From IMG/VR virus record IMGVR_UViG_3300008262_000099: a DNA stretch of 64,000 nucleotides; one strand, written 5' to 3'. The position numbers and the translations under genes are program-made. The notes under the pieces are model-generated. The model saw nothing but the letters and a program-made list of their open reading frames with translations, made no database searches and was not told the DNA's origin. Below, piece after piece: positions 1 through 64,000 of the stretch. How positions within the stretch are numbered: position 1 is the stretch's first letter; each line of letters starts with the position of its first letter. This DNA is from an uncultured virus (IMG/VR IMGVR_UViG_3300008262_000099) (Duplodnaviria; Heunggongvirae; Uroviricota; Caudoviricetes).

Positions 1-652
1 TTAGGAAAAGTAGTACCAAGCAAGGAGTACTTTGATGCCATCTAAATCTACAAAGTATTCTAAAGTTAGTTCTAGTAGTAAACCAAAAGCAAAATACAAA
101 AAACATCACGTGCACGAAGTTACTACAAGCTTAACAGAAGCAAAAGCAATTGCCAATGATTTGGCAGAAACTAAACGATATGCGTATAGAGCTACAGCTA
201 CGCTAGTTGGTAACGCTGGAATACGTCCTTACGACCCAATTTATATTGATGGCCTACCAAACGGAATGTCTGGATACTGGACAGTTCTAAAAGTTGTTCA
301 TAGATTTGGAAGAATACCTGCTAACTACATGCTTGAAGTAGAGTTAGGTACCGACGTGCTTGGAGAAGAAAACCCTAAAGCTTACAAATCTGTAGAAACT
401 AGGGATGTTAATTCGGAATTAGCTGGACAAAATATTGTTCCAGCAGAGTCCGTATTAGTTGATTACGCTTTTTCTGTAAATGATACTGAGTTATATAAGC
501 CACCTATTGAATCAGTAAATATAAAGCCACGAGATACGGCGGTAACCCCAGCAGTAAACTCTCCGGATTTATACCAAGACTCTATACCAGACTTTTCTGC
601 GGTAAAGAGAAGCACATCTTGGCAAGCTACTAAAGCAAGCAGGGTGCTATGA
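1..652 (+). CDS. Baseplate hub / late control D-like protein, C-terminal part (likely begins before the window)
   Basis: G...IRPYDPIYIDG...GYWTVLKVVHRF motif typical of the hub C-terminus; directly upstream of gpV/gp25/gpJ. Confidence 0.6.
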
Positions 653-1443
653 ACGGGAGAGAAATTAATGACCTTAACTATATGCAAGATCCTTTAGGAA
701 GAGTCAGATTTTTTGGAGTGTACTCAGGTAGAGTTGTGGACGTAACTGATCCCCTTAAAAAGGGTCGCATAAAGGTTCAAGTTCCTCAAGTAACTGGAAC
801 TGAAAGCTCTGGTTGGCTTGACCAAGTAACAGGAAAAATTGCGGATGTAAATATGCCGTATGGAACTTTTACGTCTTCGTCTACCCAGACTATTACAACT
901 TCTATAGCAGCAATTACTGGTTGGACAAAACAGAATGCTAATAAAATTACTGTGAATGGAACACAGATTGTCATACCTGAAACAGGAACTTATTTAATAA
1001 ACTCCTTAGCTACTTTTACAAAAAACTCTTTGGGTCAAAGCAACATATCTTTATCTTTAAGAAAAAACGGGATTGCCGTAGCCAATACCACTCAAACAGT
1101 AACAGCTTTAGGATGGATCAGCGAACACACTATAACGGCGTATACTCATGTAGCCCCATCTGGTGGGGGTACAGTTACCGGTAACCATACAGATATGGTA
1201 ATCAACCATAATGGAACTGCTCCAATACACCAGGTATCTCTTGCCTATACCCTGGAACTAAAAGCAAAAGATTATCTAGAGGTGGGGTGCCAAGGATCTT
1301 CTGCGGGGGCGGCTCTATCGGGCAGTGCTATTACTTCAGTAAATTTTGTAGGAAAGTTTGTACCTAAAATTGGATCAAATGTGTGGGTTATGTTTGAGGG
1401 TGGAGATCCCGAATTTCCCGTATGGATAGGAGCTAAAGCATGA
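649..1443 (+). CDS. Baseplate spike gpV/gp5-type OB-fold protein with internal insertion
   Basis: GVYSGRVVDVTDPLKKGRIKVQVP...SGW and PKIGSNVWVMFEGGDPEFPVWIG motifs. Confidence 0.8.
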   Translation: MNGREINDLNYMQDPLGRVRFFGVYSGRVVDVTDPLKKGRIKVQVPQVTGTESSGWLDQVTGKIADVNMPYGTFTSSSTQTITTSIAAITGWTKQNANKITVNGTQIVIPETGTYLINSLATFTKNSLGQSNISLSLRKNGIAVANTTQTVTALGWISEHTITAYTHVAPSGGGTVTGNHTDMVINHNGTAPIHQVSLAYTLELKAKDYLEVGCQGSSAGAALSGSAITSVNFVGKFVPKIGSNVWVMFEGGDPEFPVWIGAKA

Positions 1444-1835
1444 GAGCAATAAATTACCCGTTTACCCTAGACCTTTTTGGAAAACTAGAGGCGGTAACCA
1501 CCGAGTCTAAAATTTATATGGATAGGATGCTGACACTACTATCCACCCCCAAAGGTCAACGACCATGGAATCCGGACTACGGCACAGACATAGCTAGCGC
1601 TTTGTTTGAAAACGATAATGACTTTTATACGGCTGCTAAGGTAGCCATTACCGAGGCTATGGATCGGTGGCTTCCAGAACTTCGTATTACTAGCCTAGTC
1701 CTAGATGAAATTAGTTCTGAAGGCTATGCGAATATAACCATCGTAGCGGCACTTCCAAACGATAGACTTACCTCTGTTACCATAAGTAGCGCAGTATTTG
1801 GCGCTAATGGACTCATAGAAAGCGCGGCTCAGTAA
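1440..1835 (+). CDS. Baseplate wedge gp25/GPW family
   Basis: LLSTPKGQRPWNPDYGT and WLPEL motifs; position. Confidence 0.85.
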   Translation: MRAINYPFTLDLFGKLEAVTTESKIYMDRMLTLLSTPKGQRPWNPDYGTDIASALFENDNDFYTAAKVAITEAMDRWLPELRITSLVLDEISSEGYANITIVAALPNDRLTSVTISSAVFGANGLIESAAQ

Positions 1836-3367
1836 TGCAAATAGATTACACCTCTAGAGACTATGAGGCTTTGCGTGCTGATTTAGTTCGTTTAATAAAC
1901 CAACGAACTAACTTTAACTGGGATGCTGAGGATGAGTCAGATTTTGGGGCAGTCCTTCTTGACGCCTTTGCTTATATGGGCGACATCATGTCTTATTACC
2001 TAGACCGAGTAGCAAACGAAACTGGGGTTGATACGGCAGTAAAGACGGAGACCCTCCTTAAATTTGCAGAACTTTACGGCTATAAACCCTCAGGACCTAC
2101 CCCCGCAGAACTATTAGTTACTTTTTTAAATAATGGAGATGTTAACGTAACCCTACCTGCTGGTACTCAAGTAATGGCCCCACTAACTACAGGTAACTAT
2201 AGCGAAGTGTATTTTGAAACAGTTGAGGCAATAATTGCGTTGCAACCTGGACAAAGCATCTCAGTATTAACACGAGAAGGAAAAACAGTTAACACAGATC
2301 GTCCAGATTTAATTAGCCCAACTACATATAAGCCCCTTCCTGTAAGCGTAGGAACATCCGATGGATCCTCCGCTCAGGAGTTTGATCTATTTGACACCGG
2401 AATTGTAGACAATAGCTTAGTTGTGTACGTAGGACAAGGAACCGCTTTTACGCCGTGGACATACGTAGAGTCTCTTGCAGATTCTAGTCCACGAGATTTG
2501 GTGTTTACTACAAGGTTAAATGCAGACGGTACTACCACGGTAATATTTGGAGATGGCGTCAATGGATTAATTCCTCAGGCAAACCAATTAATCAGTGCAC
2601 TTTATAAAGTAAGCATCGGCATAGCTGGAAATATATTTGCTGATAAGATAGAAGAAGTTACCTTTATTCCTGGCAATGGAGATCCTGAAGTTCTTTCTTT
2701 AATTGGAGTAAGTAACGGATCTGCCGCTGTCGGTGGAGCAGATGCTGATTCTGGGCCACAGCTTAGAAAAAAAATTAAGGGCGCAATTATATCTAAAAAA
2801 CGAGCAATTACTTTAGCTGACTTTGAGTACCTAGCAAATACAGTGGCGCAGGTAGGTCGTACAAAAGCTATTGGTGCGGTATATACAAACATCACCCTAT
2901 ATATGCAACCACAAGACGACGGAACTGTTACTCCAGGTATTGTGAACTCTGTTGCTACAAATTCATGGACAGAAATAAAAAATAGAGTAGAAAACTACTT
3001 AGACGATAAAATTCCTGTGGGAACTACAGTAACCGTACAGGCCCCAACATATGTTCCCGTATACTTAACCTTAGCAGTAACAATAAGCAATTCCTATAAA
3101 CAATCCGCTGTAAAGCTGAACATATCAAAAGCTCTTTTAAATGCTGGAGGTCTGTTCTCCTATGAGAATAGTGAATTTGGTAAAACAATAACTATGTCTT
3201 CTGTAATCTCTACCGTGGCCCTAATTCCAGGTGTAGAAGACGTAACCTTGGTCAAGTTCAATACAACTAACGCGGCATCTGTCGGTACAATCTCATTAAG
3301 TGCAGGACAACTTGGATACCTTCTGCCTACTAACCTTGTATTCAACCTAACCGGTGGAATAGCCTAG
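1835..3367 (+). CDS. Baseplate wedge J / gp6-like protein
   Basis: DYTSRDYEAL, YYLDRVANE, FGDGVNG, RAITLADFE motifs. Confidence 0.85.
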   Translation: MQIDYTSRDYEALRADLVRLINQRTNFNWDAEDESDFGAVLLDAFAYMGDIMSYYLDRVANETGVDTAVKTETLLKFAELYGYKPSGPTPAELLVTFLNNGDVNVTLPAGTQVMAPLTTGNYSEVYFETVEAIIALQPGQSISVLTREGKTVNTDRPDLISPTTYKPLPVSVGTSDGSSAQEFDLFDTGIVDNSLVVYVGQGTAFTPWTYVESLADSSPRDLVFTTRLNADGTTTVIFGDGVNGLIPQANQLISALYKVSIGIAGNIFADKIEEVTFIPGNGDPEVLSLIGVSNGSAAVGGADADSGPQLRKKIKGAIISKKRAITLADFEYLANTVAQVGRTKAIGAVYTNITLYMQPQDDGTVTPGIVNSVATNSWTEIKNRVENYLDDKIPVGTTVTVQAPTYVPVYLTLAVTISNSYKQSAVKLNISKALLNAGGLFSYENSEFGKTITMSSVISTVALIPGVEDVTLVKFNTTNAASVGTISLSAGQLGYLLPTNLVFNLTGGIA

Positions 3368-3380
3368 AAAAGGAAAAATA

Positions 3381-3923
3381 ATGCCAGCCTCATTTCCCAC
3401 GTCGGTAAGAAGCTTTACTACAAAAGTAGATCTTCAAGATACCATTCTTGCTGATCACATTAACTCGCTACAAGATGAAGTACGTGCCATTGAAATTGCT
3501 CTTAATGGAACAGTTGATGCTACTAATGGTTTATTAACTTCAAACTATACAGGAACGTTTGCCTCTACATCTTCTTGGAATTCTTTGGATGAGCGCATAT
3601 CAAATATTGAACGTGGCTTGGTAAATGGCGTTCCTACTTCCCCATATTTGCTTAAGGCTGGGGATAACATGACTGTAGCTAACGTTGTTGCGTTAACTTT
3701 AAAAAATAGCTCAGCCACGGTAACAAGCAACTTATTTGAAGCATATAACTCTACCAATACTCTTGGGTTTAATCTAAACGGAAATGCTCAACCTAAGGTT
3801 GGAACAGCAAATGTTTTATACGTGGGTAGCTCTGAATACAACACGTTAAACACTACCGCTAACGAAGCATATGCAACAGCCCAAGCAGTTAGGTTTGACC
3901 CTTTCCTTCTAGCCGGAATGTAA
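3381..3923 (+). CDS. Tail/baseplate structural protein
   Basis: ADHINSLQDEVRAIE motif; follows gpJ; SD AAGGA. Confidence 0.5.
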   Translation: MPASFPTSVRSFTTKVDLQDTILADHINSLQDEVRAIEIALNGTVDATNGLLTSNYTGTFASTSSWNSLDERISNIERGLVNGVPTSPYLLKAGDNMTVANVVALTLKNSSATVTSNLFEAYNSTNTLGFNLNGNAQPKVGTANVLYVGSSEYNTLNTTANEAYATAQAVRFDPFLLAGM

Positions 3924-3927
3924 CTAA

Positions 3928-6570
3928 ATGGGTCGTTATTCGTTTGTTGTATACGGACAGGCTGGACTTAAATATGGCCAGATAGAAAACAATCGTGCGT
4001 ACTATAACGGAAATCTTAGGGCTATTCCACTTACGTATGGTGCAGTTTATCTATATTGGAGCTCTGTATTAACAGACCCAGAAAAAGAATTAAGTCCGGG
4101 AGTAGCTGCAACAGTTACGCACTGGAGAATAAACAGAAATTTTAGCGGTGCGGCTGATGATCCTTATGATGGGACAATTGTCGATAGTGGAACCATTTCA
4201 AATTATAGGACTACCGCTATAGATGGACCTTTGGATGGAGGAAGACAGGTAACCTATTCTCTTTGGATATTCGACGGCGATGATTGGATTAACTGCGGAA
4301 ACACCTCAACTGTAATTGTAGATGAGTCAGTAACCCCTACTTTAGTAAAAATAGAAAAGTGGTTGCCAGCTGCCTGGCTAAATATAGAAGGAGACGAAAT
4401 AGGTGAGCCTGATGACACCTATTTAAATGACGTTCTTTCTGGGTATGCTTTTGCGTACGATAAGTTAAGAACCGAAGCTAAGGTACTAGAGTTATCAATG
4501 GACTATAAGTACACCCCCGTTGAACTATTACAATCTAAAATAGAAGAACGTGGGTTTAGTTATGAACCTGTTTTGGGAGACATTTACCACAGAAGCGTGT
4601 ACCGAGTTAGTGAAAAAGTAAATGCAACTAAAGGAAGCACACAGTCTATACAGTCTTATGTAACCGCTCTTACTCACTGGGTTCCAGAAATAGAAGTTGG
4701 TAAAAATCTTCTTTTAAATTATAATGATTCTTCTTTTGAAGAGTCAATTGGAAATTGGGTAACCTCTGTAGGTAATTTTGCGCAGGTAAAGTACTCTGAT
4801 TCTTTTGCCACAGTTGGTATAGCTATAGGTCCACCTAGCCCAGAACTGTTTTACAATCCTGGGTTTAATCCTAGATCTATAGGGTTTGGTTGGATTCATG
4901 GACACAACACTTCTCCAGTTCTTAATTTACCTTCAACCTCTGCAGATAAAGTTTTATACGGGGTGCCTGTAAAACCTGCAACTAGATATAGATTTACTGG
5001 TTGGTTAAGAATAAAAGACTCTAGTAAAACCGGATCAGTTGCTGCAAAGATCAATTGGTATGACAGAGCAGGTACTTTGATATCTTCAACAGCAAATAAT
5101 ACAGCGCTAACTGGTACAACTACTTGGCAAGAATTTGCATCAAAATCGGACTCTGGAGTAAATGGCCAACTGTCACCGGATAACGCGGCGTATGCATCTA
5201 TAGCCCTTACCTTTACAAATAACAACAATCAAGTTGAATACTTTATAGACATGTTGCAGCTTGCAGTTGCTGATGGAACCACTACGTTTGAAGATGCAAG
5301 AAAAGTTCTTATATACGCAGCTGGAGATAAAACTAATCTTATTCACAACCCGTCTTTTGAAAATAATACAAATTTTTGGACACCGCACGACGGCACTTTG
5401 ACTAGGGTAACCACGCCAGCTTACGCAATCCATAGGGGTTCTTATGCTGCACAGTTTGTTGCTTCAACTACAGATAGGGCTGGAATAGTAAGTGATTGGA
5501 TGCCGGTAAGAGCCGGACAAGCATATACATTTACTGCTTATGTTAGTGCTCAGTCCTCAAAAGAAATTACAGCTCGTCTTGAATTTTCTTCATTACAGTC
5601 TGCTGAAGATCAGTCTCAAATTCTTTCTGATGAGGACGGGGACTATTACCCTACAGGCTCTTATTACGTAGAGGCTATAGAAGAAGAAGTATCAACTTCT
5701 GCTACTAGAGTACAGGTAACTGCTATAGCCCCTACCTATGTAATAGACGCGGGAGCGCCGTCAGCAAAAGTTTCTTTATTTTTAACTAATCCAGAAGTTG
5801 GAGATATTTTTTATGTAGACGGAGTACAACTAGAACGTAGTGGAGTAGAGTCTACATACTTTGATGGAGATGGCGCAAATATTCCGGCTGATCCTATCAA
5901 TGAAGAAGTTATAGAAACAAGCGATTGTAAGTGGGAAAATGACTCCACATCCTCTGGTCGTAGTTATCGCTGGACTAATTATGCAGCTAAAGCTGCAAGA
6001 TTAGTAGACACTATTAGTTTAGTTCTTCCTTATGCTGCAAGCTGGGAACTAAGACCAGGATTACCCACCCCTAAATTTCCAGAATTAACACCATCAATTT
6101 TACAGTCTCCTTCTTTTGAATCCTCTACTGATGGGTGGAATACTGATTCCTCACTTTTAACTAGAGCAGTATTTAGAGGAACGCTATTTGACGAGTACTC
6201 CACAAATGGAGTTGCTTTTGGAAAAGTTACGTCTACTGCGGCAACTACTTTTGGAATACATAGTGACATAGAACTAATAGATACCCTTTCGGGGTATTAC
6301 GCATCTGTAGCCATTAAACCTGAAAACGCGGATGCTTTTGGAAACTACACATTAAAAGCTAGGTTTTATGATGAGTCAAATGTTGTTTTACAAACTAAAG
6401 TTAAAACAGTACGTATACAGGCACTAAATCGTTGGGCGTATATTTCCGTGTACGCTCCAAAAGCTGAAATTTATGGGGCGTCTAAAGCTGACATTAAAAT
6501 TGAATGTACTCCAGATCTTCCTGCCCCAGGTATAGTATTCGACGTGGATAGGGTAATATTCCGTCAATAG
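3928..6570 (+). CDS. Tail/baseplate protein with carbohydrate-binding-module-like repeats
   Basis: 880 aa; three recurring SFE...W units (DSSFEESIGNW, NPSFENNTNFW, SPSFESSTDGW); KGS..SI tail-I-like segment. Confidence 0.6.
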   Translation: MGRYSFVVYGQAGLKYGQIENNRAYYNGNLRAIPLTYGAVYLYWSSVLTDPEKELSPGVAATVTHWRINRNFSGAADDPYDGTIVDSGTISNYRTTAIDGPLDGGRQVTYSLWIFDGDDWINCGNTSTVIVDESVTPTLVKIEKWLPAAWLNIEGDEIGEPDDTYLNDVLSGYAFAYDKLRTEAKVLELSMDYKYTPVELLQSKIEERGFSYEPVLGDIYHRSVYRVSEKVNATKGSTQSIQSYVTALTHWVPEIEVGKNLLLNYNDSSFEESIGNWVTSVGNFAQVKYSDSFATVGIAIGPPSPELFYNPGFNPRSIGFGWIHGHNTSPVLNLPSTSADKVLYGVPVKPATRYRFTGWLRIKDSSKTGSVAAKINWYDRAGTLISSTANNTALTGTTTWQEFASKSDSGVNGQLSPDNAAYASIALTFTNNNNQVEYFIDMLQLAVADGTTTFEDARKVLIYAAGDKTNLIHNPSFENNTNFWTPHDGTLTRVTTPAYAIHRGSYAAQFVASTTDRAGIVSDWMPVRAGQAYTFTAYVSAQSSKEITARLEFSSLQSAEDQSQILSDEDGDYYPTGSYYVEAIEEEVSTSATRVQVTAIAPTYVIDAGAPSAKVSLFLTNPEVGDIFYVDGVQLERSGVESTYFDGDGANIPADPINEEVIETSDCKWENDSTSSGRSYRWTNYAAKAARLVDTISLVLPYAASWELRPGLPTPKFPELTPSILQSPSFESSTDGWNTDSSLLTRAVFRGTLFDEYSTNGVAFGKVTSTAATTFGIHSDIELIDTLSGYYASVAIKPENADAFGNYTLKARFYDESNVVLQTKVKTVRIQALNRWAYISVYAPKAEIYGASKADIKIECTPDLPAPGIVFDVDRVIFRQ

Positions 6571-6578
6571 GAGGCGCC

Positions 6579-6839
6579 ATGGAAACAGTCTTTATAGCCG
6601 CTTTGGCTTCTGCCTGTTTGCTGTCTGCCATAGAAGGTTTAATACGTCCAATAGGCAAATGGCGCGGTCTAGTGGCTCTTATAGCCTCTATAGGAGCAGC
6701 CCTAGTCCTGGATACTAAGATCCTTTATTTGCCCGTCTATGGGCTTGCAGCGGCCTTTTTAGCCCTAGTCTTTACCCTCTTGGTAGACGAGTGGAGCGCC
6801 CCAGCCCCCAAGTTGCCACCAAGGGTCCCACCACGCTAG
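6579..6839 (+). CDS. Small membrane protein (about 3 TM)
   Basis: Hydrophobic 86 aa ORF, SD GGAGG. Confidence 0.55.
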   Translation: METVFIAALASACLLSAIEGLIRPIGKWRGLVALIASIGAALVLDTKILYLPVYGLAAAFLALVFTLLVDEWSAPAPKLPPRVPPR

Positions 6840-6862
6840 AGTCCTCCTTTGAAGGAGGGCTT

Positions 6863-7810
6863 ATGAAATCACCCGCATCAGATCCGCGGTTATCAAAACG
6901 AGCCGTGGGATTTTTTTATTTCTATTTAGAAATCGGTAGAGTCATATCTGCTGAGGAAGCTGTGGATCGCCCGGATGTTAATGAGGGACGAGACGCAATA
7001 CGTAGCGCTATGAAAGAACTTGAATTAGCTGGTTATATCAAAATGGAACAGCATCGAGTAAAAGGTCAATTCCGCACCTATTGGAAGTTTGCTGAAGAAG
7101 ACCTTAATATGCCTTATGTAAAGAAAACCAGTGACGGGTTTTCCGTCAGCGGTTTTTCAGGCAGTCTATACATTAATAGTGGGACAGTCGCTAGTACTAA
7201 TACTAGCGATAAGTCACTTAGCTTAAAGAGAGATAAAGTACTACGTACTTTATCTCTAGGTCCTGACGGACGGGAAGGAGAAGATATGGGTTGGCCTTTT
7301 GAAGAAGAAGATTCAACATCGCCAAAGAAGAAAGTCGCCAAGGAGATGGACGCAACACCAGGCGCCGTAGGAAAAATTGAAGACCGTCAAGCACGACTAA
7401 ACGCAAAGTACAAGCGCACAAAGTTTGAGGCAGTCCCTAAACACATGCGCCGTAACGAACGTGTTGAAGAGGACTGGGATGTTAACGACATCATCGCAGA
7501 GTTTTATGACTTGCTTCGTGAAAATGTTCCCGGAGTTCCCGGGCAGATTAATCGTGATCATCTACGCAACTGGATGTTACGCATGTTTGGAGAAGGATCT
7601 ACAAATGTGGGAATGCTAAAAGCAGTTCGCATGTTCTTTAAAGATCCACGATTAATTCGTGATGCTGGAATCGGTGAGCCATTGTGGCGTCGGTTTGTGG
7701 CATACTACGGAACTGTTCATGGAATTGTGCACCGCGATCAGCAACCTGAGGGCGATGCAGAAGCTATGAAACAACATCAGGAAAAGATGTTGAAACTACT
7801 GGAGGGGTAA
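6863..7810 (+). CDS. Replication initiator-like protein (N-terminal winged HTH)
   Basis: DPRLS..A.G, EGRDAIRSAMKELELAGYI; upstream of DnaC-like ATPase; start moved to ATG 6863 after AAGGAGG. Confidence 0.65.
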   Translation: MKSPASDPRLSKRAVGFFYFYLEIGRVISAEEAVDRPDVNEGRDAIRSAMKELELAGYIKMEQHRVKGQFRTYWKFAEEDLNMPYVKKTSDGFSVSGFSGSLYINSGTVASTNTSDKSLSLKRDKVLRTLSLGPDGREGEDMGWPFEEEDSTSPKKKVAKEMDATPGAVGKIEDRQARLNAKYKRTKFEAVPKHMRRNERVEEDWDVNDIIAEFYDLLRENVPGVPGQINRDHLRNWMLRMFGEGSTNVGMLKAVRMFFKDPRLIRDAGIGEPLWRRFVAYYGTVHGIVHRDQQPEGDAEAMKQHQEKMLKLLEG

Positions 7811-8487
7811 TGTATTCACTAGAGGGCTTACCAGGAAGTAAGAGAGCACAAATTAATAATGCTAACTTTCCTGCAAAAACTATTGGCATGCGTTTAGAGG
7901 ATTTAGATCATTTACCAAATCAAATTCCAATGTGGCTTGGTTTAGTAAAGAAACAACTTGTAGTTCGTTCGTTTGGGGAAAAGACTTGTGGTCTTGGGTT
8001 GCTACTCCAGGGCAGCCCGGGCCACGGTAAAACAACGATGGCATCTGCTGTAGCACAGGAGCTCATACTGACAGCAGAGTCTTCTGTCTGGGGAAACTCA
8101 ACTAGCTTTGTAAGAAGACCAGTTATGTTTCTTGATTACCCAAAGCTATTAAGATTACAAAAAATGAGTTGGTCTGAAGATGACGACTCTATTGAATTGC
8201 TTATCAAAGGCTTATATGGAGAGGCGGGCAAAGAAAACGATGTTTGTCTGCTCATACTAGATGACTTAGGAAAAGAATATAGGACCGCTTCAGGGTGGGC
8301 AGAAAATACTTTTGATGCTTTACTTAGGGCACGGTTTAACGCCGGTTTGCCAACGATAGTCACAACCAACTATTCTTTGGATAAGTGGGATGACATGTAT
8401 GGTGAGTCGATGGGAAGTTTTGGCCACGAAGCTTTTGTTCCTATTGACGTAGTATCAGAGAAGGGAGATAGAAGACGATGGGCTTGA
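7810..8487 (+). CDS. DnaC/IstB-like helicase loader ATPase
   Basis: Walker A GSPGHGKT, Walker B LLILDDLGKE, PTIVTTN, GDRR. Confidence 0.85.
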   Translation: MYSLEGLPGSKRAQINNANFPAKTIGMRLEDLDHLPNQIPMWLGLVKKQLVVRSFGEKTCGLGLLLQGSPGHGKTTMASAVAQELILTAESSVWGNSTSFVRRPVMFLDYPKLLRLQKMSWSEDDDSIELLIKGLYGEAGKENDVCLLILDDLGKEYRTASGWAENTFDALLRARFNAGLPTIVTTNYSLDKWDDMYGESMGSFGHEAFVPIDVVSEKGDRRRWA

Positions 8488-8774
8488 AAATGAATGACTG
8501 GCAAGTGTTACAGATCTTTCTGTCAGAGACGGGCGTGCACGAAGTAGAACTAAACTCTGACGGTAAGACTTTACGCTGTAATTGTCCTGGTTCTGAGAGA
8601 AGAGCTCAATGCAAACATATGCGGTTTGTTAGAGTTAAGATGAACAGGAATGGTGGAATTTATCCTTGCGATCTTTCTACTCGTGCGTCTAAGCTAGACG
8701 CTATTGCCGCAAGTCAAGATCCAAAAGTATTTAGACAACTTCTAATTGATTACGGAAAAATTGAGGTAGTCTAA
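8478..8774 (+). CDS. SWIM zinc-finger protein
   Basis: CNCP...CKH motif. Confidence 0.7.
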   Translation: MGLKMNDWQVLQIFLSETGVHEVELNSDGKTLRCNCPGSERRAQCKHMRFVRVKMNRNGGIYPCDLSTRASKLDAIAASQDPKVFRQLLIDYGKIEVV

Positions 8775-8775
8775 C

Positions 8776-9183
8776 TTGAAGGGGGGCGATATCTCTAACG
8801 GGATTCCTTTGAGAGTAGTGGTAACTTTAGATTGCATTATTGATCGAAAGCCCACTTTCAAACGGGTCCTAGGTGTCCCTGTAGTAGGGGAAGAAGTTTC
8901 TTACAATAGACAGGCGCTGTCTTTATTCTGGCGCTTTGCTGACAAATATGGTTATTCCATGGAGCTTGTAGGCTTTGACATGTCTACCAAAGAAATGCAG
9001 CAAGTCCAGGAAGATTTAGACAATTTGGGTACTAACCCTTTTAACTATTATCTTAGATATAACGTAGTAGCCGATCTTGTGGCTGAGCTGCCTTACCGCC
9101 CTGAACTTGTCGGAGTTGTGGATATACCATCTCGTGCTCTACGATATGGCAGCAAGTTTATAGACCTGGGGGGGAAGATCTAA
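8776..9183 (+). CDS. Hypothetical protein, degenerate HAD-like fold
   Basis: MKGGDISN..VVVTLDCII; TTG start; packed in operon. Confidence 0.4.
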   Translation: MKGGDISNGIPLRVVVTLDCIIDRKPTFKRVLGVPVVGEEVSYNRQALSLFWRFADKYGYSMELVGFDMSTKEMQQVQEDLDNLGTNPFNYYLRYNVVADLVAELPYRPELVGVVDIPSRALRYGSKFIDLGGKI

Positions 9184-10424
9184 TGGCAGCTGATAATGAA
9201 CTTCGTCTTCTGTCTAGAGCAATTAGAACACGGGATATATCTCCACTTCTTGAGGCTGGTGTAAAAGGTGACTGGTTCTTTGTAGAAGACAATAGATCAG
9301 TATGGAATTTCGTAGTAAATCATTGGACTAAATATCAAGAAGTTCCTACAGCTGTGACTGTAAAAGATAACTTTCCTACATATAACTTACTTGCTGTAGA
9401 TGATTCACTGGATTATTTATTAGATCAATTAATTGAATATCGTAAACGTCAAAAAACTATTGATGTAGTACAGGCTGCAGCAGAAGCAATTCAAGGCGGA
9501 GATCATGATGCAGCTATCGCTGCTATGAGTGTTGGCGTTGCCAAGATTGCAGACGAAGGCATAAAAGATTCTGGTGATATCGATCTTACGGACAATGCAT
9601 CACAGCGTTTTGATGAGTATCTATCTATCAAGACTAGACCAAACGGTTTGCTTGGTATGGCTACCGGGTTTCCTACAATCGACAAGGCTACTGCCGGATT
9701 ACAGCCAGGCCAGTTAGTAACAATTATTGCTCCACCAAAGACAGGTAAGTCTGTCCTTGCAATGCAAATTGCAGTTAACGTCCACGAAGATGGTTTCGTA
9801 CCCATGTTCCAATCATTTGAGATGACTAACATTGAGCAACAACATCGTCACGACGCAATGCGTGCCAAGATTGCACATTCTCGCTTGATTCGTGGATCCT
9901 TAAATCAACAAGAAGAAGCTCGATATAGAGCAGCACTTTCAAAGATGGAAAGTATGCACAACTTCTATCTAACTGACGCAGTACCTTCAATGACGGTTAC
10001 GGGTCTTGCTGCCAAGATTGATAAGCTTCGTCCCAATATAGTATTTGTAGACGGTGTTTACCTTATGTTAGATGAAATCACGGGGGAGATTAACACACCT
10101 CAATCTATTACAAATGTCACCCGTAACTTAAAGAAATTAGCAATGTCCAAAGAACTTCCAATGGTTATCTCTACCCAGGTTCTTCTTTGGAAGATGAAGA
10201 AGCGCCAAGTTTCGGCGGACGCCATTGGATATTCATCTTCGTTCTACCAGGACTCAGATGTAATCCTTGGTCTACAAAAGCAAGATGAGAATGACGATAC
10301 ATCTAGAGAGTTAAAAATTGTTGCAAGTCGCAACTGCGGGCCAGCATCCACTGACCTGTTATGGGATTGGGAAGAAGGGAAGTTTGAAGAGTATGGATCT
10401 CTATTTGGAAACACATCCATTTAA
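9183..10424 (+). CDS. dnaB: Replicative DNA helicase DnaB-like
   Basis: TGFPTID, APPKTGKS, SFEM, VFVDGVYLM, SSSFYQDSD, SRN. Confidence 0.9.
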   Translation: MAADNELRLLSRAIRTRDISPLLEAGVKGDWFFVEDNRSVWNFVVNHWTKYQEVPTAVTVKDNFPTYNLLAVDDSLDYLLDQLIEYRKRQKTIDVVQAAAEAIQGGDHDAAIAAMSVGVAKIADEGIKDSGDIDLTDNASQRFDEYLSIKTRPNGLLGMATGFPTIDKATAGLQPGQLVTIIAPPKTGKSVLAMQIAVNVHEDGFVPMFQSFEMTNIEQQHRHDAMRAKIAHSRLIRGSLNQQEEARYRAALSKMESMHNFYLTDAVPSMTVTGLAAKIDKLRPNIVFVDGVYLMLDEITGEINTPQSITNVTRNLKKLAMSKELPMVISTQVLLWKMKKRQVSADAIGYSSSFYQDSDVILGLQKQDENDDTSRELKIVASRNCGPASTDLLWDWEEGKFEEYGSLFGNTSI

Positions 10425-10650
10425 CGGCAAACAAAGCTGTAAAGACGCAGACCCTGAACTATTTTTTCCAGATGACGAGGGGATGTACGCAGACTTAGAT
10501 AAAGCTAAGAGCATCTGCAAAGACTGTCCGCTCACCCTTGATTGCCTTGCATACGCAGTACGCCACCCAGAGTTAGAAGGTGTGTGGGGTGGCACAACAT
10601 CTAAGGATCGCAAATACCTACGTCGAAGGAGGGTACGTGTCACCACTTGA
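10393..10650 (+). CDS. whiB: WhiB-family transcription factor
   Basis: C..DPELFFP, CKDCP..C, GVWGG, basic tail. Confidence 0.9.
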   Translation: MDLYLETHPFNGKQSCKDADPELFFPDDEGMYADLDKAKSICKDCPLTLDCLAYAVRHPELEGVWGGTTSKDRKYLRRRRVRVTT

Positions 10651-10822
10651 TTTAAGAGATAAAGACAACCCTATACACGTATGTATTTGCGGATCAACTT
10701 TATGGAACCTAAAAGTCATGTTCGATGACTATGAGATATCGTTCTACTTCTTAGAAATGGAGTGTGCGGAGTGCGGAGCATTAGCTACAGCGCCTACGCC
10801 AATTGATCGTGTGGAGATTTAA
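10637..10822 (+). CDS. Small Zn-ribbon protein
   Basis: CICG...CAECG; GTG start after AAGGAGG. Confidence 0.55.
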   Translation: MSPLDLRDKDNPIHVCICGSTLWNLKVMFDDYEISFYFLEMECAECGALATAPTPIDRVEI

Positions 10823-11039
10823 ATATCTGTTTAAGCGAGCAATAAGCTTTGTAGAGTTCAACACAGGTCTGTGGAGAATTAGAAACTATATCTACACGGT
10901 TAAGTGTAAGCGTGGTAATCACGGGTTAGTAGCAGGAGTTCTACTTACAGACGATTACTTGTCTCCAGTAGATCATTATTACTGCATGCATTGCCATAAA
11001 GAGTGGAGCGTTGAAGAGTGGGAAGGCCGTAATGTATAG
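10803..11039 (+). CDS. Hypothetical protein (Cys/His motif)
   Basis: C...H and CMHC; fills the gap before primase. Confidence 0.45.
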   Translation: MIVWRFKYLFKRAISFVEFNTGLWRIRNYIYTVKCKRGNHGLVAGVLLTDDYLSPVDHYYCMHCHKEWSVEEWEGRNV

Positions 11040-12009
11040 AGAAGGGGATGTAGAACAAGCCCTACTTCGTTTAGGGTTAGACCACAAAGCTCAGCATCGT
11101 GATGAACTTACTGGCTGGTGCCCTATGCACTTGGAACGTACCGGCAGAGAAGACTTCAATCCATCCTGGTCTATTAATGTTGAGACCGGTGTCCACCACT
11201 GCTTTTCCTGTGGATACAAAGGAACATTACTAACTTTGGTGGCGGAAATACTTGATCTTAAAACTGAGTGGGGACGCTTAGATTTTGATGCTGCTAAAGA
11301 CTGGCTAAGAGCATCTATCCAAGTAGATCTAGATTTACTTATTAAGCATGTAGAGCAGATGCGTGAGTCATACGTATCTCTTCCTAGACCTGTAGAGATG
11401 AGCGAAGCTCGTTTAGCGGTATTTAATAGCGCTCCTGAATGGGCTTTGGCTGCCCGCAAACTAACAGCCACTGCCTGCTATAACTTTGGTGTTTTGTGGA
11501 ATGATAAACAGGAGTCCTGGATTACCCCCATACGTGACCCTAAAACTAACAAGCTTATGGGTTGGCAAGAAAAGGGTCAGAACTCCAGGCTATTTAGAAA
11601 CCGTCCTGCCGGCGTACAAAAATCAAAGACTTTATTTGGTCTTGACGTTTGGATGGGCGGAACTATGATTGTAGTTGAGTCTCCTTTAGACGCCGTATAT
11701 CTCTCTTCATTGAGAATTGGATCTGGTGTTTCAACTTTTGGAGCTTCTGTAAGCTCAGAACAGATCGATCTTATGCGACAGGCGGACAAGTTAATCCTTG
11801 CATTTGATAATCCCAAAGTAGATCCGGCTGGTGAGAAAGCATCCCTCGATATGTTTACTAGAATACGGTCATTAGGAATGGAGTGTTCCTTTTTTGCTTA
11901 CGGTGATAGCGGCAAGAAAGATATAGGGGATATGGCTTTAGAAGAAGTTCAAAATGGCATTAATAATGCCAAACATTTCGTATTCGGGGTAGAGGCCATA
12001 TACGCATGA
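11032..12009 (+). CDS. DNA primase (Zn finger + Toprim)
   Basis: CPMH...HCFSCG; VVESPLDA; FDN; KKDIGD. Confidence 0.9.
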   Translation: MYREGDVEQALLRLGLDHKAQHRDELTGWCPMHLERTGREDFNPSWSINVETGVHHCFSCGYKGTLLTLVAEILDLKTEWGRLDFDAAKDWLRASIQVDLDLLIKHVEQMRESYVSLPRPVEMSEARLAVFNSAPEWALAARKLTATACYNFGVLWNDKQESWITPIRDPKTNKLMGWQEKGQNSRLFRNRPAGVQKSKTLFGLDVWMGGTMIVVESPLDAVYLSSLRIGSGVSTFGASVSSEQIDLMRQADKLILAFDNPKVDPAGEKASLDMFTRIRSLGMECSFFAYGDSGKKDIGDMALEEVQNGINNAKHFVFGVEAIYA

Positions 12010-13568
12010 CATTTACAGGCACGTTACTCCCGTTTCAACCAGAAGCCGTTGAAGCTATGACTCGGCGGGGAAAGATGCTGGTTGCTTATGACTTAGGGCT
12101 GGGAAAGACAGTCCTTACAATTGCTGCGCTAGAACAGCTAATGGATAGCGGTTCCGTACGTGAGCCAGGAATTATAATCTGTCTTTCCAGCCTTAAATAT
12201 CAATGGGCAGAACAGATAAGGAAGTTTACCGATGGATCTTCAAACCCTTTGGTCATTGATGGAACGCCAAAGCAAAGAGCAGAGCAGTATGCGGAAGCCA
12301 TCGACTGGGGTCATTCGTTGGTGGATTACGTCATTCTTAACTACGAGCAAGTTGTTAACGACTGGGAGTATGTACGACAACTCCCTACAGGATTCATTGT
12401 CTGTGACGAAGCAACCGCAATTAAAAGCTTTAGATCAAAACGATCTAAATACATAAAGAAATTAAGTAGCGATTATAAGTTTGCCCTTACAGGTACCCCA
12501 GTAGAAAATGGAAAGCCTGAAGAGCTGTATAGCATAATGCAGTTTGTAGACAAAAGTGTTCTAGGTCGTTTTGATTTATTTGACCAAACATTTATTGTTA
12601 GAAATAGGTTTGGTGGCGTAGAGAGATACAGAAATCTTCCCGTACTTAACAAAACTCTTATGGAAGCTTGCGTACGTAAACGTCAAAGCGATCCTGATGT
12701 AGCCCCCTTCTTGCCAGAAACTATTAATGCCGAACCTATCCTTGTAGCTTTTGATTCAGCCGGTAAGAAGCTATATCAGTCTATAGTTTATGAACTATTA
12801 AATGATTTAGAAGAGGCTTTAGACTCCTACGGTGCATCATTTGATATTTTTGCACACTATGGTCAGGGAGAAAACTTTGATGGTGCCGACGCTATGCGTG
12901 GTAAAATTATGTCTAAACTTACTGCACTTAGAATGCTTTGCGACCACCCAGATCTACTTAGAAAGTCTGCCAAATCCTCTGCGTATGCTGAAGAGCTAAA
13001 GAACAGCGGTCGTCTAGATTCAGTGACTAAGTCGCCAAAATTATCTGCTTTAAAAGAATACGTTAATAACTTTTTATCAGAGTACGAAGGCAACAAAGTT
13101 GTTATTTTTACCAGCTATGTGCACATGGTAAATTTAATACGCGATGAGTTTATAATGGATTGGGCTAGTGCACCGTATACAGGAGAAATGAATGCTAAAC
13201 AAAAAGAAGAAGCAAAAGTTAAGTTTCAAACAGATCCTGAAGTTAGGATCCTTGTCAGCTCTGATGCTGGGGGTTATGGTGTGGATCTACCTCAAGCTAA
13301 TCTTCTTATTAACTACGATCTTCCGTGGAATGCCGGACTCGCACTTCAACGTAATGGACGAATCCGAAGAGCATCCAGCGAATGGGGATCTATAGTCATA
13401 CAGGATTTACTAATGGAGGGGTCGGTAGAAGAACGACAGCATGCAATGCTAGATCAAAAATTAGCAGTAGCTGGCGCTGTTGTAGATGGAGAGGGTATAG
13501 ATTCACAGGGCGGAATTAAGTTGACTGTGGGTTCACTTAGGGGGTTCTTACAAAATGTTTCCCTGTAA
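12006..13568 (+). CDS. SNF2-family helicase
   Basis: DLGLGKT, DEAT, LTGTPVEN, GYGVDL, QRNGRIRR. Confidence 0.9.
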   Translation: MTFTGTLLPFQPEAVEAMTRRGKMLVAYDLGLGKTVLTIAALEQLMDSGSVREPGIIICLSSLKYQWAEQIRKFTDGSSNPLVIDGTPKQRAEQYAEAIDWGHSLVDYVILNYEQVVNDWEYVRQLPTGFIVCDEATAIKSFRSKRSKYIKKLSSDYKFALTGTPVENGKPEELYSIMQFVDKSVLGRFDLFDQTFIVRNRFGGVERYRNLPVLNKTLMEACVRKRQSDPDVAPFLPETINAEPILVAFDSAGKKLYQSIVYELLNDLEEALDSYGASFDIFAHYGQGENFDGADAMRGKIMSKLTALRMLCDHPDLLRKSAKSSAYAEELKNSGRLDSVTKSPKLSALKEYVNNFLSEYEGNKVVIFTSYVHMVNLIRDEFIMDWASAPYTGEMNAKQKEEAKVKFQTDPEVRILVSSDAGGYGVDLPQANLLINYDLPWNAGLALQRNGRIRRASSEWGSIVIQDLLMEGSVEERQHAMLDQKLAVAGAVVDGEGIDSQGGIKLTVGSLRGFLQNVSL

Positions 13569-13577
13569 CATATTACT

Positions 13578-13721
13578 ATGCCTAATTCGCCTAAGACTCC
13601 GACGCGTACTATACGTGTCTCTAATGAGCTTTGGGCTGCTGTAAAAGAAAAAGCAGCTATTGAGGGAACGACCGTAACTCAGGTTATTATCGAAGCCCTC
13701 AAAAAATACATAGCGGAATAA
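13578..13721 (+). CDS. Ribbon-helix-helix DNA-binding protein (47 aa, not in ORF track)
   Basis: Translated by hand: MPNSPKTPTRTIRVSNELWAAVKEKAAIEGTTVTQVIIEALKKYIAE. Confidence 0.75.
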   Translation: MPNSPKTPTRTIRVSNELWAAVKEKAAIEGTTVTQVIIEALKKYIAE

Positions 13722-13797
13722 TCTTTACGCTATAATTGTTACACACCTAGACCCGCCGAACGGGGGTCTTTAACTAGTCTCGTCTAAGGAGAGAACT

Positions 13798-14289
13798 ATG
13801 TACCCAACCCCAAATGGAAAAGACTGGCGCCCAAAAGATTGGGAAACGCCAAGATCAAAACTACCGGCATCTATGCCACCAACCCTCTCAACCCTTTTCC
13901 CCAACATTAATCGTTGGGCAATTGGCTTTGATCCCCTGTTTGAAACTTTAAAGGAGATCAGTAAAGAGGTAAAAACCACTACCTATCCTCCCTATAACCT
14001 TTATAAACAGGGGGAAACCTACACTCTAGAGTTAGCTGTGGCAGGCTTCACAAAAGAAGATTTGCAACTTACCGTAAAAGAGAATATTCTTACGGTGTCT
14101 GGAGAAAAAACCTCTGAGCCAGAAGCTGCGGTTTACCGCGGAATCGCAGCCAGAGATTTTGAACAGGACTTTGTATTACAAGAGTATGTCAAAATTAAAA
14201 GCGCTGAGCTTAAAGATGGTATGCTTCGTATTACATTGGAACAGGAATTGCCAGAGGATAAGAAAGCAAAATCTATCCAAATTAAATAG
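13798..14289 (+). CDS. Hsp20 / IbpA-like small heat shock protein
   Basis: IGFD, YPPYNL, LAVAGF, RGIAAR, A.LKDGML. Confidence 0.92.
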   Translation: MYPTPNGKDWRPKDWETPRSKLPASMPPTLSTLFPNINRWAIGFDPLFETLKEISKEVKTTTYPPYNLYKQGETYTLELAVAGFTKEDLQLTVKENILTVSGEKTSEPEAAVYRGIAARDFEQDFVLQEYVKIKSAELKDGMLRITLEQELPEDKKAKSIQIK

Positions 14290-14306
14290 CCAAACAAGGA
14301 GGGCAC

Positions 14307-14744
14307 ATGGCAACAGTAGAAAAACCATCACGTGACGTATCCCCCAAAGGTTTACTAGGAACGGTAAAACAATACGTAAATCTAAAGCGTCGGATTGATG
14401 ATCTGACTAAAGAGCAGAGCGTACTTAAAACGGAGCTTTCAGATCTTGTAGACAAACAAGGTGAGACAGACGATAAGGGACACGTTTGGCTTCCTCTTCC
14501 AGAAGAAGTAGATGGCGTTGTATCTCTTAAGCGGGAACGCAGAGTTTCACAAAGTCTTGATATGGATGCAGCAATTCTAATTCTTACTCAAAAAGGATTA
14601 GCAGATCGCTGTATCAAGCCTATCCCAACAGTTGCTGAGGATGAGGTTATGGCTGCACTCTATGAGGGAAAACTCACAGAGGAAGATGTGGACGCTATGT
14701 TTCCAAAGAAAATTACGTGGGCGTTTATTACAAGTAAATCATGA
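14307..14744 (+). CDS. Hypothetical coiled-coil phage protein
   Basis: SD AAGGAGG; 145 aa. Confidence 0.5.
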   Translation: MATVEKPSRDVSPKGLLGTVKQYVNLKRRIDDLTKEQSVLKTELSDLVDKQGETDDKGHVWLPLPEEVDGVVSLKRERRVSQSLDMDAAILILTQKGLADRCIKPIPTVAEDEVMAALYEGKLTEEDVDAMFPKKITWAFITSKS

Positions 14745-15211
14745 GCGACGAAGTAGACAAACTGTTTAGTGACCTGGACGATTACTATCCGGGATCAAAA
14801 CGTAAGCGTCGGGAACCAAACCCTAACGCTAAACCTGTAAAACAGCTGTCTACTGCCTGGGATTCAGAGCCCCAACTGAAGACTCTTCCTAACGGAAAGA
14901 GTATAGAATTGTTCAGTGCCGGGGCTCTGTCCCTGGCGCTAAACAGACCGCTGGTTACGCTTAGGTTGTGGGAACGTAAGGGGTACATACCTCGTGCACC
15001 CTATAGACTTAAGTCAGTGATTGTAGATGGTGTAAAGAAGCCAGGATGGCGGATGTACAGCAGAGCAATTATTGAAACCACCATTGAAAGCTTTCAATCT
15101 AGAGAGCTCTTAGGAGCCCCTCGGGTTGATTGGAATCGATATCCAGATCTATCAATTGAGTTGATGGAAAAATGGAGTAAGATTCACTCTCAAGAAACAG
15201 CCGTTTCTTGA
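14741..15211 (+). CDS. MerR-like HTH DNA-binding protein
   Basis: TLRLWERKGYIP...WRMYS. Confidence 0.65.
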   Translation: MSDEVDKLFSDLDDYYPGSKRKRREPNPNAKPVKQLSTAWDSEPQLKTLPNGKSIELFSAGALSLALNRPLVTLRLWERKGYIPRAPYRLKSVIVDGVKKPGWRMYSRAIIETTIESFQSRELLGAPRVDWNRYPDLSIELMEKWSKIHSQETAVS

Positions 15212-15262
15212 ATTTGACCTATGACCAATGATCCTATGATCCTATGAAAGGAGTACCCCAGA

Positions 15263-15973
15263 ATGGGTATTCGAATTGAAAAGACAGAAACACCTAACTT
15301 AGACAGTTATGTTGACGCACAACCTCACACACCTTCAGCATCTGAGCTGGAGGAAATTTTTACCCAAGAAGATGAAAACGATACAACTAATCGCTCTTCT
15401 TCAATCCAAAGTGGTTGGGCTGCTGCAAAGAAAGCAGTAGCTAAATCTAATCAGAAGTACGCTACTGATTTTAGATTTGAAGAAGACGTTAAGCTAATCA
15501 AATTTATTTCTGGAGAGCCAATGACTTTTATGCAGCATTGGGTAAATCGTCAAGGAAAAAAATCATTCATTAGTATTGGAGAAGGAGATCCATTAATCGC
15601 AGTAGGAAGCGTACCTTCACAGAAGTTTGCTTTTACTGTTCTAAATCTATCTGAAGAAGAACCACAACTTCAGTTGATGATTGTTGGCGTTCGTCTATGT
15701 GGACAACTTGAGAAGTTGCACATGGATAAAAAGACTGGACCACTTGACCGCTCAGATCTTTACTGGGCAGTGAGCAAGTCTGGTACTGGAACCAAGACCG
15801 CGTACTCTATTACTCCTGTTAAAGAGCGCGATCTTGCTGATGACTGGGACATCGACCCTGTCGCAGCTGCAGAGCTAATTAAACCCCTCAAGCCACTTGG
15901 CCCGGATGCCCTCTACATCCCGAGTAAGTCCGAGTTGGAAGAGGTAGCTCGAGAACTAGCTGGACAGGCATAA
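15263..15973 (+). CDS. Single-stranded DNA-binding protein (gp32-like)
   Basis: QHWV, SKSGTGTKTAYSITP; immediately upstream of polA. Confidence 0.65.
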   Translation: MGIRIEKTETPNLDSYVDAQPHTPSASELEEIFTQEDENDTTNRSSSIQSGWAAAKKAVAKSNQKYATDFRFEEDVKLIKFISGEPMTFMQHWVNRQGKKSFISIGEGDPLIAVGSVPSQKFAFTVLNLSEEEPQLQLMIVGVRLCGQLEKLHMDKKTGPLDRSDLYWAVSKSGTGTKTAYSITPVKERDLADDWDIDPVAAAELIKPLKPLGPDALYIPSKSELEEVARELAGQA

Positions 15974-15984
15974 CCAATCATCGT

Positions 15985-16036
15985 TGTTAGGAGCCGGGTT
16001 TTGTTTAACCTCCTTTCTCTTCCCCGGCTCCTAACA
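15985..16036 (+). promoter_or_regulatory. 14-bp hairpin in the polA leader with anti-SD-like loop
   Basis: TGTTAGGAGCCGGG / CCCGGCTCCTAACA; loop contains ACCTCCTTTCT. Confidence 0.6.
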
Positions 16037-16052
16037 CTTAAACAGGAGACCC

Positions 16053-18029
16053 ATGAATATTATTACGACCACTAAACAGTTACAAGAATTAGTTTCAGCC
16101 TATGAACAAGTAGATGCTTTTGCATTTGACGTCGAGAGCATGGGCGATCACAGAGGAGATCCACGACAAAACGTTGTTGTATGGATATCTTTAGCAACAC
16201 ATGACAGAGTAGATGTCATACCTATGGGACATCCCAACGGAGATTTTTTGCGTGTTGAATATCCACTACTGCCTTCCGCACACGCACGAGTGCTTAAAGG
16301 ACTAGAGCTTCGTCCTATCGATTACAGTAAAGATGAACGTAAGGCTAAGCGCATCTTTAGTGAGCCACCCAAGCAATTAACTCCAGCTGAAGTCTTTTCA
16401 GCATTGAAACCATTATTTTTAAGTGACAAGATTAAAGTCGGTCATAACTTAAAGTTTGATCTACAAAGCATTACAAAGTATTTGGGGCAGTTACCTGCAC
16501 AGCCTTACGCTTGTACCCTTAATGCAGCGTTTATATTAGATAACCAAGTTCGCAACAGTTTAGGTCTTGACGATTGCCTTGAGCGTGAGTTTAAATACAA
16601 TATGGTTAAGGGAGTCGGAGCTCACGTAGAGTCTCACAGCTTTGATGAGGTTGCTAAATACTCAGCCTTGGATGCCGAGTGGACCTGGAAGCTTTACTTA
16701 AACTACTCAGATCGTTTAAAAATTGATGGATTACAAGGTATTTTTGCTTTAGAGATGGACGTACTAGAGGTTATTTGCAACATGGAGCTGCGGGGAGCAG
16801 ACATCGATGTTAGTGAGCTTTCTTCTCTTAAGATTAACTTAGAAGAGCAGCTAGAACAAACTAAGGCAGATATATATAAAAATGCCGGCAAAGCTTTTAA
16901 TATCAACAGTGTTCCAGAAAAACAAAAGCTTTTGTATTCTCCCAAAACAGTTGGGGGACGAGGACTAAAGCCAAAGGTATTAACTCCGGCAGGACAGAAG
17001 AGAATCGATCAGGGTCTTACACCAACAGTTGCCGACTACTCAGTTGCTGAGCCGGCTCTACAGGCTTTTGCTGGTAAGGATGAGTTAGTAGATAGCCTTA
17101 TTCAGTACTCTGATTTAAATAAGTTGTTGACTACCTATGTGATTCCCTACCTTGGTGGGGATATAACTAGAACTTTAGGCGGCAAATCAAAGATTGTTGC
17201 TAAGAAGGCTTTGCTTAATAAAGGCCGAATTCATACAGACTTTGTTCAGTATGGGGCAGAGACAGGTCGATTTTCTAGTAGAAATCCAAACCTACAAAAT
17301 GTGCCAGCACCACACACCGCCAATGGAAAAGCTATTAGAAATCTGTTTGTAGCGCCAGAAGGTCATCAGCTAGTTGTTGCTGACTATAGTCAGATTGAGC
17401 CTAGAGTTATTGCATCCTTTAGTGGGGACCGTATTATGTGCGAGGCATATCTTAACGGGGAGGATATCTATACCACTATCGGAGATACTATGGGTGTAGA
17501 TAGAAAAGCTGGAAAGGTTCTTGTCTTATCCCTAGCTTACGGTGTTGGCCCAGATAAAATCTCTACATCGATTGGGTGTTCTTTATCGGAAGCAAAAGAA
17601 TTACTTGATGAGTTTTCCAGAAAGTTTCCCTCTGTTTCTAGGTATAAACGACTAGTTATAGCTGAAAGCAAGCGTCAGTCTCCCATACCTTACGCCAGCA
17701 CTCTTTTAAAGAGGCGCAGGTATTTGCCTGATCTTAGATCCTCAGAAATTTGGAAGCGTTCTCGTGCTGAACGTCAAGCTTTTAACACGGTTATACAGGG
17801 GTCGGCAGCTGACCTAATTAAACTTGCTATGATTAGGGCTAACAAAATGATCCCGGAAGGGGCAGGCCTTATTCTTACGGTACACGATGAGTTAGTTACA
17901 GTAACGCCAGCAGATGTTGCTGAGCAAACAGCTGAAGCAATTCGTCAAGCTATGGAAGGCATCAAAGCATTGAACATACCTTTGTTAGCAGATGTAAAGG
18001 TAGTAAATAGATGGGGAGAGGCAAAGTGA
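16053..18029 (+). CDS. polA: Family A DNA polymerase with 3'-5' exonuclease
   Basis: FDVE, HNLKFD, YSALD; TGRFSSRNPNLQN, DYSQIE, QGSAAD, VHDE. Confidence 0.95.
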   Translation: MNIITTTKQLQELVSAYEQVDAFAFDVESMGDHRGDPRQNVVVWISLATHDRVDVIPMGHPNGDFLRVEYPLLPSAHARVLKGLELRPIDYSKDERKAKRIFSEPPKQLTPAEVFSALKPLFLSDKIKVGHNLKFDLQSITKYLGQLPAQPYACTLNAAFILDNQVRNSLGLDDCLEREFKYNMVKGVGAHVESHSFDEVAKYSALDAEWTWKLYLNYSDRLKIDGLQGIFALEMDVLEVICNMELRGADIDVSELSSLKINLEEQLEQTKADIYKNAGKAFNINSVPEKQKLLYSPKTVGGRGLKPKVLTPAGQKRIDQGLTPTVADYSVAEPALQAFAGKDELVDSLIQYSDLNKLLTTYVIPYLGGDITRTLGGKSKIVAKKALLNKGRIHTDFVQYGAETGRFSSRNPNLQNVPAPHTANGKAIRNLFVAPEGHQLVVADYSQIEPRVIASFSGDRIMCEAYLNGEDIYTTIGDTMGVDRKAGKVLVLSLAYGVGPDKISTSIGCSLSEAKELLDEFSRKFPSVSRYKRLVIAESKRQSPIPYASTLLKRRRYLPDLRSSEIWKRSRAERQAFNTVIQGSAADLIKLAMIRANKMIPEGAGLILTVHDELVTVTPADVAEQTAEAIRQAMEGIKALNIPLLADVKVVNRWGEAK

Positions 18030-18460
18030 GGCTATTTAGACGTAAGAAGAAAAGGATTACAGTAACGCAGGTTCCTCTTCCAGTGCTTATGCGACAAGTT
18101 ATTTACGACACTATGCTTACTCCTCCTGAAGGTATAGCTGATGCAATGGGCCTACCTCCCATCTCCGACGAAGTCTCAGAAATGGAAGAACAAGATAGTC
18201 AAGCTAGACTTTCTAGGATGGGAGCACTACTGCCCCTAATTGATTCTCATGCAGATTTATGTGCAAAGATAACTACTGCAGCGTATATGTTGGATGATTC
18301 CTCAGGAGATCCTGACGCTTTGAGCGAAAAGGATGCAGCCCAACTTCACGAATTATTTAGACTGGTATCTCTATCGGCTGCGGTCTCTTGCGTATCAACT
18401 CTATTTTCATTAGGATTAATTGACTCAAAGCTATTAGTAGATGAGGAAGACTATGAGTAA
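18026..18460 (+). CDS. Hypothetical protein
   Basis: GTG start overlapping the polA stop. Confidence 0.5.
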   Translation: MRLFRRKKKRITVTQVPLPVLMRQVIYDTMLTPPEGIADAMGLPPISDEVSEMEEQDSQARLSRMGALLPLIDSHADLCAKITTAAYMLDDSSGDPDALSEKDAAQLHELFRLVSLSAAVSCVSTLFSLGLIDSKLLVDEEDYE

Positions 18461-18839
18461 TGCAAATTGGTGGAACAAAAAATTAGGTAATCCAAACGCC
18501 GTACCTACTACACCTCCAACAAGTCCATTGCCGGGCAATGTATACCGCCCCACTACCCAGCAACCTAACGTTCAAGTTTCTTACGATCCAAACCAAGATC
18601 AGCTAGTTACTAGAGCTGCTAGCGCAAGAGATACTGAACGTTGTCCAAACTGTACATCAGGAAATTACATGGCGCCTCAAGGCACTCAACGTAAACGCTG
18701 CTATGATTGCGGCTACCCATTAGTTCAAGCTGGTAGCGGTGTTGGTGGTACCGGGTCCGAAGGTCCAGTAACTCCAGCAAAACAACCAGCACAAGGAAGC
18801 GGATTCAACCCCACTGTAATCGTAGATAGGATCGGGTAA
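18453..18839 (+). CDS. Hypothetical Zn-ribbon protein
   Basis: CPNC...CYDCGY. Confidence 0.55.
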   Translation: MSNANWWNKKLGNPNAVPTTPPTSPLPGNVYRPTTQQPNVQVSYDPNQDQLVTRAASARDTERCPNCTSGNYMAPQGTQRKRCYDCGYPLVQAGSGVGGTGSEGPVTPAKQPAQGSGFNPTVIVDRIG

Positions 18840-19894
18840 TGACCATGACAATTAATTCAGATGCACTAAAAATTGCGGCATCTATTAACAAAAAACTAGG
18901 AAACAACACCGTAGTTACTGCCTCAGAAATGAGATTACCTAAAAGAATTACTACCGGTTCTCTTACACTTGACGTAGTTCTAGGTGGGGGCTGGCCTATG
19001 AATCATTGGGTTGAAGTAGTTGGTGAGGCATCTCACGGCAAGACAGCTATTGCGCTGAAAACTATTGCAGCTAATCAAAAAGCAAATGCAGACTTTACTG
19101 CTGTATGGGTAGCTGCTGAAAACTTTGACGCAGAATACGCACAGATGTGCGGAGTCGATACCTCTAGGGTACTGATTGTAGAAACAAATAGTATGGAGGA
19201 TGCATTTGACGCTGTTATTCAGTTTTGTGAGTCTAAGTCTGTTGACATGGTTGTCATCGACTCTTTACCTGCTCTTGTACCCTCGGCTGAGGATGAGAAA
19301 ACTATGGAGGAGTTTACGGTCGGACGCGGAGCTATGCTTACAAATAAGTTCTTCCGTAAGGTTGCAGCTGCTACAAAGCGCGATCTCGTCGAAGACGAAC
19401 GCCCAATCTTAGGAATTATGATCAACCAATATAGAATGAAGATCGGAGTGATGCACGGTGACCCGCGTACAACGCCGGGAGGACTCGGCAAAGACTACGC
19501 ATACTCGATTCGTTGTGAAGTCAAACGAGACGAGTGGCTCGAAGTCGGTACTGGACAAGATAAGCGACGTGTTGGACAAACTATTCGCGTTCGGACCATC
19601 AAAAACAAAACCTTTCCACCGCAACAAACGGCGTACCTAGACTTTTATTTTTCGGACGGTGGGGCAATCGATGCAGGTCATTATGATTCTGCTAAAGAGA
19701 TTGTTGCTTTATCGATTCTAAATGGGATCGTAGACCGCCGTGGAGGTTGGATGTATTACGGAGAGCGTAAGTGGCAGGGTACCCAAGCCCTCCTAGACTC
19801 TCTGCGAGAAGAAGTTGACCTACAGCAGGAGATTAGCCGGGCTGTTATGGATACTCTTAAGACCAAGCCAATCTTGATGCTCGATGGAGAGTAG
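18839..19894 (+). CDS. recA: RecA recombinase
   Basis: TGSLTLD..LGGG.P, GEASHGKT, VIDS, INQ.R.KIG.MHGDP.TTPGG. Confidence 0.95.
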   Translation: MTMTINSDALKIAASINKKLGNNTVVTASEMRLPKRITTGSLTLDVVLGGGWPMNHWVEVVGEASHGKTAIALKTIAANQKANADFTAVWVAAENFDAEYAQMCGVDTSRVLIVETNSMEDAFDAVIQFCESKSVDMVVIDSLPALVPSAEDEKTMEEFTVGRGAMLTNKFFRKVAAATKRDLVEDERPILGIMINQYRMKIGVMHGDPRTTPGGLGKDYAYSIRCEVKRDEWLEVGTGQDKRRVGQTIRVRTIKNKTFPPQQTAYLDFYFSDGGAIDAGHYDSAKEIVALSILNGIVDRRGGWMYYGERKWQGTQALLDSLREEVDLQQEISRAVMDTLKTKPILMLDGE

Positions 19895-20201
19895 GGGTAA
19901 AAAAGAGTCCCTAAAGCACGAGAAGAGGCTAGCCAAAAAAATAGGCGGGCAACGCAGTGCTGCTTCGGGGGCGTTTTGGTCTCGTAAAGGGGATGTAAGA
20001 AACGACAGCCTCCTCATAGAGCATAAGTGGACTGGAAAAAAACAGGTCACCATTAAGTCTGAAGTGCTCAAGAAGATCACCAAAGAGGCGATCCTGGATA
20101 GTCGTAAACCAGTGCTAGGATTACACCTAGACGGTGAGAATTATGTAGTCCTATTAGAGGAGGATTTTTTTGAGCTGCACAACTTAATAGTGGGAGACTG
20201 A
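19884..20201 (+). CDS. Holliday junction resolvase-like PD-(D/E)XK nuclease
   Basis: HE..LA, SGA...KGDV...IEHK. Confidence 0.75.
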   Translation: MESRGKKESLKHEKRLAKKIGGQRSAASGAFWSRKGDVRNDSLLIEHKWTGKKQVTIKSEVLKKITKEAILDSRKPVLGLHLDGENYVVLLEEDFFELHNLIVGD

Positions 20202-20566
20202 TGGACGAATACCAGGACAGAGTGTCTTGGGCGTGGAGATATGAGGCTAAGTGCCGAGGAGAAGATACGGAAATATTTTTTCCGCCACGAGACAAAACTT
20301 TATATAAAGAGATAGCAGACAAAGCTAAGGCTATTTGCTGGGGCAAAGATGGGAGACCTCCGTGCCCTGTACGTAGAGAATGTTTAAAGGAAGCTATCAT
20401 TAATGATGAACTACATGGAATTTTTGGCGGCATGTCTCATAGAGAAAGAAATGCAGCTAAGCGTCGGTATACCGCCAAGGGTTTAAGCTTAGACCAGTGG
20501 CTTGATTCGGAGGACAAACGTGGTAAAAAAGGCGATACAAAACAAGGAGCTAAAAAGCTTCCTTAA
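20201..20566 (+). CDS. whiB: WhiB-family transcription factor (second copy)
   Basis: AKC..IFFPP, C..(insert)..CPVRREC, GIFGG. Confidence 0.85.
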   Translation: MDEYQDRVSWAWRYEAKCRGEDTEIFFPPRDKTLYKEIADKAKAICWGKDGRPPCPVRRECLKEAIINDELHGIFGGMSHRERNAAKRRYTAKGLSLDQWLDSEDKRGKKGDTKQGAKKLP

Positions 20567-21383
20567 TACAAAGAAGCGAGAAACAAAGCTTGTAGGTGCT
20601 TTAGAGCGCCACATACTTGCAAAGCCTTTTGATGAACGTAATCATGACGTACTTCACCCATCTGATCTAGTAAAGATAGAGTGGTGTGCCTTAGCTGCTT
20701 ATCACGCACTACGTGGAAATTATGTAGAAGTGCGGGATAAGTTAACTCTTAGACAGGCATCTATTTTTGCTGAAGGTAACTACATTCACACTAAATGGCA
20801 AACATGGATTGCCGAAATGGGAAACTTGTACGGTACGTGGAAAGATAAAACTGGAACAAGTTGGGCTTTATCAAAAGATATTCACCCAAGTGTTGACTAT
20901 GCAGAAGTTCCTCTACACAGCGCTAAGCATAAGATTTCTGGAAAAGCAGATGGTTGGGTTAAGGGATTAGGGCCCGATTTTCTTATTGAGATTAAATCAA
21001 TAGGTCCTGGGACTCTTCGTTTTGAAGCCCCGTATTTACTAGCAGAGGCCGACGGAGATGTAGAAAAAGCCTGGAAGAATATCAAGTCTCCATTTAGAAG
21101 CCACCAGTTGCAGGGGCAGGTATACCTACATTTATGTCATTTAATGGTTGCAGAAGGTCTTTTAGATTCTGCGCCAACAGAGATTGTATTTATCTATGAA
21201 CTTAAATCAAGTCAAGACTATAAAGAATTTACAGTTCAATATAACCCCGAGTACACCAAAGATATTTTTGATAAGGCTATGGATGTTTCCTGGGCAGTTG
21301 ACAACAACCGACCACCAGTGTGTAGTATTAACCCAGTAGTTGGGTGTAAGAGATGTGCACCTTTTAGAGGAGGAGAAGCATGA
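20520..21383 (+). CDS. Cas4-like / PD-(D/E)XK exonuclease
   Basis: HPSD..C, G..IH, GKADG, EIKS, Q.Q.Y, C-terminal C..C..C. Confidence 0.8.
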   Translation: MVKKAIQNKELKSFLNTKKRETKLVGALERHILAKPFDERNHDVLHPSDLVKIEWCALAAYHALRGNYVEVRDKLTLRQASIFAEGNYIHTKWQTWIAEMGNLYGTWKDKTGTSWALSKDIHPSVDYAEVPLHSAKHKISGKADGWVKGLGPDFLIEIKSIGPGTLRFEAPYLLAEADGDVEKAWKNIKSPFRSHQLQGQVYLHLCHLMVAEGLLDSAPTEIVFIYELKSSQDYKEFTVQYNPEYTKDIFDKAMDVSWAVDNNRPPVCSINPVVGCKRCAPFRGGEA

Positions 21384-21877
21384 GCCCTATTGAATTAAAG
21401 GTAGCTGAGGCCAGTAGTAGAACTATTCAGGCGTTAAAGAATCAAGGCTTATTAGTTAACGAACGTTTTGGTTATGACGCTCCAGCATTACCATCAGACA
21501 TCACAGGTATGATGGAAGAAGAAGTTATGGATTTATACACAAAGTATGTTGCTTATTTAGAGTTTATAAACCTACAGCTTTGGTGTGCAGAAGTAGATAA
21601 AGCAGAAGGCGAAAAAGTTCTTAGCATAGTTAGGGCTGAAAAAAAATTATCCCTCAAGGGTTCTGGCAAGGCAGTGGCCATGATTGACGCAGAGATTGAG
21701 TTGGATGAGGAGTACCGAAACAAAGCGGATGCTTTGCAAGAACTATCAAATTATTGCGGCCTTATAAAGATTATCTCTGACCGCTTATCAAAAGATATTG
21801 CTCTAATCAATAGAGAGATTACTCGTAGAGTTAATATAAACAAAGCTGCAGGTAGAAGTACCTGGCTATTACCTTAG
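21380..21877 (+). CDS. Helical hypothetical protein (possibly UvsY-like mediator)
   Basis: Coiled-coil ending in REITRR; recombination context only. Confidence 0.35.
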   Translation: MSPIELKVAEASSRTIQALKNQGLLVNERFGYDAPALPSDITGMMEEEVMDLYTKYVAYLEFINLQLWCAEVDKAEGEKVLSIVRAEKKLSLKGSGKAVAMIDAEIELDEEYRNKADALQELSNYCGLIKIISDRLSKDIALINREITRRVNINKAAGRSTWLLP

Positions 21878-21885
21878 GAGGACAC

Positions 21886-22485
21886 ATGACTTGGGAACAA
21901 ATGGCTTTATTTACTGATGAAGAGCTTGGTATTAGAAGATCCTATAAGTTAATTGGACTAACAGGTTATGCTCAGTCGGGTAAAGATACTGTAGCAAACA
22001 TTCTTGTAGAGAAGTATGGATATAGACGTGTCGCTTTTGCAGATAAGATCAGAGAGTTTTTGTACGACGTAAATCCCCTGGTTGCTTGCAGCCCAACAGG
22101 TTATCTAAAAGACTTAGTAGATCTTGTTGGTTGGGATAAAGCTAAGCAGGAGAATCAAGTAAGGCGTTTATTACAAGACTTGGGAGTATCTGCCCGTAAA
22201 GTTTTTAATGAAGACTTTTGGATTCAAGCCGCCTTATCTGACATGCACCCATCAGAAAGAATCGTTGTTACTGATGTTCGTTTTACCAACGAAGCAAATT
22301 ATATTGAGCGGTTTGAGGGGCAGCTCTGGAGAGTTGTACGCCCTGGAGTAGAAGCAGTAAATTCTCACATATCAGAGACTGAGTTGGACGGATTTACTCC
22401 AGACCATACCATTGTCAATGGGGGAACTTTAGAAGACTTAGAACTCCTAATTAAAATTAGGATGAACGATGCCATCGCAATCTAG
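21886..22485 (+). CDS. Deoxynucleoside monophosphate kinase
   Basis: GYAQSGKDT, AFAD, RRLLQ.LG, DVRF.NE, HISE. Confidence 0.9.
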   Translation: MTWEQMALFTDEELGIRRSYKLIGLTGYAQSGKDTVANILVEKYGYRRVAFADKIREFLYDVNPLVACSPTGYLKDLVDLVGWDKAKQENQVRRLLQDLGVSARKVFNEDFWIQAALSDMHPSERIVVTDVRFTNEANYIERFEGQLWRVVRPGVEAVNSHISETELDGFTPDHTIVNGGTLEDLELLIKIRMNDAIAI

Positions 22486-22819
22486 AAAGCATCGCGGGTA
22501 CAAATCCCAGGACATTCTTGCCAACAAGTTAGTGTCTGAAGGCTGGCCTTATGCAAAGTCTACTGGTGCGGGTAGATCAGGTACTGACGTTACAGGAACT
22601 ATCGGCATAGATTGGGAAGTAAAAGCTCGCAAAGATTTTAATCCAAGTGCAGCTATAAAGCAGCTAAAGGAAAGAAGTGCGGACGACCTGTTGCCTGTAG
22701 CCGTCCTCCGACTGAATGGCCAGGGACCAGCTACCGTGGGAGACTGGCCAGCAGTTCTTAGGTTAGACGACCTAATTAAGCTATTAAAGGCGGCAGGATA
22801 CGCTGACTTAACCCCATAA
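22469..22819 (+). CDS. Second resolvase-like PD-(D/E)XK nuclease
   Basis: SRKHRG, G.D.TG...EVKAR. Confidence 0.7.
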   Translation: MPSQSRKHRGYKSQDILANKLVSEGWPYAKSTGAGRSGTDVTGTIGIDWEVKARKDFNPSAAIKQLKERSADDLLPVAVLRLNGQGPATVGDWPAVLRLDDLIKLLKAAGYADLTP

Positions 22820-22878
22820 ATATCGTACCGTTTACCTTCGGAGGGCTTCCACTATTCGAAACCGAAGGACTACTAAAC

Positions 22879-23157
22879 GTGGCAGAAGAAACTGAAGATA
22901 AATTCCTGCGTGTAAGCGCTGGATCTAATGCACAGTCGGTTGGTTCGGCTATCGCCCACGCTCTCTATGAGGCTCCTCAAGTTAAATTAAGAGCCGTAGG
23001 CGCATCCGCTGTCAACCAGGCTGTCAAAGCTATTGCAATAGCTCGTGGATATGTTGCCCCAAGAGGGCTTGATCTTACTTGCAGACCTGGATTTACTACG
23101 GTAGATTCAAGAGATGGACAAATCTCTGCGATAGTCTTTACTATACAAGTCTCTTAG
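22879..23157 (+). CDS. spoVS: SpoVS-family protein
   Basis: LRVSAGSN..SV..AIA, AVGASAVNQAVKAIAIARGYVAP.G.DL.C.P.F closely follows the SpoVS signature. Confidence 0.9.
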   Translation: MAEETEDKFLRVSAGSNAQSVGSAIAHALYEAPQVKLRAVGASAVNQAVKAIAIARGYVAPRGLDLTCRPGFTTVDSRDGQISAIVFTIQVS

Positions 23158-23200
23158 GGTATTCTTATCATTAAGAGATCTAACAAGGGTTAGGATTAAA

Positions 23201-23551
23201 ATGGCAGATGCAACATCAGAAGCTTTAGCCGGAATGGCAAAGCAAGGCCGCACCCCTATGGGACGTGAAGGCACTAAGTTTTCTACGGCTACACCAAAAG
23301 CTGGTAAGTTAGTTAAGAAGCAGGGTGCACAGTCTGGAGACCCAAGCGCTTACGGTACTAAAGCAAATCGTAAGAACGCGTTGCCTTCAGCAGCTGAGCG
23401 AAATGGCGCAGCTTATTCACCTACTACCGCTAGATATACAAAGCAGGTAGACCCAGCTTCAGGTGAGACCCAACGTAACGGCGTCATTATTCGTACAGCT
23501 ACAAAGCGTACTCGAATTAACTTTGACGGCGGAACTTCCGCTTCGTACTAA
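23201..23551 (+). CDS. Basic hypothetical protein
   Basis: 116 aa ORF with SD AGGA. Confidence 0.5.
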   Translation: MADATSEALAGMAKQGRTPMGREGTKFSTATPKAGKLVKKQGAQSGDPSAYGTKANRKNALPSAAERNGAAYSPTTARYTKQVDPASGETQRNGVIIRTATKRTRINFDGGTSASY

Positions 23552-23565
23552 TTTCGTGTAGTATA

Positions 23566-23593
23566 TGCCTAGCCTCAGAATTGGGGCTAGGCA
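23566..23593 (+). terminator. Hairpin, putative terminator or processing signal
   Basis: TGCCTAGCCTCA-GAAT-TGGGGCTAGGCA; no U-tract. Confidence 0.4.
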
Positions 23594-23620
23594 ATACGGA
23601 CCAACATACGGAGCAAACAC

Positions 23621-23854
23621 ATGTTACAAAACCTCTACGAAGAGGCTAAAGAAAATAACAAGATCCTCAACTATTGTGTTGTAGGACAATGGGCAGCTTC
23701 TCTTGCAGAAAATGATAGAGCTGCATTTGATACTTCGATTAATGACGCAGACTTCTCAACGAGAAGTCTTTTTCGTTTATACCAAAAAGCAGGAGCAACA
23801 TTTGGTTTGTCATCCCTGCTCACCCATAGAAATGGAGCATGCGGATGTCCTTAG
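23621..23854 (+). CDS. Hypothetical protein (C...H..C.C motif)
   Basis: HRNGACGC C-terminus; coupled to the phosphoesterase. Confidence 0.6.
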   Translation: MLQNLYEEAKENNKILNYCVVGQWAASLAENDRAAFDTSINDADFSTRSLFRLYQKAGATFGLSSLLTHRNGACGCP

Positions 23855-25005
23855 CAGATGATTACGATGCAATAATTCAAGCCGGTAATCAAGGATCAGA
23901 TAAGTTAAATAAAAGTATTCCGGATGCTTGGCGTCCTAGATCAGAGATTGGCACTGATGGTGGATTTGTTGTTTCAACACCTAGACCAGATGGTAATACG
24001 CCAGGTGCAGAAGATATTCTGCGTGAAGCAAATCTAAACCCAGAAGAGTGGGCAGTCGTATCCCATCGTAGATCTCGTTGGCAAACATACAACGGTGATT
24101 GGTTAGAGTCGTTTAGAGTTAACGTAGTTCCAGTTACTGATTCGGTTAAAAAAGATTATGACTTAGAGCAGTTGTTGGAGGGTATAAGCAAGTGGACACC
24201 AAACAAGTCTGTAGATACAACTGGAGATTTAACAGCCGTATATAGCATTGGCGACACACAATACGGTAAAGACGATACCCCAGCTATTATTGATAGAGTG
24301 TTAAAAGGTTTTGATGCATCAGTAGAACGCCATCAAGAACTAACTAAAAAATATTCTATTGGTCAGATCGCATTACCACAGTTAGGCGATTGCATCGAAG
24401 GCATGACTAGCCAAAAAGGTAAAGTCATGGGACGTCATGATATAGGAGTATCAGAACAAGTTCGTGTAGGACGACGCATGCTTATTTCACAGATTAAAGC
24501 CATGTCTCAACTAACATCTAAAATTATTATTCCTGTAGTTCCTGGTAATCATGATGAGGTACAAAGGTTTCTTGTAGGTAGGCCGGAAGATTCTTGGCAG
24601 ATTGATATTGTTGCTTCAGTAGAAGATATCTGTAAAGAAAATGATTTCCTTCGTGATCGAGTTGAGTTTAGGTATCCTGCTGCAGACGATTCAACTATTG
24701 CAGTAGATTTAAGTGGAACCCTATATGGCATGGCTCATGGCCATCAAGCTAGGGATCTTATTAAGTGGTGGATGGGACAAGCTATGGGACGTTGCTCCGT
24801 CGCTCAAGCTGACATTCTAAATGTTGGTCACTTTCATCACTACCATGTTCAAAGCGTAGGCCCTAGGTTATTTATACAGAACCCTGCAATGGATAATGGC
24901 TCCGCTTGGTTTAGAAATAAGTCCGGTCTTGAAAGCGCCCCAGGTCTTGTTTCTTTAGTCGTAGGGGATGGTATAGATCCACGCAGGGAGCTAGTAGTCT
25001 TATAA
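23845..25005 (+). CDS. Calcineurin-like metallophosphoesterase (Mre11-like)
   Basis: GDTQ, LGDCIE, GNHD, HGH, GHFH. Confidence 0.85.
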   Translation: MSLADDYDAIIQAGNQGSDKLNKSIPDAWRPRSEIGTDGGFVVSTPRPDGNTPGAEDILREANLNPEEWAVVSHRRSRWQTYNGDWLESFRVNVVPVTDSVKKDYDLEQLLEGISKWTPNKSVDTTGDLTAVYSIGDTQYGKDDTPAIIDRVLKGFDASVERHQELTKKYSIGQIALPQLGDCIEGMTSQKGKVMGRHDIGVSEQVRVGRRMLISQIKAMSQLTSKIIIPVVPGNHDEVQRFLVGRPEDSWQIDIVASVEDICKENDFLRDRVEFRYPAADDSTIAVDLSGTLYGMAHGHQARDLIKWWMGQAMGRCSVAQADILNVGHFHHYHVQSVGPRLFIQNPAMDNGSAWFRNKSGLESAPGLVSLVVGDGIDPRRELVVL

Positions 25006-25011
25006 ATAAGA

Positions 25012-25035
25012 ACGGGGAGCCTTTCGGCTCCCCGT
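25012..25035. terminator. Terminator hairpin between convergent genes
   Basis: ACGGGGAGCC-TTTC-GGCTCCCCGT; GAAA loop and T-rich tail on minus strand. Confidence 0.8.
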
Positions 25036-25058
25036 CCTAGATAAGGATCACATCCTAA

Positions 25059-25631
25059 TTATTTAGGTTTACCACAACAATGGCATGTCTCCTGAGTTTC
25101 AGCAGCTGGAGACGGAGATGATTTAGCTGCCCCTTTAAACTTTGGGCGACCAAATCCAACGATAGAGATTTGTACATTCTTTTTATTTTTCTTGTATGCA
25201 CGTAGTTTTTTGCAGACCTCTCCTCCGTTACGTTGACTACCTTTGGAATCTCCAGAGGTATTTCCTTCTATGCACCATACGGTGCCGTCTTCATTGTCCT
25301 TAACAACAATGCCGACGTGCGAAATACGGTCTACTCCATCGGATGGGAAATCAAAATACGCAATATCGCCTGGTTCTGGATCAGCTAGGTCTCCATCAAT
25401 CCAAGAGTTCTTCTTCTTAAATGCTTGTGCTCCACCTGGAGTGTAAACAGTATTAGGTACTTTTACTCCAGCTTGATCAGCGCACCACATAACGAATGAG
25501 CCACACCATGGCTGAAAGTTAGCCTTGGTAAAAGCACCATACTTAGTTTCGTTATCTTTAGGACCTTCTACGGTTCCAATCTCCGCAGTAGCTACTTCAA
25601 TGAGCTTTGCTGCTGTTCCCATTTCAGCCAT
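25059..25631 (-). CDS. CHAP-domain peptidoglycan hydrolase (endolysin-like)
   Basis: PWCGSFV, PGDI, SHVGIV, IEGNT. Confidence 0.9.
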   Translation of the reverse strand: MAEMGTAAKLIEVATAEIGTVEGPKDNETKYGAFTKANFQPWCGSFVMWCADQAGVKVPNTVYTPGGAQAFKKKNSWIDGDLADPEPGDIAYFDFPSDGVDRISHVGIVVKDNEDGTVWCIEGNTSGDSKGSQRNGGEVCKKLRAYKKNKKNVQISIVGFGRPKFKGAAKSSPSPAAETQETCHCCGKPK

Positions 25632-26041
25632 TAGTCTTTATCCCATTCCTCATCTACTGGTTGTGGTTCTGGCATAGCGCCGTCTGGTTTTGCCAATCTA
25701 CGGGCTTTAGCATCATCAATCTCCGCTTCAAGCTTCTTGTCGGCTTGAGTGTTCTTAGCATCCATCTCTTTATTAGCAAGCTGTGCTGCCATAATATCTT
25801 TAGCGCCTGATTGACCGATAAGAAGGCCAGCAAGGGTTCCGGTGATAAATGTTGCTACGCTTCCAAGAACGTTAAAGAACATCTTGTCATTTTCAGACTG
25901 AGCCCCAATAGGTTGAGTAACAAATAAAAGGCCATAGAGAATACCTATAGCGGTAAAAAATAAAATAGAGCCTAGTGTTATGCCTAAAATAAACTTAAGG
26001 CGAGCATCTAGTTCTTGGGGGGTAAGTCTTTCTTTAGCCAT
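25631..26041 (-). CDS. Two-TM membrane protein (holin-like)
   Basis: Two hydrophobic helices, charged C-terminus; adjacent to CHAP gene. Confidence 0.55.
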   Translation of the reverse strand: MAKERLTPQELDARLKFILGITLGSILFFTAIGILYGLLFVTQPIGAQSENDKMFFNVLGSVATFITGTLAGLLIGQSGAKDIMAAQLANKEMDAKNTQADKKLEAEIDDAKARRLAKPDGAMPEPQPVDEEWDKD

Positions 26042-26237
26042 TTTGTGTTCCTTCTTGTTCTGGTTTGCCTAAGTCTTCTGGACAAGTTCCACTAGCTGTG
26101 CAAATTGGTGGCTTGCATTCTGCTGCTTCCCAGTTTGCTGGATCTTGACACGGATATCTAAAATGTCCATCATATCCGCAGCCTGTTAAAAAGACCAGGG
26201 ACATTCCTGCAAGGAATAGCTTACTCTTATTCTTCAT
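26034..26237 (-). CDS. Small lipoprotein
   Basis: Lipobox LTGC; Cys-rich RYPCQDP..C.PP.C...C. Confidence 0.7.
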   Translation of the reverse strand: MKNKSKLFLAGMSLVFLTGCGYDGHFRYPCQDPANWEAAECKPPICTASGTCPEDLGKPEQEGTQNG

Positions 26238-26397
26238 CCTTTGGGTTCCTCAAGGGGTATGTGATTGCCCACGCCAGCAAGGTGCCTACTATTGCGTAGC
26301 CTACAACAGTCTTAGCACTACCGTCTAGGACAACCCAGGCAATAAACATGCCTAATAGTGTCCAAAGCTGATCTATCATGTCTCTAAGTAGCTTCAA
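26227..26397 (-). CDS. Small two-TM membrane protein (56 aa, not in ORF track)
   Basis: By hand: MKLLRDMIDQLWTLLGMFIAWVVLDGSAKTVVGYAIVGTLLAWAITYPLRNPKDEE; TTG start overlaps the upstream TGA. Confidence 0.7.
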   Translation of the reverse strand: MKLLRDMIDQLWTLLGMFIAWVVLDGSAKTVVGYAIVGTLLAWAITYPLRNPKDEE

Positions 26398-29242
26398 GGT
26401 TTGCGTCTCCTATATCCTTTTGATTCTCCAGAGGCTCCTCCGCCTCCAGAACTTCCTCCACCACTAGAGCTACCACCGGTGGTGGTTCCTCCAGCAGCGC
26501 CAGCAACTGCTACAGCATTGATTGCAGCATTGCCTGCAATGACGGCAGCAACTACCATTTTTTCTGCTTCTTCTCTTTCTTCAGGGGACATATCAGCACC
26601 GATACTTCCAAGTGCTTGTAGTGCTTCCCCGGGGTCGCTAAATATTGCGCCAACTAATTCAGATGGGTTCTCTAATAAAACGAGAGCCGCAGCAACGTCT
26701 GCTGTAATTATAACTTCGTTACCGTTTTCATCCTTCCTAACCTCAACTGGAGTCTCGGCAGGAAGATCTTTATATTCAATACCTGCTTCTTTTATGGCTT
26801 CAGCAGATACTGGACCGCCATTAGCAGCCTCAATTAAAGCTTCAGCAACAACCTCTTTCTCAGCTTCCGTTAGTTTTCCATCTGCTAGCGCCTCTGTGAC
26901 AGCTTCTTCTACAGAAGGTGTAGTATTAGAGGATGATTCTGTGGACTGATTTTCTTGCTCTTGCTCTTGTGACTGCTGTTGTGATTCTTCTTCCTCAGCT
27001 GCGCCATCTTCCAATGGAGGCTCCGAAGTTTCTTCGGATTCCGATGAAGTATCTTCCGTATCTGTTGGGGATTCTGTGGGCTCTGATTGTTCTTCTGTGG
27101 GCGACTCAGTAGATGAATCCGTTTCTGTGGACTGATCATTGGAAGCTTCAGAATCTTCTTGAGGATTCTCTGAATCGTCTGGAGTGTCTGAAGGATTGTC
27201 ATCTGGAGTATCAACCGGATCAACCTCTTCCGGATTTTGTGTTTCCTCTTCAGAAGGTTCTTGTTCAGGCTCTTGAGGAGTTGGCTCTGGTTCTACAGGT
27301 TCGTCCTGAGGTTCAGACGGCGATTCAGGAGTTACTGGAAGATCCTCAGACTCAGGTTCTGATGGAGAGGTTGGCTCAGGCTGAGGCTCAGGAGAAGTTG
27401 GTTGAGGTTGAGTCTCGGGTTGAGGTTCTGGAGCCGTGTCAGTGCCAGAATTGCCAGTGTCAGAAGGAGAAGTAGATGGACCAGCATCAGTTTGAGTTGT
27501 TGTGGAATCTTGAGATTGCGAAGGCGCGTCAGATTGTTGAGGAGTGGATGGCTGAGGGCTCTGAGGATTTGTTGATTGAGAAGATTCTTGAGCAGGAGGA
27601 GTTGGAGAGGGAGCAGGTTCAGGAGTCGGTTCGCTTGGCGACACAGACGGCTGTTGAGTCTCTGGCGAAGTTACAGGTGCTGAGAGCGCAGTTACTGCAG
27701 TCGCAACCTTCTCAACAGCAACAGTTGCCAACTGATCCGCAGCAGCAATAGTTGCAGTAGCTGTTTCAGTTAGTGTAGTTAGGGTTGTTTGCTCAGTTGA
27801 TAAAGTAGTTTGAGCTGTTGTTACAACAATTTCAGCTGCAGCAATGGTCTCAGAAGTTACGGCAGTCATTGGTTTAACTGGTTCTCCTACAGCTTCTCTT
27901 ACTCCTGTTCTAGGCCCATTCCACAAGCCAGTAGTGTTTCCAGAAATCTTACCGATTCCTGTCCATTCCCCAGTTTCAGGGTTTACCGTCATCTTCCAAT
28001 TAACATTTGTTAACGGTCCATTTGGATCTGCAAACTTATGGAGGGTCCAATCAACTTCCAGAGTAGTTTCTGTAGTAGTGACTACAGTCGATGCCCCAGG
28101 ACCAGCATTCTGGTAGTCACTTGCAAACACTGAGATGCTTGGACCATTAGGAAAATCCCACCAGTTAAAGTCGCCAGTACCAAAGGTAATAGTTGCTTTA
28201 GAAGTTACATAGATCTGGCTAGCTGTTCCTTGACCGTTATAGACGGTATCACCCATTTTAATGTCAAATGGTGTTTGAATCTTAGTTGCAGCATCATACA
28301 TAATAGGAAGAGTAGTAGTAGTTACCGTAGGGCTTTCAGGAGCTACCGGAGCTACATACCCATCTGTTGTAAAAACTTTTGTGTTTTCTGGGGCACCCTG
28401 AAGAGTAGCCAATTGCTCTTGAGCAGTAGACACGTTACTTGCTGCCGTAGACACCACAACAGTTTGAGAATCAACGGCAGTTTGCGCTGCTACAGCTATT
28501 ACGGTGGCAGATTCGGCGGCTGCAATAGCTGTCTGAGCTTCTGCAACCGGAGTAGCGGCAGCAGATTGTTGTTCTGAACTAGCGGCTTGAACAGCCGTGT
28601 TTAATGTTACAGTTGCGCTCTCAATTTTATTTTGAACGGAGGTAACCGTGTTGCGCTCTCAATTTTATTTTGAACGGAGGTAACCGTTGATGTTTCTGGA
28701 GTTGTGGCTACCGTTGTTGTCGTTTCTTGCGGGCTGGGTTGTGGGCTGGGTTCAGACGAAGGAGCCGTTGTTACGGAAGGTGAAGTCTCTGGAGTCGGTG
28801 TTGGAGTTGGACTCGGTTCAGAAGATGGAGCGGGTTCTGATGTTGGAAGAGGAGTTGCGCTGGGCTCAGGCGAAGGTGAAGGCGCAGGAGTCGGACTTGG
28901 CTCGGATGAACCAGAAGTTGACGCAGTCCCACTCGTCTGGGATGGAGGCGCCTCAGTGGAATATGTCGTACTGGAAGTTTGAGGGTCCGAAGTTGCAGGC
29001 GAGGATTCTGGAGTTGGAGTCGGAGTTGGAGTCGCTTCGCTCGAAGACGTTGTGGAAGGACTAGGAGATGGTTCTGGACTTTGTGTGGGCTGTTGGGTTG
29101 TTTCTCCTGTGGTTGTTGACCCTTCCCCTTCAGCGTAGGCAGAAGAAATAGTTAGCAATACGAAAAAAAACCCTACTCCTAGGGCAAATGTTATTCTTTT
29201 ATAGAGACCAATTAGTGCTGCGAATATACGCAGTGTATTTAT
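26394..29242 (-). pseudogene. Large secreted Pro/Ser/Thr/Glu-rich surface protein split by a 38-bp duplication (true frameshift or assembly artefact)
   Basis: ORFs 28607-29158 and 26394-28457 join in frame if one repeat copy is removed; signal peptide ending AYA-E; C-terminal hydrophobic segment and RRRKP tail. Confidence 0.7.
28612..28687. repeat. Exact 38-bp tandem duplication
   Basis: GTTGCGCTCTCAATTTTATTTTGAACGGAGGTAACCGT at 28612-28649 and 28650-28687. Confidence 0.95.
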
Positions 29243-29338
29243 GGTAATCTCCTATCTTGTAAGCGTACTTTACCATGACAGATTGTGTTACATGTATCAT
29301 AGTTTGCACTTACAACTTAATATCGCTTGGGAGTTTAA

Positions 29339-29587
29339 ATGTCAGTACTTGATTGGGTTGGAGTAATTACAGGACTAATTGCAATTCTTTCATCACTCGG
29401 AATTGGAATTAAAAAGTTTAATCAATATCTTGTTAAAGAATACTTAAGTGAATTAAAACCTAACGGTGGATCAAGTCTTTCTGACAAAGTTAAGTTGGAG
29501 ATCCTCCCCTTGTTGTCCGAGATCCGGGCTGATGTGGCTGAAATGAAGGGCAGATTAGATCAGCACCTCAAAGAAGGCCGGGATTAG
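29339..29587 (+). CDS. Membrane protein (N-terminal TM, coiled tail)
   Basis: TM segment then ELKPNGGSSLSD motif. Confidence 0.6.
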   Translation: MSVLDWVGVITGLIAILSSLGIGIKKFNQYLVKEYLSELKPNGGSSLSDKVKLEILPLLSEIRADVAEMKGRLDQHLKEGRD

Positions 29588-29651
29588 CCTGACGTTACAC
29601 CCCTTTTAGGGCACTATTGGTAGTCTAGGACCCTCCCTAGAAAGGATAAAT

Positions 29652-29912
29652 ATGGACAAGAAACAACTACAGGCTATGTTAGCCTCATACGGTCGCTCTT
29701 TTATTGCAGCAGCTTTAGCCGTATGGCAAACTGGAGAAATTACAGATCCAAAAGGAATTATTGCCGCAGGACTTGCAGCTGTTGTACCCGTAGCAGCACG
29801 TGCATTTAATCCAAAAGACCCAGCATTTGGTATTGTCAAAGCTGTTCTTCCAGAGATTGAAAAACAACTTGAATCAATCGTGGCAGAGTCAAAGAAGAAA
29901 AAGAAAAAATAA
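29652..29912 (+). CDS. Holin-like protein
   Basis: SYGRSFIAAALA...VPVAARAFNPKDPAFG; two TM segments, basic tail. Confidence 0.55.
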   Translation: MDKKQLQAMLASYGRSFIAAALAVWQTGEITDPKGIIAAGLAAVVPVAARAFNPKDPAFGIVKAVLPEIEKQLESIVAESKKKKKK

Positions 29913-30196
29913 TGAAGTGCGATAACTGTTCAAGTGTTGCTGTATACGAACTGAGACAAAAACCAACGTCTCAATTTTATTGTGCTTCTCACTTGCCATG
30001 GTTTATAAAACTAAGTAGAGATCTAAACGTAAAGATCTTTGAAGTTTCTTTACCTACCCCCGCTATTTCAAAGCCTGTTGTTGAAGAGCCTGTAGTTGAA
30101 GAACCAAAAGTGGTTGAAGAACCAAAAGTGGTTGAAGAACCAAAAGCAGCAGTAAAAAAGAAAGCAGAAGTTAAAGAGACTACTGAGGAGAAATAA
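29912..30196 (+). CDS. Hypothetical protein with C..C..C..H and VVEEPK repeats
   Basis: ORF translation. Confidence 0.55.
   Translation: MKCDNCSSVAVYELRQKPTSQFYCASHLPWFIKLSRDLNVKIFEVSLPTPAISKPVVEEPVVEEPKVVEEPKVVEEPKAAVKKKAEVKETTEEK
30095..30146 (+). repeat. 18-bp in-frame tandem repeat (about 3 copies)
   Basis: GTTGAAGAACCAAAAGTG units. Confidence 0.85.
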
Positions 30197-30198
30197 TC

Positions 30199-30741
30199 GT
30201 GCCATCCTCACATCAAAACTGGCAATACCTGGGCGCTAGCGGGTATATTGGAGCTTACACCACTACTGGTGGTGGAGGTACGCCTGTAGTTACTCGCAGC
30301 GTAATGGATTCATTGCGTATTGGTGTAGGAAAAACGCCGTCTGCTGAATACCCTGACGGCTATTTAGGCACTATTCGTTCTCGCCGTGACGATAGAGGAA
30401 AGCCTTACGCGGTATCAGATGTTGTACTTGACTCCCTTAAGGCACGTCAGAATCAACGTGGATACCAACGCGGTGTTCATAAGGGCGAACGCATAGACCT
30501 TGGTGAATATGTTTGGCCAGAAGGACTAGAGCCTGACCGTAGAATTAAAGCTCAAGCTAAGCTTATAGATAATGAGGGGGGAGTTGCTTTTATGGTTAAA
30601 CGCAATGCCCCTAAGTCTACTTTAGCTCCAGCACCACGTTTAATCAATGATGGTAAGGCTAATATATCTGCCAACGTACCTCTAGAGTTTAATACAAAGC
30701 TTGCTGGACATTTTGAACACCTAAAACCTAGGTGGCAATAA
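30199..30741 (+). CDS. Hypothetical phage protein
   Basis: AEYPDGYLGTI.SRRDDR, YQRGVHKGERID. Confidence 0.55.
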   Translation: MPSSHQNWQYLGASGYIGAYTTTGGGGTPVVTRSVMDSLRIGVGKTPSAEYPDGYLGTIRSRRDDRGKPYAVSDVVLDSLKARQNQRGYQRGVHKGERIDLGEYVWPEGLEPDRRIKAQAKLIDNEGGVAFMVKRNAPKSTLAPAPRLINDGKANISANVPLEFNTKLAGHFEHLKPRWQ

Positions 30742-31418
30742 TGGCAAAAAAAGACAATAATAAAAAAACCCCCCAGGTCAAAAAGTTTGAAGCAGTGGCC
30801 GATCCCAGAGACGATATGCCTAAGGCTCAGCCTATTCAAAGCAAAGAACATTTTGATGAAGTTATGTCTAAGGAATATACACGCCCCTCAACTGCAGCAC
30901 CAGTTCCTGTTGATAATGAGGGCTTATCTCTTTTAAGTAACTCAGAGCTTTCGAGAGTTTACGGCGTTCATCCAGATACCGTCAAAAAATGGACACACAC
31001 CAGAAACATGCCACATTACGTTGAGCGTAAGGGTATGGGTAGTAGCGGTGAAGATCGTTTACAGCGTGGTACAAGAACTTGGCATAGAATGGAAGACGTC
31101 ATTAGATATATGGATGAAGAGGACCCCTTTGGCGATCTTTCTAAACCGCTAAAAAGAAGAAGAGACGAAGAAAGATCAGGCGTACGTGCTAAACGTGCTG
31201 CCGGAGAGACTGTACATACTTTTGATAATCCACATCCAAGACATGAATATTTACGAGACAGACTTCGTTGGTTTCCACAAGGTCGTCAAGTTAACCCTTC
31301 TGGCGGCACAACAAGTAACGATGATGAGCCGCTTATAACATCAAATATTACTGATGCTTTGGCTTCATCAAAAAGTGTAGGTAAAAAGATGAGTCGATTA
31401 CCAAAGAGAAAACCATGA
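30741..31418 (+). CDS. HTH DNA-binding domain protein
   Basis: LSRVYGVHPDTVKKW. Confidence 0.5.
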   Translation: MAKKDNNKKTPQVKKFEAVADPRDDMPKAQPIQSKEHFDEVMSKEYTRPSTAAPVPVDNEGLSLLSNSELSRVYGVHPDTVKKWTHTRNMPHYVERKGMGSSGEDRLQRGTRTWHRMEDVIRYMDEEDPFGDLSKPLKRRRDEERSGVRAKRAAGETVHTFDNPHPRHEYLRDRLRWFPQGRQVNPSGGTTSNDDEPLITSNITDALASSKSVGKKMSRLPKRKP

Positions 31419-31762
31419 TGCAAGACGGCGTATACGATCACAGTAAGCCCCGTGAAATTGTAGATAACGGTCCTAAAATCCGTTATGACTACATGGGTCC
31501 TTTTGAAGATACCCAGGATGCCTTAATTAGTCGTGCAATTATGTCTGTAACTTTGCCGGCAGCTATGATTCAAGATATTGTGCGTCCTAACCTACCTCAG
31601 ATCCAGCTATTTCGTCCTAAGTTCGGCTATAGAACTGAAGAGCTTACTATTATGGACATAGTAGATGTCAATATTGAGTACCAGCCAACTAGAACTGACT
31701 ACTCACAGTCTCCAACTTCTTACCAGGGTACTTCCAGAAACGTAACTGAGTCCGTATGGTAG
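31415..31762 (+). CDS. Hypothetical protein
   Basis: Coupled ORF. Confidence 0.5.
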   Translation: MMQDGVYDHSKPREIVDNGPKIRYDYMGPFEDTQDALISRAIMSVTLPAAMIQDIVRPNLPQIQLFRPKFGYRTEELTIMDIVDVNIEYQPTRTDYSQSPTSYQGTSRNVTESVW

Positions 31763-31923
31763 AAGAAATCAGTACCCTTACTATCTATGATGGTAGTAGA
31801 ATTTGTCGTAAGTGCAGGGAAGTTATGGATCCGGTAGTTGTCATGTATGGTGACGGCAAGGTTTGCCCAACATGTAGAAATTTAAAGTACGAATCTGCAA
31901 GGAAAGGGGCTATGGGTGGCTGA
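31756..31923 (+). CDS. Small Zn-ribbon protein (55 aa, not in ORF track)
   Basis: By hand: MVEEISTL...CRKC...CPTC...GG. Confidence 0.6.
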   Translation: MVEEISTLTIYDGSRICRKCREVMDPVVVMYGDGKVCPTCRNLKYESARKGAMGG

Positions 31924-32188
31924 AAAACCTAAGACTGTAAAAGCTTATAAACCTGCCGTAGCTCGCAAACCTAAAACTAAGACCGGCGTTAAATACCAAT
32001 CTGTTGGCGATAGTTGGGAGAAAAGACCCTCTGGGCGTTGGGTAGGTAAACAATCTACTACACTAAACCCAGGTTCAGAAAGCGCTGCACAACGCCGTAT
32101 TTATAGAGCTACTGGACAGAGGTCTAGAACCCGAAAAGTAATCAGACCTAGGGTTAGAAAGCAAGTCAGACGGGATGTGAAGTCATAA
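31916..32188 (+). CDS. Highly basic small protein
   Basis: K/R-rich 90 aa. Confidence 0.55.
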   Translation: MAEKPKTVKAYKPAVARKPKTKTGVKYQSVGDSWEKRPSGRWVGKQSTTLNPGSESAAQRRIYRATGQRSRTRKVIRPRVRKQVRRDVKS

Positions 32189-32349
32189 TGGCGGGCGTTA
32201 GACGAGATAAAAGGGTATTTACACGTAATACTATAGACGTGGATAGCCCACTTAAAAAAACAAAGATCGTACCTTTAAAGGTAAAGACTATGTCGGATAA
32301 AGAGCGGGAAAAACAGGCCAAAAAGAAAAAGAAAGCGGGCAAAAAATGA
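32188..32349 (+). CDS. Highly basic small protein (53 aa, not in ORF track)
   Basis: By hand: MAGVRRDKRVFTRNT...KKKKKAGKK; TAATG and ATGA overlaps. Confidence 0.6.
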   Translation: MAGVRRDKRVFTRNTIDVDSPLKKTKIVPLKVKTMSDKEREKQAKKKKKAGKK

Positions 32350-32558
32350 GTTTTGTACCTCGTAGAGATAAAATACGTAAGGGATTTAAATCACCTAATG
32401 GACTTGCTCTTTTAGCTAGCGTTACTAGCGCTGCTAAAAAGGATAACGATGCCCGTGCAGCAGATCCTTGGACAAGTGGTGGCGCAAAAAAGAACGAGCC
32501 ATATCGTGAACCAATGCCTTCTGTACAAGTAACCGCACCTAAGAAAAAGGATAACTAA
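32346..32558 (+). CDS. Small basic protein
   Basis: Coupled ORF, MSFVPRRDK. Confidence 0.55.
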   Translation: MSFVPRRDKIRKGFKSPNGLALLASVTSAAKKDNDARAADPWTSGGAKKNEPYREPMPSVQVTAPKKKDN

Positions 32559-32830
32559 TGGCAACTAACGAATCACGCTCACTAAACCAAAGCCTAAACG
32601 AAGGCGCTACTGATGGAAAGTATCGTAAGGTACGTCCGAATACAACTGTAGCTGCAGGCAAGGGCGACGAACTAGTAAGAGCTAACCGTCAAGACTTACA
32701 TCCTTATTGGAACTATGATTATATTGATCAAGAAGATTCCACTAAGGTAAACCCATTAGCTACAAAAGCTGCATCGTCTTCTCAAAGAGTTTCTAACTCT
32801 TATGAAGATACTATGGGGCCAACCTACTAG
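32558..32830 (+). CDS. Hypothetical protein
   Basis: SD AAGGA; GATDGKYRK.RP. Confidence 0.55.
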   Translation: MATNESRSLNQSLNEGATDGKYRKVRPNTTVAAGKGDELVRANRQDLHPYWNYDYIDQEDSTKVNPLATKAASSSQRVSNSYEDTMGPTY

Positions 32831-32833
32831 TCC

Positions 32834-33217
32834 ATGGACGAGAAGGACACTCCGTCTAACGTCGTACCTATTAGAAGAGGTCCTGGCGATATTCAAGCGC
32901 GTTTTCGTTTAGGAAAAAATGCGTTTTTTGAGCACATACTAGGTAAAGAACAAGGCATTAACGAAGTAACTGGTGAATCTAGTTATGATGACGACTACGA
33001 ACCAGAAGACACTTCGCATTTAGTAGCAAATGACATGGGATTCGGAGTTAAAAAGGCTGGACCAAATACTACTGCAGATGTACTAAATGGTTTAGCTGGG
33101 AAGGGTCGTTTAGCTAATCTAATGGTTGGTGCAGACGAATCCAATAATAATGTAATATCAATGGGTAAATTTAAAGAAGAACGTGATATGAAAAGGATGA
33201 CGAAACAAGATGAGTAA
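32834..33217 (+). CDS. Hypothetical protein
   Basis: Coupled ORF. Confidence 0.5.
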   Translation: MDEKDTPSNVVPIRRGPGDIQARFRLGKNAFFEHILGKEQGINEVTGESSYDDDYEPEDTSHLVANDMGFGVKKAGPNTTADVLNGLAGKGRLANLMVGADESNNNVISMGKFKEERDMKRMTKQDE

Positions 33218-33446
33218 TGTTCCACGTCGCGACAACAGTCGTCCTAGTTTTGCTCCTAAAAAGAGAGATTTAATAGCAGAAATAAATGCAGATATTGCTC
33301 GTCGTGCTGCCCTACCAAAAGATCATCCAGACTATGCAATTGATGATAATGAGTTTACCGGAACTATGGGAATTCGTGATAACAGAGAATTAAGAGATAA
33401 CGCTACCGCACTTACCAAAGGCAAGAAGCGAAAGAAAAATGGCTAA
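33210..33446 (+). CDS. Small hypothetical protein
   Basis: MSNVPRRD; coupled ORF. Confidence 0.5.
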   Translation: MSNVPRRDNSRPSFAPKKRDLIAEINADIARRAALPKDHPDYAIDDNEFTGTMGIRDNRELRDNATALTKGKKRKKNG

Positions 33447-34620
33447 CGATGTTGTCCCAGGTTCTGGTGGTAATGTACCGGCCAAACGACAAGGCCCAGA
33501 CATATCTCCCGATAAGTTTGAGGCGCTTCCAGATACCATTAAACCAGGTAAAACAGATATTGAAAAATCTGGGGGTCACGTTGAGGTTGGCCTCAGTGAA
33601 GAGTTTCATCCTGGCGGATATCGTCGTAGAGTAATTGGCATACCTGAAGAAACTCAGGTAGATGCGTATACAGGCGAATTAGATGAACCTACTTTTGACT
33701 ATTTAGAAAAATTATTTAGAAATAGACCGGAAGCACACAAACCATTGCAATGTGATGCTCCAGGTTCTAGACATGCGGGTTATGCCAGACACTTTATAAA
33801 AGTTCCGGGTCAAGAAATGCACATGCCCGTATGTGATAGGCATCTAAAAGCTCTAAAACTAAGTAGGGATGAAACAGCAGTTTCTATGGAACCAACTCCC
33901 GCGTCTGAGTATATGGGCGGAGAAGAGTTTGCTAGCTATCCGATCACAAAGGACGACAGACTTGCATTTCGAGTGCATAGAGCTAGACATAAAAAATTAG
34001 GTGAATTTAGAGACGAAAGTTTTGCACAACAAGCCGGTGCTCAACCTTGGACGGGTAGAAAAAAACTTACTCATGGTCCAGGAAGAGCTCCAAAACCTAA
34101 AGCTCAAGACGTGCTTTCAGAAAAAGACTTTAAAGATTTAGTTGATGCGGGGTGGAAAGCCACATTGCCTGCAATTCCTGATGTTATATCTAGAGCTACT
34201 GGCGGCAAATCCCGCCTACATTTAGCTCACCAAGCTCTTTTAAGATCATTGTCTACCGCAGATGATGGGAGCGTGCAGCCCAGTGCTGAAGCCTACTATT
34301 ATCACGCCAAAAATTTAGGGTTAGAGGGTACTGAAGCAAGATCTTTAATAGTTCCAGCAATTGCCCACCATAAACGCGTCCATAAAACAGATTCTTTTGT
34401 TCCACCTGCTCCACCAACTACTCAGTTTAGAAAAGTGGCTGAAGAAGAGTTCTTTGGACCGGCAAGAGTTAACGAGCTAGCCGCTTCTGCCGGATTAACT
34501 CCCATTTCTGATAGAGAAACAGATGAGCAAAGGATGCTTACCGAGACATCTCAGCTTGCAACACCAGCTATTCCAGCCCCCGTACAGAGCAAACCACGCA
34601 GGAATACCAGGGGCGAGTAA
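33439..34620 (+). CDS. Hypothetical protein
   Basis: 393 aa ORF. Confidence 0.55.
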   Translation: MANDVVPGSGGNVPAKRQGPDISPDKFEALPDTIKPGKTDIEKSGGHVEVGLSEEFHPGGYRRRVIGIPEETQVDAYTGELDEPTFDYLEKLFRNRPEAHKPLQCDAPGSRHAGYARHFIKVPGQEMHMPVCDRHLKALKLSRDETAVSMEPTPASEYMGGEEFASYPITKDDRLAFRVHRARHKKLGEFRDESFAQQAGAQPWTGRKKLTHGPGRAPKPKAQDVLSEKDFKDLVDAGWKATLPAIPDVISRATGGKSRLHLAHQALLRSLSTADDGSVQPSAEAYYYHAKNLGLEGTEARSLIVPAIAHHKRVHKTDSFVPPAPPTTQFRKVAEEEFFGPARVNELAASAGLTPISDRETDEQRMLTETSQLATPAIPAPVQSKPRRNTRGE

Positions 34621-34641
34621 ATTACCTGCTAGGATAGGCCC

Positions 34642-35226
34642 ATGTCTGATATTCCTATTTTAGGTAGTGGAAACACGCCTGCCGACCAAGGAACATACAC
34701 CGAGGTTCGTGATGACGGTCCAAAGATTCGTCTACTCTATTGCTTTAACTGTAAGACCATAGAAGAGTTGCCAGACTTTGAAGGTCGTCCAGAAGATGAT
34801 ACGCTGCTAGAGCTGTTAGTTGAAAAACATCAGTCCGCTGGCGTTCCCCACACAGGTTTTCTATCTAAGATCGGAGTAAAAATATGGTCTCAAGAAAAGT
34901 TTAAAAAAGAGATCATAAAGAATTTAAGAACTAGAGTTGGTGGGGGTTTAGCGGATCTAGATCCAGACTACTACACAACTAAAGCAACTTTCTATGATGA
35001 CGCAATGAAGTGTTACAACTTACATATGCGTCCCGTAGGAGCTTGTGGGGATTGGAGAGACAGCAAAAAGCGTCTAATTCCTAAAAGCACTGCAGAACTT
35101 CGCAAAGAAGTTGGTTTACAGTCCGCAGCACAGTCTGCTAGTACCAACGTATATCTTTGTGATTTCTGCCCAGTAAAGACATATTATGTAACAAGACAAC
35201 GTGAAGACAAAGGCCTATACAAATAA
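34642..35226 (+). CDS. Cys-rich (Zn-binding) hypothetical protein
   Basis: CFNC, C...H...C, CDFCP. Confidence 0.6.
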   Translation: MSDIPILGSGNTPADQGTYTEVRDDGPKIRLLYCFNCKTIEELPDFEGRPEDDTLLELLVEKHQSAGVPHTGFLSKIGVKIWSQEKFKKEIIKNLRTRVGGGLADLDPDYYTTKATFYDDAMKCYNLHMRPVGACGDWRDSKKRLIPKSTAELRKEVGLQSAAQSASTNVYLCDFCPVKTYYVTRQREDKGLYK

Positions 35227-35234
35227 GGAGCATC

Positions 35235-35480
35235 ATGACTGAAGAAACACAAAATAAGCCAAAGATGAAGACCGGATTTGCCGTATTAGTGAATGAAAAC
35301 GGCGATATGTTTGTTGAACGAAACCCAGAGATTTTCTCTATTGACTTAGATAGAGAAGCTTCCCTTGTGGAGGTACGCCGGTTCTGCTCGGAGATCGTCA
35401 GCGATCTTCAGGCACAAGCCGCTGCTGAATATACTGTGCTCCGTATTAAACAGCTAGAAAAGTCTGCTGAAGCAGAATAA
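35235..35480 (+). CDS. Hypothetical protein
   Basis: SD AAGGAG. Confidence 0.55.
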   Translation: MTEETQNKPKMKTGFAVLVNENGDMFVERNPEIFSIDLDREASLVEVRRFCSEIVSDLQAQAAAEYTVLRIKQLEKSAEAE

Positions 35481-35519
35481 ACCAAGACGTACCTGCACAC
35501 TCAGTGAAAGAATAGGGCT

Positions 35520-36446
35520 ATGAGTTACATTGATGCTATAGCCAAGAGCGGACCTATTCCCGCGATTTCACCGGCATCTACCTCTTATTTCAGCGCACCA
35601 TCCCCTATGTTGGACCCAAAGCTATTTGATGTGGGCGAAAAGCTTCACCCGTTTATTCGAACAGGTGTTCTAACGCTACTAATGACTTTCCTTGATGGAA
35701 GGTTTAACAATGCTCATAGTTGGACTAGGGCATGGTTAGCCGGATCTGGGGTTTCCTATCAATGGGAGGCGGCACGGCTTCCCGGAGATTTAGATTGTTT
35801 GGTGGGGGTAGATTACGTTAGCTTTAGAGAGTCTAATAAAAACTATATAGGATTCTCAGACGCAGAGATTGCCAAAGAAATAAATGAAGGGTTTTATAAC
35901 GCTTTGGCTCCAAAAACAAAAAACTGGCACGGATTTGAATTAACTTTTTATGTAAATGAGCAGTCCGATATTAGAAATATTAACCCATATGCCGCCTATG
36001 ATTTAATTCTAGATGACTGGACTGTTGAGCCTAAGTATGAAACACCGCCACGCAATGCAGAATGGGATTTGAAAGCTAATAGAGATTATCAACAAGGTTC
36101 AGAACTTGTAGACAGGTATTCTTCTGCGCTCAATGAGGTTAGAAGTGCACAAAACCCCGCACACAGAGTTAATGCCGAATCTAAACTAAAACTTGCTGCA
36201 GAGCAAGCTGAAGCTTTCTTTGATGAAATACATTCTGGAAGAAAAGTTGCCTTTAGTCGTATTGGCGAAGGCTATTCTGATTTTAATAACTATAGATGGC
36301 AAGCTGGAAAACGAACTGGGGTAATACAAGCACTAAGAACAATTAAGGACCACAAAAAGGCAGCAGAAGAAGCAAGTCAACTAGAGCAGTATGGCGTAGA
36401 GCTCCCTGATGCAAGTGTTATGGTCAGAAGAGCTCTAAGGCCATAG
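35520..36446 (+). CDS. Nucleotidyltransferase (Pol beta superfamily)
   Basis: LAGSGVSYQW...GDLDCLV (GS...DxD). Confidence 0.75.
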   Translation: MSYIDAIAKSGPIPAISPASTSYFSAPSPMLDPKLFDVGEKLHPFIRTGVLTLLMTFLDGRFNNAHSWTRAWLAGSGVSYQWEAARLPGDLDCLVGVDYVSFRESNKNYIGFSDAEIAKEINEGFYNALAPKTKNWHGFELTFYVNEQSDIRNINPYAAYDLILDDWTVEPKYETPPRNAEWDLKANRDYQQGSELVDRYSSALNEVRSAQNPAHRVNAESKLKLAAEQAEAFFDEIHSGRKVAFSRIGEGYSDFNNYRWQAGKRTGVIQALRTIKDHKKAAEEASQLEQYGVELPDASVMVRRALRP

Positions 36447-36911
36447 ATGAATACAGCGTTAATATCGTTAGAAGGCGTGCTGTGTACCGAAGTTGGGGAT
36501 CCAATCCCAGACGGTATTAAACTATATAGAGTACTAGCACAAAACTACCGCATGACTATTGGGTCAGATCAAAACCCAGAACTTACAGAACATTGGCTTA
36601 AATCTAATCTCATAGTTGGTTATGCCCAAATCTATGATGATAGATGTGCTTTTGAGGGTAAAGATCTACGCATGCGTCAGCTAGATGTTGCCAGATCTCA
36701 AGGCAGAGTAGAGCTTTTTATAGATCCAGATGTAGATAGATGTGCCTATGCGCTCGCCAACAATGTACCTACATTGTTATTTTCTGCACCAAAGTTTGTT
36801 AGAACTACCCGTCCTGTAAGGCCCTGGAAAGAATTATCTGCAGAAGTAGAGCGTCAACGATTGGCTCTGTTAGATGCTGATTTGGGCAGCAAGGTAAAGA
36901 GATTTGAATGA
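36447..36911 (+). CDS. Degenerate HAD-like protein
   Basis: ISLEGVL...PIPDG.KLY..L, WLK, FIDPD. Confidence 0.55.
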   Translation: MNTALISLEGVLCTEVGDPIPDGIKLYRVLAQNYRMTIGSDQNPELTEHWLKSNLIVGYAQIYDDRCAFEGKDLRMRQLDVARSQGRVELFIDPDVDRCAYALANNVPTLLFSAPKFVRTTRPVRPWKELSAEVERQRLALLDADLGSKVKRFE

Positions 36912-38401
36912 ATATAGTATTTCTTGGGGGAGAAGTCCCCTCTCATAGACTTCTTTTGATTGATAGTGGAGTAAAACATATAGGCGTTAGTTACTGGGGC
37001 CTAGCTAAACGCGGTTTACCTAAAACTAAAGACTATCTATTATCAGAGAAATATCCTGATGATGTAAAGATTTATGTAGCCGGTGCCGGATCTAATCCCA
37101 ACCTAAGTAAGGCTGAGCTAGAAGAACATGCGGCTAACTTCGAGGATTGGGTTGCAATTAACTATGATCGTATATCTGGTGTTGTAGAGTTTGATGCCCC
37201 TGCCCTTGGTCATGACTGGATTGCCCAGCAACGAAAAACTCTTGGATTTGAACTTGGGGATAAATACTGGCCAGTATGGCACTCACAACATGGGCACCCA
37301 ACTTTAATGGCTTTAGCAGAGCAGTGGGCTAACATAGCTATTCTGGGAGATACTATAGAAGACGACGCTACGTTATCCGGAAGAACCAGGGCCCTACAAG
37401 GGCAGTTTGGGACTAACTTCCATGGTTTGGGTTGTGCCAAGCCAGACAATCTAAGACAAGTGCCTCTATCCACCGCCAGCACCCTCTCGTGGCTATCCCC
37501 CATGATGCGAGGAGAAACTATTGTCTGGGATGGAACTAAACTAGTACGATACCAAAAGAAACAAAAAGACCAGGCACGGCCACGTTATAAAGCTGTTATT
37601 GAACGGGCAGGTTTGGATTTCGATAAGATTATTAATGATGATAGTAACGAGGTAACTCGCCTCGCTATTTGGAGCTACCTGCAGCTGGAGGAATCTTTGG
37701 ACAAGAAAAAACCACCACATTTAAGATTGTTATCTGATAACAGTGATGACATAGATACTCCCGGTTCTGCGGAAACACTAGGGTTGGAACCTGATAACAA
37801 GGACTTAGATATGCGGAAAGAAAACACCCCAGCAACTATGAAAATAGTTCCTAGAGACCCATCAGAAACTATGAATTTACCCGTATTTTCAGTATCTACG
37901 AAGAGAGTTATAGATAAAGATGAAGATGGAAGGGACCTGATAAGAGACGTAAATGTGCTCGGAACTAACCAGTCTTCATTGCGTCAATGTAATACATGTT
38001 TTGTTGCAGCAAATTGCCCCGCATTTAAGGAAAATAATGCTTGTGCATTCAACCTTCCAGTAGAGGTTAAGACTAAAGACCAATTGAAGGGATTGCTCAA
38101 TGCCATCATCGAGATGCAAGGTGCTAGAGTTGCCTTCTCTCGTTACGCCGAAGAATTAAACGGCGGGTATCCAGATCCCAATACTGGGCAGGAAATTGAT
38201 CGACTATTTAAGATCGTAAAGCAACTGAAAGAACTGGAGGACAATCGAGAGTTTGTCCGGATGACCGTCGAAAGACAGACCTCTGGAGGTGTTATGTCTG
38301 CCCTATTTGGAGACAGAGCCAACACCCTCAGACAACTGCCTGGCGATGGGCTATCCGAGTCAGAAACTAGTAAGATTATCTCAGACCATATCGAAGATTA
38401 G
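36908..38401 (+). CDS. TGT/queuine tRNA-ribosyltransferase-like TIM barrel plus Cys4 C-terminal domain
   Basis: EFD, PVWH, FHGLG...P.S..T.SW...RG; CNTC...C...C. Confidence 0.5.
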   Translation: MNIVFLGGEVPSHRLLLIDSGVKHIGVSYWGLAKRGLPKTKDYLLSEKYPDDVKIYVAGAGSNPNLSKAELEEHAANFEDWVAINYDRISGVVEFDAPALGHDWIAQQRKTLGFELGDKYWPVWHSQHGHPTLMALAEQWANIAILGDTIEDDATLSGRTRALQGQFGTNFHGLGCAKPDNLRQVPLSTASTLSWLSPMMRGETIVWDGTKLVRYQKKQKDQARPRYKAVIERAGLDFDKIINDDSNEVTRLAIWSYLQLEESLDKKKPPHLRLLSDNSDDIDTPGSAETLGLEPDNKDLDMRKENTPATMKIVPRDPSETMNLPVFSVSTKRVIDKDEDGRDLIRDVNVLGTNQSSLRQCNTCFVAANCPAFKENNACAFNLPVEVKTKDQLKGLLNAIIEMQGARVAFSRYAEELNGGYPDPNTGQEIDRLFKIVKQLKELEDNREFVRMTVERQTSGGVMSALFGDRANTLRQLPGDGLSESETSKIISDHIED

Positions 38402-38413
38402 AAGGGACGTAAG

Positions 38414-40447
38414 TTGTTTTCATTTAAGTTAACCGAAGACTTTGTTAATGGATATAGAGGAAAGTCAGTACCTTGGGGCTATAAAGATGCCGCAGGTAAC
38501 TCGGTGGGAGAGATAACCTTTTTAAGAACATACTCAAGATTAAAAACAGACGGAACCAAAGAAACATGGGTAGACGTTTGTGAGCGAGTCATCAACGGTA
38601 TGTATTCTCTCCAGAAAGAGCATGCCAAAACTAATCGTCTTCCGTGGAATGACGCTAAGGCTCAAGCATCGGCTAAAGAAGCATTTGACCGTTTGTGGAA
38701 CTTAAAGTGGACTCCACCGGGACGTGGACTATGGGTAATGGGAACACCCATAGTAAATCAATACCGAAACTCTGCCGCGCTTCAGAACTGCGCATTCGTG
38801 TCTACCCTATCTATGACGAAAGTCGATCCATCTAGACCATTTGCATTTTTAATGGAAGCATCAATGCTTGGAGTTGGTGTGGGGTTTGACGACAAAGGAG
38901 CGGATAAGGACTTTACAATCTACGCCCCTAAGCAAGGAGAACAATATGTCGTATCAGACACCAGAGAAGGATGGGTTGAGTCAGTCAGCCTCCTTATCAA
39001 TTCCTACCTCAGACCAGATTCGTCGGCTCCAGTATTTGATTACAAAGAGATTCGCCCAGCGGGAACGCCAATTAAGACTTTTGGCGGAACAGCGGCGGGA
39101 CACGAACCGTTAGAAAAACTACATAACTATATCCACAGTATATTTAATGGAAGAGCCGGTGAAAAACTCACTCGCAAAGATATTGCTGATATTGGTAATC
39201 TAATTGGCGTTTGCGTCGTTAGCGGTAACGTACGTCGTAGCGCTGAACTTCTTATTGGTCGTATTGACGACCCTGATTTTCTCAACTTAAAGAATGCAGA
39301 AGTTTATCCAGAACGTAATAGCTATGATCCGGCTAAACCGGGTTGGGCATGGATGTCTAATAACTCTGTGGAAGTCTCTGTAGGACAAGACTTATCTCCC
39401 ATCATTGATGGTATTGCTCGTAACGGTGAGCCAGGTGTAGTCTGGATGGACGTAACTAGACAATATGGTCGTTTATCAGACCCAATCAACAATAAAGACT
39501 GGAGAGCAGCAGGCTATAACCCTTGTGCCGAACAGTCTTTAGAATCTTTTGAATGCTGTACATTGGTAGAAACGTACCTAAATCGTCACGAGAGTTTAGA
39601 AGACTTTAAGAGAACCCTTAAGTTTGCGTATCTCTATGCTAAGACCGTAACTCTACTCCCTACTCACTGGGAAGAGACAAATGCAATTATGCAGCGCAAT
39701 CGTCGTATTGGAACATCTATAAGTGGAGTCGCCAACTTTGCGGACAATAAAGGTTTACCGGAGCTCAGATCCTGGATGGATGCGGGATATGAAGTAATTA
39801 AGAACTATGATCAATCATATTCAGAATGGTTAGGTATCCGAGAGTCAATTAAAATGACCACGGTTAAGCCGTCAGGAACAGTCAGTATTTTAGCAGGAGA
39901 ATCTCCGGGAGTTCACTGGCCAGTAGGTGGAAAGTACTTCTTAAGAGCCATAAGATTTGCCAACTCAGACCCTATGCTCCCACTATTTAAGATGGCAATG
40001 TATAGGGTTGAGCCCGCATCAGAATCACCAGACACAACGTCCGTTGTATTCTTCCCAATTGAGTCAAATGCAGTCAGGTCAGAGAAAGAAGTCTCTATCT
40101 ATGAGAAAATTGGATTAGCGGCTACAGCCCAAAGGCATTGGTCTGATAACTCGGTATCTGTAACTATCAGCTTTGACCCCGAAACTGAAAGTAATCACAT
40201 AGGCACAGTATTGCATATGTACGATGGCCAGCTGAAGACAGTCTCGTTCCTCCCGTCAGGTAATTCTGTATACCCACAGATGCCTTATACTCAAATTACA
40301 AAAGAAGAGTATGATGAAGCAACTATGACATTATTTCCTATAGACTTTGCGGGAGTATATGCTGGCATGGCGGCAGACGCCGTTGGTGAAGCATACTGCA
40401 CCACAGATGCTTGCGAAGTAAAACTAATCAAAGATAATACAAAATAA
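38414..40447 (+). CDS. nrdJ: Class II (B12-dependent) ribonucleotide reductase, monomeric RTPR type
   Basis: RTYSR, PPGRGLW, NCAF, GNVRRSA, NPCAEQ.L, TVKPSGTVS, C-terminal CTTDAC. Confidence 0.95.
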   Translation: MFSFKLTEDFVNGYRGKSVPWGYKDAAGNSVGEITFLRTYSRLKTDGTKETWVDVCERVINGMYSLQKEHAKTNRLPWNDAKAQASAKEAFDRLWNLKWTPPGRGLWVMGTPIVNQYRNSAALQNCAFVSTLSMTKVDPSRPFAFLMEASMLGVGVGFDDKGADKDFTIYAPKQGEQYVVSDTREGWVESVSLLINSYLRPDSSAPVFDYKEIRPAGTPIKTFGGTAAGHEPLEKLHNYIHSIFNGRAGEKLTRKDIADIGNLIGVCVVSGNVRRSAELLIGRIDDPDFLNLKNAEVYPERNSYDPAKPGWAWMSNNSVEVSVGQDLSPIIDGIARNGEPGVVWMDVTRQYGRLSDPINNKDWRAAGYNPCAEQSLESFECCTLVETYLNRHESLEDFKRTLKFAYLYAKTVTLLPTHWEETNAIMQRNRRIGTSISGVANFADNKGLPELRSWMDAGYEVIKNYDQSYSEWLGIRESIKMTTVKPSGTVSILAGESPGVHWPVGGKYFLRAIRFANSDPMLPLFKMAMYRVEPASESPDTTSVVFFPIESNAVRSEKEVSIYEKIGLAATAQRHWSDNSVSVTISFDPETESNHIGTVLHMYDGQLKTVSFLPSGNSVYPQMPYTQITKEEYDEATMTLFPIDFAGVYAGMAADAVGEAYCTTDACEVKLIKDNTK

Positions 40448-40458
40448 GGAGAGAGCAC

Positions 40459-40596
40459 ATGCAAGAAGATAACCTAGATCCAGATCTATTTGAAGATGAA
40501 TTTGAAGATGAATGGCCTGATGAATTAGGGGATATTGAAGATTTAGAAGATTTGGAAGACTTAGAAGACGAGTTTGAAGAGTTCCATAAAGACTAG
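40459..40596 (+). CDS. Hyper-acidic 45-aa peptide (not in ORF track)
   Basis: SD AAGGAGA; MQEDNLDPDLFEDEFEDEWPDELGDIEDLEDLEDLEDEFEEFHKD. Confidence 0.7.
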   Translation: MQEDNLDPDLFEDEFEDEWPDELGDIEDLEDLEDLEDEFEEFHKD

Positions 40597-40620
40597 GCAA
40601 AAATCGCCAACACAAACATT

Positions 40621-40645
40621 AGCCCCCGCCATAAAGGCGGGGGCT
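40621..40645. terminator. Terminator between convergent blocks
   Basis: AGCCCCCGCC-ATAAA-GGCGGGGGCT followed by AT-rich sequence. Confidence 0.8.
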
Positions 40646-40678
40646 TAATTATTTAGACAGGGCTATCAGGAGAAGATT

Positions 40679-40780
40679 TTAGTTTTGGCATTCACAGGTT
40701 TCAATAGAGTAATCTCCATCGGGGGATGTCCAACCAGTGTAGCCTTTCCCGTAGCACAGTGTGCATTCTGTTTTAGTCAT
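40679..40780 (-). CDS. 33-aa Cys-rich peptide (not in ORF track)
   Basis: By hand: MTKTECTLCYGKGY...CECQN. Confidence 0.45.
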   Translation of the reverse strand: MTKTECTLCYGKGYTGWTSPDGDYSIETCECQN

Positions 40781-40782
40781 GG

Positions 40783-41064
40783 TTATGCCGCCACTGAGTA
40801 AGTCATATCACCTGCGAAATACGTAGGCTTACCTTTCTCGTCTACAACACTTCCTAAAAGCTTGATGCTCTTTCTAGGTGTAGATGTAGAGATGATAGAT
40901 TTGATATGGCGTTTAGCAGCAGACGCATTTTTCCATGCTGTCATATTTACTGAGACTGTGGTATCTGTTTCATCTAGAAACAGGATTTCACATAACCATG
41001 CGCCACCTTTTTCAAGATTTTGGCGTAGGTTTACTTTGACACGTTGTTTTACTTTTCGTGGCAT
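40783..41064 (-). CDS. Hypothetical protein
   Basis: SD AGGA, 93 aa. Confidence 0.55.
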   Translation of the reverse strand: MPRKVKQRVKVNLRQNLEKGGAWLCEILFLDETDTTVSVNMTAWKNASAAKRHIKSIISTSTPRKSIKLLGSVVDEKGKPTYFAGDMTYSVAA

Positions 41065-41078
41065 TGTGTTTCCTATTC

Positions 41079-41327
41079 TTATCCGAGTTTATTACTGTTA
41101 TATCCTACATGCTTTAGGTCACGTAGGATGTTTTTTGAGGCTCTCCAATCACCAAGTGAAGCAGCGCCAAAGAAGACAATTTTACCCGTCTTTGGATTAC
41201 GCACTCTAACGTGCTGCTTACCTTTGGTTCTGGATACCTCGAGACCCGCATCTTCAAGAGCTTTAACTAGCTTTTGGATATGCTTGTCTCTAACTTGCAT
41301 ATACAGCATGTTCCTATCTCCCTTCAT
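41079..41327 (-). CDS. HicA-like (dsRBD-fold) protein
   Basis: LEDAGLEVSRTKGKQH...D.R..KN..RDL. Confidence 0.65.
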   Translation of the reverse strand: MKGDRNMLYMQVRDKHIQKLVKALEDAGLEVSRTKGKQHVRVRNPKTGKIVFFGAASLGDWRASKNILRDLKHVGYNSNKLG

Positions 41328-41361
41328 ACTGCTGTATACTAGCGGAGTAAGCTCTAATAGG

Positions 41362-41613
41362 CTACTCTCCGTCTAGAACCTCCGGTGCTCCCGGAGGTTT
41401 TACTTCTTGTACCGGATTGAGTTTAACGTCATATACGTAGCTAAACTCGCCCGGTCTTTTAAGGTCATTGATGTTTATCCACCTACCTTGATTACGATCA
41501 TAGATCTCAAGGGAATACTCCCAGTTATCTTTGTTGGTGGGGTCATCAACGCGCCATTTTGCAACTTGCATATGAAATGATACAACTATGTTGTAGTACA
41601 TTTCTTTATCCAT
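41362..41613 (-). CDS. Hypothetical protein
   Basis: SD GAAAGG. Confidence 0.5.
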   Translation of the reverse strand: MDKEMYYNIVVSFHMQVAKWRVDDPTNKDNWEYSLEIYDRNQGRWININDLKRPGEFSYVYDVKLNPVQEVKPPGAPEVLDGE

Positions 41614-41631
41614 GGCTACCCCTTTCTGTTG

Positions 41632-42282
41632 TTATCTTAACTTACTAGCCATTGCTTCTAGCCTTGCTTTCATAGCATGGTGTTGAATTTTGGCCGCTTC
41701 TACATAACTTCCCACCTCCTCATAATTTTCTTCATCTGGAAACCACGTGAACACGTCCTCCTCACTTGGAGGATCTACATAGTTCATTTGGCCACTTGGA
41801 GATGAGAAGTTTCCCTCCTTAACTGCTCGCCCTTTGGTATACATGACGTATCCGGCAAAATCTGAACCGGGTTCATCATAGGCGACGTAAATGTTTGTGT
41901 TGGGCCACCTTGCAGCCAACACTTCATACACCGGCAAGGGTGGAGCCCACGCAGATTCAAACTGAATACGAACAGTTCTATTCTGATTTAATAACGGATT
42001 GTTCTTGCCGTTATCGTAGACAATATTTGCATCTACATTCCATTTAGTCCCCCAATTGAGATTAGACCAGTCATACCAGTCTTTAGCTCCGTAGAGTTTC
42101 ATGTTAGTAGATGCGGCATCTTCATCACGTTCAGGCGCTGACTGACCACGCAATGCATTTGGCATTGCTATGACCTTATCAAGACTGAATGCGGTCCCGC
42201 TATCCTCTACTGAATCTAGAAGTTGTTGGACCTCTCCAGGCTCGCCCTGAATGATGACAGTATTACTGCACCAATTAGGCAT
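41632..42282 (-). CDS. DUF1281/YubB ferredoxin-like protein
   Basis: MPNWCSN, WYDW...NWGTKW, FESAWAPP, YDEPG. Confidence 0.8.
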   Translation of the reverse strand: MPNWCSNTVIIQGEPGEVQQLLDSVEDSGTAFSLDKVIAMPNALRGQSAPERDEDAASTNMKLYGAKDWYDWSNLNWGTKWNVDANIVYDNGKNNPLLNQNRTVRIQFESAWAPPLPVYEVLAARWPNTNIYVAYDEPGSDFAGYVMYTKGRAVKEGNFSSPSGQMNYVDPPSEEDVFTWFPDEENYEEVGSYVEAAKIQHHAMKARLEAMASKLR

Positions 42283-42316
42283 CAATCTCCTCTTTCTTTT
42301 CTTCTTGATATTGGTT

Positions 42317-42775
42317 TCATTTACCTTTTCCCTTCTTTTGTGTTATTGCCAGAGTTCCATCTGGCTTGGGCCATTTATACGGCAGGTTATCTCGCACTCG
42401 AAACCGATACCAAATCGGATCTTTACGTTTGAGATTAGATCGGTGAGATTTATGGAACTCATTGTTGTTCCACCACCACGGTGGCTCCCACCCTTCTAGG
42501 TCAAACTTTGCATATATATCTTGAAGCTGACCTTGAACATTATCGACGAAGCCCCGTTGTCTCCATTCCATGCACATAGCATTTGTGTATAGATATAGAT
42601 AACCTTCGTGACCTCGCCACATAACCGCAGCCGGATGATTTCTCCAGCCTTTAGTTAGTCCTAAGTTTGCTCTGAGTATCTGCAGTGCTTCAACTCGTTG
42701 CTTACCTAATCGTTTGTTGTCTAGAGCCTTAGCTGATCTTTCCATGTCAGGCCAAGGTAAGAATGTGTTTACCAA
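42317..42775 (-). CDS. Pyrimidine-dimer DNA glycosylase-like (MSMEG_6728/DenV-related)
   Basis: TFLP...LD.KRLGKQRVEA.QI, NHPA..MWRG, SHRSNL.RKD. Confidence 0.85.
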   Translation of the reverse strand: MVNTFLPWPDMERSAKALDNKRLGKQRVEALQILRANLGLTKGWRNHPAAVMWRGHEGYLYLYTNAMCMEWRQRGFVDNVQGQLQDIYAKFDLEGWEPPWWWNNNEFHKSHRSNLKRKDPIWYRFRVRDNLPYKWPKPDGTLAITQKKGKGK

Positions 42776-42939
42776 TCGATACTCACCTCATCCTTATGCT
42801 GGACAGATACTCCTGTTGGAGTTCTAAACACAATGTAATCAGGATGTAAAGTTTCAATCTTTTTCTTTACACCTACGAAGTCTAAACTCTTATCATTAAT
42901 AATAGCTTGGACTTCTTCCATATTTGCAAGGTTAATCAT
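42769..42939 (-). CDS. Hypothetical 56-aa protein (not in ORF track)
   Basis: SD GGAGG; MINLANMEEVQ...EVSIDW. Confidence 0.55.
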   Translation of the reverse strand: MINLANMEEVQAIINDKSLDFVGVKKKIETLHPDYIVFRTPTGVSVQHKDEVSIDW

Positions 42940-43093
42940 TATTCACCTCCAACCCTAACATTGGTAGTAGGTCTTCTTGTTTATGTTTGATGAAGAGTTT
43001 AACAACTGTTTTTTTATCCTCTTCATAACGTGCATCCTCCTGTTCTTTGAACCGGTATGCTGTCATGTATAGTTCCTGCTTTGGTATAGCCAT
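42932..43093 (-). CDS. Hypothetical 53-aa protein (not in ORF track)
   Basis: SD AGGAGG; MAIPKQELY...LEVNND. Confidence 0.55.
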   Translation of the reverse strand: MAIPKQELYMTAYRFKEQEDARYEEDKKTVVKLFIKHKQEDLLPMLGLEVNND

Positions 43094-43317
43094 TAGTTAG
43101 CCTCCTGGGTAGAAAATAGCGAACCGTCATAGGCGTTGTCAAGAGCCCAGTCTTGTGGGTCTGACACAGGTTCGATGGTTAGTTCGGAAACATTGCCATC
43201 AATCAGTATGTCTGATGCATGTAGCACGAACATTTGGGCATCATCGTGTGAATTGAAGGGACCGATTATGGTCTCTGTCACAGCATCCCAAACTACGCAC
43301 ATAGTTTCTGCGCACAT
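43093..43317 (-). CDS. Hypothetical protein
   Basis: SD GAAAGGAG; IGPF motif. Confidence 0.55.
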   Translation of the reverse strand: MCAETMCVVWDAVTETIIGPFNSHDDAQMFVLHASDILIDGNVSELTIEPVSDPQDWALDNAYDGSLFSTQEAN

Positions 43318-43329
43318 AGTTACTCCTTT

Positions 43330-45294
43330 CTACCGTCTACGAGAACGCTTTTTGATAGCACCAACTACCACCGCTTTGGCAAACGATAGTAACTCGCCAG
43401 CATGAGAGATACGACCAAAGATTTCTGTTCTGTGGGCTACCTTCTTCATATCCTTGTTGCTGTAGTGATTATCAAATGATTTAGCGTCCATGATTAGGAC
43501 AAGCGAAGTAAGAATACCTCGCTTAGAGATGCGTTCAATCAAATCATCATTAGGGTCGTGGTTAAACTCACCGTCAGTAATTATGAACAGCATCTTATTC
43601 TTCTTGCGTGAGGACATGAGTAATTGTTCTGCCTCAAGCAATGCGGTATAGGGATTAGTTCCGCCGTCACCGTATATAAACTTATACTGGAGACGATCGG
43701 CTTTCTCCGCTCTGTTGTAGGCAACTTCGTTTTGATCATCAAAGGCATACACAGTAACTGGTGCGCCTATGTGTTCTAACGCTCGCTTAATAGTCCAACA
43801 CGCTATAGATGCCTTTCTATCATTGCTTTGGAATGACATAGAGCCTGACCTGTCAACACAGATAACAGCCTCGATGTCACATCCATCATCGCCTTCATCC
43901 CATCTATCAAACGCTACGTCGGGTTCACACCCAGCCATAACTCGTTTGAAGTTTAATTTGCCAGAGGGAGTTTCTCTAATCCATGATGGTTCGGATTCAT
44001 CACGCAAGCGTTGTAGTTCTTTCGCAAACTTGCGATAACTTACTATTGCTTCTGCAGGAATCTGAGTCCTATCAAACTTGCCTCGTTTACTTTGATCTTC
44101 ATACCTACCATCGCCACCAACAATTACTTTTTGTTTGGCTTTGATGTCAGATATAACATCTTTGTTGTTCAAAGTATCAAAGACAATATCATCTAGCATG
44201 TTTCCAATGTGATTAGGAACACCACCTACGCTGGGAGTATGACCAACACCAATGTCTGGTGGTGTATCTAGATTACTCTCGCGTATATCTAGTGCTTCAT
44301 CTTGAGTGCGGTGGTTTGTAATGTTTTTTCCACCACCACTACCTCCATCATCGTCTTGTGGTTTATCTTGCTTACCACTAGGCTTTTGATTACCGGCTCC
44401 TTTTACTTTTGGTTTGTAGGTGTAAGGAGATTCTCCTACGCCTTGACCTTTAGCTCGAGCAGCATCACGTTCCTGTGCTTTGCCAGGTTCTGGTCTTCCT
44501 TTAGCCATGGGAGCACGACCCCCACAGCCTGTAGGACCACCGAGAGTGCATCCACCATCTTCTGGATTGTAGTTGTATGCACTAACTTGTGCTCTAATTT
44601 GGTCCAGTATTCCTGTTGGTTGTAGAACATAGTCATTGAATTGTTGAATCAATTCTTTGGCTCGTTCATAATCTCGAGGAAATACTAACAGCCGATACTC
44701 ATCAATGATTCTAGCCAATGTAGGTATTAGTTCTGGAAAAGCAAACTCATCTCGATATGCTTCTCGAACTTCTACCGGCAAGTATCTGCGACCACGTATC
44801 GCCAAATAGGTTCCAGAGACATCTGATTCATCTTCTGAAAGCCAGCGAGCACAGGTAGATGATAGGTATGGAATAACAGATGGGTAGCGAGCAGTAAATA
44901 GGGTCTCGATTCGTTGATCCTCGAGAATATTCATGCTCTCCATAAGTTGATTTTCTATAACCCATTTCACCATTTCTGTGCCTTTGCGAGGCGTATACAG
45001 TTGATGACAAAGCTCATGGTAGTTGAGGCCGGTAACTTGTGTCAATGTTTCCAAGTCCATGTCTTGAATCTCGGAAGCATTAAATGTGATTGTTGCACCG
45101 TCAGACCAGGCTGGAGCCGGGCCTTGATTTACAACATTCACAACAATCGGATCGCCAGTTAGAACACGATCTGCTTGTTCATACACACGACATAGAGTTC
45201 CTAGTTGTAGTGCACGTTCCTGCAAATCTTCATCCCTAGCCTCCTTGATATACCAAGAGTTTTCTTCATCTCTCAGTCCATCAATCAATGGCAT
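43330..45294 (-). CDS. VWA-domain protein with N-terminal HExxH (CobT-like partner)
   Basis: YHELCH...NILEDQRIE; MIDAS DRSGSM, GGT, ITDG. Confidence 0.85.
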   Translation of the reverse strand: MPLIDGLRDEENSWYIKEARDEDLQERALQLGTLCRVYEQADRVLTGDPIVVNVVNQGPAPAWSDGATITFNASEIQDMDLETLTQVTGLNYHELCHQLYTPRKGTEMVKWVIENQLMESMNILEDQRIETLFTARYPSVIPYLSSTCARWLSEDESDVSGTYLAIRGRRYLPVEVREAYRDEFAFPELIPTLARIIDEYRLLVFPRDYERAKELIQQFNDYVLQPTGILDQIRAQVSAYNYNPEDGGCTLGGPTGCGGRAPMAKGRPEPGKAQERDAARAKGQGVGESPYTYKPKVKGAGNQKPSGKQDKPQDDDGGSGGGKNITNHRTQDEALDIRESNLDTPPDIGVGHTPSVGGVPNHIGNMLDDIVFDTLNNKDVISDIKAKQKVIVGGDGRYEDQSKRGKFDRTQIPAEAIVSYRKFAKELQRLRDESEPSWIRETPSGKLNFKRVMAGCEPDVAFDRWDEGDDGCDIEAVICVDRSGSMSFQSNDRKASIACWTIKRALEHIGAPVTVYAFDDQNEVAYNRAEKADRLQYKFIYGDGGTNPYTALLEAEQLLMSSRKKNKMLFIITDGEFNHDPNDDLIERISKRGILTSLVLIMDAKSFDNHYSNKDMKKVAHRTEIFGRISHAGELLSFAKAVVVGAIKKRSRRR

Positions 45295-45305
45295 GTTTAT
45301 CCTTT

Positions 45306-46712
45306 CTAAACAGAAGTTGGGACAAAACCATTAACCCACTGTTCAAGTTCTTGTTCAGGAGTTAACGATTCTTCAGGCTGTGTAACAGTGACAGGCACTT
45401 CTATACCGAAGTCAGTCTTAATGTTGTGTTCGTGAGTTTGGAAGATAAGGCGAACTGACGCTGCTTCTTCTGGGGAAAAGTGAGCGATGAAGTTTTCAAC
45501 TGCAAACTCATAACTCAAGTCACCCACGAACTGAACGAACTCAATCAACATATTGGTTGAGATTGGGGTTTCGTATTGACCTTTAGCAGCTTCAACGCGA
45601 AGTTGCTTAGCAAGATTCAACAGAGACTTGGAACTAACCAATTTAGACTCGACCTTGTCATCGTAATCCCAAGGAATTTGGATATCAAAGCGATTACGAA
45701 ACGCGAAGTTGAGCGGTGTAGTGCCGATATAATCTGGATTCATTGTTGCAAAGATAGTCAAGTCTTTATGAGCCTTGATTACTTCACCCATGTGATCTAG
45801 TAGTGATATCGAACGCTGTCCTGCCAACAATGTGTATAGAGTTGTGTAGATTTTAGGGTTGATGAAGTTGACCTCGTCGAGGAGCAACACACCACCGTTG
45901 CGAATAACATCGGTGACTGGACCATCAATCCAAACCCACTTGCCATCAATCTGAGTCATTTTGCCAAACATTTGGCTTGGCTCCAATGATGCATTGCCAG
46001 ATACCAACGCAAGTCTGAGCATACGTTCAGCAGCCCAAGCTTCGACAGATGTTGTCTTGCCGGGACCTGTTGGACCGTATAGAAGCACGTTGATGTTGTT
46101 AGAACGGGCATAGTCGTAGATAGCAAAGTCTTCTTTGCCAAATACCTGCCTATGCACATACTTTTTAGCCAACTCCATTGGTGGCACGACTGCTAGCGCA
46201 ACATACGCTGGTGTCGGTGTTACCACAGGTGTTGATTCGATTGGCGTGGCGATTGTTTGTGTTGGCACAGCCCCCATTGCCACCGGAACTACAGAGCCAG
46301 CTTGACGACGATTATCGAGAACATAGTCATCGAGTGAATCATCGCGCTCGCTTACTTGTGAGTAAATATCCGGAAGGATATTACTCAAAGTATCTGTAGA
46401 TAGTGTTGCTTTGGTATGAGCCTGACACGCTTTAGTGCCCAAGACAGGGGAATAACCCTTGTCAGTCATAGCACGCTCATCAGCAGGCGTAACATATACG
46501 CCGACTGGAGTTCGTGTAAGTTGCTCGGCTGTGCCGATCTGTCCCACGAGTGTGTCGTATTCAGTTTCCTCCCATTTATTGTGAGGACCCTTAGTCCCAT
46601 CAGTGACCCGTGTATAGATTCGTACGAGCTCGCCATGTGGCGTAACAAGAACTTGACGGCGTTTCGTTCCCATTATTGGCTCGTAGGATTCTGTGAATAT
46701 AGCGATATCCAT
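45306..46712 (-). CDS. MoxR/CbbQ/CobS-type AAA+ ATPase
   Basis: GPTGPGKT, W.DGP, LLLDEVN, ATMNP.Y.GT..LN.A..NRF. Confidence 0.9.
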   Translation of the reverse strand: MDIAIFTESYEPIMGTKRRQVLVTPHGELVRIYTRVTDGTKGPHNKWEETEYDTLVGQIGTAEQLTRTPVGVYVTPADERAMTDKGYSPVLGTKACQAHTKATLSTDTLSNILPDIYSQVSERDDSLDDYVLDNRRQAGSVVPVAMGAVPTQTIATPIESTPVVTPTPAYVALAVVPPMELAKKYVHRQVFGKEDFAIYDYARSNNINVLLYGPTGPGKTTSVEAWAAERMLRLALVSGNASLEPSQMFGKMTQIDGKWVWIDGPVTDVIRNGGVLLLDEVNFINPKIYTTLYTLLAGQRSISLLDHMGEVIKAHKDLTIFATMNPDYIGTTPLNFAFRNRFDIQIPWDYDDKVESKLVSSKSLLNLAKQLRVEAAKGQYETPISTNMLIEFVQFVGDLSYEFAVENFIAHFSPEEAASVRLIFQTHEHNIKTDFGIEVPVTVTQPEESLTPEQELEQWVNGFVPTSV

Positions 46713-46797
46713 TTCCTACCCCTTCTCGGTATGTGGATTCGTTGCTGTAAGCAATTTGCTTACAGTCTCCGGCACCGTGCCGGAAATCTATGTGCAA

Positions 46798-47260
46798 GAG
46801 AACAGAGGGCGTGGGGTATAAATACATGCCGATAGGCCTATCAACTTAGCTTCATCGGTGATGAAGAACCGTGCGCCTTCGCATTAACCTTCAATGCGGA
46901 AAGGACTGGCTGCGATAATTTTAGTCGGATTTCCCCATGTATCAGGGAACCCACGCTCGCCTCTGTCTCCTGTGTAAGGTGGGTGCATATGCTAACCACC
47001 TGTTGTTTTGTATGAGTTACGCACGAAGGAGGGGGAGACTTGAGCGCTACTTAGCATCACAACCTCTGCGACTTTTGGACAAGACAACTGCATGTTCGTT
47101 AGCACACTCTCCTTTAGGGAGTCATTTGGATAGTTCCACGTGGTGTATCGAAACAAGGTCTTGGGTTCACCTCTGGTCCGTTCATCTATAGATTAGGTTG
47201 ATTTTAGCTGTTGGGGCAAGGGTCTCAGTAACCTCGAGTGCTTCTCGTCATACATAACCC
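46798..47260. ncRNA. Candidate structured non-coding RNA
   Basis: No credible ORF; long-range stem 46798-46815 / 46950-46969 enclosing several hairpins. Confidence 0.5.
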
Positions 47261-47263
47261 TAT

Positions 47264-47560
47264 TTAGAATGGGTCGGGGAATTCTTCCGCAAGAACTGAT
47301 CGTCTCAGTTCAAGGGGCAACTCTTCTGGGTGACGAAGGGCTATCGTTATACCCATCATGTTGGCAATGTGGAACGTAACGCAGATAACACAGGCGGGAA
47401 TCATTTCCTTGTGCTCTCTATCGCCGTAATTATCTCGTAAATGAGACATTACTATTCTGGCTGTGTCCACCAATGAACTGCAGTCATCGTGTTCACAATT
47501 TCCTTCATCTTTATTGTTATTGATGAAGTCGTCCATGTTGTACTTATCAAAGTATGACAT
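47264..47560 (-). CDS. Hypothetical Cys-containing protein
   Basis: SD GAAAGG. Confidence 0.5.
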   Translation of the reverse strand: MSYFDKYNMDDFINNNKDEGNCEHDDCSSLVDTARIVMSHLRDNYGDREHKEMIPACVICVTFHIANMMGITIALRHPEELPLELRRSVLAEEFPDPF

Positions 47561-47572
47561 GGTTCTACCTTT

Positions 47573-48136
47573 CTACTTTAGAAATAGACTGAGTTGTCCA
47601 TTTTCTTTTGCTGCATTCAGCGTGTGCATTGCTACCAATTTGTTGTTTAAAACTAATTGTTGATAGATAACTCCAGGCATGCCTTTCTTTATCGCATCAA
47701 CAATAGTCCAAATGGTTGCGCCTACTTCCGCTGGTTTAGAGCGTTTGATTACTTTTACTGCAAAGTCTTTGCGTTCCAAAGCAAAAGCAATTGACGCTGC
47801 ATACTCTGTAAGAGTTTTGAGCGTGCTGCTTCCATCTGGTGTGCTTCTTAACCATGCGGCAAAAGTGTAAAACAAATCATCAATAGCGGTATCGTTGCCA
47901 TTATTTACTGACTCCAATACTTCTGTAATGATTTCTGCTGTTACTGCTTCACGAAATGACTTGCTTGCTTCAGACAATGCTACAAAACCTTTAGGCATAG
48001 TATTGCTGTAGACAATGATGTTAGTGCATTCCGTTACAAGTTCTTGAGCTGATGATGTTTCTGGATTGTTCAAAGGTAATTCATAGATTTGAACTCCAGA
48101 AGTTATCGGATCAAACTCAACTGATGTTTGGGACAT
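47573..48136 (-). CDS. Hypothetical protein
   Basis: 187 aa ORF. Confidence 0.5.
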   Translation of the reverse strand: MSQTSVEFDPITSGVQIYELPLNNPETSSAQELVTECTNIIVYSNTMPKGFVALSEASKSFREAVTAEIITEVLESVNNGNDTAIDDLFYTFAAWLRSTPDGSSTLKTLTEYAASIAFALERKDFAVKVIKRSKPAEVGATIWTIVDAIKKGMPGVIYQQLVLNNKLVAMHTLNAAKENGQLSLFLK

Positions 48137-48830
48137 ATGCTGCTATCGCTTTCTCTAGTTCGCTTGGTTTGTTATTAACAAGAGTGCCGTGTTGTAATCG
48201 CAAAGGTGTTCCGTCCCATAGCATAGTTACTAACTGACTGCCATAGTCTTTCTTACCATAACCGTTACAACCAAAGCACTTCTCTGTTTTTGTTGTGTAA
48301 TGGTTTGTACTTAAACCATGAACACACTTGTGTCTGTGCCATCCGCCATTCAGTTTTGAAATTGTAGCGGGCATGAGAGTTGTTTTATCGCACTCTTCAG
48401 AGCCCAGCGAATGACAATACGGAATAGTGCAATAGCCATCGACAAGTCCAGCGCCATGACAGCGCCTGCACTTTTGTATCTTTGGTGGTTTTCTTGTTGC
48501 ATCAGCTAACACAATGTGAAACTTATTGTTTCTTTGATACAAACTAGTAATTCCTGAATACATTCGAATTACTTCTCGAACACTCCAAGAATAGAGGGGG
48601 TTGTAATACCCACCCCACCTTGTTCGTCCAAGTCCAGCCTGTATTGTTATTGTGTCATCTGGATGGAATACGACAACTGCTTGATTAGTCCAAGGATAAA
48701 AGACTTCGATGTCTTTTGGATTTGCTTGGGTTTTGCGAAGCCGTAGTCCACGAGTGTAAAGTGGGCGTTCCCACTTTTTGCGACCGCCTGCTAACCAGTC
48801 GACCGCTTCTTGATAGGTATTGATAATCAT
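48117..48830 (-). CDS. Protein with DnaJ-type CxxCxGxG zinc motifs
   Basis: CRRCHGAG and CFGCNGYG. Confidence 0.6.
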   Translation of the reverse strand: MIINTYQEAVDWLAGGRKKWERPLYTRGLRLRKTQANPKDIEVFYPWTNQAVVVFHPDDTITIQAGLGRTRWGGYYNPLYSWSVREVIRMYSGITSLYQRNNKFHIVLADATRKPPKIQKCRRCHGAGLVDGYCTIPYCHSLGSEECDKTTLMPATISKLNGGWHRHKCVHGLSTNHYTTKTEKCFGCNGYGKKDYGSQLVTMLWDGTPLRLQHGTLVNNKPSELEKAIAAYVPNIS

Positions 48831-49123
48831 TAGATTACCTCTTTCTCACGATTGAGATACTCGAACGTGCGTTCCCTCTCTGCTTCTCGAATGCGGGCAA
48901 GTTCTTTTTTGGATACTTGCTCGTCTTCTTCGAACCAATGAATAGAAATGGGGAACCTTCTTGCTCTATTTGGTGATAGAGCATAGAGAATGTCTCCCAT
49001 TCCGTCAATGACTCCAGAGTGGTAGGCACGACTGTGCATGTCGTCTAAGTCCTGAGCATCTATCTCAGAACGAAGCATCATGTCTTCAATCAGTTTGAGA
49101 ACTTTCTTCTTTCTCAGTATCAT
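48830..49123 (-). CDS. Hypothetical protein
   Basis: SD GAAAGG. Confidence 0.55.
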   Translation of the reverse strand: MILRKKKVLKLIEDMMLRSEIDAQDLDDMHSRAYHSGVIDGMGDILYALSPNRARRFPISIHWFEEDEQVSKKELARIREAERERTFEYLNREKEVI

Positions 49124-49139
49124 GTGTGCCTTTCTGCCA

Positions 49140-49740
49140 CGTGCTACCCACTATGGATAACACGAGCGTGCCAATGTAAACTTTGACATCTACATTGGCG
49201 GACTAGATTAGACTGCTAGCCCAGTTATTGGGTATGGACAATCGTGAACACGCAGTGTTCGTGCTGCCATCCAACTTGAACTTGGAAACACATTGAATTA
49301 CTGAAGGTATTATCGTGAGACTCACAACGTGGCCTCTGTTGCGTTGTAGAATTACATACATAGTCTCGGTCGCGTCTCTTACTATGCATCTACGCTCATT
49401 ATGGGAGGACTAACGTGACCCACTGGGTGCCTCTGACCCCATAGTTCGTACCCTTATGCTTCTTCGCCCCCTTTGTATTCAGACATAGTCTCCCGAATAC
49501 ATACTCAGCTCTCGGTGATAATCAACAGCCTATTCAATGTGTCTCCAAGAATCTATAAGCAGTTTTTAGTGAGTCATGCTCAGGACTCAGGCATTCGCCC
49601 CATGCAATAACATCTATTACTGTCTGTAATAGGAATGTAACGCACTTATTGGTAGCCGGGCAATTCCCATTCCCGTTTACCCCTTATTTATAGTCGTTGG
49701 TTACGACTCCCTTCCTTTCGATGCATGCATCTACTAGGCG
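49140..49740. ncRNA. Candidate large structured non-coding RNA
   Basis: About 600 nt without a listed ORF; 18-bp long-range stem and many local hairpins. Confidence 0.55.
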
Positions 49741-49743
49741 GAA

Positions 49744-50109
49744 TTACTGTCTGTTGAAAGCAACAGAAAACTGCGTAAAGAATGCAGCGATTTTGAATCC
49801 AATTTGATGCAATGGATACAAATGGTCAGACTCTTCGTTACCTTTTGTATTCCATGAACGAGCATCAAATGGAGTTGATAAATCCAAATCTAACTTGAAT
49901 AAACTGTCTGTAAATCCAAGCATGATTTCAAAACCATAATCATATTTAGCCTTGGTTGTAAAGTGAAACGCAAAACCTCGGCCGTTGTATGGGTCATAAA
50001 GACGATAAAACTTGAACCCAGGAATAGCATTATCTTTCATGTTTTGTTCAACATCATCAAAGAAACTATCCACATCGGGATAATCCATGATTGTTCTACC
50101 TTCGTGCAT
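49744..50109 (-). CDS. Hypothetical protein
   Basis: SD GAAAGG; preceded by pseudoknot motif. Confidence 0.55.
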   Translation of the reverse strand: MHEGRTIMDYPDVDSFFDDVEQNMKDNAIPGFKFYRLYDPYNGRGFAFHFTTKAKYDYGFEIMLGFTDSLFKLDLDLSTPFDARSWNTKGNEESDHLYPLHQIGFKIAAFFTQFSVAFNRQ

Positions 50110-50254
50110 TTGTGTCCTTTCTTTTGTAGTTGATAAGCAGTTTATCCCTTCACATGCTTAGGTGACGAGTCGCGTTATTACCTCAGGTAACCGACTAAAA
50201 AGACCAACCACACATCTACCTCTCATGGATAGCCTATTCGTGTGTGCGGAAGAT

Positions 50255-51001
50255 TTACATACCTTTTACTGATTCAAGTTGCTTCTTGAGTTCGTCTTGC
50301 TGTGCCTCTAACGCAGCAATTTTCTTCTTCTTGATTTCTTCTTTGGCTGTTGCCAAGAATGAGGCTAATTCTGCTGCCTCATCAAGAGTCAATGAAATAG
50401 TGCGGAACCCGACCGTTACTTCGACTTCCATACTATGCTCATTTATTTCATATTTGAGGTTTTTATCGTCGCATTCACGTTTGCAATAGCAATACGATGG
50501 GCGACATCCTTTTGGACACATTTCTTCTGTCACCTTCCTTTCTTTTACTAGTCCATGGGCTTTCATCATGCTGTCTCTATGCCACGCAGCAAAGTGCTTG
50601 TCATACGTAGACGCTCCTTCTTCAATAAAAAAACGTGCTTCTATTCTACTTATTTCGTAGAAGCAATCGTTTTCTTCATCTCTCGCAAAACGAGAAGTCC
50701 AAGAAAAGTTGTAACTCTTTTCTCTTACGTAATCTAAAGGAACAATACGATAAAGCAACAAGGTGTCTGATCTATGACGTTTGCCGCAACCAATAGTTTT
50801 AATACACCAATTAACATCTTCATCCTTCAACGTTCCGGGATACTCTAGAAGATAGTTTCGGTATTTATACCATTCGCTTGTTGCAGAAACTTTATGGTAT
50901 TCACTAATTGATCTACGAGACCAACCATACGAACGACCATTCAAGAACTCACGTTCTACCTCTGCTAACGTAGGAAGTTTGTTTTCATTTTCAACTTCCA
51001 T
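50255..51001 (-). CDS. Hypothetical protein with C-terminal coiled coil
   Basis: ATG at 51001 after GAAAGG. Confidence 0.55.
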   Translation of the reverse strand: MEVENENKLPTLAEVEREFLNGRSYGWSRRSISEYHKVSATSEWYKYRNYLLEYPGTLKDEDVNWCIKTIGCGKRHRSDTLLLYRIVPLDYVREKSYNFSWTSRFARDEENDCFYEISRIEARFFIEEGASTYDKHFAAWHRDSMMKAHGLVKERKVTEEMCPKGCRPSYCYCKRECDDKNLKYEINEHSMEVEVTVGFRTISLTLDEAAELASFLATAKEEIKKKKIAALEAQQDELKKQLESVKGM

Positions 51002-51078
51002 GTTTGCCTTTCTTCTGCCTGTGTTATGAAACACAGACAGACAGAGCAACACAGGAAAGCCTGTGATGCCCTGTCCAA

Positions 51079-51285
51079 CTATCTTCCACTTGACCTACCC
51101 CCTGTGTAAACAAAAGGGTCTGTTTTATTTACTATTGTGTAGCCCTGTTTAGGAACTAGTATCAAACACATGCGTTCGGTTAGTTCTGATGGGCGATTAT
51201 TGAAGCATTGTTTCTTCATGCAATAGGTGTAGCCAAGGTCCCATCTTTCTGGGGCAACTGGCTCACCACATGAGTCACAGAGCAT
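51079..51285 (-). CDS. DksA/TraR-like C4 zinc-finger small protein
   Basis: CDSCGEPV..ER...G...C...C. Confidence 0.5.
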   Translation of the reverse strand: MLCDSCGEPVAPERWDLGYTYCMKKQCFNNRPSELTERMCLILVPKQGYTIVNKTDPFVYTGGRSSGR

Positions 51286-51427
51286 GGTTCTCCCTTGATT
51301 TGCTTATTTGTTATTATTGATACAAGAAAGCGGTGTATCTCCGCTTCTAACTTAGAATGTATAAAAGCCAGCTGCTGAAGGCTAATCTCACCTTCAACAG
51401 AGGCTTTTATTTCTAGTTGTGTTTTCA

Positions 51428-51694
51428 TTACCAAGTCCTCCCAGCAAATCTTTCTGCTGCTTCAACTTGGTTGTCGAAATAATCTCCTGTTGAACAAGAG
51501 CCTGTAATTTCGTTGTATGTCCATACAACATAGGGGTGATGTGTAGACATAGGTGCATAGCACAAGACGATAGTGTTCATTGGATCGTTTTGAACAGGCT
51601 TGAATAACAAGACTGTCGCTCCTTCAGATACACCTTTACCTTGTAAAATGGTTCCGCATCTAATAACAGATACGACAGGATTTGAATCCTCCAT
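51428..51694 (-). CDS. Hypothetical protein
   Basis: HPYVVW...GDYF; SD GAAAGGAG. Confidence 0.55.
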   Translation of the reverse strand: MEDSNPVVSVIRCGTILQGKGVSEGATVLLFKPVQNDPMNTIVLCYAPMSTHHPYVVWTYNEITGSCSTGDYFDNQVEAAERFAGRTW

Positions 51695-51740
51695 TGTGTT
51701 CTCCTTTCTGTTAGTTCTTCATCTTATGGGGAAAGTCGGG

Positions 51741-51803
51741 GAAAAACAAAAAAAAATAAGCCCCTTCAACTTATAGTCGAGCAACTATAAATTGAAGGGG
51801 CTC
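51741..51803 (-). terminator. Strong intrinsic terminator
   Basis: AGCCCCTTCAA.TTATAGT / ACTATAA.TTGAAGGGGCT stem followed on the minus strand by a long T-tract. Confidence 0.85.
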
Positions 51804-51852
51804 TTCCCCATTGCGCAGCAAAAACTTCGCGGGGACCTTGTTGGTCATTACA

Positions 51853-51987
51853 TTAGTCAGTTAGGTCATAAAGACCTGGTTCAACTCTCTCAATACGCTC
51901 TCGGTTATAACGACGAAGGCGAATAAGATTGAGGATTGTAAGATAGGCGATACATACAGCACCGCCAAATAAAACAAACTCAAGCAT
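51853..51987 (-). CDS. 44-aa single-TM peptide (not in ORF track)
   Basis: SD AGGAG; MLEFVLFGGAVCIAYLTILNLIRLRR... Confidence 0.55.
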   Translation of the reverse strand: MLEFVLFGGAVCIAYLTILNLIRLRRYNRERIERVEPGLYDLTD

Positions 51988-52189
51988 TGACTACTCCTGT
52001 CTTCCAATGGGGAATGTGATTACTATCTGCTCTACCGCCAATGGCTTTCCAAGCCTCACGCTTAGCATGAGCCTCAGGGCTACGCCCATTTACATGGGTG
52101 AAGTTAGTCTTTGGGGGTTGGGCTGGTCCAGGGTTCTTCTTGAACGCTTTACCATTCTTGCGTTGGCTATTAGTCGTGCCTTTTGGCAT
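51980..52189 (-). CDS. Small basic protein
   Basis: ATG 52189 after AAGGAGG; MPKGTTNSQRK... Confidence 0.6.
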   Translation of the reverse strand: MPKGTTNSQRKNGKAFKKNPGPAQPPKTNFTHVNGRSPEAHAKREAWKAIGGRADSNHIPHWKTGVVNA

Positions 52190-52692
52190 AACGACCTCCT
52201 TTCTTATAGCCAAGAGCATACACAGGAATAGGCGTTGATCCAACAAGGGTAGAAAGGTGTAAACCCAAGTGTTATAGCCGACAGGAAAGGGGGTTCTTCC
52301 TATGTATGCTCTAAGCCATAAGGTATAGAGATACACGCCCCAACCGACAAATGAAAGGGGTCGGCGGGGGCGTGTTCTCTACTTAGACAGAAGACACAAG
52401 ATAAGGTTTAGGTAGCCTACATACGAAGGGAGAAAAGCAGACCGACAAGGCTACTCTTACCAATAAAGGCAATTCGCATTGTTTAGGTCACTCCCTATCT
52501 ATACCCATAGTTATCCGCCGACTATTGGAGTAGGCGAACTATCTGCTAATAGCGAAAGCGGTAATCTCTAGACCTGCTCTTACTCTCAATGATGAGAGTT
52601 CGCTAGAAGCAGTAGCCAAATGCTAACTATGAGCATAGATAGGGGCAGGGAGAGCCTAGACTCCCCCTGCCATGTGATTTACATCACGATTA

Positions 52693-53199
52693 TTACGCTA
52701 CTGCTAACTCTTTCGCCATGAATGACTCTTGTAGTGCCGTCAATCTATCCAACGCTTCGGCATACGCTTGCTTTTGCGTGGTAGTTGGCGAAATGAGGTT
52801 TTCCTCGATTTCTTTGATTACTTCGGACAAGTTCTCCAAACGGGAGGTAAGTGCTGACCCGTCGGCTTCCTTTTGCTTCTGCTTCAATAACTTAGAAGCG
52901 AGGTCTTCCTTACGGAAAGCGTCGAGTTGAGCAAGGATAGTAGTTGGGTCACTAACATCAATGCGCTCGAAATAACGACCGATAAGCGTAATGTTGGTCT
53001 TTAGGAACTCAGCACTAACGCCTAATGAGTTGTAATAACCCGCCCACGCACGACCACGCTGGGAAGCGTTTGGCTTCTCAGGGAGAAGGTAGTTGGGGTG
53101 GGTAACGAGTTCGCTTGTAAAGGCGGAGGCTACATTCTCAATAACGAGAGTAGTAGAGCCAGCAACCATGTCACGAAGTAGTTCTATTTGAGATTTCAT
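52693..53199 (-). CDS. Hypothetical protein, first gene of the minus-strand block
   Basis: SD GAAAGGA. Confidence 0.6.
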   Translation of the reverse strand: MKSQIELLRDMVAGSTTLVIENVASAFTSELVTHPNYLLPEKPNASQRGRAWAGYYNSLGVSAEFLKTNITLIGRYFERIDVSDPTTILAQLDAFRKEDLASKLLKQKQKEADGSALTSRLENLSEVIKEIEENLISPTTTQKQAYAEALDRLTALQESFMAKELAVA

Positions 53200-53494
53200 C
53201 TCAAATCCTTTCTGTCTTCACCTATACGAGGTGTATAGGCTAGTGAGCACCCCGACCAATGCTACAAATGCTGTCGAGGTGCTCCACGCAGTAGGGCTAC
53301 CTAACCTGAACTTTTGGCGTTTGCTGAACCGACCCCCTTAGAAATCGATTTGCCACCCCCCACCCTTAGCGCCCCAACTTCCCACCTTTCGGGCAGGTAA
53401 AACAAACTGCTACGACCTAAAACACAAGGCAGTGGCCGGATAACTCCAGGGTCTTAGCATTTCAGGCAGTAGCCGGGGGAGTATCATATTTTTC

Positions 53495-53965
53495 ATGGCC
53501 AGACGTAATATGAATACAGATTCAAGCTATTTTCGTCGTAGGCAAGAGGCGGAAGAGCAACAAGGCCAGAGAACTTTTAATATACAACAAGCTATCGCGG
53601 ATCGCATGGGCGCCCCTACAAACCTGCTTGATCAGGGAAATGCAGGCTATAACCCATTTGGACCAGGGTATGAGGTAGTTGTTGCTCCTACGACTAATAT
53701 GAGCTTTCCTAGAGCCCGTGTAATGGGCTATAACAGGAGCACAGAGACCTTAGTAATCATCTTTAGGGATGGTAAGTGGATCATGTACTCAGAGCCCATC
53801 CCAGTCGATATGTGGGAAGATCTACGAGTATCTGACTCCACAGGCAAATACTTGAAGTATTCCGGCATTGATGATATCCCCTGGGAAGATGTAACTAACC
53901 AACCTGGCATGCTCCCCCGCAAGCCAGCTGAGAATATGCAGTACGGTAGCGAAGAAGGTCGCTAG
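53495..53965 (+). CDS. KTSC-domain-like protein
   Basis: GYNRSTETLVIIFRDG..Y...P...W..L..S.STGKY. Confidence 0.7.
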   Translation: MARRNMNTDSSYFRRRQEAEEQQGQRTFNIQQAIADRMGAPTNLLDQGNAGYNPFGPGYEVVVAPTTNMSFPRARVMGYNRSTETLVIIFRDGKWIMYSEPIPVDMWEDLRVSDSTGKYLKYSGIDDIPWEDVTNQPGMLPRKPAENMQYGSEEGR

Positions 53966-54039
53966 CTCTGGTAGGATTGTCGTAGCCTGTAGGGTGTATT
54001 ACACCACCCCGGGCCCCCGCGAAAGTCTGAAGGGCTTAA

Positions 54040-54606
54040 ATGACAACACTTGCTGCAATACAAGGTGACGGTTGGGCCGTAATAGGTTGCGATTCACGAG
54101 CATCTGATGAAGGTGGTCGTTATATGGAATTAGCAAACTCTAAGATCATAGAGAACAATGGAACTTTAATTGCAGTATCTGGTGCATCCCGAGGTGGCAA
54201 CATTGCACAACTTGGTTGGAAAGCTCCCAAACCCCGATCTAGTGATAATTTAGATCACTTCATCACCCGCCGTTTTATTCCTTCAATGCGTAAAGCTTTT
54301 ATTGAGGCTGGCTATGATGGTAAAGAAGATGGCGACTCTGCTTGGCAAGACTCTAACTTGCTTATTGTTGTTCGTGGAGTGATATATCCGATATTTAACG
54401 ATTACTCTTGGGATCGAGAGGCCCGCCGCGTTTACTATGCTGGCAGTGGTGGGGATGTAGCTCTTGGGGCTATGGAGGCACTAAACTACTCAACTGTGAA
54501 AACTCCTGAGGCTGCTGAGAAGATTTTAAAGAAATCTATTGAGATTGCCTGCAAACACGATATCTATTCTGGTGGAAAAATATATACATACATACAGATG
54601 GCCTGA
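54040..54606 (+). CDS. Ntn-hydrolase, HslV/proteasome beta-subunit-like protease
   Basis: N-terminal MTT, DSR, K, GSGG..ALGA, A...D..SGG. Confidence 0.85.
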   Translation: MTTLAAIQGDGWAVIGCDSRASDEGGRYMELANSKIIENNGTLIAVSGASRGGNIAQLGWKAPKPRSSDNLDHFITRRFIPSMRKAFIEAGYDGKEDGDSAWQDSNLLIVVRGVIYPIFNDYSWDREARRVYYAGSGGDVALGAMEALNYSTVKTPEAAEKILKKSIEIACKHDIYSGGKIYTYIQMA

Positions 54607-54668
54607 TATATGTCACCATATGTGGGTTCAAACCCGAACAATCACCTTGATCAAGTGAAGGAACTTTA

Positions 54669-55190
54669 ATGGCACTAGACACATCAGGCAACATCAAGGT
54701 TGACTTCGTGTGGGGTAACCTACCGATGCAACCTGATACTGAGCGTACCGGAGACGGAAACGCAACAGTAATCGTTGCAAACAATGCAACGCAGAATAAG
54801 CAATGGAGCGGCTACTCAAAGAAGGCAAGCCCTGCTCTTACAAAGACCGCTATCGATGTAACACTTAGCGGTGGATTAACATCTTCAGTTGGGAACAACC
54901 ACAGCGTTGCTCTAAACAACTGGAACGGTTATCCAGATTACACTCCAGAAGCCCCATACTTGGATACTACAGATCAGGCAGCGCTTCCAAACGTTGTTGG
55001 TCTTTCTGAATCCGCAGCTAACTCTGCACTTGTTGCAGCTGGCTTTGTTAAAGGCGCAGTTACTACAACTGCATCTGGAGCAACTGCAGAAAACGATGGA
55101 CTTGTCAAGACCCAGACACCAGCAGCTGCGACAGTTGCAAACCTTGGTGCGTCTGTTGCTCTTGTCAAATACGCTTACGTCGCACCGTAA
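54669..55190 (+). CDS. Protein with C-terminal PASTA domain
   Basis: LPNVVGLSESAA..AL.AAG...G.V.TQTP.A. Confidence 0.7.
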   Translation: MALDTSGNIKVDFVWGNLPMQPDTERTGDGNATVIVANNATQNKQWSGYSKKASPALTKTAIDVTLSGGLTSSVGNNHSVALNNWNGYPDYTPEAPYLDTTDQAALPNVVGLSESAANSALVAAGFVKGAVTTTASGATAENDGLVKTQTPAAATVANLGASVALVKYAYVAP

Positions 55191-55263
55191 GCCACAACTT
55201 AATAGCGCAGAGGCCGGCGGAGTTTATCTCCCCGGCCTTTGGCATTTGTGGGAGGATATCCCT

Positions 55264-55461
55264 ATGACAACGATTGAAGAAACTTCTGGGGTTTTGGTAG
55301 AGGTTGCTGCGGTAGAGCTTTGCGATGGATGTTCCGCTAGGGCTGGGGTTAGGGTTGATTTACCCTTTGGAACCCTATGGTTTTGCCTACACCATTACAA
55401 TAAGAACTCTAAAGCGCTTACAGATCGCGGCGGTATTGCTAAACTTCTGAGTACATTTTAA
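55264..55461 (+). CDS. Small Zn-binding protein
   Basis: CDGC...FCLHH; SD GGAGG. Confidence 0.6.
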   Translation: MTTIEETSGVLVEVAAVELCDGCSARAGVRVDLPFGTLWFCLHHYNKNSKALTDRGGIAKLLSTF

Positions 55462-55477
55462 GAGCGGAGTTTTTACT

Positions 55478-56104
55478 ATGAAGAACACGGTTAACAATAT
55501 GCCAGTAACCCCAAACTCCGGGGGTGGTGGTAGTCGAGGCGGTTGGCTTGGTAAACTATTTGGAATGGTCAACGCCCGCAGTTATGAAATGTTAGCACGA
55601 GATAGATTTGCTTGGCAGCAAGGTCTTATTACCGAAGAGATGGGTAAACGAGATACCAATAGAGCTGCAGCTCAAGCCGCAGGTAAAGTCGTTGGTGAAA
55701 AAATGTCGCTAGCAAATAAAAGAAATGCTGCGTTTGCGTTTGAAAGAAAGCGCACATCTAAAAATAAAAAAACAGGTGAGTTTAACTATCCAGATCTTGT
55801 TGATTTTGGTCCTGCTGAAGATCCATTAAACGCTCGTTGGGGATCTCGTGCAGGTGAGCGAGCTGCATTGGCCCGTGCTGCTGGTGGAGCCGGAGGTGCA
55901 GCAACAAACCCTCCAACTGGTGTTACCCCACCTACAGTTAACAATACTCCAACAACCCCACCTAATCGCAATGCAGGACTAGACCCATTTAATGATGGCC
56001 CATCTTTTAATGATCCAGCAAAAGCAGATCAACCTAATCTTCAAAACCCTGTAGCTAAAACACCAAAAGCTAAAAAACCAAAAGCACCTAAGGCGGGCGC
56101 ATAG
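55478..56104 (+). CDS. Low-complexity hypothetical protein
   Basis: Gly/Pro/Ala-rich ORF. Confidence 0.5.
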   Translation: MKNTVNNMPVTPNSGGGGSRGGWLGKLFGMVNARSYEMLARDRFAWQQGLITEEMGKRDTNRAAAQAAGKVVGEKMSLANKRNAAFAFERKRTSKNKKTGEFNYPDLVDFGPAEDPLNARWGSRAGERAALARAAGGAGGAATNPPTGVTPPTVNNTPTTPPNRNAGLDPFNDGPSFNDPAKADQPNLQNPVAKTPKAKKPKAPKAGA

Positions 56105-58917
56105 TGGCAAAAAAGAAAAGAATAACTAAGAAGGCTGCAGCTACTGCACAAAAAAGAGTTGCAAAGAGTCTTAGTAATAAACCAAAAGTTGAGAAACCAG
56201 AAGTAGTAAGAGACAACACTGGTCTTGAAGCTAAACTTAACGATCCTAGACCTTTAGGTTACGGGAATACTTTAGTTCCACAAACTGAACGTGGAGAAAC
56301 CGGTTTAGATCCTAGAGATGTAGCCGCCGATGCTGCAGATGTTGCAACCGTTAAAAAACTTGAAGCAGAACCACCTACAGTAAACCCAACCCTTACTGCA
56401 CTTGTACAGGGACGACGTAGACAACAAAAAGCTGCTGAAAGCTCTAGAGTAGTTCCTCTTGAAGAAGCTGTTGCTGGAGTTGAAGCACAAGCTAATCGAG
56501 GAGATTTTCCAGAACCTACCCCAGGTCAAGAACGCATTCAAGAAAGCCAACGTGGTGGAAATACGGGCACAGGCAATATTGATTACAGGTTTTTACCTGC
56601 AACCCCACCAGAACAAAAGCCAGCAACTCCTGGTTTAATTGGAAAATTTACTGCACGTGCAGGGCGCGGAGCTAATCTACAAAACCCTCCCCTAGCTGTA
56701 AGTCAAGGAGAAGGTCAAACTAACGTAATTAACTCTACTGCACGTCGTCTTGCAAAAGGATCACTAATTGATAACGGTGTTGAGCCTACAGATGAGAATG
56801 TTACTTCAGAGTTAGTTAACAACACCTCGCACGAACAAAAAGCAAGAGTTATGGCTTACACAGGTCTTTCTCACGATGACATTCTTAATTACATGGGTAA
56901 AAATGAACGCGAAGGAAGAACCCGTTTGGGTACCCTTCACGAAACTGTTATGCAGTTCCACCGTTCTCGTCAAAAACATGACGTAACACGTGAGATGGGA
57001 CTTGTACGCAACAATGATGGCTCTTTCACAGCTACTCCAGATGCAGACAATCAATATTGGCAACATCCAACTGAAACCGTAAAAGTAAACGGATTAGATG
57101 TCAAAAAAACCTATCGAGTTTCTGACATGCACCCGGACATGGTAAAAGAATTAACGCATCCATCCGGATGGGGCGGACACAGTGGAAATGCAGACTTTGA
57201 AGGTGTAACCGGATCCGCTGCTTCTGGAACTGCTTCTCCAGTAATTAACCGTTTTGGTCACGTTAAGTCAGGCCCAAGAAATGCAGAAACTTGGAGATTC
57301 CAAGCTCCACCTCCGGGTTGGGGAGAAGATTCTTCTATTGAAGGTATTAAATCTGATCACATTACAATGCTTGGAAGTGGCATTACCCCAAACGTTATAA
57401 ATCTTGTAGAACGAGTTCGTCAAGGATATAAAGGCTCTGTTGATTTAGGTACTGCCGAAAAACCAAAGAGGTCTAGTGGCGAATTAACTATTAGTAAAGA
57501 AAACGATGATGAAATTGAAACTGAAGGCGATCGCAGCAGAAAACGTCGTTTATTCCGATCAGTAACACGAGGAGCCCCTAAAGAAGGTCCAGTAGGTGGC
57601 ATGTTCTATACCTCTCCAGAAGGTTTTAGAGTAGATGCTGAAGGTGTTGCTAAAAGAGGGCAGGCTCAAGGGGTTAATATTCCTTCTACAAGCGTGCCTG
57701 GTCCAGGATTTACTAACGAAACTGAATACGTAGAAGAAAAGTTTAAGAAGCCTAGAAAGAAAAAAGAAAAAGGCGCAATTGTTGGACTAAAGGGTGAAGG
57801 CATACCTGCAGGCTTTGATGATGCCAATAACCCAGTACCACTACCTCCTCGTGCAGGACGTCGTGGCGGCACTACCGTAATCGTTGACCCAGAAACTGGA
57901 AAGCGATCACAAAGACGTGCTGTGCTAGTAAGACAAACAGGTTTACAAACTTCTATGAGGTCTGCTGCAGAATCTTCTGCAGAAGTGCTTGTTGGACAAA
58001 ATGAAGTTGCTGAAGAAATTTTAAAGGGAAATAGAAGTCAACAGTTTAGACAACTAGTTCAACCACCAGCACCTACTGGAAGAGCGTTTATGGGTCCACC
58101 ACCAAAACAAGAGGTTATTGACTTTGGAACTGCTAATCTTTCATTAGGTGAATCAAAGCGTACCGCACCAGACATAGTAAGACAAATAGTAGAGGGACCT
58201 GTTAGTAGAGTTCAATACAATATGGAGCAGGCAGCTACTGGTGGTACCGGATATTTTGAAAAATATGTTGGAAATTCTGATAAAAAAGAATTGGTTACAG
58301 AACCAATTCCACAATCAACGAGTGCAACTATTAGGAATAGTGTTCAAGACCCAACGTATGGAAAAGTAACCTACATGCCGGAATTACCTGAGCGAGAAAA
58401 GGAAGAGAATAAAGTTCCTACTGGGGCTATCGGTCAAAAAGAGTTTAAGCAAATTACTGCTAGACAGCAAAGAGAAGACGAGGCAGACGCCGCTGTCAAA
58501 GCAGCTAGAGCAAAAGCTGATGAGTCAAGAGCTCCACTTCCTGGACAATACATGTTTAATTTCCAAGATCCTGCAAAACCTGGCGCTATGATTAGTCGTC
58601 AGTTACTTGGGGGAACTATTCGTCCTCTAACAGATGCAGAAGCCTCTGTTGAACAGAGCGGTTGGAATACCGTTCGTGGTATGAACCCACGAGGTATTAA
58701 AGATCGTCCTACTCAACAAACCCCACCTAGTTCTGGTACCGCACCTCAGGTTAATAAAGGTGAAAGACTGGTTCGTAGTGGAGATGTTGAAACTGGTCAA
58801 GAAGGTATTGCAGTTGTAGGTAGTGATAAAAAAACTGGAGACACCGCTGTACGACGACTTAAGGGGCCTAAAGAATCTGTTCGTAACGAAAGAAATGCTG
58901 GCAAGAAGAGAAGCTGA
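56104..58917 (+). CDS. Large, probably disordered hypothetical protein
   Basis: 937 aa, no Cys, rich in P/G/E/R/K/T. Confidence 0.6.
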   Translation: MAKKKRITKKAAATAQKRVAKSLSNKPKVEKPEVVRDNTGLEAKLNDPRPLGYGNTLVPQTERGETGLDPRDVAADAADVATVKKLEAEPPTVNPTLTALVQGRRRQQKAAESSRVVPLEEAVAGVEAQANRGDFPEPTPGQERIQESQRGGNTGTGNIDYRFLPATPPEQKPATPGLIGKFTARAGRGANLQNPPLAVSQGEGQTNVINSTARRLAKGSLIDNGVEPTDENVTSELVNNTSHEQKARVMAYTGLSHDDILNYMGKNEREGRTRLGTLHETVMQFHRSRQKHDVTREMGLVRNNDGSFTATPDADNQYWQHPTETVKVNGLDVKKTYRVSDMHPDMVKELTHPSGWGGHSGNADFEGVTGSAASGTASPVINRFGHVKSGPRNAETWRFQAPPPGWGEDSSIEGIKSDHITMLGSGITPNVINLVERVRQGYKGSVDLGTAEKPKRSSGELTISKENDDEIETEGDRSRKRRLFRSVTRGAPKEGPVGGMFYTSPEGFRVDAEGVAKRGQAQGVNIPSTSVPGPGFTNETEYVEEKFKKPRKKKEKGAIVGLKGEGIPAGFDDANNPVPLPPRAGRRGGTTVIVDPETGKRSQRRAVLVRQTGLQTSMRSAAESSAEVLVGQNEVAEEILKGNRSQQFRQLVQPPAPTGRAFMGPPPKQEVIDFGTANLSLGESKRTAPDIVRQIVEGPVSRVQYNMEQAATGGTGYFEKYVGNSDKKELVTEPIPQSTSATIRNSVQDPTYGKVTYMPELPEREKEENKVPTGAIGQKEFKQITARQQREDEADAAVKAARAKADESRAPLPGQYMFNFQDPAKPGAMISRQLLGGTIRPLTDAEASVEQSGWNTVRGMNPRGIKDRPTQQTPPSSGTAPQVNKGERLVRSGDVETGQEGIAVVGSDKKTGDTAVRRLKGPKESVRNERNAGKKRS

Positions 58918-59096
58918 TGAGCAGAAAGTCAAGCTTTAAACAAAAAGCTTCGAAGCCCTCGGTTTTTAAGTCTTTACGGAATAATGCTAGGGAAGCCGCT
59001 GAATACATCAGCGGTATTCCTTATACCCCAAAATACGACAAAGATATTGAGGTTCGTACTCCAGGCCGAGGCATGAATGGCGAATCGAGCAATTAA
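58917..59096 (+). CDS. 59-aa hypothetical protein (not in ORF track)
   Basis: MSRKSSFKQK...GESSN; TGATG and TAATG coupling. Confidence 0.55.
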   Translation: MSRKSSFKQKASKPSVFKSLRNNAREAAEYISGIPYTPKYDKDIEVRTPGRGMNGESSN

Positions 59097-59398
59097 TGCC
59101 ACGTGGAAAAAGAAAACCTACTTATTACGGTACTAGAGCTTTACGGCAGGTAATCGTAGATAGAACTTCTAAAGAAGCTAGACCTTGGAACCATAAAGGT
59201 GTAGTAGACGCCTCTATTACTCATGGGGTTTCTTTTGGAAGTTACAAAGAAGTAGCTAGATTTGAAAATATGCTTGAAGGTCGTGGAGATCTGGAAGCAA
59301 AAGACAGACATACCTGCGGATCATGCGATAAACTCGTTGGGTTCGCAAAAAACCCGTCAGACAAATTCTTATGCACTTGTGGAGAAAACAATGGCTAA
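59096..59398 (+). CDS. Hypothetical Zn-ribbon protein
   Basis: CGSC...CTC. Confidence 0.5.
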   Translation: MPRGKRKPTYYGTRALRQVIVDRTSKEARPWNHKGVVDASITHGVSFGSYKEVARFENMLEGRGDLEAKDRHTCGSCDKLVGFAKNPSDKFLCTCGENNG

Positions 59399-59651
59399 AA
59401 CAGCAGCTTGGCAACGTAAAGAAGGTCAGAACCCAGAAGGAGGCCTAAATGCTAAAGGTCGTGCTTCTGCTAAAGCACAAGGACATAATTTAAAACCACC
59501 GGTATCAGCTAAGCAAGCAAAAAAGTCTAAAAAAGCAGCGGCACGCCGCAAATCTTTCTGTGCTCGTATGGGTGGTATGCCTGGTCCTATGAAAGATGCT
59601 AAAGGACGACCAACTCGTAAGGCATTGGCCTTACGTAAATGGGATTGCTAA
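59391..59651 (+). CDS. Conserved basic phage protein (DUF6321-like)
   Basis: AWQRKEG.NP.GGLNAKGRAS...RRKSFCARM...KWDC. Confidence 0.65.
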   Translation: MAKTAAWQRKEGQNPEGGLNAKGRASAKAQGHNLKPPVSAKQAKKSKKAAARRKSFCARMGGMPGPMKDAKGRPTRKALALRKWDC

Positions 59652-59803
59652 TGTGCGAGCACGTCTATAAAGATATGGGTGCAGATATTTGCCCAAAGTG
59701 CGGAAAAGACACTCATCGCACAAACTGGGAATACCAGCATCAACTTCACAGAGATTGGATTGCAAGCGGTAAAGCGGAATTACAAGGATGGTGGTCAATA
59801 TGA
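59651..59803 (+). CDS. 50-aa Cys/His peptide (not in ORF track)
   Basis: MCEH...CPKCG..TH. Confidence 0.5.
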   Translation: MCEHVYKDMGADICPKCGKDTHRTNWEYQHQLHRDWIASGKAELQGWWSI

Positions 59804-59940
59804 GTTCTGGCAAGTACAAAACTAAGCATCCATTTAATAAAACTCAAATTAAAGATGGCTGGGTTGTGCGCTTACGTAAAAACGGCACTATAGCCGCTAA
59901 GCTTGAAAAATACCCTAGAGAGAAAAAACATGGCCACTAA
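59800..59940 (+). CDS. 46-aa basic peptide (not in ORF track)
   Basis: MSSGKYKTKHPFN..QIKDG.VVRLRK.G. Confidence 0.5.
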   Translation: MSSGKYKTKHPFNKTQIKDGWVVRLRKNGTIAAKLEKYPREKKHGH

Positions 59941-60229
59941 GAAAAAAGTCGTAGCTAAGGGTAAAGAGTACGAAGGCTCTAAACAAAACGGTGGTCGCAA
60001 GATTATCGTAGAGCACTACAAAGATTCAAAAGGTCATTGGCGTACTACTTCCCACAATGCTGCTCGCTACAAGTACCAAAAGAAACACGGCAAACTTTCT
60101 AGAGATACTGACGTAGATCACAAGAATAATAACCACGATGATGATCGTGATGGAAATTTAAGGCCGTTAAGACACGGCAAGAATACTGCTAAAGAGAATA
60201 AACGTAGAGCAAGAAAAAAGGCCCGGTAA
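59930..60229 (+). CDS. HNH endonuclease-like protein
   Basis: DVDHKNNN..DD..GNL...N. Confidence 0.75.
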   Translation: MATKKKVVAKGKEYEGSKQNGGRKIIVEHYKDSKGHWRTTSHNAARYKYQKKHGKLSRDTDVDHKNNNHDDDRDGNLRPLRHGKNTAKENKRRARKKAR

Positions 60230-60243
60230 CCCGGGCCCTTTTC
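60214..60243. terminator. Bidirectional terminator
   Basis: AAAAAA-GGCCCGG-TAAC-CCGGGCC-CTTTT. Confidence 0.75.
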
Positions 60244-60776
60244 TATTGTTGCGGGAATTTATCCAGCCATTGTTCAATTTTAGGTTCTGAAGAACTGCCA
60301 TCATAGGCGTTGGGACCATATCCCCAAGAACCCCAGTTAGTGCCTTTAGCCGTCATATAGAAGGCTGCTTTAGCGTTTTCTACTGGATCGAATAGCTCAG
60401 TATTCTTTTTTATGCCGAATTTTTTTCTGCGGTCTTCTCCCAAAGAACCAAGCATATTAATCTGGAATATCCCATAAGAATCGTCTCCCGTAGAGATATT
60501 GTCATTGTGCGCCTTTGGTCGTCCATTAGACTCTTTTTTAGCTACGGCCCAAGCTATCTTAAGAGCTTTTCCCTCAAACCCAACTAAAGACAATACCTCA
60601 ACAAGCTCTTTGTCTGAGAGCTCTTTAGCGTTTCTGTATTTATCTAGTGGATCTACAGTAGTAGCTACTGTCACTGTAGCCCCATCTGTTTGGTTTGCTA
60701 ATGCTGCAGGTATACCTGCTAGCAGCAATGCTGCTATCCAAGGTGCTATATAGCGGTGTTTTTCATGTTTCTGCAC
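60243..60776 (-). CDS. Secreted lytic transglycosylase (lysozyme-like/SLT fold)
   Basis: Signal peptide; AKKESNG, SYGIFQIN, LFDP..NA, W..W. Confidence 0.85.
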   Translation of the reverse strand: MQKHEKHRYIAPWIAALLLAGIPAALANQTDGATVTVATTVDPLDKYRNAKELSDKELVEVLSLVGFEGKALKIAWAVAKKESNGRPKAHNDNISTGDDSYGIFQINMLGSLGEDRRKKFGIKKNTELFDPVENAKAAFYMTAKGTNWGSWGYGPNAYDGSSSEPKIEQWLDKFPQQ

Positions 60777-60925
60777 TCGTTCTCCTAGGCTAGAGAGCCA
60801 GTCCTAACTTCGTATACCTGTCACCTATACTAAGCAACTTGGCCTCTTTCTGCCAAGTTCGGTCTGCAACCCTTTTGTTACGGAGGTGCTGATGGCCAGA
60901 TTTCTCTGGCCATAGGGACTACCAT
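60777..60925 (-). promoter_or_regulatory. Structured 5' leader of the transglycosylase (riboswitch-like candidate)
   Basis: Putative -10 TATGGT, GAAA-capped hairpin, three-way junction, SD-containing hairpin. Confidence 0.5.
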
Positions 60926-61007
60926 ACCAGTAAATACACACGTACTGTCAACTGCAACCCGATATAATATTATTTATCGAATCGTTATAGAAAATGGACT
61001 ATGATTA

Positions 61008-61283
61008 ATGAGAATTGAACGTATTGCTACAAAACAGGGACATCCGGTTCCTGAAGCAGCTTCTTATGCTAAAGGACCTTTTCCTCAGGAACTATTTCAA
61101 AGACCTGAAGTTGTAGTAGATTATGAGCCCTATGATGGTGGAAGCGAAACAGCTGTAGGCGGAACCGTTCAAAATAATTTTACTCCGTTAAAATATTTTA
61201 AATGCAGAGATTGTCAGGAAGTAATGACCGAACGGGAGACTCATGAGCACATCTGCCAGGTTGATAATGGCGAAACCGCGTAG
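61008..61283 (+). CDS. Hypothetical protein with C..C..H.C motif
   Basis: CRDC...H.C. Confidence 0.55.
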   Translation: MRIERIATKQGHPVPEAASYAKGPFPQELFQRPEVVVDYEPYDGGSETAVGGTVQNNFTPLKYFKCRDCQEVMTERETHEHICQVDNGETA

Positions 61284-61575
61284 TATCAAATCTGTATACT
61301 GGCACCCGCTTATCTATCCTATAAAGCCGCCAGTATTGTGGGAACCTGCAGAAACACAGGAGATTGAAGAGCCGTATCGCTTTGGAAAGGGATATGCGGT
61401 AAGATTACCGCTTACTAGAGTTGCTTTAGTGGTTGGAAAGTGGCGATCACGTTTTAGTGAAAGTCAAGCACTAACTAATGCCATACGTGGCAGAATGATG
61501 ATGGAAGACGAGGTGGATTGGGATTATGTTCGGTTTGGGGGGCAAAAAGATCAAACAGGAACGTCAGAAGACTAG
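61267..61575 (+). CDS. Hypothetical protein
   Basis: TQEIEEPYR.G. Confidence 0.5.
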   Translation: MAKPRSIKSVYWHPLIYPIKPPVLWEPAETQEIEEPYRFGKGYAVRLPLTRVALVVGKWRSRFSESQALTNAIRGRMMMEDEVDWDYVRFGGQKDQTGTSED

Positions 61576-61774
61576 AGTAGAGAAAAGAGTCGACTCTTTA
61601 CCTACATCTGAACTTCTACAATGGGCAGAACAAGCTCTATACCCAATTGGAAGAAACTTATCATCTTGGCAAAAATCTAATGAAGAAGTTTATTTAGAAG
61701 AAGCCAGAATGAACGCTGAAGTGGTGTACACAATAGTAGAAACAATAGCAAAGAGACAAAATGCAAAATTTTGA
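61526..61774 (+). CDS. Hypothetical protein upstream of terminase
   Basis: Coupled ORF. Confidence 0.5.
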   Translation: MFGLGGKKIKQERQKTRVEKRVDSLPTSELLQWAEQALYPIGRNLSSWQKSNEEVYLEEARMNAEVVYTIVETIAKRQNAKF

Positions 61775-63347
61775 AGATGATGAGCGTTTTGAGGAGCTTG
61801 AAGAAGAGTTTGAAGACGAAGAAGATGGCGGCGATCTTCCTGAAGAAGAGGAAGAACTAGATGAGTTGTCTAGGGAGTTTGTAAACGCCCTAATAGAAAA
61901 AATAATCCAATTTATGGAAATGTTGGTGGGACATACTTTACACCCATACCAAATGCCACTAGCTCGCAGGGTAATCGAATCTGTAATCATAAACGATGGT
62001 GAAGAAGTTACTGCCTTAGCAGCTCGTCAGTCAGGTAAATCAGAAACAATTGCAAATACGGTTGCAACCTTGATGGTTATTCTTCCTAGACTTGCAAAGA
62101 TGTACCCAGATCTACTTGGTAAGTTTGGTGATGGAATCTGGGTAGGTATGTTTGCTCCCATTCAATCCCAGGTTGAAACCCTTTATGGCCGCACTGTTTC
62201 TAGATTGACTAGTCCACGTGCACTAGAAGTTTTGGGGGACCCAGAAATTGATGACATACCTACAAAGACTCCAGGTATTGTTAAAAACATAAAGTTAAAG
62301 AATTCTGGCTCCACCCTAATGATGATGACAGCAAACCCTCGTGCAAAGATTGAATCTAAATCTTTTCATCTAATTATTATTGATGAGTGCCAAGACGCAG
62401 ATGACTTTGTAGTATCTAAGTCTATTGCACCTATGGGTGCATACTACAACGCTACTTTAGTTAAGACTGGAACACCAACAACTAGTAAAAATAACTTTTA
62501 TAAAGCTATTCAGCTAAACAAACGTCGTCAAACTAGCCGATCTGCTAAGCAAAACCATTTTCAATGGGATTGGAAAGACGTAGCAAAGTTCAACGCCAAC
62601 TATGAAAAGTTCATTAAGAAAGAGATACTAAGAATCGGGGAGGACTCAGATGAGTTCCAGCTATCGTACAATTGCAAATGGCTTTTGGAAAGGGGCATGT
62701 TTGTTACCTCGTCTATTATGGACAACCTTGGTGACACGTCCCAAGAATTGGTTAAAAGCTGGCATCGTTCACCGGTGGTGGTCGGAATCGACCCCGCAAG
62801 AAAGATGGACTCTACAGTTGTTACTGTTGTCTGGGTCGATTGGGATAGGCCTGATGAATTTGGTTATTATGATCATCGTGTTCTTAATTGGTTAGAGCTA
62901 CAGGGTGACGACTGGGAAGAACAGTATTTTCAGATAGTAAACTTTTTAGAAAATTACGATGTATTGGCTATTGGCGTAGATGCCAACGGTGTTGGAGATG
63001 CAGTTGCACAGCGTATGAAGATCTTGATGCCTAGGGCTGAGGTTATATCTATTTCTTCTAGCGCTACCGAGCAGTCTAGGCGCTGGAAGCACCTACAGGC
63101 TTTAATTCAACGTCAAATGGTTTCTTGGCCGTCCCATGCAAAAACACGACGGTTGAGAATATGGAAGAAGTTTTACCAGCAAATGTCGGACGCTGAGGTG
63201 AAATATAAGGGGGCTAATTTCACGGTGGCAGCTCCTGATGAGGCCCATGCCCACGATGATTTTGTGGATTCTTTAGCCCTTGCCTGCTCTTTAACACAGG
63301 ATATGGTTATGCCTACGGTAGAGGTTAGCTCTTCGCCGTTTTTTTAA
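61761..63347 (+). CDS. Terminase large subunit
   Basis: LHPYQ, ARQSGKS, IIDE.Q, TGTP, GIDPA, HDDFVDS. Confidence 0.92.
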   Translation: MQNFEDDERFEELEEEFEDEEDGGDLPEEEEELDELSREFVNALIEKIIQFMEMLVGHTLHPYQMPLARRVIESVIINDGEEVTALAARQSGKSETIANTVATLMVILPRLAKMYPDLLGKFGDGIWVGMFAPIQSQVETLYGRTVSRLTSPRALEVLGDPEIDDIPTKTPGIVKNIKLKNSGSTLMMMTANPRAKIESKSFHLIIIDECQDADDFVVSKSIAPMGAYYNATLVKTGTPTTSKNNFYKAIQLNKRRQTSRSAKQNHFQWDWKDVAKFNANYEKFIKKEILRIGEDSDEFQLSYNCKWLLERGMFVTSSIMDNLGDTSQELVKSWHRSPVVVGIDPARKMDSTVVTVVWVDWDRPDEFGYYDHRVLNWLELQGDDWEEQYFQIVNFLENYDVLAIGVDANGVGDAVAQRMKILMPRAEVISISSSATEQSRRWKHLQALIQRQMVSWPSHAKTRRLRIWKKFYQQMSDAEVKYKGANFTVAAPDEAHAHDDFVDSLALACSLTQDMVMPTVEVSSSPFF

Positions 63348-63429
63348 AGGTTTAGATACCTAAATGACCTAAATAGGTCGATACTTTTACCTGAGGAACC
63401 TCAACTCAAAACCCTATAGGAGAAATAAT

Positions 63430-63837
63430 ATGGCAGTGAATAACATCGCACCAGCCCCTCAGTTCCCTGAGAAGGTTGGCGCAAATTATGAGCGCAAAAT
63501 GTCTCCTGCAACTCCAGGAATGCGTGGTCCGCTACGCTTTGAAGAAGGTGTTGCAACAGACACGGATATCCCAAATGACTTTCAAGTAGGATTGGATCAA
63601 GGCTACGACGTACCAGCCGGACGTCCTAACCACAACATGAACGTTATGGAAAAATATCCTGAGGAGACAATGAAGCAACGTGCTCACGTCGGCTCAGCCG
63701 CATGGGTAGAAGCTCCAGTATATGTCGCTGAATTTTCACAAGGCGGCTATGGAGATCATTCTCAGGTCGAAATTGAAGAAGCTATTCGTTCAGGTGCTCG
63801 CTATCAGCGTGTAAACCCTGCACAGGTAGCTGACTAA
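63430..63837 (+). CDS. Hypothetical virion-associated protein
   Basis: GPLRFEEGVATDTD; lies between terminase and portal. Confidence 0.55.
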   Translation: MAVNNIAPAPQFPEKVGANYERKMSPATPGMRGPLRFEEGVATDTDIPNDFQVGLDQGYDVPAGRPNHNMNVMEKYPEETMKQRAHVGSAAWVEAPVYVAEFSQGGYGDHSQVEIEEAIRSGARYQRVNPAQVAD

Positions 63838-63922
63838 TACAGTAGACTACGGGTACCCCAGCCTCGTATTCCCTTCTCCGGGGCTGGGGCCCTACTAATA
63901 TTTAATAAATAAGGATGAGGTA

Positions 63923-64000
63923 ATGGCTGGCGGAATAGATTTTTCACCCCCGAGTTATAGAGCAGCATCCTCTGACTTAACAATCTCTATTTCTCCACTT
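63923..64000 (+). CDS. Probable portal protein, N-terminus (truncated by the window)
   Basis: MAGGIDFSPPSYRAASSDLTISISPL resembles, from recall, portal N-termini of large actinobacterial myoviruses; position after terminase. Confidence 0.55.
   Translation, partial: MAGGIDFSPPSYRAASSDLTISISPL

Follow-up and report, generated by a model that had tools for sequence, protein, structure and literature searches.

Few large phage RNAs with complex folds are known to us, and we know of none whose function is settled. GOLLD and ROOL are two to three times longer than the RNA described here, and the HK022 put-type antiterminator RNAs of lambdoid phages consist of two stem-loops of about 70 nt placed just after a promoter. 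Fremin et al. 2023 (PMC10690425) describe structured-RNA candidates of IMG/VR that are 29-151 bases long.

A gap-rich block of small genes

The window (the whole 64,000-nt stretch of DNA that was analysed) is identified as phage by its baseplate, DnaB, PolA, UvsX, RNR and TerL genes; megablast against known phages gave no match to this phage. Positions 46713-53494 form the leftward small-gene block of an uncultured freshwater myophage of ~104 kb. The host is probably actinobacterial, as hinted by a WhiB gene in one relative (L017) and by the closest matches to the ATPase protein, which lie in actinophages, all at less than 60% identity (best ~48%). The initial annotation had pointed to roughly 2 kb of non-coding DNA in a tightly packed genome, and this is borne out: 2476 of the 6782 nt in the minus-strand block (~36%) are non-coding and lack an open frame whichever way stop codons are read, and gaps elsewhere in the window are at most 287 nt long. 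Reading SD+ATG moved the starts of two genes, one being that of a 248-aa gene, now 51001. The gaps and relevant genes are as follows.

46713-47263, minus strand: gap of 551 nt, a lineage-specific spacer homologous in L005 and L006 only
47264..49123, minus strand: genes of 98, 187, 237 and 97 aa, no family assigned
49124-49743, minus strand: gap of 620 nt
50110-50254, minus strand: gap of 145 nt
51002-51078, minus strand: gap of 77 nt, a single-hairpin spacer that precedes the 248-aa gene, conserved in L005 and L006
51695-51979, minus strand: gap of 285 nt
52190-52692, minus strand: gap of 503 nt, a leader that separates the 168-aa gene from the 69-aa gene
52693..53199, minus strand: 168-aa gene that opens the leftward block, with contigs in all four RNA libraries
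53200-53494, no strand assigned: gap of 295 nt, intergenic, from which the 168-aa gene (minus) and the KTSC gene (plus) diverge

Every reading frame in the large gaps contains TAA as well as TAG and TGA; the gaps are therefore not explained by recoded stop codons, and alternative genetic codes were ruled out. ARAGORN found no tRNA or tmRNA gene in the window, and Rfam 15 (4227 models, gathering threshold) gave no match across it. The E-value mode returned only chance miRNA, snoRNA and lncRNA matches (E 0.36-9), those at 51002-51078 being miRNA-like. Repeats within the region were short chance families, besides the inverted repeats used for structure, and a scan for sigma-70 promoters and terminators gave counts at chance level, the 51.8 kb terminator excepted.

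Minus-strand fold z was -2.64 for the 46.7 kb gap, -5.22 for the 49.1 kb gap, +0.45 for the 50.1 kb gap, -4.4 for the 51.7 kb gap, and -6.9 (356 nt) and -9.6 (full length) for the 52.2-52.7 kb gap; the 53.2 kb gap gave -0.78. Two coding stretches of the same operon, taken as controls, gave -4.35 and -4.36, and six coding stretches shuffled separately ranged from -2.6 to -6.5. Being largely paired into stems, as these blocks were earlier described, does not set them apart from the local background; the 52.2-52.7 kb gap is the only one whose folding energy goes beyond that of coding sequence. Fold energy alone would have misled, because coding RNA here folds nearly as well as the gaps. Covariation within the sequence alignments does show real structure, at 49283-49549 and in parts of 52.2-52.7 and 46.7-47.0 kb. 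It was the sole discriminating evidence in this genome, which is a caution for genome scanning.

RNA-1, a new RNA family

Sequence comparison shows that positions 49283-49549 encode a new RNA family of 267 nt, hereafter called RNA-1, on the sense strand of the operon.

49283..49549, minus strand: RNA-1 core of 267 nt, 14 helices and 72 pairs (covariance model)
49281-49298 / 49532-49549, minus strand: closing stem P1, an inverted repeat
49550..49743, minus strand: 5' flank with hairpins and no ORF, conserved in L005 and L006 only
49124..49282, minus strand: 3' flank with four hairpins, then SD+ATG of the 97-aa gene at 49123
49281-49494, 49324-49530 and 49374-49538: RNA-library contigs on RNA-1

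The model-fitted alignment spans 32 distinct homologues; 96.8% of its cells are paired (30-41% in the control with slid partners) and compensatory changes occur at 46 of 72 pairs. A MAFFT alignment in which no model was used has compensatory change at 34 of 80 pairs. The DNA of RNA-1 is conserved in distant loci where the flanking genes have no DNA-level match. Invariant G-U pairs establish the minus strand as the RNA strand, and RNA-1 always lies on the operon strand. A long P1 runs by way of three stacked helices into a multi-way junction whose joining strands are purine-rich and conserved. RNA-1 has the covariation-backed aptamer fold expected of a riboswitch. A candidate loop-to-bulge pseudoknot, GUAACUAU with AUAGUUAC, is complementary in the main group; its site overlaps helix 9, and divergent members are out of register in the model-fitted alignment.

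RNA-1 is present at 17 IMG/VR loci. The model confirmed 31 of 70 metagenome pattern loci and none of 19 bacterial ones, a number of bacterial matches that agrees with the ~25 estimated by chance. Two viral pattern matches (L037 and L049) were rejected when the model did not confirm them. RNA-1 is single-copy in all five complete close relatives and is absent from five complete distant relatives and from the 155 bacterial genomes searched (4 + 151 of one phylum). It has no Rfam match at gathering or permissive thresholds, and a full-text literature search found no description of it; six contig ids are absent from the searchable supplements of PMC10690425, where pieces of RNA-1 may be listed elsewhere. 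A group I intron was rejected, as RNA-1 sits between complete ORFs and has no Rfam intron match. The trio of 97-, 237- and 187-aa genes is conserved across relatives. Co-occurrence of RNA-1 with the 237-aa protein was likewise rejected, since the protein is also found in relatives that lack RNA-1, and an atlas look-up of the 237- and 248-aa proteins gave no usable lead. RNA-1 is a previously uncatalogued RNA conserved in related phages, with a well-supported structure and a single copy in a defined clade (~100-kb freshwater phages, probably of Actinobacteria).

RNA-library contigs from four studies cover RNA-1. These data are assembled contigs that carry no strand, ends or true level and may include DNA; they prove presence only, and parts uncovered in all four libraries (e.g. 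51073-51339 and 53476-54000) allow no conclusion. The RNA-1 contig has the top depth figure in three of the four libraries (in X12, 40.7 against 3-14); depth is no basis for ranking genes, and it could be raised by strains that occur together and carry identical RNA-1. One RNA-1 contig ends at 49281, the exact base of P1, and other contig ends recur between studies (47247 twice; 52696/52697). The initial annotation had allowed that its blocks might be unconserved or decayed ORFs. Taken together they are neither: RNA-1 is conserved, structured and present in RNA libraries, and the 52.2-52.7 kb gap is a second block with conserved hairpins.

The other gaps of the block

The 503-nt leader at 52190-52692 opens with a GC hairpin after the stop codon, followed by a 21-bp stem around a three-way junction and the 14-mer GUGUCUUCUGUCUA. 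Next comes a GC hairpin whose C-rich loop is conserved, and last a 23-bp hairpin abutting the SD. Between the window and L006, none of 140 predicted pairs is broken and eight are compensatory. In an alignment of 12 sequences the 14-mer is invariant, three pairs of the GC hairpin are compensatory, and UAGAUGGGG has an alternative pairing with CUUCUGUCUA. Matches by nhmmer occur in ~10 distinct relatives, and the 14-mer is not repeated in the window. With its competing helices and U-less GC hairpins, the region reads as a second, attenuator-like leader. Two further elements lie in the 51.7 kb gap.

51758..51803, minus strand: strong intrinsic terminator, a 20-bp stem with nine consecutive U after it
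51822..51865, minus strand: conserved single-copy motif ending CCCCGCGAAGTTT, just past the upstream stop codon

The motif occurs once per genome in G001-G005, and in most relatives it lies directly 5' of RNA-1.

The 46.7 kb gap is a lineage-specific, transcribed and structured spacer that replaced a gene. It takes the place of a conserved acidic gene of ~80 aa found upstream of the ATPase in relatives, and tblastn found no remnant of that gene in it. A 5' domain (~47258-47003) is followed by a 3' domain (46967-46801), two hairpins (46786-46745) and then the ATPase gene's SD. Between the window and L006, compensatory change affects 22 of 105 predicted pairs. RNA-library contigs cover 46817-47247, 46906-47247 and 46967-47219.

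Two gaps look like control regions, conserved in sequence and unstructured, that probably work at the DNA level. The first contains this element.

50112..50212, minus strand: conserved element of ~100 nt, just upstream of the SD+ATG of a 121-aa gene

It stands before unrelated genes in different relatives. Compensatory change was found at one of 17 predicted pairs in 11 aligned loci; a structured RNA was rejected here, as covariation and fold signal are lacking, and the element may be a promoter/operator or an unstructured leader. The second, at 53200-53494, has nhmmer matches in ~9 distinct relatives and is conserved at 53305-53485, with two GGC(C/T)ACTGC repeats. RNA-library contigs of the 168-aa gene extend to 53289 and 53311, and the region appears to be a promoter region.

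Proposed action of RNA-1 and comparison with known systems

The next gene begins 25-140 nt downstream of RNA-1, and its identity varies by locus among several unrelated small-ORF families with no common pathway. A terminator-like hairpin with a U run lies within 200 nt downstream in 16 of the 32 distinct homologues, and SD+start lies 25-35 nt past the core in ~9 of them. P1 can be extended by 10 bp in most relatives. The extension is 95.8% paired (34-54% when slid), with compensatory change at only two pairs, and its observed values are equalled in 51-70 of 500 shuffles; the downstream hairpin is 89.7% paired (33-57% when slid), with only three such pairs. The two share seven alignment columns (295-301). 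A cis-acting leader is favoured because the extended P1 would compete with a hairpin that abuts either the terminator or the ribosome site of the next gene.

RNA-1 would accordingly act on its own transcript. The 3' strand of the P1 extension would double as the 5' strand of the conserved downstream hairpin, behind which comes an intrinsic terminator or, no more than ~10 nt on, the next gene's SD. A ligand, a protein or RNA polymerase that stabilises the fold could pick between the two pairings, and so control read-through into the downstream genes or their translation. Once terminated or trimmed, the leader may persist as a stable RNA, which would explain why contig depth in the RNA libraries is highest on RNA-1. 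In the window's subtype (shared with L006, L012, L015 and L016) both the conserved 5' motif and a U-tract terminator are missing; the 3' flank of the window, which lacks such a terminator, is conserved in L005 and L006 and weakly in L012. The predicted expression platform is absent from this subtype. The natural variation after RNA-1 (terminator, ribosome site or neither) offers ready-made comparisons for how it works. The whole picture, in which RNA-1 is a cis leader that becomes a stable RNA, the 52.2-52.7 kb gap is attenuator-like and the other gaps are terminator, control regions or spacer, is one we hold with about even confidence. More tentatively, RNA-1 may be the founder of a new class of large phage regulatory RNAs that senses a host metabolite, a protein or the polymerase and flips between P1 extension and hairpin to gate the operon; with RNA-1, the leader at 52.2-52.7 kb and the CCCCGCGAAG hairpin motif, which is single-copy, the operon would then be run largely by exchangeable RNA cassettes recombining before different genes.

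RNA-1 might also be a free-standing, trans-acting gene for a stable ncRNA, with its own terminator and a promoter in the conserved 5' flank, that acts on a host or phage protein as scaffold, sponge or decoy. Such a gene is possible though on balance doubtful: the fold is large and ornate with conserved single-stranded joints, each genome has a single copy, the 5' flank stays conserved irrespective of the upstream gene, half of the homologues are followed by a canonical terminator, the downstream genes are unrelated, and contig depth is highest in most libraries, yet no sigma-70-type promoter is readable in the 5' flank (the scan found nothing beyond chance), the window subtype lacks flank motif and terminator, and no protein strictly co-occurs, the 237-aa neighbour included. 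A free-standing RNA gene fits the conserved flank and terminator too. The RNP idea is that of the initial annotation, which had proposed an ncRNA/RNP system with candidate RNA-handling proteins for early host takeover or defence decoying; a single system of this kind is not supported. Its five blocks differ in kind, and the anatomy of RNA-1 points more to cis-regulation. KTSC, SpoVS and a TGT/DpdA-like protein (PHROG only) were recovered, whereas HicA-like and NTase proteins were not found among the scanned ORFs; the named proteins lie 0.3-27 kb away with no link to the RNAs, and KTSC, SpoVS and the TGT-like protein have no positional link to RNA-1.

It is improbable that the structured spacers are merely mRNA processing or stability elements (nuclease sites, 3' protective hairpins) that cut a polycistronic early transcript and sense nothing. 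Long near-perfect hairpins between genes, an entire operon that is unusually structured and contigs of different studies that stop alike would suit them, but contig ends are a weak hint, and simple hairpins would not need a 14-helix fold with junction strands conserved over 32 variants. Decayed ORFs or neutral spacers with chance stems are a very improbable account of the gaps, and one that is refuted for RNA-1: the 46.7 kb gap does replace a gene of relatives with z below the coding background, and the gaps at 50.1 and 53.2 kb lack structure, but compensatory changes keep pairs in RNA-1 and the 52.3 kb GC hairpin, the 52.2-52.7 kb pairs are unbroken against L006, and tblastn found no remnant of the replaced gene.

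RNA-1, read as a cis-acting leader, can be set beside the described systems. The candidates of PMC10690425 share with it an IMG/VR source and the combination of intergenic conservation and covariation; as a whole RNA-1 is longer. GOLLD and ROOL are likewise large, multi-helix, phage-borne RNAs supported by covariation, but their Rfam models do not match RNA-1 and no likeness of sequence or architecture is shown. The HK022 put type is also a sense-strand RNA element of a phage operon upstream of terminators, which follow RNA-1 in 16 of its 32 homologues. With 267 nt and 14 helices, RNA-1 does not share the small two-hairpin build, and its place is several genes inside the block. RNA-1 differs from riboswitches in that it has no Rfam match, stands before unrelated ORFs and is larger than most aptamers. 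Like riboswitches and other leader cis-regulators, it has a conserved fold supported by covariation; its closing stem, when extended, would use some of the same nucleotides as a downstream hairpin, and across its members there are two kinds of putative platform, an intrinsic terminator or an SD-proximal hairpin.

The phage and its gene-poor block

PHROG and Pfam scans of the window identified baseplate wedge proteins, a DnaB helicase and its loader, primase, a family-A DNA polymerase and a UvsX-like recombinase, together with ribonucleotide reductase, a TGT/DpdA-like protein, Hsp20, SpoVS, an endolysin and the large terminase. A 937-aa ORF at 56104-58917 had no Pfam or PHROG match. No DNA-level match to known phages was found for the window, and the nearest record, G001, is a virus contig of 104,454 bp with a completeness rating of 100%. 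Genes for an AAA_5 ATPase (GC-rich in its 5' part, 0.49) and a VWA-domain protein are adjacent at 43330-46712. The best protein matches of the ATPase were in Brevibacterium and Gordonia phages (identity ~48%), and its PHROG family is labelled 'porphyrin biosynthesis'. Relatives gathered via this gene comprised 27 IMG/VR loci (protein identity 52-100%), all 27 of which keep the ATPase and VWA pair. Two IMG/VR records, L001 and L002, are near-identical to the window, and two relatives at ~75-80%, L005 and L006, keep synteny with it throughout. One relative carries a WhiB-family gene (L017:4400-4648, Pfam E 2.3e-12), with the conserved element of window 50112-50212 lying ahead of it. WhiB typifies Actinobacteria and the phages that infect them, which makes an actinobacterial host likely.

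A block of minus-strand genes spans 41.3 to 53.2 kb, based upon a greedy ORF map and reading of the sequence. Two gene starts were moved to SD+ATG positions (51001 and 52189) before the gaps were listed.

Gaps of the block, with minus-strand fold z
46713-47263, 551 nt: 46.7 kb gap, z -2.64
49124-49743, 620 nt: 49.1 kb gap, holding the 267-nt RNA-1 (49283-49549, minus strand), z -5.22
50110-50254, 145 nt: 50.1 kb gap, z +0.45
51002-51078, 77 nt: short gap
51695-51979, 285 nt: 51.7 kb gap, part of which may be a 48-aa ORF at 51861-52007, z -4.4
52190-52692, 503 nt: 52.2-52.7 kb gap, z -6.9 (356 nt) and -9.6 (full length)
53200-53494, 295 nt: 53.2 kb gap, z -0.78

Together the gaps account for 2476 of 6782 nt, and the largest gap in the rest of the window is 287 nt. 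Stop-codon recoding of the large gaps was excluded, since all three stop codons are present in all six frames. The initial annotation's description of about 2 kb of non-coding DNA in an otherwise packed genome was thus borne out. L001 lacks ~142 bp at window 51878-52019, covering the 48-aa ORF together with the 69-aa gene's 3' end; L002 retains this piece. Candidate minus-strand ORFs of 68 aa (51079-51285) and 70 aa (51216-51427) share 70 nt, read in different frames; for the 70-aa ORF a homologue exists in L006 (identity 51%).

The same annotation held the gaps to be largely paired into stems. Coding controls at 46000-46400 and 48250-48650 (minus strand, 401 nt each) gave z of -4.35 and -4.36 with 100 dinucleotide shuffles, and six coding stretches gave -2.6 to -6.5 with 20 shuffles. 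Because coding stretches of the operon fold similarly, fold energy sets apart the 52.2-52.7 kb gap alone. Comparative evidence, rather than fold energy, is what counts for gap structure.

RNA-1, a conserved and independently folding RNA

In a BLASTN search of the region against the relatives, roughly ten distant loci kept 49288-49541 at 69-74%, with no DNA-level match in their flanking genes. An inverted repeat (49281-49298 with 49532-49549) frames exactly this conserved piece. RNAalifold folding of ten MAFFT-aligned sequences yielded 80 pairs, with compensatory changes at 34. A covariance model of 267 positions and 72 pairs produced 18 matches in the window and 30 viral loci, including divergent loci at 127 and 74 bits. 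A gapped pattern built from conserved RNA-1 blocks hit 70 metagenome, 19 viral and 19 bacterial stretches. Of the 70 from metagenomes, 31 passed the covariance model; all 19 bacterial hits failed it, in keeping with an estimate of ~25 chance matches for the bacterial collection. Rfam gave no match at any threshold tried.

The 46 matches contained 32 distinct core sequences. Across these, 96.8% of cells held standard pairs, compared with 84.4% after shuffling and 30-41% when the pairing was slid by 1-3 columns; both-sided changes occurred at 46 of 72 pairs, and each of the 14 helices had support. This alignment was fitted to the model and so leans towards the structure, and the model-free MAFFT and RNAalifold result is concordant with it. 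An origin of the fold by chance or through decay is excluded. Invariant G-U pairs place RNA-1 on the minus strand, which is the sense strand of the operon, and it is there a conserved RNA that folds independently.

Exactly one copy was present in each of five complete genomes whose ATPase is at least 67% identical; none was present in five complete genomes at 52-62% identity or in five genome fragments searched. Nor was a match found in four bacterial genomes searched, or among the 151 genomes sampled and searched from the phylum of a MAG titled Actinomycetes.

Flanks, neighbours and possible action of RNA-1

RNA-1 lies on the operon strand in every locus, and its neighbouring genes vary. In the window and in L006 it is followed by genes of 97, 237 and 187 aa, in four relatives by a 248-aa gene homologue, and in others by different small ORFs. 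In the 26 distinct sequences aligned for the main subgroup, RNA-1 is preceded by a conserved flank with CCCCGCGAAGTTTGAGATGG at its end, independent of the upstream gene. Here P1, the closing stem, can be extended by 10 bp (95.8% paired, 34-54% when slid, two compensatory pairs). A hairpin downstream is 89.7% paired in an imperfect alignment (33-57% when slid, three compensatory pairs), and its 5' strand is the 3' strand of the P1 extension. The two helices have seven alignment columns in common and are mutually exclusive. After the downstream hairpin, 16 of the 32 distinct homologues have a GC-rich stem with a U run, and about nine have an SD and start 25-35 nt from the RNA-1 core. The closing stem could take two mutually exclusive forms beside a terminator or ribosome site.

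In five loci (L118, L121, L123, L074 and L108) the next gene's start codon immediately follows the terminator U run, 70-80 nt downstream of RNA-1, and the sole SD-like purine run lies just 5' of the terminator stem. The folded stem would bring SD and start together in these loci. The window subgroup (window, L006, L012, L015 and L016) has an 18-bp P1 with neither flank motif nor U-tract terminator, and its RNA-1 is followed by four hairpins that lead to the SD of the gene for the 97-aa protein. Each genome has a single copy of the flank motif, in the window at ~51822-51865, ahead of a strong terminator at 51758-51803. A very basic 69-aa protein (51980-52189), with homologues in L006, L017 and L029, is encoded immediately before the single-copy CCCCGCGAAG motif and the strong terminator. 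This protein is a candidate RNA-binding regulator.

From this arrangement we tentatively favor, at a little short of an even chance, a reading in cis, in which the state of the RNA-1 fold would determine whether the genes after it are read through or translated, and the leader would persist as a stable RNA. That RNA-1 is instead a free-standing trans-acting RNA appears rather unlikely. Pure processing or stability elements are improbable.

Parts of an 8-kb query were found in 20 metatranscriptome runs from 19 studies, as assembled contigs that carry no strand, ends or true level and may include DNA. Four runs with partial coverage from four studies (X9, X12, X14 and X18) were compared in detail. 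All four had contigs on RNA-1 (49281-49494, 49324-49530, 49374-49538 and X9 bins 49204-49737). Its depth was highest in three of the four: 40.7 against 3-14 in X12, 15.4 against 2-6.6 in X14, and, as a bin value, 37.5 against 13 or less in X9. X18 was the exception (5.9 against about 12). The excess hints at expression, and such contig depths cannot rank genes; a ten-fold local excess is not expected from uniform DNA carry-over and could come from co-occurring strains with identical RNA-1. Contigs on the 168-aa gene, also in all four runs, reach upstream to 53289 and 53311 and in three runs stop at 52674-52697. The 46.7 kb gap is also under contigs, two of which end at 47247.

A proposed tie between the RNAs and candidate RNA-handling proteins was not upheld. 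No protein was linked to them: the SpoVS and TGT-like genes lie 24 kb and 9-10 kb away, and genes for KTSC, an HslV-like peptidase and a PASTA-domain protein lie across the divergent region from the block. Eleven ORFs within the block had no convincing Pfam or PHROG family. Co-occurrence of RNA and neighbouring protein likewise failed, in that distant homologues of the 237-aa neighbour occur in genomes lacking RNA-1.

Other gaps and comparison with known RNAs

For 52190-52692, comparison of the window with L006 gave 140 predicted pairs, none broken and eight compensatory, with substitutions mostly in loops. The 14-mer GUGUCUUCUGUCUA is invariant in 12 of 12 sequences, and the GC hairpin 3' of it keeps its pairing through three compensatory changes around a C-rich loop that is itself conserved. 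An upstream hairpin has as its 3' strand UAGAUGGGG, which could alternatively pair with CUUCUGUCUA. We infer an attenuator layout with competing helices. The GC hairpins here have no U runs; U-less GC-hairpin terminators are common in Actinobacteria.

Homologues of 46713-47263 are restricted to L005 and L006, where, as in the window, this 551-nt spacer stands in place of a gene for an acidic protein of ~80 aa. Most relatives have that gene immediately ahead of the ATPase (L009:7683-7925, with equivalents in L010, L011, L014, L016, L021, L022, L027 and L029). The protein has no Pfam family, and tblastn found no remnant of it in the gap. A pairwise fold had compensatory changes at 22 of 105 pairs, from just two sequences and with an ordinary z. 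The 50112-50212 element is strongly conserved in sequence across 11 loci, with one of 17 predicted pairs compensatory and no fold signal. It lies 10-25 nt 5' of the SD of unrelated genes (a 121-aa family in three loci, a Cys-rich family in two, a 40-aa ORF in three and WhiB in one) and was read as a promoter/operator or plain leader. The divergent control region at 53200-53494 is conserved and unstructured. It contains a 9-mer twice, and the 52.6 kb gap contains it again. This 9-mer, GGCTACTGC (minus strand), lies at 52609-52617, 53429-53437 and 53466-53474, one copy with one mismatch, and thereby clusters within the two gaps closest to the divergent region; elsewhere in the window the sole exact copy is at 9686. 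The 9-mer may be an operator.

Full-text literature searches turned up no published description of RNA-1. The IMG/VR structured-RNA catalogue of Fremin et al. (PMC10690425) gives candidates of 29-151 bases, and its supplement may already list fragments of RNA-1.

RNA-1 falls outside every Rfam family and belongs among the structured regulatory or non-coding phage RNAs. It is smaller than GOLLD and ROOL and matches neither, and is larger and more complex than put-type antiterminators. In its inferred working RNA-1 is most like leader and riboswitch-type regulators, although it fails to show the shared downstream function that is their feature.

Follow-up and report, generated by a model that had tools for sequence, protein, structure and literature searches.

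A structured RNA region upstream of a MoxR/CobS-like AAA+ ATPase gene in an uncultured freshwater phage

The window analysed here is a stretch of 64,000 nucleotides from an uncultured freshwater (lake) phage with a genome size of about 104 kb. The region of interest is the gap at positions 46713-47263 (about 550 bases), which is the only long non-coding gap between an ORF of 98 amino acids (aa) and an AAA gene. Both flanking genes are on the minus strand, which carries all non-nested ORFs of at least 90 aa between positions 41632 and 53199; the ORF list contains no minus-strand ORF under the gap itself. Upstream in the direction of transcription lies p98 (47264-47560, minus strand), the 98-aa ORF, which belongs to no known family (no match in Pfam or PHROG) and whose stop codon abuts the structured region. 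The downstream flank consists of a gene for a MoxR/CobS-like AAA+ ATPase of 468 aa (45306-46712, minus strand; Pfam AAA_5, 2.3e-19), followed by a gene for a VWA-domain protein of 654 aa (43330-45294; Pfam VWA_2, 4.4e-06). A PHROG search with this AAA/VWA flank gave a match to phrog_249 at 6.4e-47, and the PDB matches were midasin, NorQ and CbbQ. A Ro60-like identity of the VWA protein, which would imply a Y-RNA partner, was dropped (no Pfam TROVE domain and no PDB match), and a cobalamin riboswitch upstream of the CobS-like gene was rejected, Rfam giving no match even at E ≤ 10. The titles and abstract openings of the papers listed in a literature search mention no RNA upstream of phage cobS/cobT-like genes, and a BLASTN search with 46600-47400 against 50,697 phage records gave no match. 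The early co-directional gene block contains several large structured gaps, among them 49124-49743 (folding z-score -5.22), and no repeated words of note are common to the gap studied here and the other large gaps of the early region.

Sister phages carry an acidic ORF of about 80 aa at the spot where the window has a multi-stem module (see below). This ORF was not found when the window phage genome was searched with an acidic-ORF profile, and a TBLASTN search of the gap with the upstream ORFs of 16 relatives returned nothing for the 15 real acidic ORFs. The sole match was to a spurious frame of L004 (34% identity over 91 aa), which reflects the 76% DNA identity between the two loci. Stop-free frames in the gap differ among the window, L232 and L004, and no ORF is common to the three sequences. 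The gap as a protein-coding gene or pseudogene was rejected on the lack of a conserved frame and of similarity to the acidic ORF. The p98 ORF is likewise not a diverged form of the acidic ORF (hhalign probability 0.2%). It is confined to the window clade: of the three loci that a metagenome scan gave for this protein, one is the window's own contig and only L232 is new, and the identity of p98 to its L004 counterpart is 65%.

A reading of this region from its letters alone (the sequence-only reading) had proposed a multi-stem non-coding RNA that might run antisense to the minus-strand operon. All stems named in it are present in the sequence. The whole gap folds better than shuffled sequence on both strands, with a z-score of -2.56 on the plus strand (0 of 100 shuffles as good) and -2.64 on the minus strand (1 of 100). 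The absolute energy is -184.1 kcal/mol on the plus strand vs. -166.3 kcal/mol on the minus strand, while the excess over shuffles is -16.7 and -16.4, respectively, so that no strand asymmetry exists in the window. A search with the 4227 models of Rfam 15 gave no match at the gathering score in the 64-kb window. Lowering the threshold to E ≤ 10 in 46500-47500 yielded only a chance match of 13 bits to MEG8_1, a mammalian lncRNA model whose gathering score is 70. The loci of ten relatives gave nothing except two tRNAs elsewhere, and four core-bearing loci at E ≤ 5 gave one chance match of 17.8 bits to snoU13. ARAGORN detected no tRNA or tmRNA gene in the window, in agreement with the sequence-only reading, which had not recognized a tRNA or tmRNA. 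The gap holds a genuinely folded RNA outside every Rfam 15 family. Rather than folding as a single unit, it comprises two modules in series that differ in evolutionary depth, and behind them comes the leader of the AAA gene. The folds are real, under selection and single-copy.

The multi-stem module occupies 46798-46969 and is placed tentatively on the minus strand; its covariance model is R1. A G+C-rich closing helix of 14-17 bp (46798-46816 with 46950-46969) and an inner helix ATACATG/CATGTAT (46822-46828 with 46936-46942) enclose the hairpins GATAGGCCTATC (46831-46842), CTTCATC-GGT-GATGAAG (46850-46866) and CGCATT-n7-AATGCG (46880-46898) and the stem GACTGG/TTAGTC (46904-46909 with 46921-46926). 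Folded alone (46790-46975), the module reaches z -3.77 on the minus strand (1 of 200 shuffles as good) and z -3.14 on the plus strand (0 of 200). Comparison with L004, which is 76% identical, shows compensatory changes in 13 of the 41 predicted pairs, with 100% of the cells pairing; when the 3' partner was moved by 1-3 columns as a control, 0-1 covarying pairs and 33-47% paired cells were left. In the inner helices pairing is kept through 12 double changes, and the outer helix is sequence-invariant between the window and L004 (6 of 6 pairs in helix 1 and 7 of 8 in helix 2 never vary). The tail of the module is U/C-rich, yet has too few U residues for the terminator rule applied. Among 22 + 80 + 81 sources searched, R1 matches only the window clade, which consists of the window with L002 and L003, of L004 with L005, and of L232, and which supplies three distinct module sequences. 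A 14-base word of the module occurs at at least 119 loci, mostly by chance, and only two known contigs among the 80 fetched match R1; the closing-stem pattern occurs at 93 loci, with again only known contigs matching among the 80 fetched. L029 and L049, which have two motifs in common with the window, turned out to be coding sequence with chance matches.

The second element, at 47009-47254 on the minus strand, is a diverged copy of an RNA core that is conserved in sister phages, as judged from covariance model R2 and the covariation of its helix P1. In the family, the core is a four-way-junction RNA of about 200 nt, followed by a hairpin. Among 12 distinct sequences, pairing is kept in 91.2% of 612 cells, and double changes occur in 38 of 55 pairs (9 of 10 pairs in helices 1 and 2); none of 500 shuffles reached this level, and slid alignments gave 33-42% paired cells and at most 11 such pairs. 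Strong conservation across the family extends to nucleotides left unpaired at the junction, as in the ACCCAAGCCGGAA and GCCCGUAGU-GCUAAG blocks. The periphery varies by lineage, with a 5' domain in L006 (gap z -9.5) and 5' inserts in L008/L017 and L014/L015. In all loci the core lies between a block of ORFs of 150-190 aa and the AAA/VWA pair, and the window differs in having the extra 98-aa ORF upstream of it. In sister phages a strong hairpin always comes within about 15 nt of the structured core, ahead of the Shine-Dalgarno (SD) sequence and the beginning of the next gene, and the genomic position of this series does not change. This arrangement, as modelled, is compatible with a riboswitch-like architecture in those phages. 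The core is single-copy in all five complete genomes of about 100 kb. A core pattern scan found 83 viral loci, 11 of which are known relatives, and none of 89 stretches searched from a second pattern (19 viral and 106 bacterial-genome stretches) matched R2.

R2 was built from eight sister phages, and core membership was judged by an R2 match with helix P1 together with the flanking AGAAGCAC and CCUUCGUGCGUAA blocks; by this measure the window counts as a member. At 18.8 bits (E 8e-5 to 2e-4) the minus-strand match to window positions 46967-47253 is weak and made mostly through its two ends, with an unaligned insert of 141 nt as interior. Helix P1 is formed by 47248-47254 with 47009-47015, which corresponds to the TGTATGA/TCATACA stem of the sequence-only reading, and is extended by GCAC (47238-47241) with GUGC (47021-47024); this stem covaries across the family. 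It covaries within the window clade too, with G-C to A-U and A-U to G-C changes in L004. The window core by itself has a single-sequence z-score of -0.14 on both strands, and its interior is lineage-specific and not conserved between the window and L004. Model R2 does not match L004 at all, and the core is therefore decaying or changing in the window clade. The inverted repeat GTTGTTTTGT (47002-47011) / ACAAGACAAC (47079-47088), which had also been read as a stem, is present and appears in no consensus structure obtained. Beside P1 lies a C/U-rich run (47025-47037) resembling the 16S anti-SD. In six of ten related sequences the most SD-complementary stretch falls in the C/U-rich strand before P1 and in four elsewhere; the register of this complementarity shifts between relatives, so that column covariation is uncountable. 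These counts point weakly to an anti-SD role of the strand.

Short elements lie around the two modules, all on the minus strand. The AGGTGG/CCACCT hairpin (46977-47001; 46977-46982 with 46996-47001) occupies the place that the terminator-like hairpin P8 has in sister phages. It is weak in the window and wholly deleted in L004, and has two compensatory G-C to A-U changes in L232, which bears out the stem proposed from the letters. The 15-bp hairpin of sister phages at the P8 position (helix 9) covaries in 14 of its 15 pairs. A conserved motif, ATAGATTTCC on the minus strand (46782-46791), sits between the two apparent RNA populations described below; it is identical in the window, L004 and L006, and has a related form (TAAGTTTCC) after the acidic ORF in sister phages. 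From its sequence it is a candidate -10 element of the TANNNT type or a candidate processing site; it is not over-represented in the window (4 matches to the degenerate form vs. 2.95 expected). The leader of the AAA gene contains two short perfect hairpins (46745-46765 and 46768-46784), which are present in all sister phages with differing sequence. One of their pairs is U-G on the gene strand in L004 and L008/L012, where the opposite strand would have C-A. The remainder of the leader with its SD region, GAGAAGGGG (46713-46743), is identical at 31 of 31 bases in L006/L007, where the AAA protein is only 74% identical. Terminator-like sites, in the sense of the intrinsic terminator rule, were found on neither strand of 46400-47900. 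Promoter-like sites in the same range are lacking on the plus strand, and the two matches on the minus strand are not significant (2.3 expected). In distant relatives the hairpin that precedes the acidic ORF has a U run behind it when read on the gene strand, and the site in L018 was flagged as a terminator; predicted folds of L019 and L022 show hairpins followed by U runs that the rule did not flag. In the core-bearing phages the hairpin tails are U-poor.

Six metatranscriptome runs contain 82-97% of the sampled words of the stretch. All of these runs are available as contigs, which are blind to strand and level and may contain DNA. Three of four runs aligned to the region have a break, with one contig running up to 46772-46775 and the next starting at 46793, 46802 or 46819; in the fourth run this break (46772-46819) is bridged. 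The interval 46776-46792, uncovered in three RNA runs and bridged in one, is at most a hint of a break between RNAs. One contig of run X17 covers 46793-47608 and includes the whole p98 ORF; its depth is 32.6 vs. 11 and 6.4 for its neighbours, contig depth being a poor measure of abundance. In the same run, adapter letters of the read-1 type abut position 46793 and read into the plus strand, which would fit the 3' end of a minus-strand RNA if the library was stranded with the first mate opposite to the RNA, the usual arrangement in stranded RNA libraries. Folding beyond shuffles, covariation and presence in RNA libraries are thus all found for this stretch.

Covariation does not decide between the strands. 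In the family folds the 39 pairs common to both strands give 10 G-U against 10 A-C cells, a tie, and helices predicted only on the opposite strand amount to 16 pairs, with 40 of 128 cells G-U. Several wobble pairs had been said to work only on the plus strand. This holds for GACTGG/TTAGTC and GTTGTTTTGT/ACAAGACAAC, which have G-U there and A-C on the minus strand, but as a statement about the module it is one-sided: the three-sequence consensus fold has 14 G-U and 4 A-C cells on the minus strand against 11 G-U and 6 A-C cells on the plus strand (-51.9 and -48.7 kcal/mol, respectively). Relative to dinucleotide shuffles, the gaps of nine of nine relatives have the larger folding-energy excess on the gene strand, and in L006 the z-score is -9.5 on the gene strand vs. 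-6.4 on the opposite strand. The family consensus fold has -50.6 kcal/mol on the gene strand vs. -44.5 kcal/mol on the other, and single-sequence z-scores of the core favour the gene strand in 8 of 12 sequences, with two ties and two opposite cases. Gene context, the flanking hairpins and the folding energy beyond shuffles make it more likely that the structured RNA lies on the gene (minus) strand than that it is antisense.

We prefer, at a rough probability of 45%, an RNA embedded in the mRNA of the gene strand that would create or stabilise a 3' end and act as a gate for the expression of what lies downstream; we infer the strand, the 3'-end role and the gating. A minus-strand structured RNA would be transcribed within an early-gene message that also carries the 98-aa ORF. 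Its first module (47254 to 47009) would be the diverged copy of the core which, in sister phages, lies with its 15-bp terminator-like hairpin directly upstream of the acidic-protein gene and the AAA/VWA pair. Its second module (46969 to 46798) would be a lineage-specific multi-branched fold in place of the missing acidic-protein gene. Core and hairpin may act as a cis gate, either an attenuator or a leader occluding the ribosome binding site, for the downstream genes, and the G+C-rich closing helix of the module with its U/C-rich tail may generate or shield the 3' end of the upstream transcript at about 46793-46800. Some 20 nt beyond this end, a new AAA/VWA message would begin at the conserved TAGATT motif, headed by two 5' hairpins.

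It is rather unlikely, though to be taken seriously, that the gap instead yields a stand-alone, stable, trans-acting RNA of the gene strand, cut or terminated from the early transcript and serving, for example, as a protein-binding RNA or decoy. Such an RNA would have a conserved catalytic or binding core with swappable peripheral domains, and a conserved core with a variable periphery is the usual pattern of large functional RNAs. The strongly conserved unpaired junction nucleotides and the add-on domains that vary by lineage (L006, L008/L017, L014/L015 and the window module) fit this reading, as does the retention of the element by the window clade, which has lost the gene found behind it in other phages. 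The discrete X17 contig is deeper than its neighbours, for what contig depth is worth, but it spans the whole p98 ORF and is thus not a small RNA. In L012, moreover, helix P1 begins only about 20 nt after the stop codon of the upstream gene, which leaves no room for a promoter of its own in the gap. The core interior is not conserved between the window and L004, and a partner or target would be hypothetical.

An independent plus-strand RNA starting at about 46793, antisense to the operon transcript and running into the complement of p98, corresponds to the antisense possibility raised in the sequence-only reading, and we consider it improbable. The better pairing of GACTGG/TTAGTC and GTTGTTTTGT/ACAAGACAAC on that strand speaks for it, and so do the opposite-strand-only helices of the family. 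The strandless contigs that begin at 46793-46819, one of them ending at 47608, would give the same picture for either strand. Its lower absolute energy is matched by its shuffles and therefore reflects composition; the excess energy is equal on both strands in the window and larger on the gene strand in the nine relatives and L006. The gap overlaps no minus-strand coding sequence, neither a promoter-like nor a terminator-like site lies on the plus strand, and the strand tests with any asymmetry favour the gene strand. Provided that the library was stranded, the adapter type at 46793 agrees with the 3' end of a minus-strand RNA, and the U-tailed hairpins of distant relatives are on the gene strand at the equivalent place.

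Quite improbable is a processive-antitermination RNA of the HK022 put or Bacillus EAR kind, in which the core would bind RNA polymerase in cis for read-through of the following hairpin and later terminators. It would account for the strong hairpin within about 15 nt of the core, the U run behind it in distant relatives, the conserved junction nucleotides and the location of the core inside a long co-directional early block with large structured gaps. The core is, however, about three times longer than put RNA and resembles no Rfam family by sequence or by covariance model, the hairpin tails are U-poor in the core-bearing phages, and the hairpin is weak in the window and deleted in L004.

We are very doubtful that the module is a functionless selfish or relict insertion, either a MITE/REP-like palindrome with the closing stem as terminal inverted repeats or a decayed gene. 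Its restriction to a single small clade, its location at a site which differs from relative to relative and where it takes the place of a gene, and the sequence invariance of its long outer helix between the window and L004 are what such an insertion would show. The module is single-copy in the 104-kb genome, occurs in no other contig among the 80 + 81 pattern-selected viral loci, and has no direct repeat at its flanks, and on these grounds a mobile palindrome was rejected. The 12 inner double changes at 76% identity are unlike neutral decay, and a decayed gene is contradicted by the lack of protein similarity to the acidic ORF and of an ORF common to the three sequences. A more far-reaching reading, to which we give very little credence, is that the module is an RNA replacement for the very acidic protein of about 80 aa, for instance as a polyanionic decoy for a host factor or defence system, with the core as a new sensing or catalytic class controlling or scaffolding it beside the MoxR-type AAA/VWA pair. 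A DNA-level element (replication origin, packaging or recombination site, or protein-binding array) is the least credible reading: the gene-free stretch has many inverted repeats and both strands fold about equally in the window, but the helices are kept through G-C to A-U swaps with G-U intermediates and not through conserved sequence, which points to selection on RNA pairing, no repeated binding-site words occur, and the stretch is present in RNA libraries.

To our knowledge, covariation-supported RNAs outside Rfam are uncommon and few come from uncultured freshwater phages. The RNA of the gap shows a conserved junction core with lineage-specific plug-in domains, and in one lineage an RNA module stands at the place of the small acidic-protein gene of its relatives. 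A core that works as a sensor or antiterminator, or as a stable RNA acting in trans, would represent a new regulatory RNA class in the control of phage early genes, and a regulatory or trans-acting core would offer a handle on the unexplained MoxR/CobS-VWA modules of many phages. If it is only a structure that forms or stabilises mRNA ends, it would be a tidy but ordinary part of phage gene expression.

Riboswitches, attenuators and ribosomal-protein-type leaders, all of them leader RNAs that carry an expression platform, share with the sister phages the conserved junction, invariant unpaired nucleotides, hairpin and SD sequence, as well as the C/U-rich anti-SD-like strand beside P1. They differ in that the RNA described here has no Rfam match, U-poor hairpin tails and a hypothetical ligand or protein, and in that the window core has no gene directly after it, the RNA apparently ending before the next gene. 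The early-gene RNase III sites of phage T7 are single irregular hairpins of about 20 bp. Like them, the present elements are structured, lie between co-directional early genes of a lytic phage, and have RNA populations on either side (of 46775-46793) that appear separate. Unlike them, they are multi-branched folds of 170-250 nt with conserved junctions, and the putative cleavage would fall in a single-stranded A/U-rich motif beside a hairpin and not inside a long duplex. The HK022 put and EAR RNAs are also cis-encoded folded RNAs just upstream of a terminator-like hairpin in a phage operon; in size, fold and sequence they are unrelated as far as Rfam tells, and the corresponding role here is hypothetical. 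With MITE/REP palindromes the module shares its long, sequence-invariant outer inverted repeat and a patchy distribution, whereas it is single-copy, has no flanking repeat and keeps its inner helices by compensatory change. GOLLD, ROOL and HEARO are large phage-associated orphan RNAs with Rfam models. The RNA of the gap is smaller, matches no Rfam 15 model and is not next to tRNA genes in the window, but it resembles these RNAs in being phage-borne and several hundred nt long, with a conserved core, a variable periphery and an orphan function.

The window is a portion of a ~104-kb phage genome, and all substantial ORFs between 53199 and 41632 are on the minus strand. Two of these genes enclose a gene-free gap with structured RNA (46713-47263). 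The gap is bordered by an ORF of 98 amino acids that belongs to no known family (47264-47560, minus strand) and by the gene for a 468-amino-acid MoxR/CobS-like AAA+ ATPase (45306-46712, minus strand; Pfam AAA_5, 2.3e-19; phrog_249, 6.4e-47), whose PDB matches are midasin, NorQ and CbbQ. A gene for a 654-amino-acid protein with a VWA domain comes next after the AAA gene. The 551-nt gap is present as one copy with 100% identity in record G001, which is rated 100% complete.

The sequence-only reading had described this region as a candidate multi-stem non-coding RNA that it did not recognise as tRNA, tmRNA or a known ribozyme. All the stems that it listed were found at their positions, and in the folding test that it proposed the whole gap outscored dinucleotide shuffles on either strand (plus, z -2.56, 0/100 shuffles as good; minus, z -2.64, 1/100). 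For the multi-stem part by itself (46790-46975), z was -3.77 on the minus and -3.14 on the plus strand. ARAGORN detected neither tRNA nor tmRNA. The proposed Rfam check (Rfam 15) yielded nothing at gathering score across the whole 64 kb and a single chance match of 13 bits at E ≤ 10 around the gap, and a blastn search against 50,697 annotated phage records gave no match.

Relatives were collected using the AAA protein as a query, which identified 27 loci on viral contigs. The gap sequence of L002 and L003 is the same as that of the window, and their 98-amino-acid ORF differs from that of the window by one residue. L004 and L005 have an 80% identical AAA protein and a gap that is ~76% identical across window positions 46713-46968. 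A metagenome scan with the 98-amino-acid protein added one new sequence, L232, with a gap ~93% identical to the window (read by eye from alignment A9). The remaining relatives carry a very acidic ORF of ~80 amino acids immediately 5' of the AAA gene, preceded by a non-coding stretch of 230-420 nt. The acidic proteins (L012 3680-3925 and homologs, alignment A10) share a conserved LFDLITKWP block, many have an N-terminal CxxC, and their gene always lies next to the AAA gene, on its upstream side. The one member searched had no PHROG match. The acidic family is unrelated to the 98-amino-acid ORF (hhalign probability 0.2%) and was not found in the genome of the window phage. In nine relatives (L008, L009, L012, L014, L015, L017, L018, L020, and L026) a conserved C/A-rich word (CCAACACAAACAAAC and variants), absent from the window, is found in the first ~15 nt right behind the stop of an ORF of 150-190 amino acids. 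This word is G-poor and unstructured; Rho-loading or enhancer sites are also G-poor and unstructured. Two distant relatives have a tRNA gene ~1-2.7 kb upstream of the AAA gene (L018 2873-2946 and L023 1239-1312).

RNAalifold analysis of the multi-stem module (46798-46969) in the window and L004 yielded 41 pairs on the plus and 44 on the minus strand, of which 13 and 14, respectively, are kept through two-sided changes. Covariation, which the sequence-only reading had named as a test, is present: in a fixed plus-strand structure 82 of 82 cells pair (100%) and 13 pairs covary, compared to 33-47% pairing and 0-1 covarying pairs when the partner was slid by 1-3 columns, and the observed values were reached by 0/500 shuffles. 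The sequence of the outer helix does not vary, and double changes are confined to the inner helices and the branch hairpins. No stop-free frame across the module is common to the window, L004 and L232 sequences, and the acidic ORFs show no similarity to it. A covariance model of the module (R1), built from the window and L004, matched only sequences of the window clade in a search of 22 + 80 + 81 sources. From its covariation and this distribution, the module is therefore real and selected for pairing, and its occurrence is limited to three distinct sequences.

Comparing the gene-strand gaps of all relatives made a shared non-coding core visible, and the part of the proposed RNA beyond the module is this older RNA. 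The consensus of eight sister phages has 55 pairs, 28 with compensatory change. In its fold the closing helix, P1, is followed by a small hairpin, a long arm and another hairpin, and a 15-bp hairpin stands apart behind these. The covariance model R2, built from these eight, gave 13 matches in 92 sources: 11 relatives' loci (E ≤ 1e-64), L011 (1.7e-11) and the window (46967-47253, minus strand, 18.8 bits, E about 1e-4). It had no match in L004. In the R2 alignment, with 12 distinct core sequences as rows, pairing holds in 91.2% of 612 cells and double changes are seen in 38 of the 55 pairs; 0/500 shuffles reached these values, and slid partners gave 33-42% pairing and at most 11 pairs. The window match is carried by both ends (P1, the AGAAGCACUCG block and the CCUUCGUGCGUAA block), and the interior is lineage-specific. 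The TGTATGA/TCATACA stem noted earlier is part of P1 together with GCAC/GUGC, and P1 covaries within the window clade too. The core has one copy in each of 5/5 complete genomes, and no copy was detected in 80 bacterial-genome loci or 9 other viral loci chosen by core pattern. The AGGTGG/CCACCT hairpin (46977-47001) has the position of the 15-bp hairpin of the sister phages; L232 has two compensatory changes in it, and L004 has lost it by deletion. The sister phage L006 has an extra long-stem domain of ~135 nt 5' of the core (3497-3640) and, ahead of the AAA gene, three hairpins. In L026 and L028 another conserved non-coding block (GGTTGGCTAAGC...) precedes the acidic ORF in place of the core; as R2 has no match in either, RNAs of more than one family may occupy this site.

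Six metatranscriptome runs contain 82-97% of the sampled words of 46300-47700. Four runs were aligned over the region, all as contigs, so that they give no strand or level and DNA carry-over is possible. At 47541, inside the 98-amino-acid ORF, all four have an A and the window a T, which is a strain variant. Contigs end at 46772-46775 in three of the four runs and restart at 46793 (X17), 46802 (X18) or 46819 (X16); in X6 a single contig spans the break. The X17 contig (46793-47608) has a per-contig depth of 32.6 vs. 11 and 6.4 in its neighbours, from which, for contigs, no level follows. Read-1-type adapter letters adjoin 46793 in X17; judged from mate direction, this fits a minus-strand RNA 3' end if the library was stranded as usual. 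The uncovered stretch contains the minus-strand motif ATAGATTTCC, conserved in the window, L004 and L006 and replaced by TAAGTTTCC in the sister phages. By consensus rules it is a candidate TANNNT -10 element, ~7 nt before the end of the AAA-side contigs, or alternatively a candidate RNase E-type site.

The same early block has another long gene-free gap (49124-49743, minus strand; z -5.22, 0/20 shuffles equal), in which RNA contigs start at 49281 (X6, adapter letters present) and 49283 (X17; per-contig depth 146, the maximum over the stretch examined). Possibly this is another RNA that is structured and abundant and has a defined end. Other unusually long gaps between minus-strand ORFs of the block are 50110-50254 (145 nt), 51053-51979 (927 nt), and 52337-52692 (355 nt); no repeated words are common to these three and 46713-47263.

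Covariation is neutral on the strand: the 39 pairs common to the family folds of both strands hold 10 G-U and 10 A-C cells. The consensus energy of the module is -51.9 on the minus vs. -48.7 on the plus strand, with 14 G-U/4 A-C vs. 11 G-U/6 A-C. Evidence other than covariation leans to the gene strand (minus). Excess folding energy over shuffles is larger on this strand in 9/9 relatives' gaps and tied in the window gap; the L006 gap (3497-4000) gives the strongest signal in the family (z -9.5 vs. -6.4 on the opposite strand). By z of the core alone the gene strand is favoured in 8 of 12 sequences, with two ties and two against, and the family consensus energy is -50.6 on this strand vs. -44.5 on the other. 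Short hairpins in the AAA leader of L004, L008, and L012 contain U-G pairs possible on the gene strand only. The distant relative L018 has a gene-strand hairpin and U run before the acidic ORF, flagged by the terminator scan; similar elements are seen in folds of L019 and L022, neither of which the scan flags.

On the strand and RNA evidence, the region is therefore read as a structured RNA embedded in mRNA on the gene strand, and for the four gene-strand readings taken together we estimate a probability of about 0.85. In the sister phages, the core and the hairpin precede the Shine-Dalgarno (SD) sequence of the acidic ORF and would probably gate this ORF. In the window lineage, the branched module may have taken the place of the acidic gene; its long closing helix and U/C-rich tail would mark the upstream RNA's 3' end or protect it, and the AAA/VWA message would begin anew behind two 5' hairpins. 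An anti-SD-like run beside P1 is suggestive, but it is the best SD partner in just 6 of 10 related sequences. Rival explanations are a trans-acting stable RNA, a put-like antiterminator, a DNA-level element and a selfish palindrome. A further rival, the plus-strand RNA of the sequence-only reading, possibly antisense to the operon, is unlikely, since the strand evidence leans to minus and no promoter-like site was found on the plus strand.

We conclude that the region is a real phage RNA, previously uncatalogued, which fits no Rfam family and is a new addition to the class of orphan structured phage RNAs. The literature, as far as its texts were accessible, yielded no such RNA beside phage cobS/cobT-like genes. 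The architecture of the region is similar to that of leader RNAs with an expression platform; there is also a loose resemblance to the processing hairpins located between early genes of T7.

Follow-up and report, generated by a model that had tools for sequence, protein, structure and literature searches.

What does the largest ORF-free gap in the DNA of an uncultured lake phage encode: one large non-coding RNA, or several elements placed side by side? To our knowledge large folded phage RNAs are few, and we know of none with an established function. The DNA analysed here, referred to as the window, is a stretch of 64,000 nucleotides from the IMG/VR virus record IMGVR_UViG_3300008262_000099. 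The genome carrying the RNA is that of a complete 104-kb phage with two WhiB genes, which suggest an actinobacterial host, and we call it an actinophage. An earlier note, made from the sequence alone, had proposed at this place a new class of large phage RNA of about 600 nt. The structured non-coding RNA of that proposal, with no counterpart in Rfam, holds. Its single 600-nt unit does not: by comparison of sequences the stretch is modular, with only a 269-nt domain common to all three lineages. This domain is compact and clearly built, its place in the genome is defined and lake metatranscriptomes show signs that it is expressed, so that it is open to experimental testing.

The intercistronic gap and its fold

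The stretch of 620 nt (49124..49743, minus strand) lies between an upstream ORF of 121 aa (49744..50109) and a downstream ORF of 97 aa (48830..49123), both on the minus strand, and is the largest among 11 gaps of at least 250 nt without any ORF of at least 80 aa. Neither flanking ORF belongs to a family; the upstream one has matches in identical records only, and the downstream one has homologues at 58-92% identity and accompanies the RNA in two of the three lineages. The AlphaFold model of the 97-aa protein is all-helical with a mean pLDDT of 61, too poor for a fold search. The two ORFs are not halves of one gene, and the upstream gene changes between lineages.

Searches against known RNAs returned no family at gathering or permissive thresholds. 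No Rfam model reached its gathering score when cmscan was run on the whole window, and at E up to 10 the region 48800-50400 gave five chance matches only, to snoRNA and miRNA models; in L006, which represents the second lineage, and in L255 the domain was without match at E up to 1. Models for group I and group II introns, RNase P, tmRNA, 6S and Y RNA had no match in the window, L006 or L255. ARAGORN found no tRNA in the whole window, a 'distant' blastn search against 50,697 phage records gave no match, and a search of the literature by motif string and by words found no published account of the RNA or of the phage pseudoknot described below.

Minus-strand ORFs of 52 and 54 aa do occur within the gap and could be taken for a missed or decayed protein-coding gene. 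Such a gene appears extremely improbable, since no colinear counterpart of these ORFs was found in L006, the indels between lineages have lengths that are not multiples of three, and conservation tracks helices rather than codons. No conserved small ORF explains the region.

The closing helix of 18 bp with one G-U mismatch, on which the earlier proposal was built, is present. A repeat search returned arms at 49281-49298 and 49532-49549, 18 nt long and 94% complementary with 233 nt between them, and the lone non-Watson-Crick position is a G-U on the minus strand. Among 300 dinucleotide shuffles of the 620-nt gap, none had an inverted repeat of 18 nt with one mismatch or fewer. The whole gap folds at -203.8 kcal/mol on the minus strand (z -5.2) and at -186.8 kcal/mol on the plus strand (z -3.1), with 0 of 20 shuffles as low in either case. 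For the minus strand the two-lineage consensus fold has an energy of -119.2, compared with -59.2 (sd 6.1) in 60 column shuffles. The RNA lies on the minus strand, because the consensus fold reaches z -9.8 there and -4.75 on the plus strand, and one-sided changes of the G-U type number 24 and 5, respectively. The wobble evidence, earlier called mixed, is clear. The gap specifies a non-coding RNA with a strong and conserved fold.

An 18-bp inverted repeat around 233 bp also has the size of a MITE, and both strands fold better than shuffles, as might be expected of an element acting in DNA (a MITE, a replication origin or paired protein-binding sites). We regard this as highly improbable: there is a single copy per genome, the flanks TTGAA and AATCT show no target duplication, the interior helices covary, the minus strand has by far the stronger consensus fold, and G-U pairs occupy 31 of its 292 paired cells, which would be A-C if read on the opposite one.

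The central domain and its 3' neighbour

The central domain (49281..49549, minus strand) was delimited by the three-lineage alignment and its consensus fold. It is closed by helix P1 (49549-49532 with 49298-49281), followed inwards by P1a (49529-49526 with 49303-49300) and P2 (49523-49518 with 49314-49308), and bears the branches P3/P3a (49509-49466), P4/P4a/P4b (49448-49395), P5/P5a (49393-49346) and P6 (49336-49317). Five of the six nested stems of the earlier note are helices of the consensus (TTATC/GATAA is P2, TGTATTC/GAATACA is P3a, TATGGG/CCCATA is P4, GTAGA/TCTAC is P5 and CATAGT/ACTATG is P5a). The sixth, ACAACG/CGTTGT, survives only as an alternative to P6; the two are mutually exclusive, and each of the other two lineages retains five of its six pairs. 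The window does contain the duplicated ACATAGTCTC, which is not kept in the other lineages.

The consensus comprises 73 pairs in 10 helices, and compensatory changes on both sides were found in 19 of the 73 pairs, as against 0-3 in slid controls; the paired cells amount to 96.9%, compared with 32-41% when slid, and 0 of 500 shuffles reached the observed value. These figures come from four sequences of three closely related lineages, and the alignment also served to derive the structure, which tilts the comparison with the slid controls in its favour. With the third lineage included, two compensatory pairs fall in inner P1, in a part invariant between the first two lineages, and outer P1 is free to vary in length and sequence (18 bp in the window, 25-27 bp in lineage 3). 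The junction strands AAUAGGCU, GAAGAAGCA, AUGUAUGUA and GAGUCUC are invariant in all three lineages.

The lineages comprise eight IMG/VR records, and a covariance model finds one copy of the domain per genome at 250-303 bits. Among the matches listed by a metagenome scan with the 97-aa protein alignment were L136 and L135, the latter identical to L007. Pattern scans of IMG/VR for further copies gave, beyond six records, chance matches in coding DNA only (L010; L137, L139-L145, L148; L257, L259-L261, L264, L267), and 79 other pseudoknot loci searched by nhmmer and the covariance model gave 0 matches.

Nucleotide conservation of the domain is 74-80%, compared with 31-79% aa for the neighbouring proteins. 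Upstream of it lie genes of 121 aa in the window, 168 aa in L006 and 67 aa in lineage 3, all mutually unrelated; downstream lie genes of 97, 97 and 166 aa, the 166-aa gene of lineage 3 being unrelated to the 97-aa one. With such different neighbours the domain is an autonomous unit, which the three lineages keep through compensatory changes although flanks and adjoining genes differ.

All four hairpins which had been placed outside the closing helix exist at those places, and GCCAATGTA/TACATTGGC covaries in L006 and L136. On the 3' side they belong to a separate hairpin module (49124..49280, minus strand), kept in L006 and partly in L136. It holds the hairpins GAACAC/GUGUUC (49246-49260) and GCCAAUGUA-GAUGUCAAAGUU-UACAUUGGC (49170-49199, conserved) along with the conserved block ACGUGGCAGAAAGGCACAC, and takes in the point where the 97-aa gene starts; its hairpin together with ACGUGGCAG is kept in L136 with compensatory changes. 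A sigma-70 promoter for the 97-aa gene within this module was considered and rejected, no -10 element being conserved in L006.

Transcripts and the reading of the domain

Six metatranscriptome runs contain the stretch, with 44-75% of the sampled words; this evidence consists of assembled contigs, which cannot show ends, strand or level, and DNA in the libraries is possible. The contig of run X15 (49283-50510) has a depth of 146, compared with 13.5 and 18 for its neighbours, and X18 (49369-49983) one of 26.8, compared with 2.5-8. In X16 (49281-51018) adapter-like letters stand immediately before 49281. Contigs of two studies hence end at the base of P1, at 49281 and 49283. X17 (47800-49493) bridges 49281 and stops within the domain. 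Little or no contig cover falls on 49163-49280 in three of the four runs (X15, X16, X18), and none on 49494-49739 in X17, holes which prove nothing. No RNA contig starts at or near 49549-49590, and X15, X16 and X18 extend into the upstream gene. The libraries thus contain the RNA, and contigs that run upstream lend no support to a free-standing RNA gene.

We read the locus as a modular, intercistronic 3'-UTR device which belongs to an actinophage operon and is encoded on the minus strand; in it the domain would end and protect an abundant transcript, and the pseudoknot at its 5' edge would head it. The probability of this reading is put at roughly 45%. The domain would be transcribed as a continuation of the upstream mRNA, and the transcript would end or be cut just 3' of P1, between ...CCAAG and UUCAAG. 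In lineage 3 a canonical terminator would set the end about 60 nt farther downstream. The 3' end would be shielded from 3'-exonucleases by the closed domain, so that RNA with the folded domain would accumulate. The pseudoknot would act as a 5' boundary or roadblock for whatever follows, which at this place is the domain and at others an open reading frame or a tRNA, and might counter decay that depends on the 5' end, such as that by the actinobacterial host's RNase J or RNase E. Protein binding or tertiary contacts are the most likely role of the invariant junction strands and would point to a stable RNA with a function of its own.

Against this 3'-UTR reading stand contig X17, which spans 49281, and the lack of a canonical terminator after P1 in the window: a scan of the minus strand for intrinsic terminators over 48700-50400 returned none, P1 being followed by UUCAAGUUGG. 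After the domain in L006 none was found either. A 3' end exactly at the base of a helix is unusual for intrinsic termination or PNPase stalling. Also counting against it, the 230 nt of conserved interior exceed the needs of a simple stabiliser.

Processing by RNase III would offer another source of an end at P1. The early-gene RNase III sites of T7 (R0.3 to R1.3) are intercistronic helices which set mRNA 3' ends and stabilise the upstream RNA; at such a site P1 would be cleaved, the cistrons separated and a stabilising 3' hairpin left, with a dispensable interior. The location in an operon of small genes, the length of P1, adequate for the roughly two helical turns of such sites and extended by the stacks P1a and P2, and the break of contigs at P1 agree with such a site. 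The T7 sites, however, are simple hairpins of about 60 nt, whereas here a branched interior of 230 nt is conserved in sequence and pairing across lineages, needlessly for a mere cleavage helix whose outer part varies freely, and the observed contig end lies at the helix base and not within the helix. An RNase III site of this type is therefore quite unlikely.

Lineage 3 bears on two further alternatives. In this lineage 44 nt lie between the stop codon and P1, and about 35 nt behind the domain a hairpin, with a GC-rich stem and a U-run, forms a canonical intrinsic terminator. The order of domain, 35 nt, terminator and next gene would suit a cis-regulatory sensor, riboswitch-like or a protein-binding attenuator, controlling that gene, and in our reading the downstream strand GAGGUAGAUAC of lineage 3 is similar to the outer part of P1's 5' arm, with which it could compete for pairing to the 3' arm. 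The exclusion between ACAACG/CGUUGU and P6 would likewise fit a switch, as would the conserved block of the 3' module, which in the window runs into the ribosome site of the 97-aa gene. A sensor nevertheless seems unlikely, given that the downstream gene is inconstant, two lineages having the 97-aa gene and the third an unrelated one of 166 aa, that the terminator is absent after the domain in the window and L006, that 160 nt of other hairpins set the domain apart from the 97-aa start, and that no riboswitch family of Rfam matches.

The same 44 nt are too little for a promoter, which weighs against a free-standing non-coding RNA acting in trans. Such an RNA would either be excised, with cuts behind the pseudoknot on the 5' side and at the base of P1 on the 3' side, or arise from a promoter of its own, and would serve as a decoy or scaffold or self-assemble in the manner of GOLLD and ROOL. 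We hold it for a possible, if doubtful, alternative. The better conservation of an autonomous domain than of the neighbouring proteins, the invariance of the junction strands, the contig end at the base of P1, and the position of the domain in a slot which behind the pseudoknot of other phages is used by a gene or tRNA all speak in its favour. So does the loop core of P5a, self-complementary in all three lineages (CGCG, CAUG, CGCG), but this palindromic loop is one picked from the many inspected. Contigs X15, X16 and X18 continue into the upstream gene with no contig starting near 49549-49590, and a promoter scan showed no consensus site ahead of the domain.

GOLLD (RF01998) and ROOL (RF03087) are placed beside tRNA genes in phages or prophages and measure about 580-800 nt. 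The domain resembles them in being large, multi-branched, ORF-free, phage-borne and conserved by covariation. It differs in its length of about 270 nt, in matching neither model even at E up to 10, in being embedded behind a gene in an operon of a window without tRNAs, and in being known from three closely related lineages only. Apart from its size and its occurrence in a phage, nothing ties the RNA to GOLLD or ROOL.

The 5' leader and the pseudoknot at the 5' edge

A pseudoknot of H-type (AGUCCUGAGCAUGACU...AAACUGCUY; 49555..49587, minus strand) forms the 5' edge of the domain. The pseudoknot that the earlier note had seen there is real and belongs to a widespread motif. Stem S1 pairs AGUC (49587-49584) with GACU (49575-49572) around the loop CUGAGCAU and is followed by an A-rich linker; in stem S2 the loop bases GAGC (49581-49578) pair with GCUU (49560-49557). 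Its 16-mer is matched in more than 122 IMG/VR stretches, and AAACUGCUY or AAAAGGCUC follows 1-37 nt downstream in 93 of 99 unique instances. S1 covaries, with 11 other fully paired stem sequences found as by-catch. As to S2, the loop AAGC is paired with GCUU in both of two cases; among loops unlike GAGC the complement occurs downstream in 2 of 16, compared with 5 of 16 in the reversed control.

Instances are found in phages of Firmicutes, Bacteroidota, Proteobacteria, Verrucomicrobiota and Actinobacteria, with the loop almost invariant and the stem covarying, and in unrelated phages they sit 5' of ribosome sites, genes and tRNAs. A helix or hairpin often follows the pseudoknot. No Rfam family was matched by the pseudoknot in the window and 10 pseudoknot loci. 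A second pseudoknot (50135..50165, minus strand; UCAC-CUAAGCAU-GUGA-AGGGAUAAAC-UGCUU) lies ahead of the 121-aa gene, 25 nt from its ribosome site. The descriptor has these two matches only in the window and in the whole of G001, and a mean of 0.27 and a maximum of 2 in 30 shuffled windows. In the L006 lineage a pseudoknot likewise stands ahead of the 168-aa gene and ahead of the domain. A phage promoter of T7/T3 type was rejected as an explanation of the 16-mer: the spacer to the 3' element, variable at 1-37 nt, may contain a hairpin, the stem shows covariation, and only two copies exist in the genome.

Exonuclease-resistant RNAs of viruses offer a comparison. The coremin motif (xrRNA_C) is an Xrn1-resistant element of plant and other RNA viruses, with a hairpin hp1 of about 4 bp, a loop YGAD or YGNNAD and a spacer of 8-10 nt before a second hairpin (PMC10520033). 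Set against that description (GUCCGAAGACGUUAAACUAC for coremin, AGUCCUGAGCAUGACU..AAACUGCUC for the phage element), the pseudoknot alone, and not the domain, shares a short GUC...GAC hairpin and, behind a spacer that ends in AAACUNC, a second helix; both elements lie at RNA boundaries. It differs from the loops given there in that CUGAGCAU has 8 nt with U, not G, at position 2. Its spacer varies in length, with 1-37 nt between hp1 and AAACUGCUC across instances (hp1 to P1 is 22 nt in the window). The hosts, moreover, are bacteria without Xrn1, and nuclease resistance of the phage pseudoknot is putative.

With the sfRNA of flaviviruses, which arises by exonuclease stalling, the likeness is one of concept: a folded 5' block and a structured 3' region would yield a stable non-coding RNA from a longer transcript. 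There is no structural likeness, and the phage contigs continue upstream of the pseudoknot. Two new things may coincide here, although we deem it unlikely: the domain may be a trans-acting phage RNA of a new class, released from early mRNA as a 3' fragment proof against nucleases and binding, or assembling on, a host factor, and the pseudoknot may be the phage counterpart of the exoribonuclease-resistant RNAs of eukaryotic viruses. Were the trans-acting RNA and the block at the pseudoknot both true, the locus would be a phage analogue of sfRNA production, and the pseudoknot a portable barrier against 5'-end-dependent decay which phages of many phyla put in front of genes, tRNAs and non-coding RNAs. 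The pseudoknot, absent from Rfam and always 5' of a functional unit, may matter more than the domain. If it turned out to be a portable element that marks RNA boundaries or confers stability, a common trait of phage operons would be accounted for, and RNA engineering would gain a useful part.

Upstream of the pseudoknot extends a leader module (49588..49743, minus strand), common to the window and the L006 lineage only. Its hairpins are GAUG-CAUG-CAUC (49720-49731), GUCG...CGAC (49692-49708), followed by AUAAAUAA at 49684-49691, and CUAUUAC/GUAAUAG (49614-49632). In the window and the L006 lineage the GUCG..CGAC hairpin stands about 90 nt before the pseudoknot, and a GUCG..CGAC..AAAUAA hairpin occurs 6-9 nt before it in 27 of 109 other instances. 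Judged from this recurrence, the 5' part is an expanded copy of a modular leader ending in the pseudoknot that is common in unrelated phages. A T4-type late promoter, TATAAATA at 49684-49691, was discarded, L006 having GATAAATA and the wider family NNUAAAUAA, as was a boxA likeness of UGCUCUUUAA, seen in few instances only. The loop of the GUCG..CGAC hairpin could pair in a second pseudoknot: in the window this amounts to 3 bp, with a competing alternative hairpin that covaries, and in L006 the pairing of UGCUC with GAGCA is plausible.

An ORF-free gap with a long inverted repeat

Eleven stretches of at least 250 nt lack any ORF that reaches 80 aa, and the longest of them lies at 49124-49743, between a 121-aa ORF upstream (49744-50109) and a 97-aa ORF downstream (48830-49123), all on the minus strand. 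The surrounding small minus-strand genes have no Pfam or PHROG match, and the closest annotated genes encode an AAA_5 ATPase and a VWA protein. Other gaps of 285-375 nt without such an ORF (51053-51427, 51695-51979, 52337-52692 and 53200-53494) belong to the same minus-strand operon, either within it or at its head. The phage host is most likely an actinobacterium, since two genes of the matching virus record G001 (104,454 nt, completeness rating 100%) score above the Pfam cut-off for WhiB-family proteins (window 10318-10650 and 20201-20566, plus; G001:67914-68102 and 58076-58297).

We consider it highly probable that the gap represents a real structured RNA. The sequence is as the earlier note describes it, and a repeat search recovered the 18-bp closing helix, with arms at 49281-49298 and 49532-49549 (18 nt, 94% complementary, spaced 233 nt). 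No inverted repeat of 18 nt with one mismatch or none arose when the gap was dinucleotide-shuffled 300 times. Folded as a single strand, the gap reaches -203.8 kcal/mol on the minus strand (z -5.2) and -186.8 kcal/mol on the plus strand (z -3.1), and none of 20 shuffles came as low on either strand.

Two further IMG/VR contigs carry identical copies of the gap, and a second lineage (L006, L007) retains it entirely, at 66% identity over 653 aligned columns. The 97-aa gene is also kept there (90% amino-acid identity), while the upstream gene (168 aa) is unrelated to that of the window. This lineage lacks colinear counterparts of the 52-aa and 54-aa ORFs within the gap, and the lineages differ by indels whose lengths are not multiples of three, so no conserved small ORF explains the region; that it is a coding gene is scarcely credible.

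No known RNA family was found either: with Rfam 15, the full window had no match that reached a gathering score, 48800-50400 searched at E up to 10 had just five chance matches (snoRNA and miRNA models), and the corresponding parts of L006 and L255, the latter from a third lineage, had none. By these covariance models neither domain nor gap belongs to GOLLD, ROOL or any other Rfam family. ARAGORN found no tRNA, blastn against 50,697 phage records no match, and literature searches by motif strings and by words no description of the domain or the pseudoknot.

Consensus fold and modular make-up

RNAalifold, run on the whole gap aligned between the first two lineages, predicted 134 pairs, with both sides changed in 24, compared with 14.3 (maximum 21) in 60 column shuffles. 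The minus-strand consensus energy was -119.2 vs -59.2 (sd 6.1) in the shuffles (z -9.8), the plus-strand fold reached z -4.75, and one-sided changes of G-U type numbered 24 on the minus strand vs 5 on the plus. The wobble evidence, earlier called mixed, thus points to the minus strand; that the gap, with its inverted repeat, acts as a DNA element we regard as very improbable.

The third lineage (L252, L255), found by a block-pattern scan, shares the helix-closed domain only (window 49281-49549), which is 74% identical to that of the window (257 nt compared) and about 80% identical to that of L006 (269 nt). Here a 67-aa gene, homologous to ORF 51079-51285 of the window, has its stop codon 44 nt before the start of the domain. 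The closing helix P1 extends to 25-27 bp, and the domain is followed on its 3' side by a small hairpin, then by a GC-rich stem with a U-run and by a 166-aa gene. This stretch folds with z -6.2 (0 of 100 shuffles).

The domain consensus, from four sequences of three lineages and scored on the alignment from which it was derived, contains 73 pairs in 10 helices, with P1, P1a and P2 around the branches P3/3a, P4/4a/4b, P5/5a and P6. Paired cells amount to 96.9% and compensatory pairs to 19, vs 32-41% and 0-3 when the partner is slid by 1-3 columns, and none of 500 shuffles attains any of five measures. P1 gained two compensatory pairs (U-A to C-G, A-U to G-C) where the first two lineages were invariant, and G-U occupies 31 of 292 paired cells. 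The previously listed stem ACAACG/CGUUGU keeps 5 of its 6 pairs in the other lineages, as an alternative to P6.

The domain is a conserved, autonomous fold on the gene strand and is single-copy: its covariance model detects exactly one copy per genome (250-303 bits; next match E 1.9) and none in the four shorter gaps of the operon or in 79 other pseudoknot-bearing loci. Further IMG/VR pattern scans for relatives returned the same six records or chance matches.

A related metagenome contig, L136, has a 97-aa homologue (52% identical) and an inserted WhiB gene; all that it retains, with compensatory changes, is the 3' hairpin GCCNAUGUR-GAUGUCAWAGUU-YACAUNGGC and the ACGUGGCAG behind it. The hairpin with ACGUGGCAG (L136:1636-1690) precedes a short ORF and the WhiB gene instead of the 97-aa gene, which marks it as a module of its own and possibly an operator. 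Since the third lineage has the domain only and L136 the 3' hairpin only, the single RNA of about 600 nt proposed in the earlier note resolves, by comparison of sequences, into leader, domain and 3' hairpin module, with the domain alone conserved across lineages.

Two minor features may be mentioned. The P5a loop core (49366-49379, minus) is self-complementary in all three lineages (CGCG, CAUG and CGCG, with counterparts from L006 and L255), as in kissing-loop dimer sites; as it is one of many loops inspected, this is a weak lead. A hairpin CACACA...UGUGUG (50213-50250, minus) has GAAUAGGCU immediately after its 5' arm, letters that also come after the 5' arm of P1 in the domain (ACACAUUGAAUAGGCU); this could be a small relative or a coincidence.

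The portable pseudoknot ahead of the domain

The pseudoknot noticed earlier at the minus-strand 5' edge proved to be a recurrent motif. Its 16-mer AGUCCUGAGCAUGACU (49587-49572, minus) occurs in more than 122 IMG/VR stretches among the matches listed, where 93 of 99 unique instances have AAACUGCUY or AAAAGGCUC 1-37 nt downstream; one instance carries a hairpin inserted in the spacer. The motif likely folds as an H-type pseudoknot, with a 4-bp stem S1 closed by C-G, the loop CUGAGCAU, an A-rich linker and GAGC of the loop paired with downstream GCUY (S2). Stem S1 is well supported by covariation: in by-catch from the flanks of fetched loci it was fully complementary in 17 instances with 11 other stem sequences (CCAC/GUGG, UAUC/GAUA, UCUC/GAGA, UGUC/GACA, UCAC/GUGA, GGAC/GUCC, UUUC/GAAA, AUUC/GAAU, CAUC/GAUG, UAAC/GUUA and AGCC/GGCU), the remainder being five partly paired and seven chance-like. 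S2 is weakly supported: the loop AAGC goes together with GCUU in both of two cases, and these two are the only ones of 16 non-GAGC loops with a complement downstream, vs 5 of 16 in a reversed control.

The phage genome has exactly two such pseudoknots (shuffled windows gave a mean of 0.27 descriptor matches), one at 49587 before the domain and one at 50135-50165 (minus), 25 nt ahead of the ribosome site of the 121-aa gene, in which stem (UCAC/GUGA) and loop-to-tail pairing (AAGC/GCUU) are altered in step. The L006 lineage also has two, one before the 168-aa gene (S1 UGUC/GACA) and one before the domain. Elsewhere the motif stands 5' of ribosome sites or of tRNAs. It is often part of a composite with the hairpin GUCG...CGAC and AUAAAUAA (49708-49684): in 27 of 109 instances the hairpin lies 6-9 nt ahead of the pseudoknot, and in L006 and the window the distance is about 90 nt. 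About 30 of 97 16-mer instances in GTDB contigs were true, under record titles including Butyrivibrio, Selenomonadales (three copies), Geobacter, Methylococcaceae, Pedobacter, Verrucomicrobiota and Saccharibacteria.

No Rfam family covers the pseudoknot in 48800-50400 (E up to 10) or in ten other pseudoknot loci. The coremin xrRNA (PMC10520033) is alike in stem and spacer letters, but the phage loop does not fit its loop consensus. The motif may already be among the 8,495 IMG/VR candidates (29-151 nt) catalogued in PMC10690425.

Some phages and one Selenomonadales contig (L057/L058, L087/L088, L171) have at least three pseudoknot copies within 1.3 kb, each before a gene, and in L057 the same ACUACUCAACUCAAC follows each copy. 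L196/L197 (a 3-kb contig of a Thermoplasmata MAG), L182 and L191 show two true pseudoknots, each before a Shine-Dalgarno site, on a short contig that was assigned to an archaeon but is probably a phage fragment in the wrong bin. In a 160-kb IMG/VR contig, L015:1596-1920 (minus) weakly matches bacterial RNase P RNA class A over its full length (39 bits vs a gathering score of 100, E 4e-9) and adjoins five tRNAs, two of which have a pseudoknot between them.

Presence in RNA libraries and a possible role

The gap is present, whole or in part, in 20 of the 24 sequencing runs listed, labelled freshwater, lake or aquatic metagenome and, in four cases, fungus metagenome. Six of these are RNA libraries from six studies, with 44-75% of sampled words present, and contigs of four were placed on the window. 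In X15, 49283-50510 has depth 146 (neighbours 48127-49162 at 13.5 and 50533-50958 at 18); in X18, 49369-49983 has 26.8 (flanks 2.5-8); in X16, 49281-51018 has 90 (47800-49091 at 77); in X17, 47800-49493 spans 49281 at 55, with 49494-49739 uncovered. These are assembled contigs from which strand, ends and level are not readable and in which DNA carry-over is possible; the ten-fold depth steps between adjacent contigs argue for RNA.

We rate the locus as a large structured phage RNA built of a pseudoknot head and a closed domain in a 3' UTR. As an intercistronic device, a chain to which as a whole we give a probability of about 45%, the domain would be the tail of the upstream transcript, and the pseudoknot the 5' boundary for whatever unit lies behind it. 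The RNA would end at or just past P1 by endonuclease cut or termination (with a true terminator in the third lineage), and the closed domain would guard this 3' end, so that a stable domain-bearing RNA builds up. The invariant junction strands suggest a binding function. A cis-regulatory sensor seems unlikely. The gap RNA is alike in role to the T7 early RNase III hairpins, which serve here as a comparison, and conceptually to sfRNA production; a plain RNase III site is slightly less likely still than the sensor.

Contigs of two studies stop within 2 nt of the base of P1, a weak hint of an RNA 3' end at this place. An excised, trans-acting RNA, a reading that we consider doubtful, would share this end. 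In X16 the letters CTACACGACGCTCTTCCGATCT, which we take to be the end of an Illumina adapter, stand immediately before 49281, which would mean many inserts starting exactly there. An RNA ending at this point on the minus strand would close with ...CCAAG, the next letters being UUCAAG.
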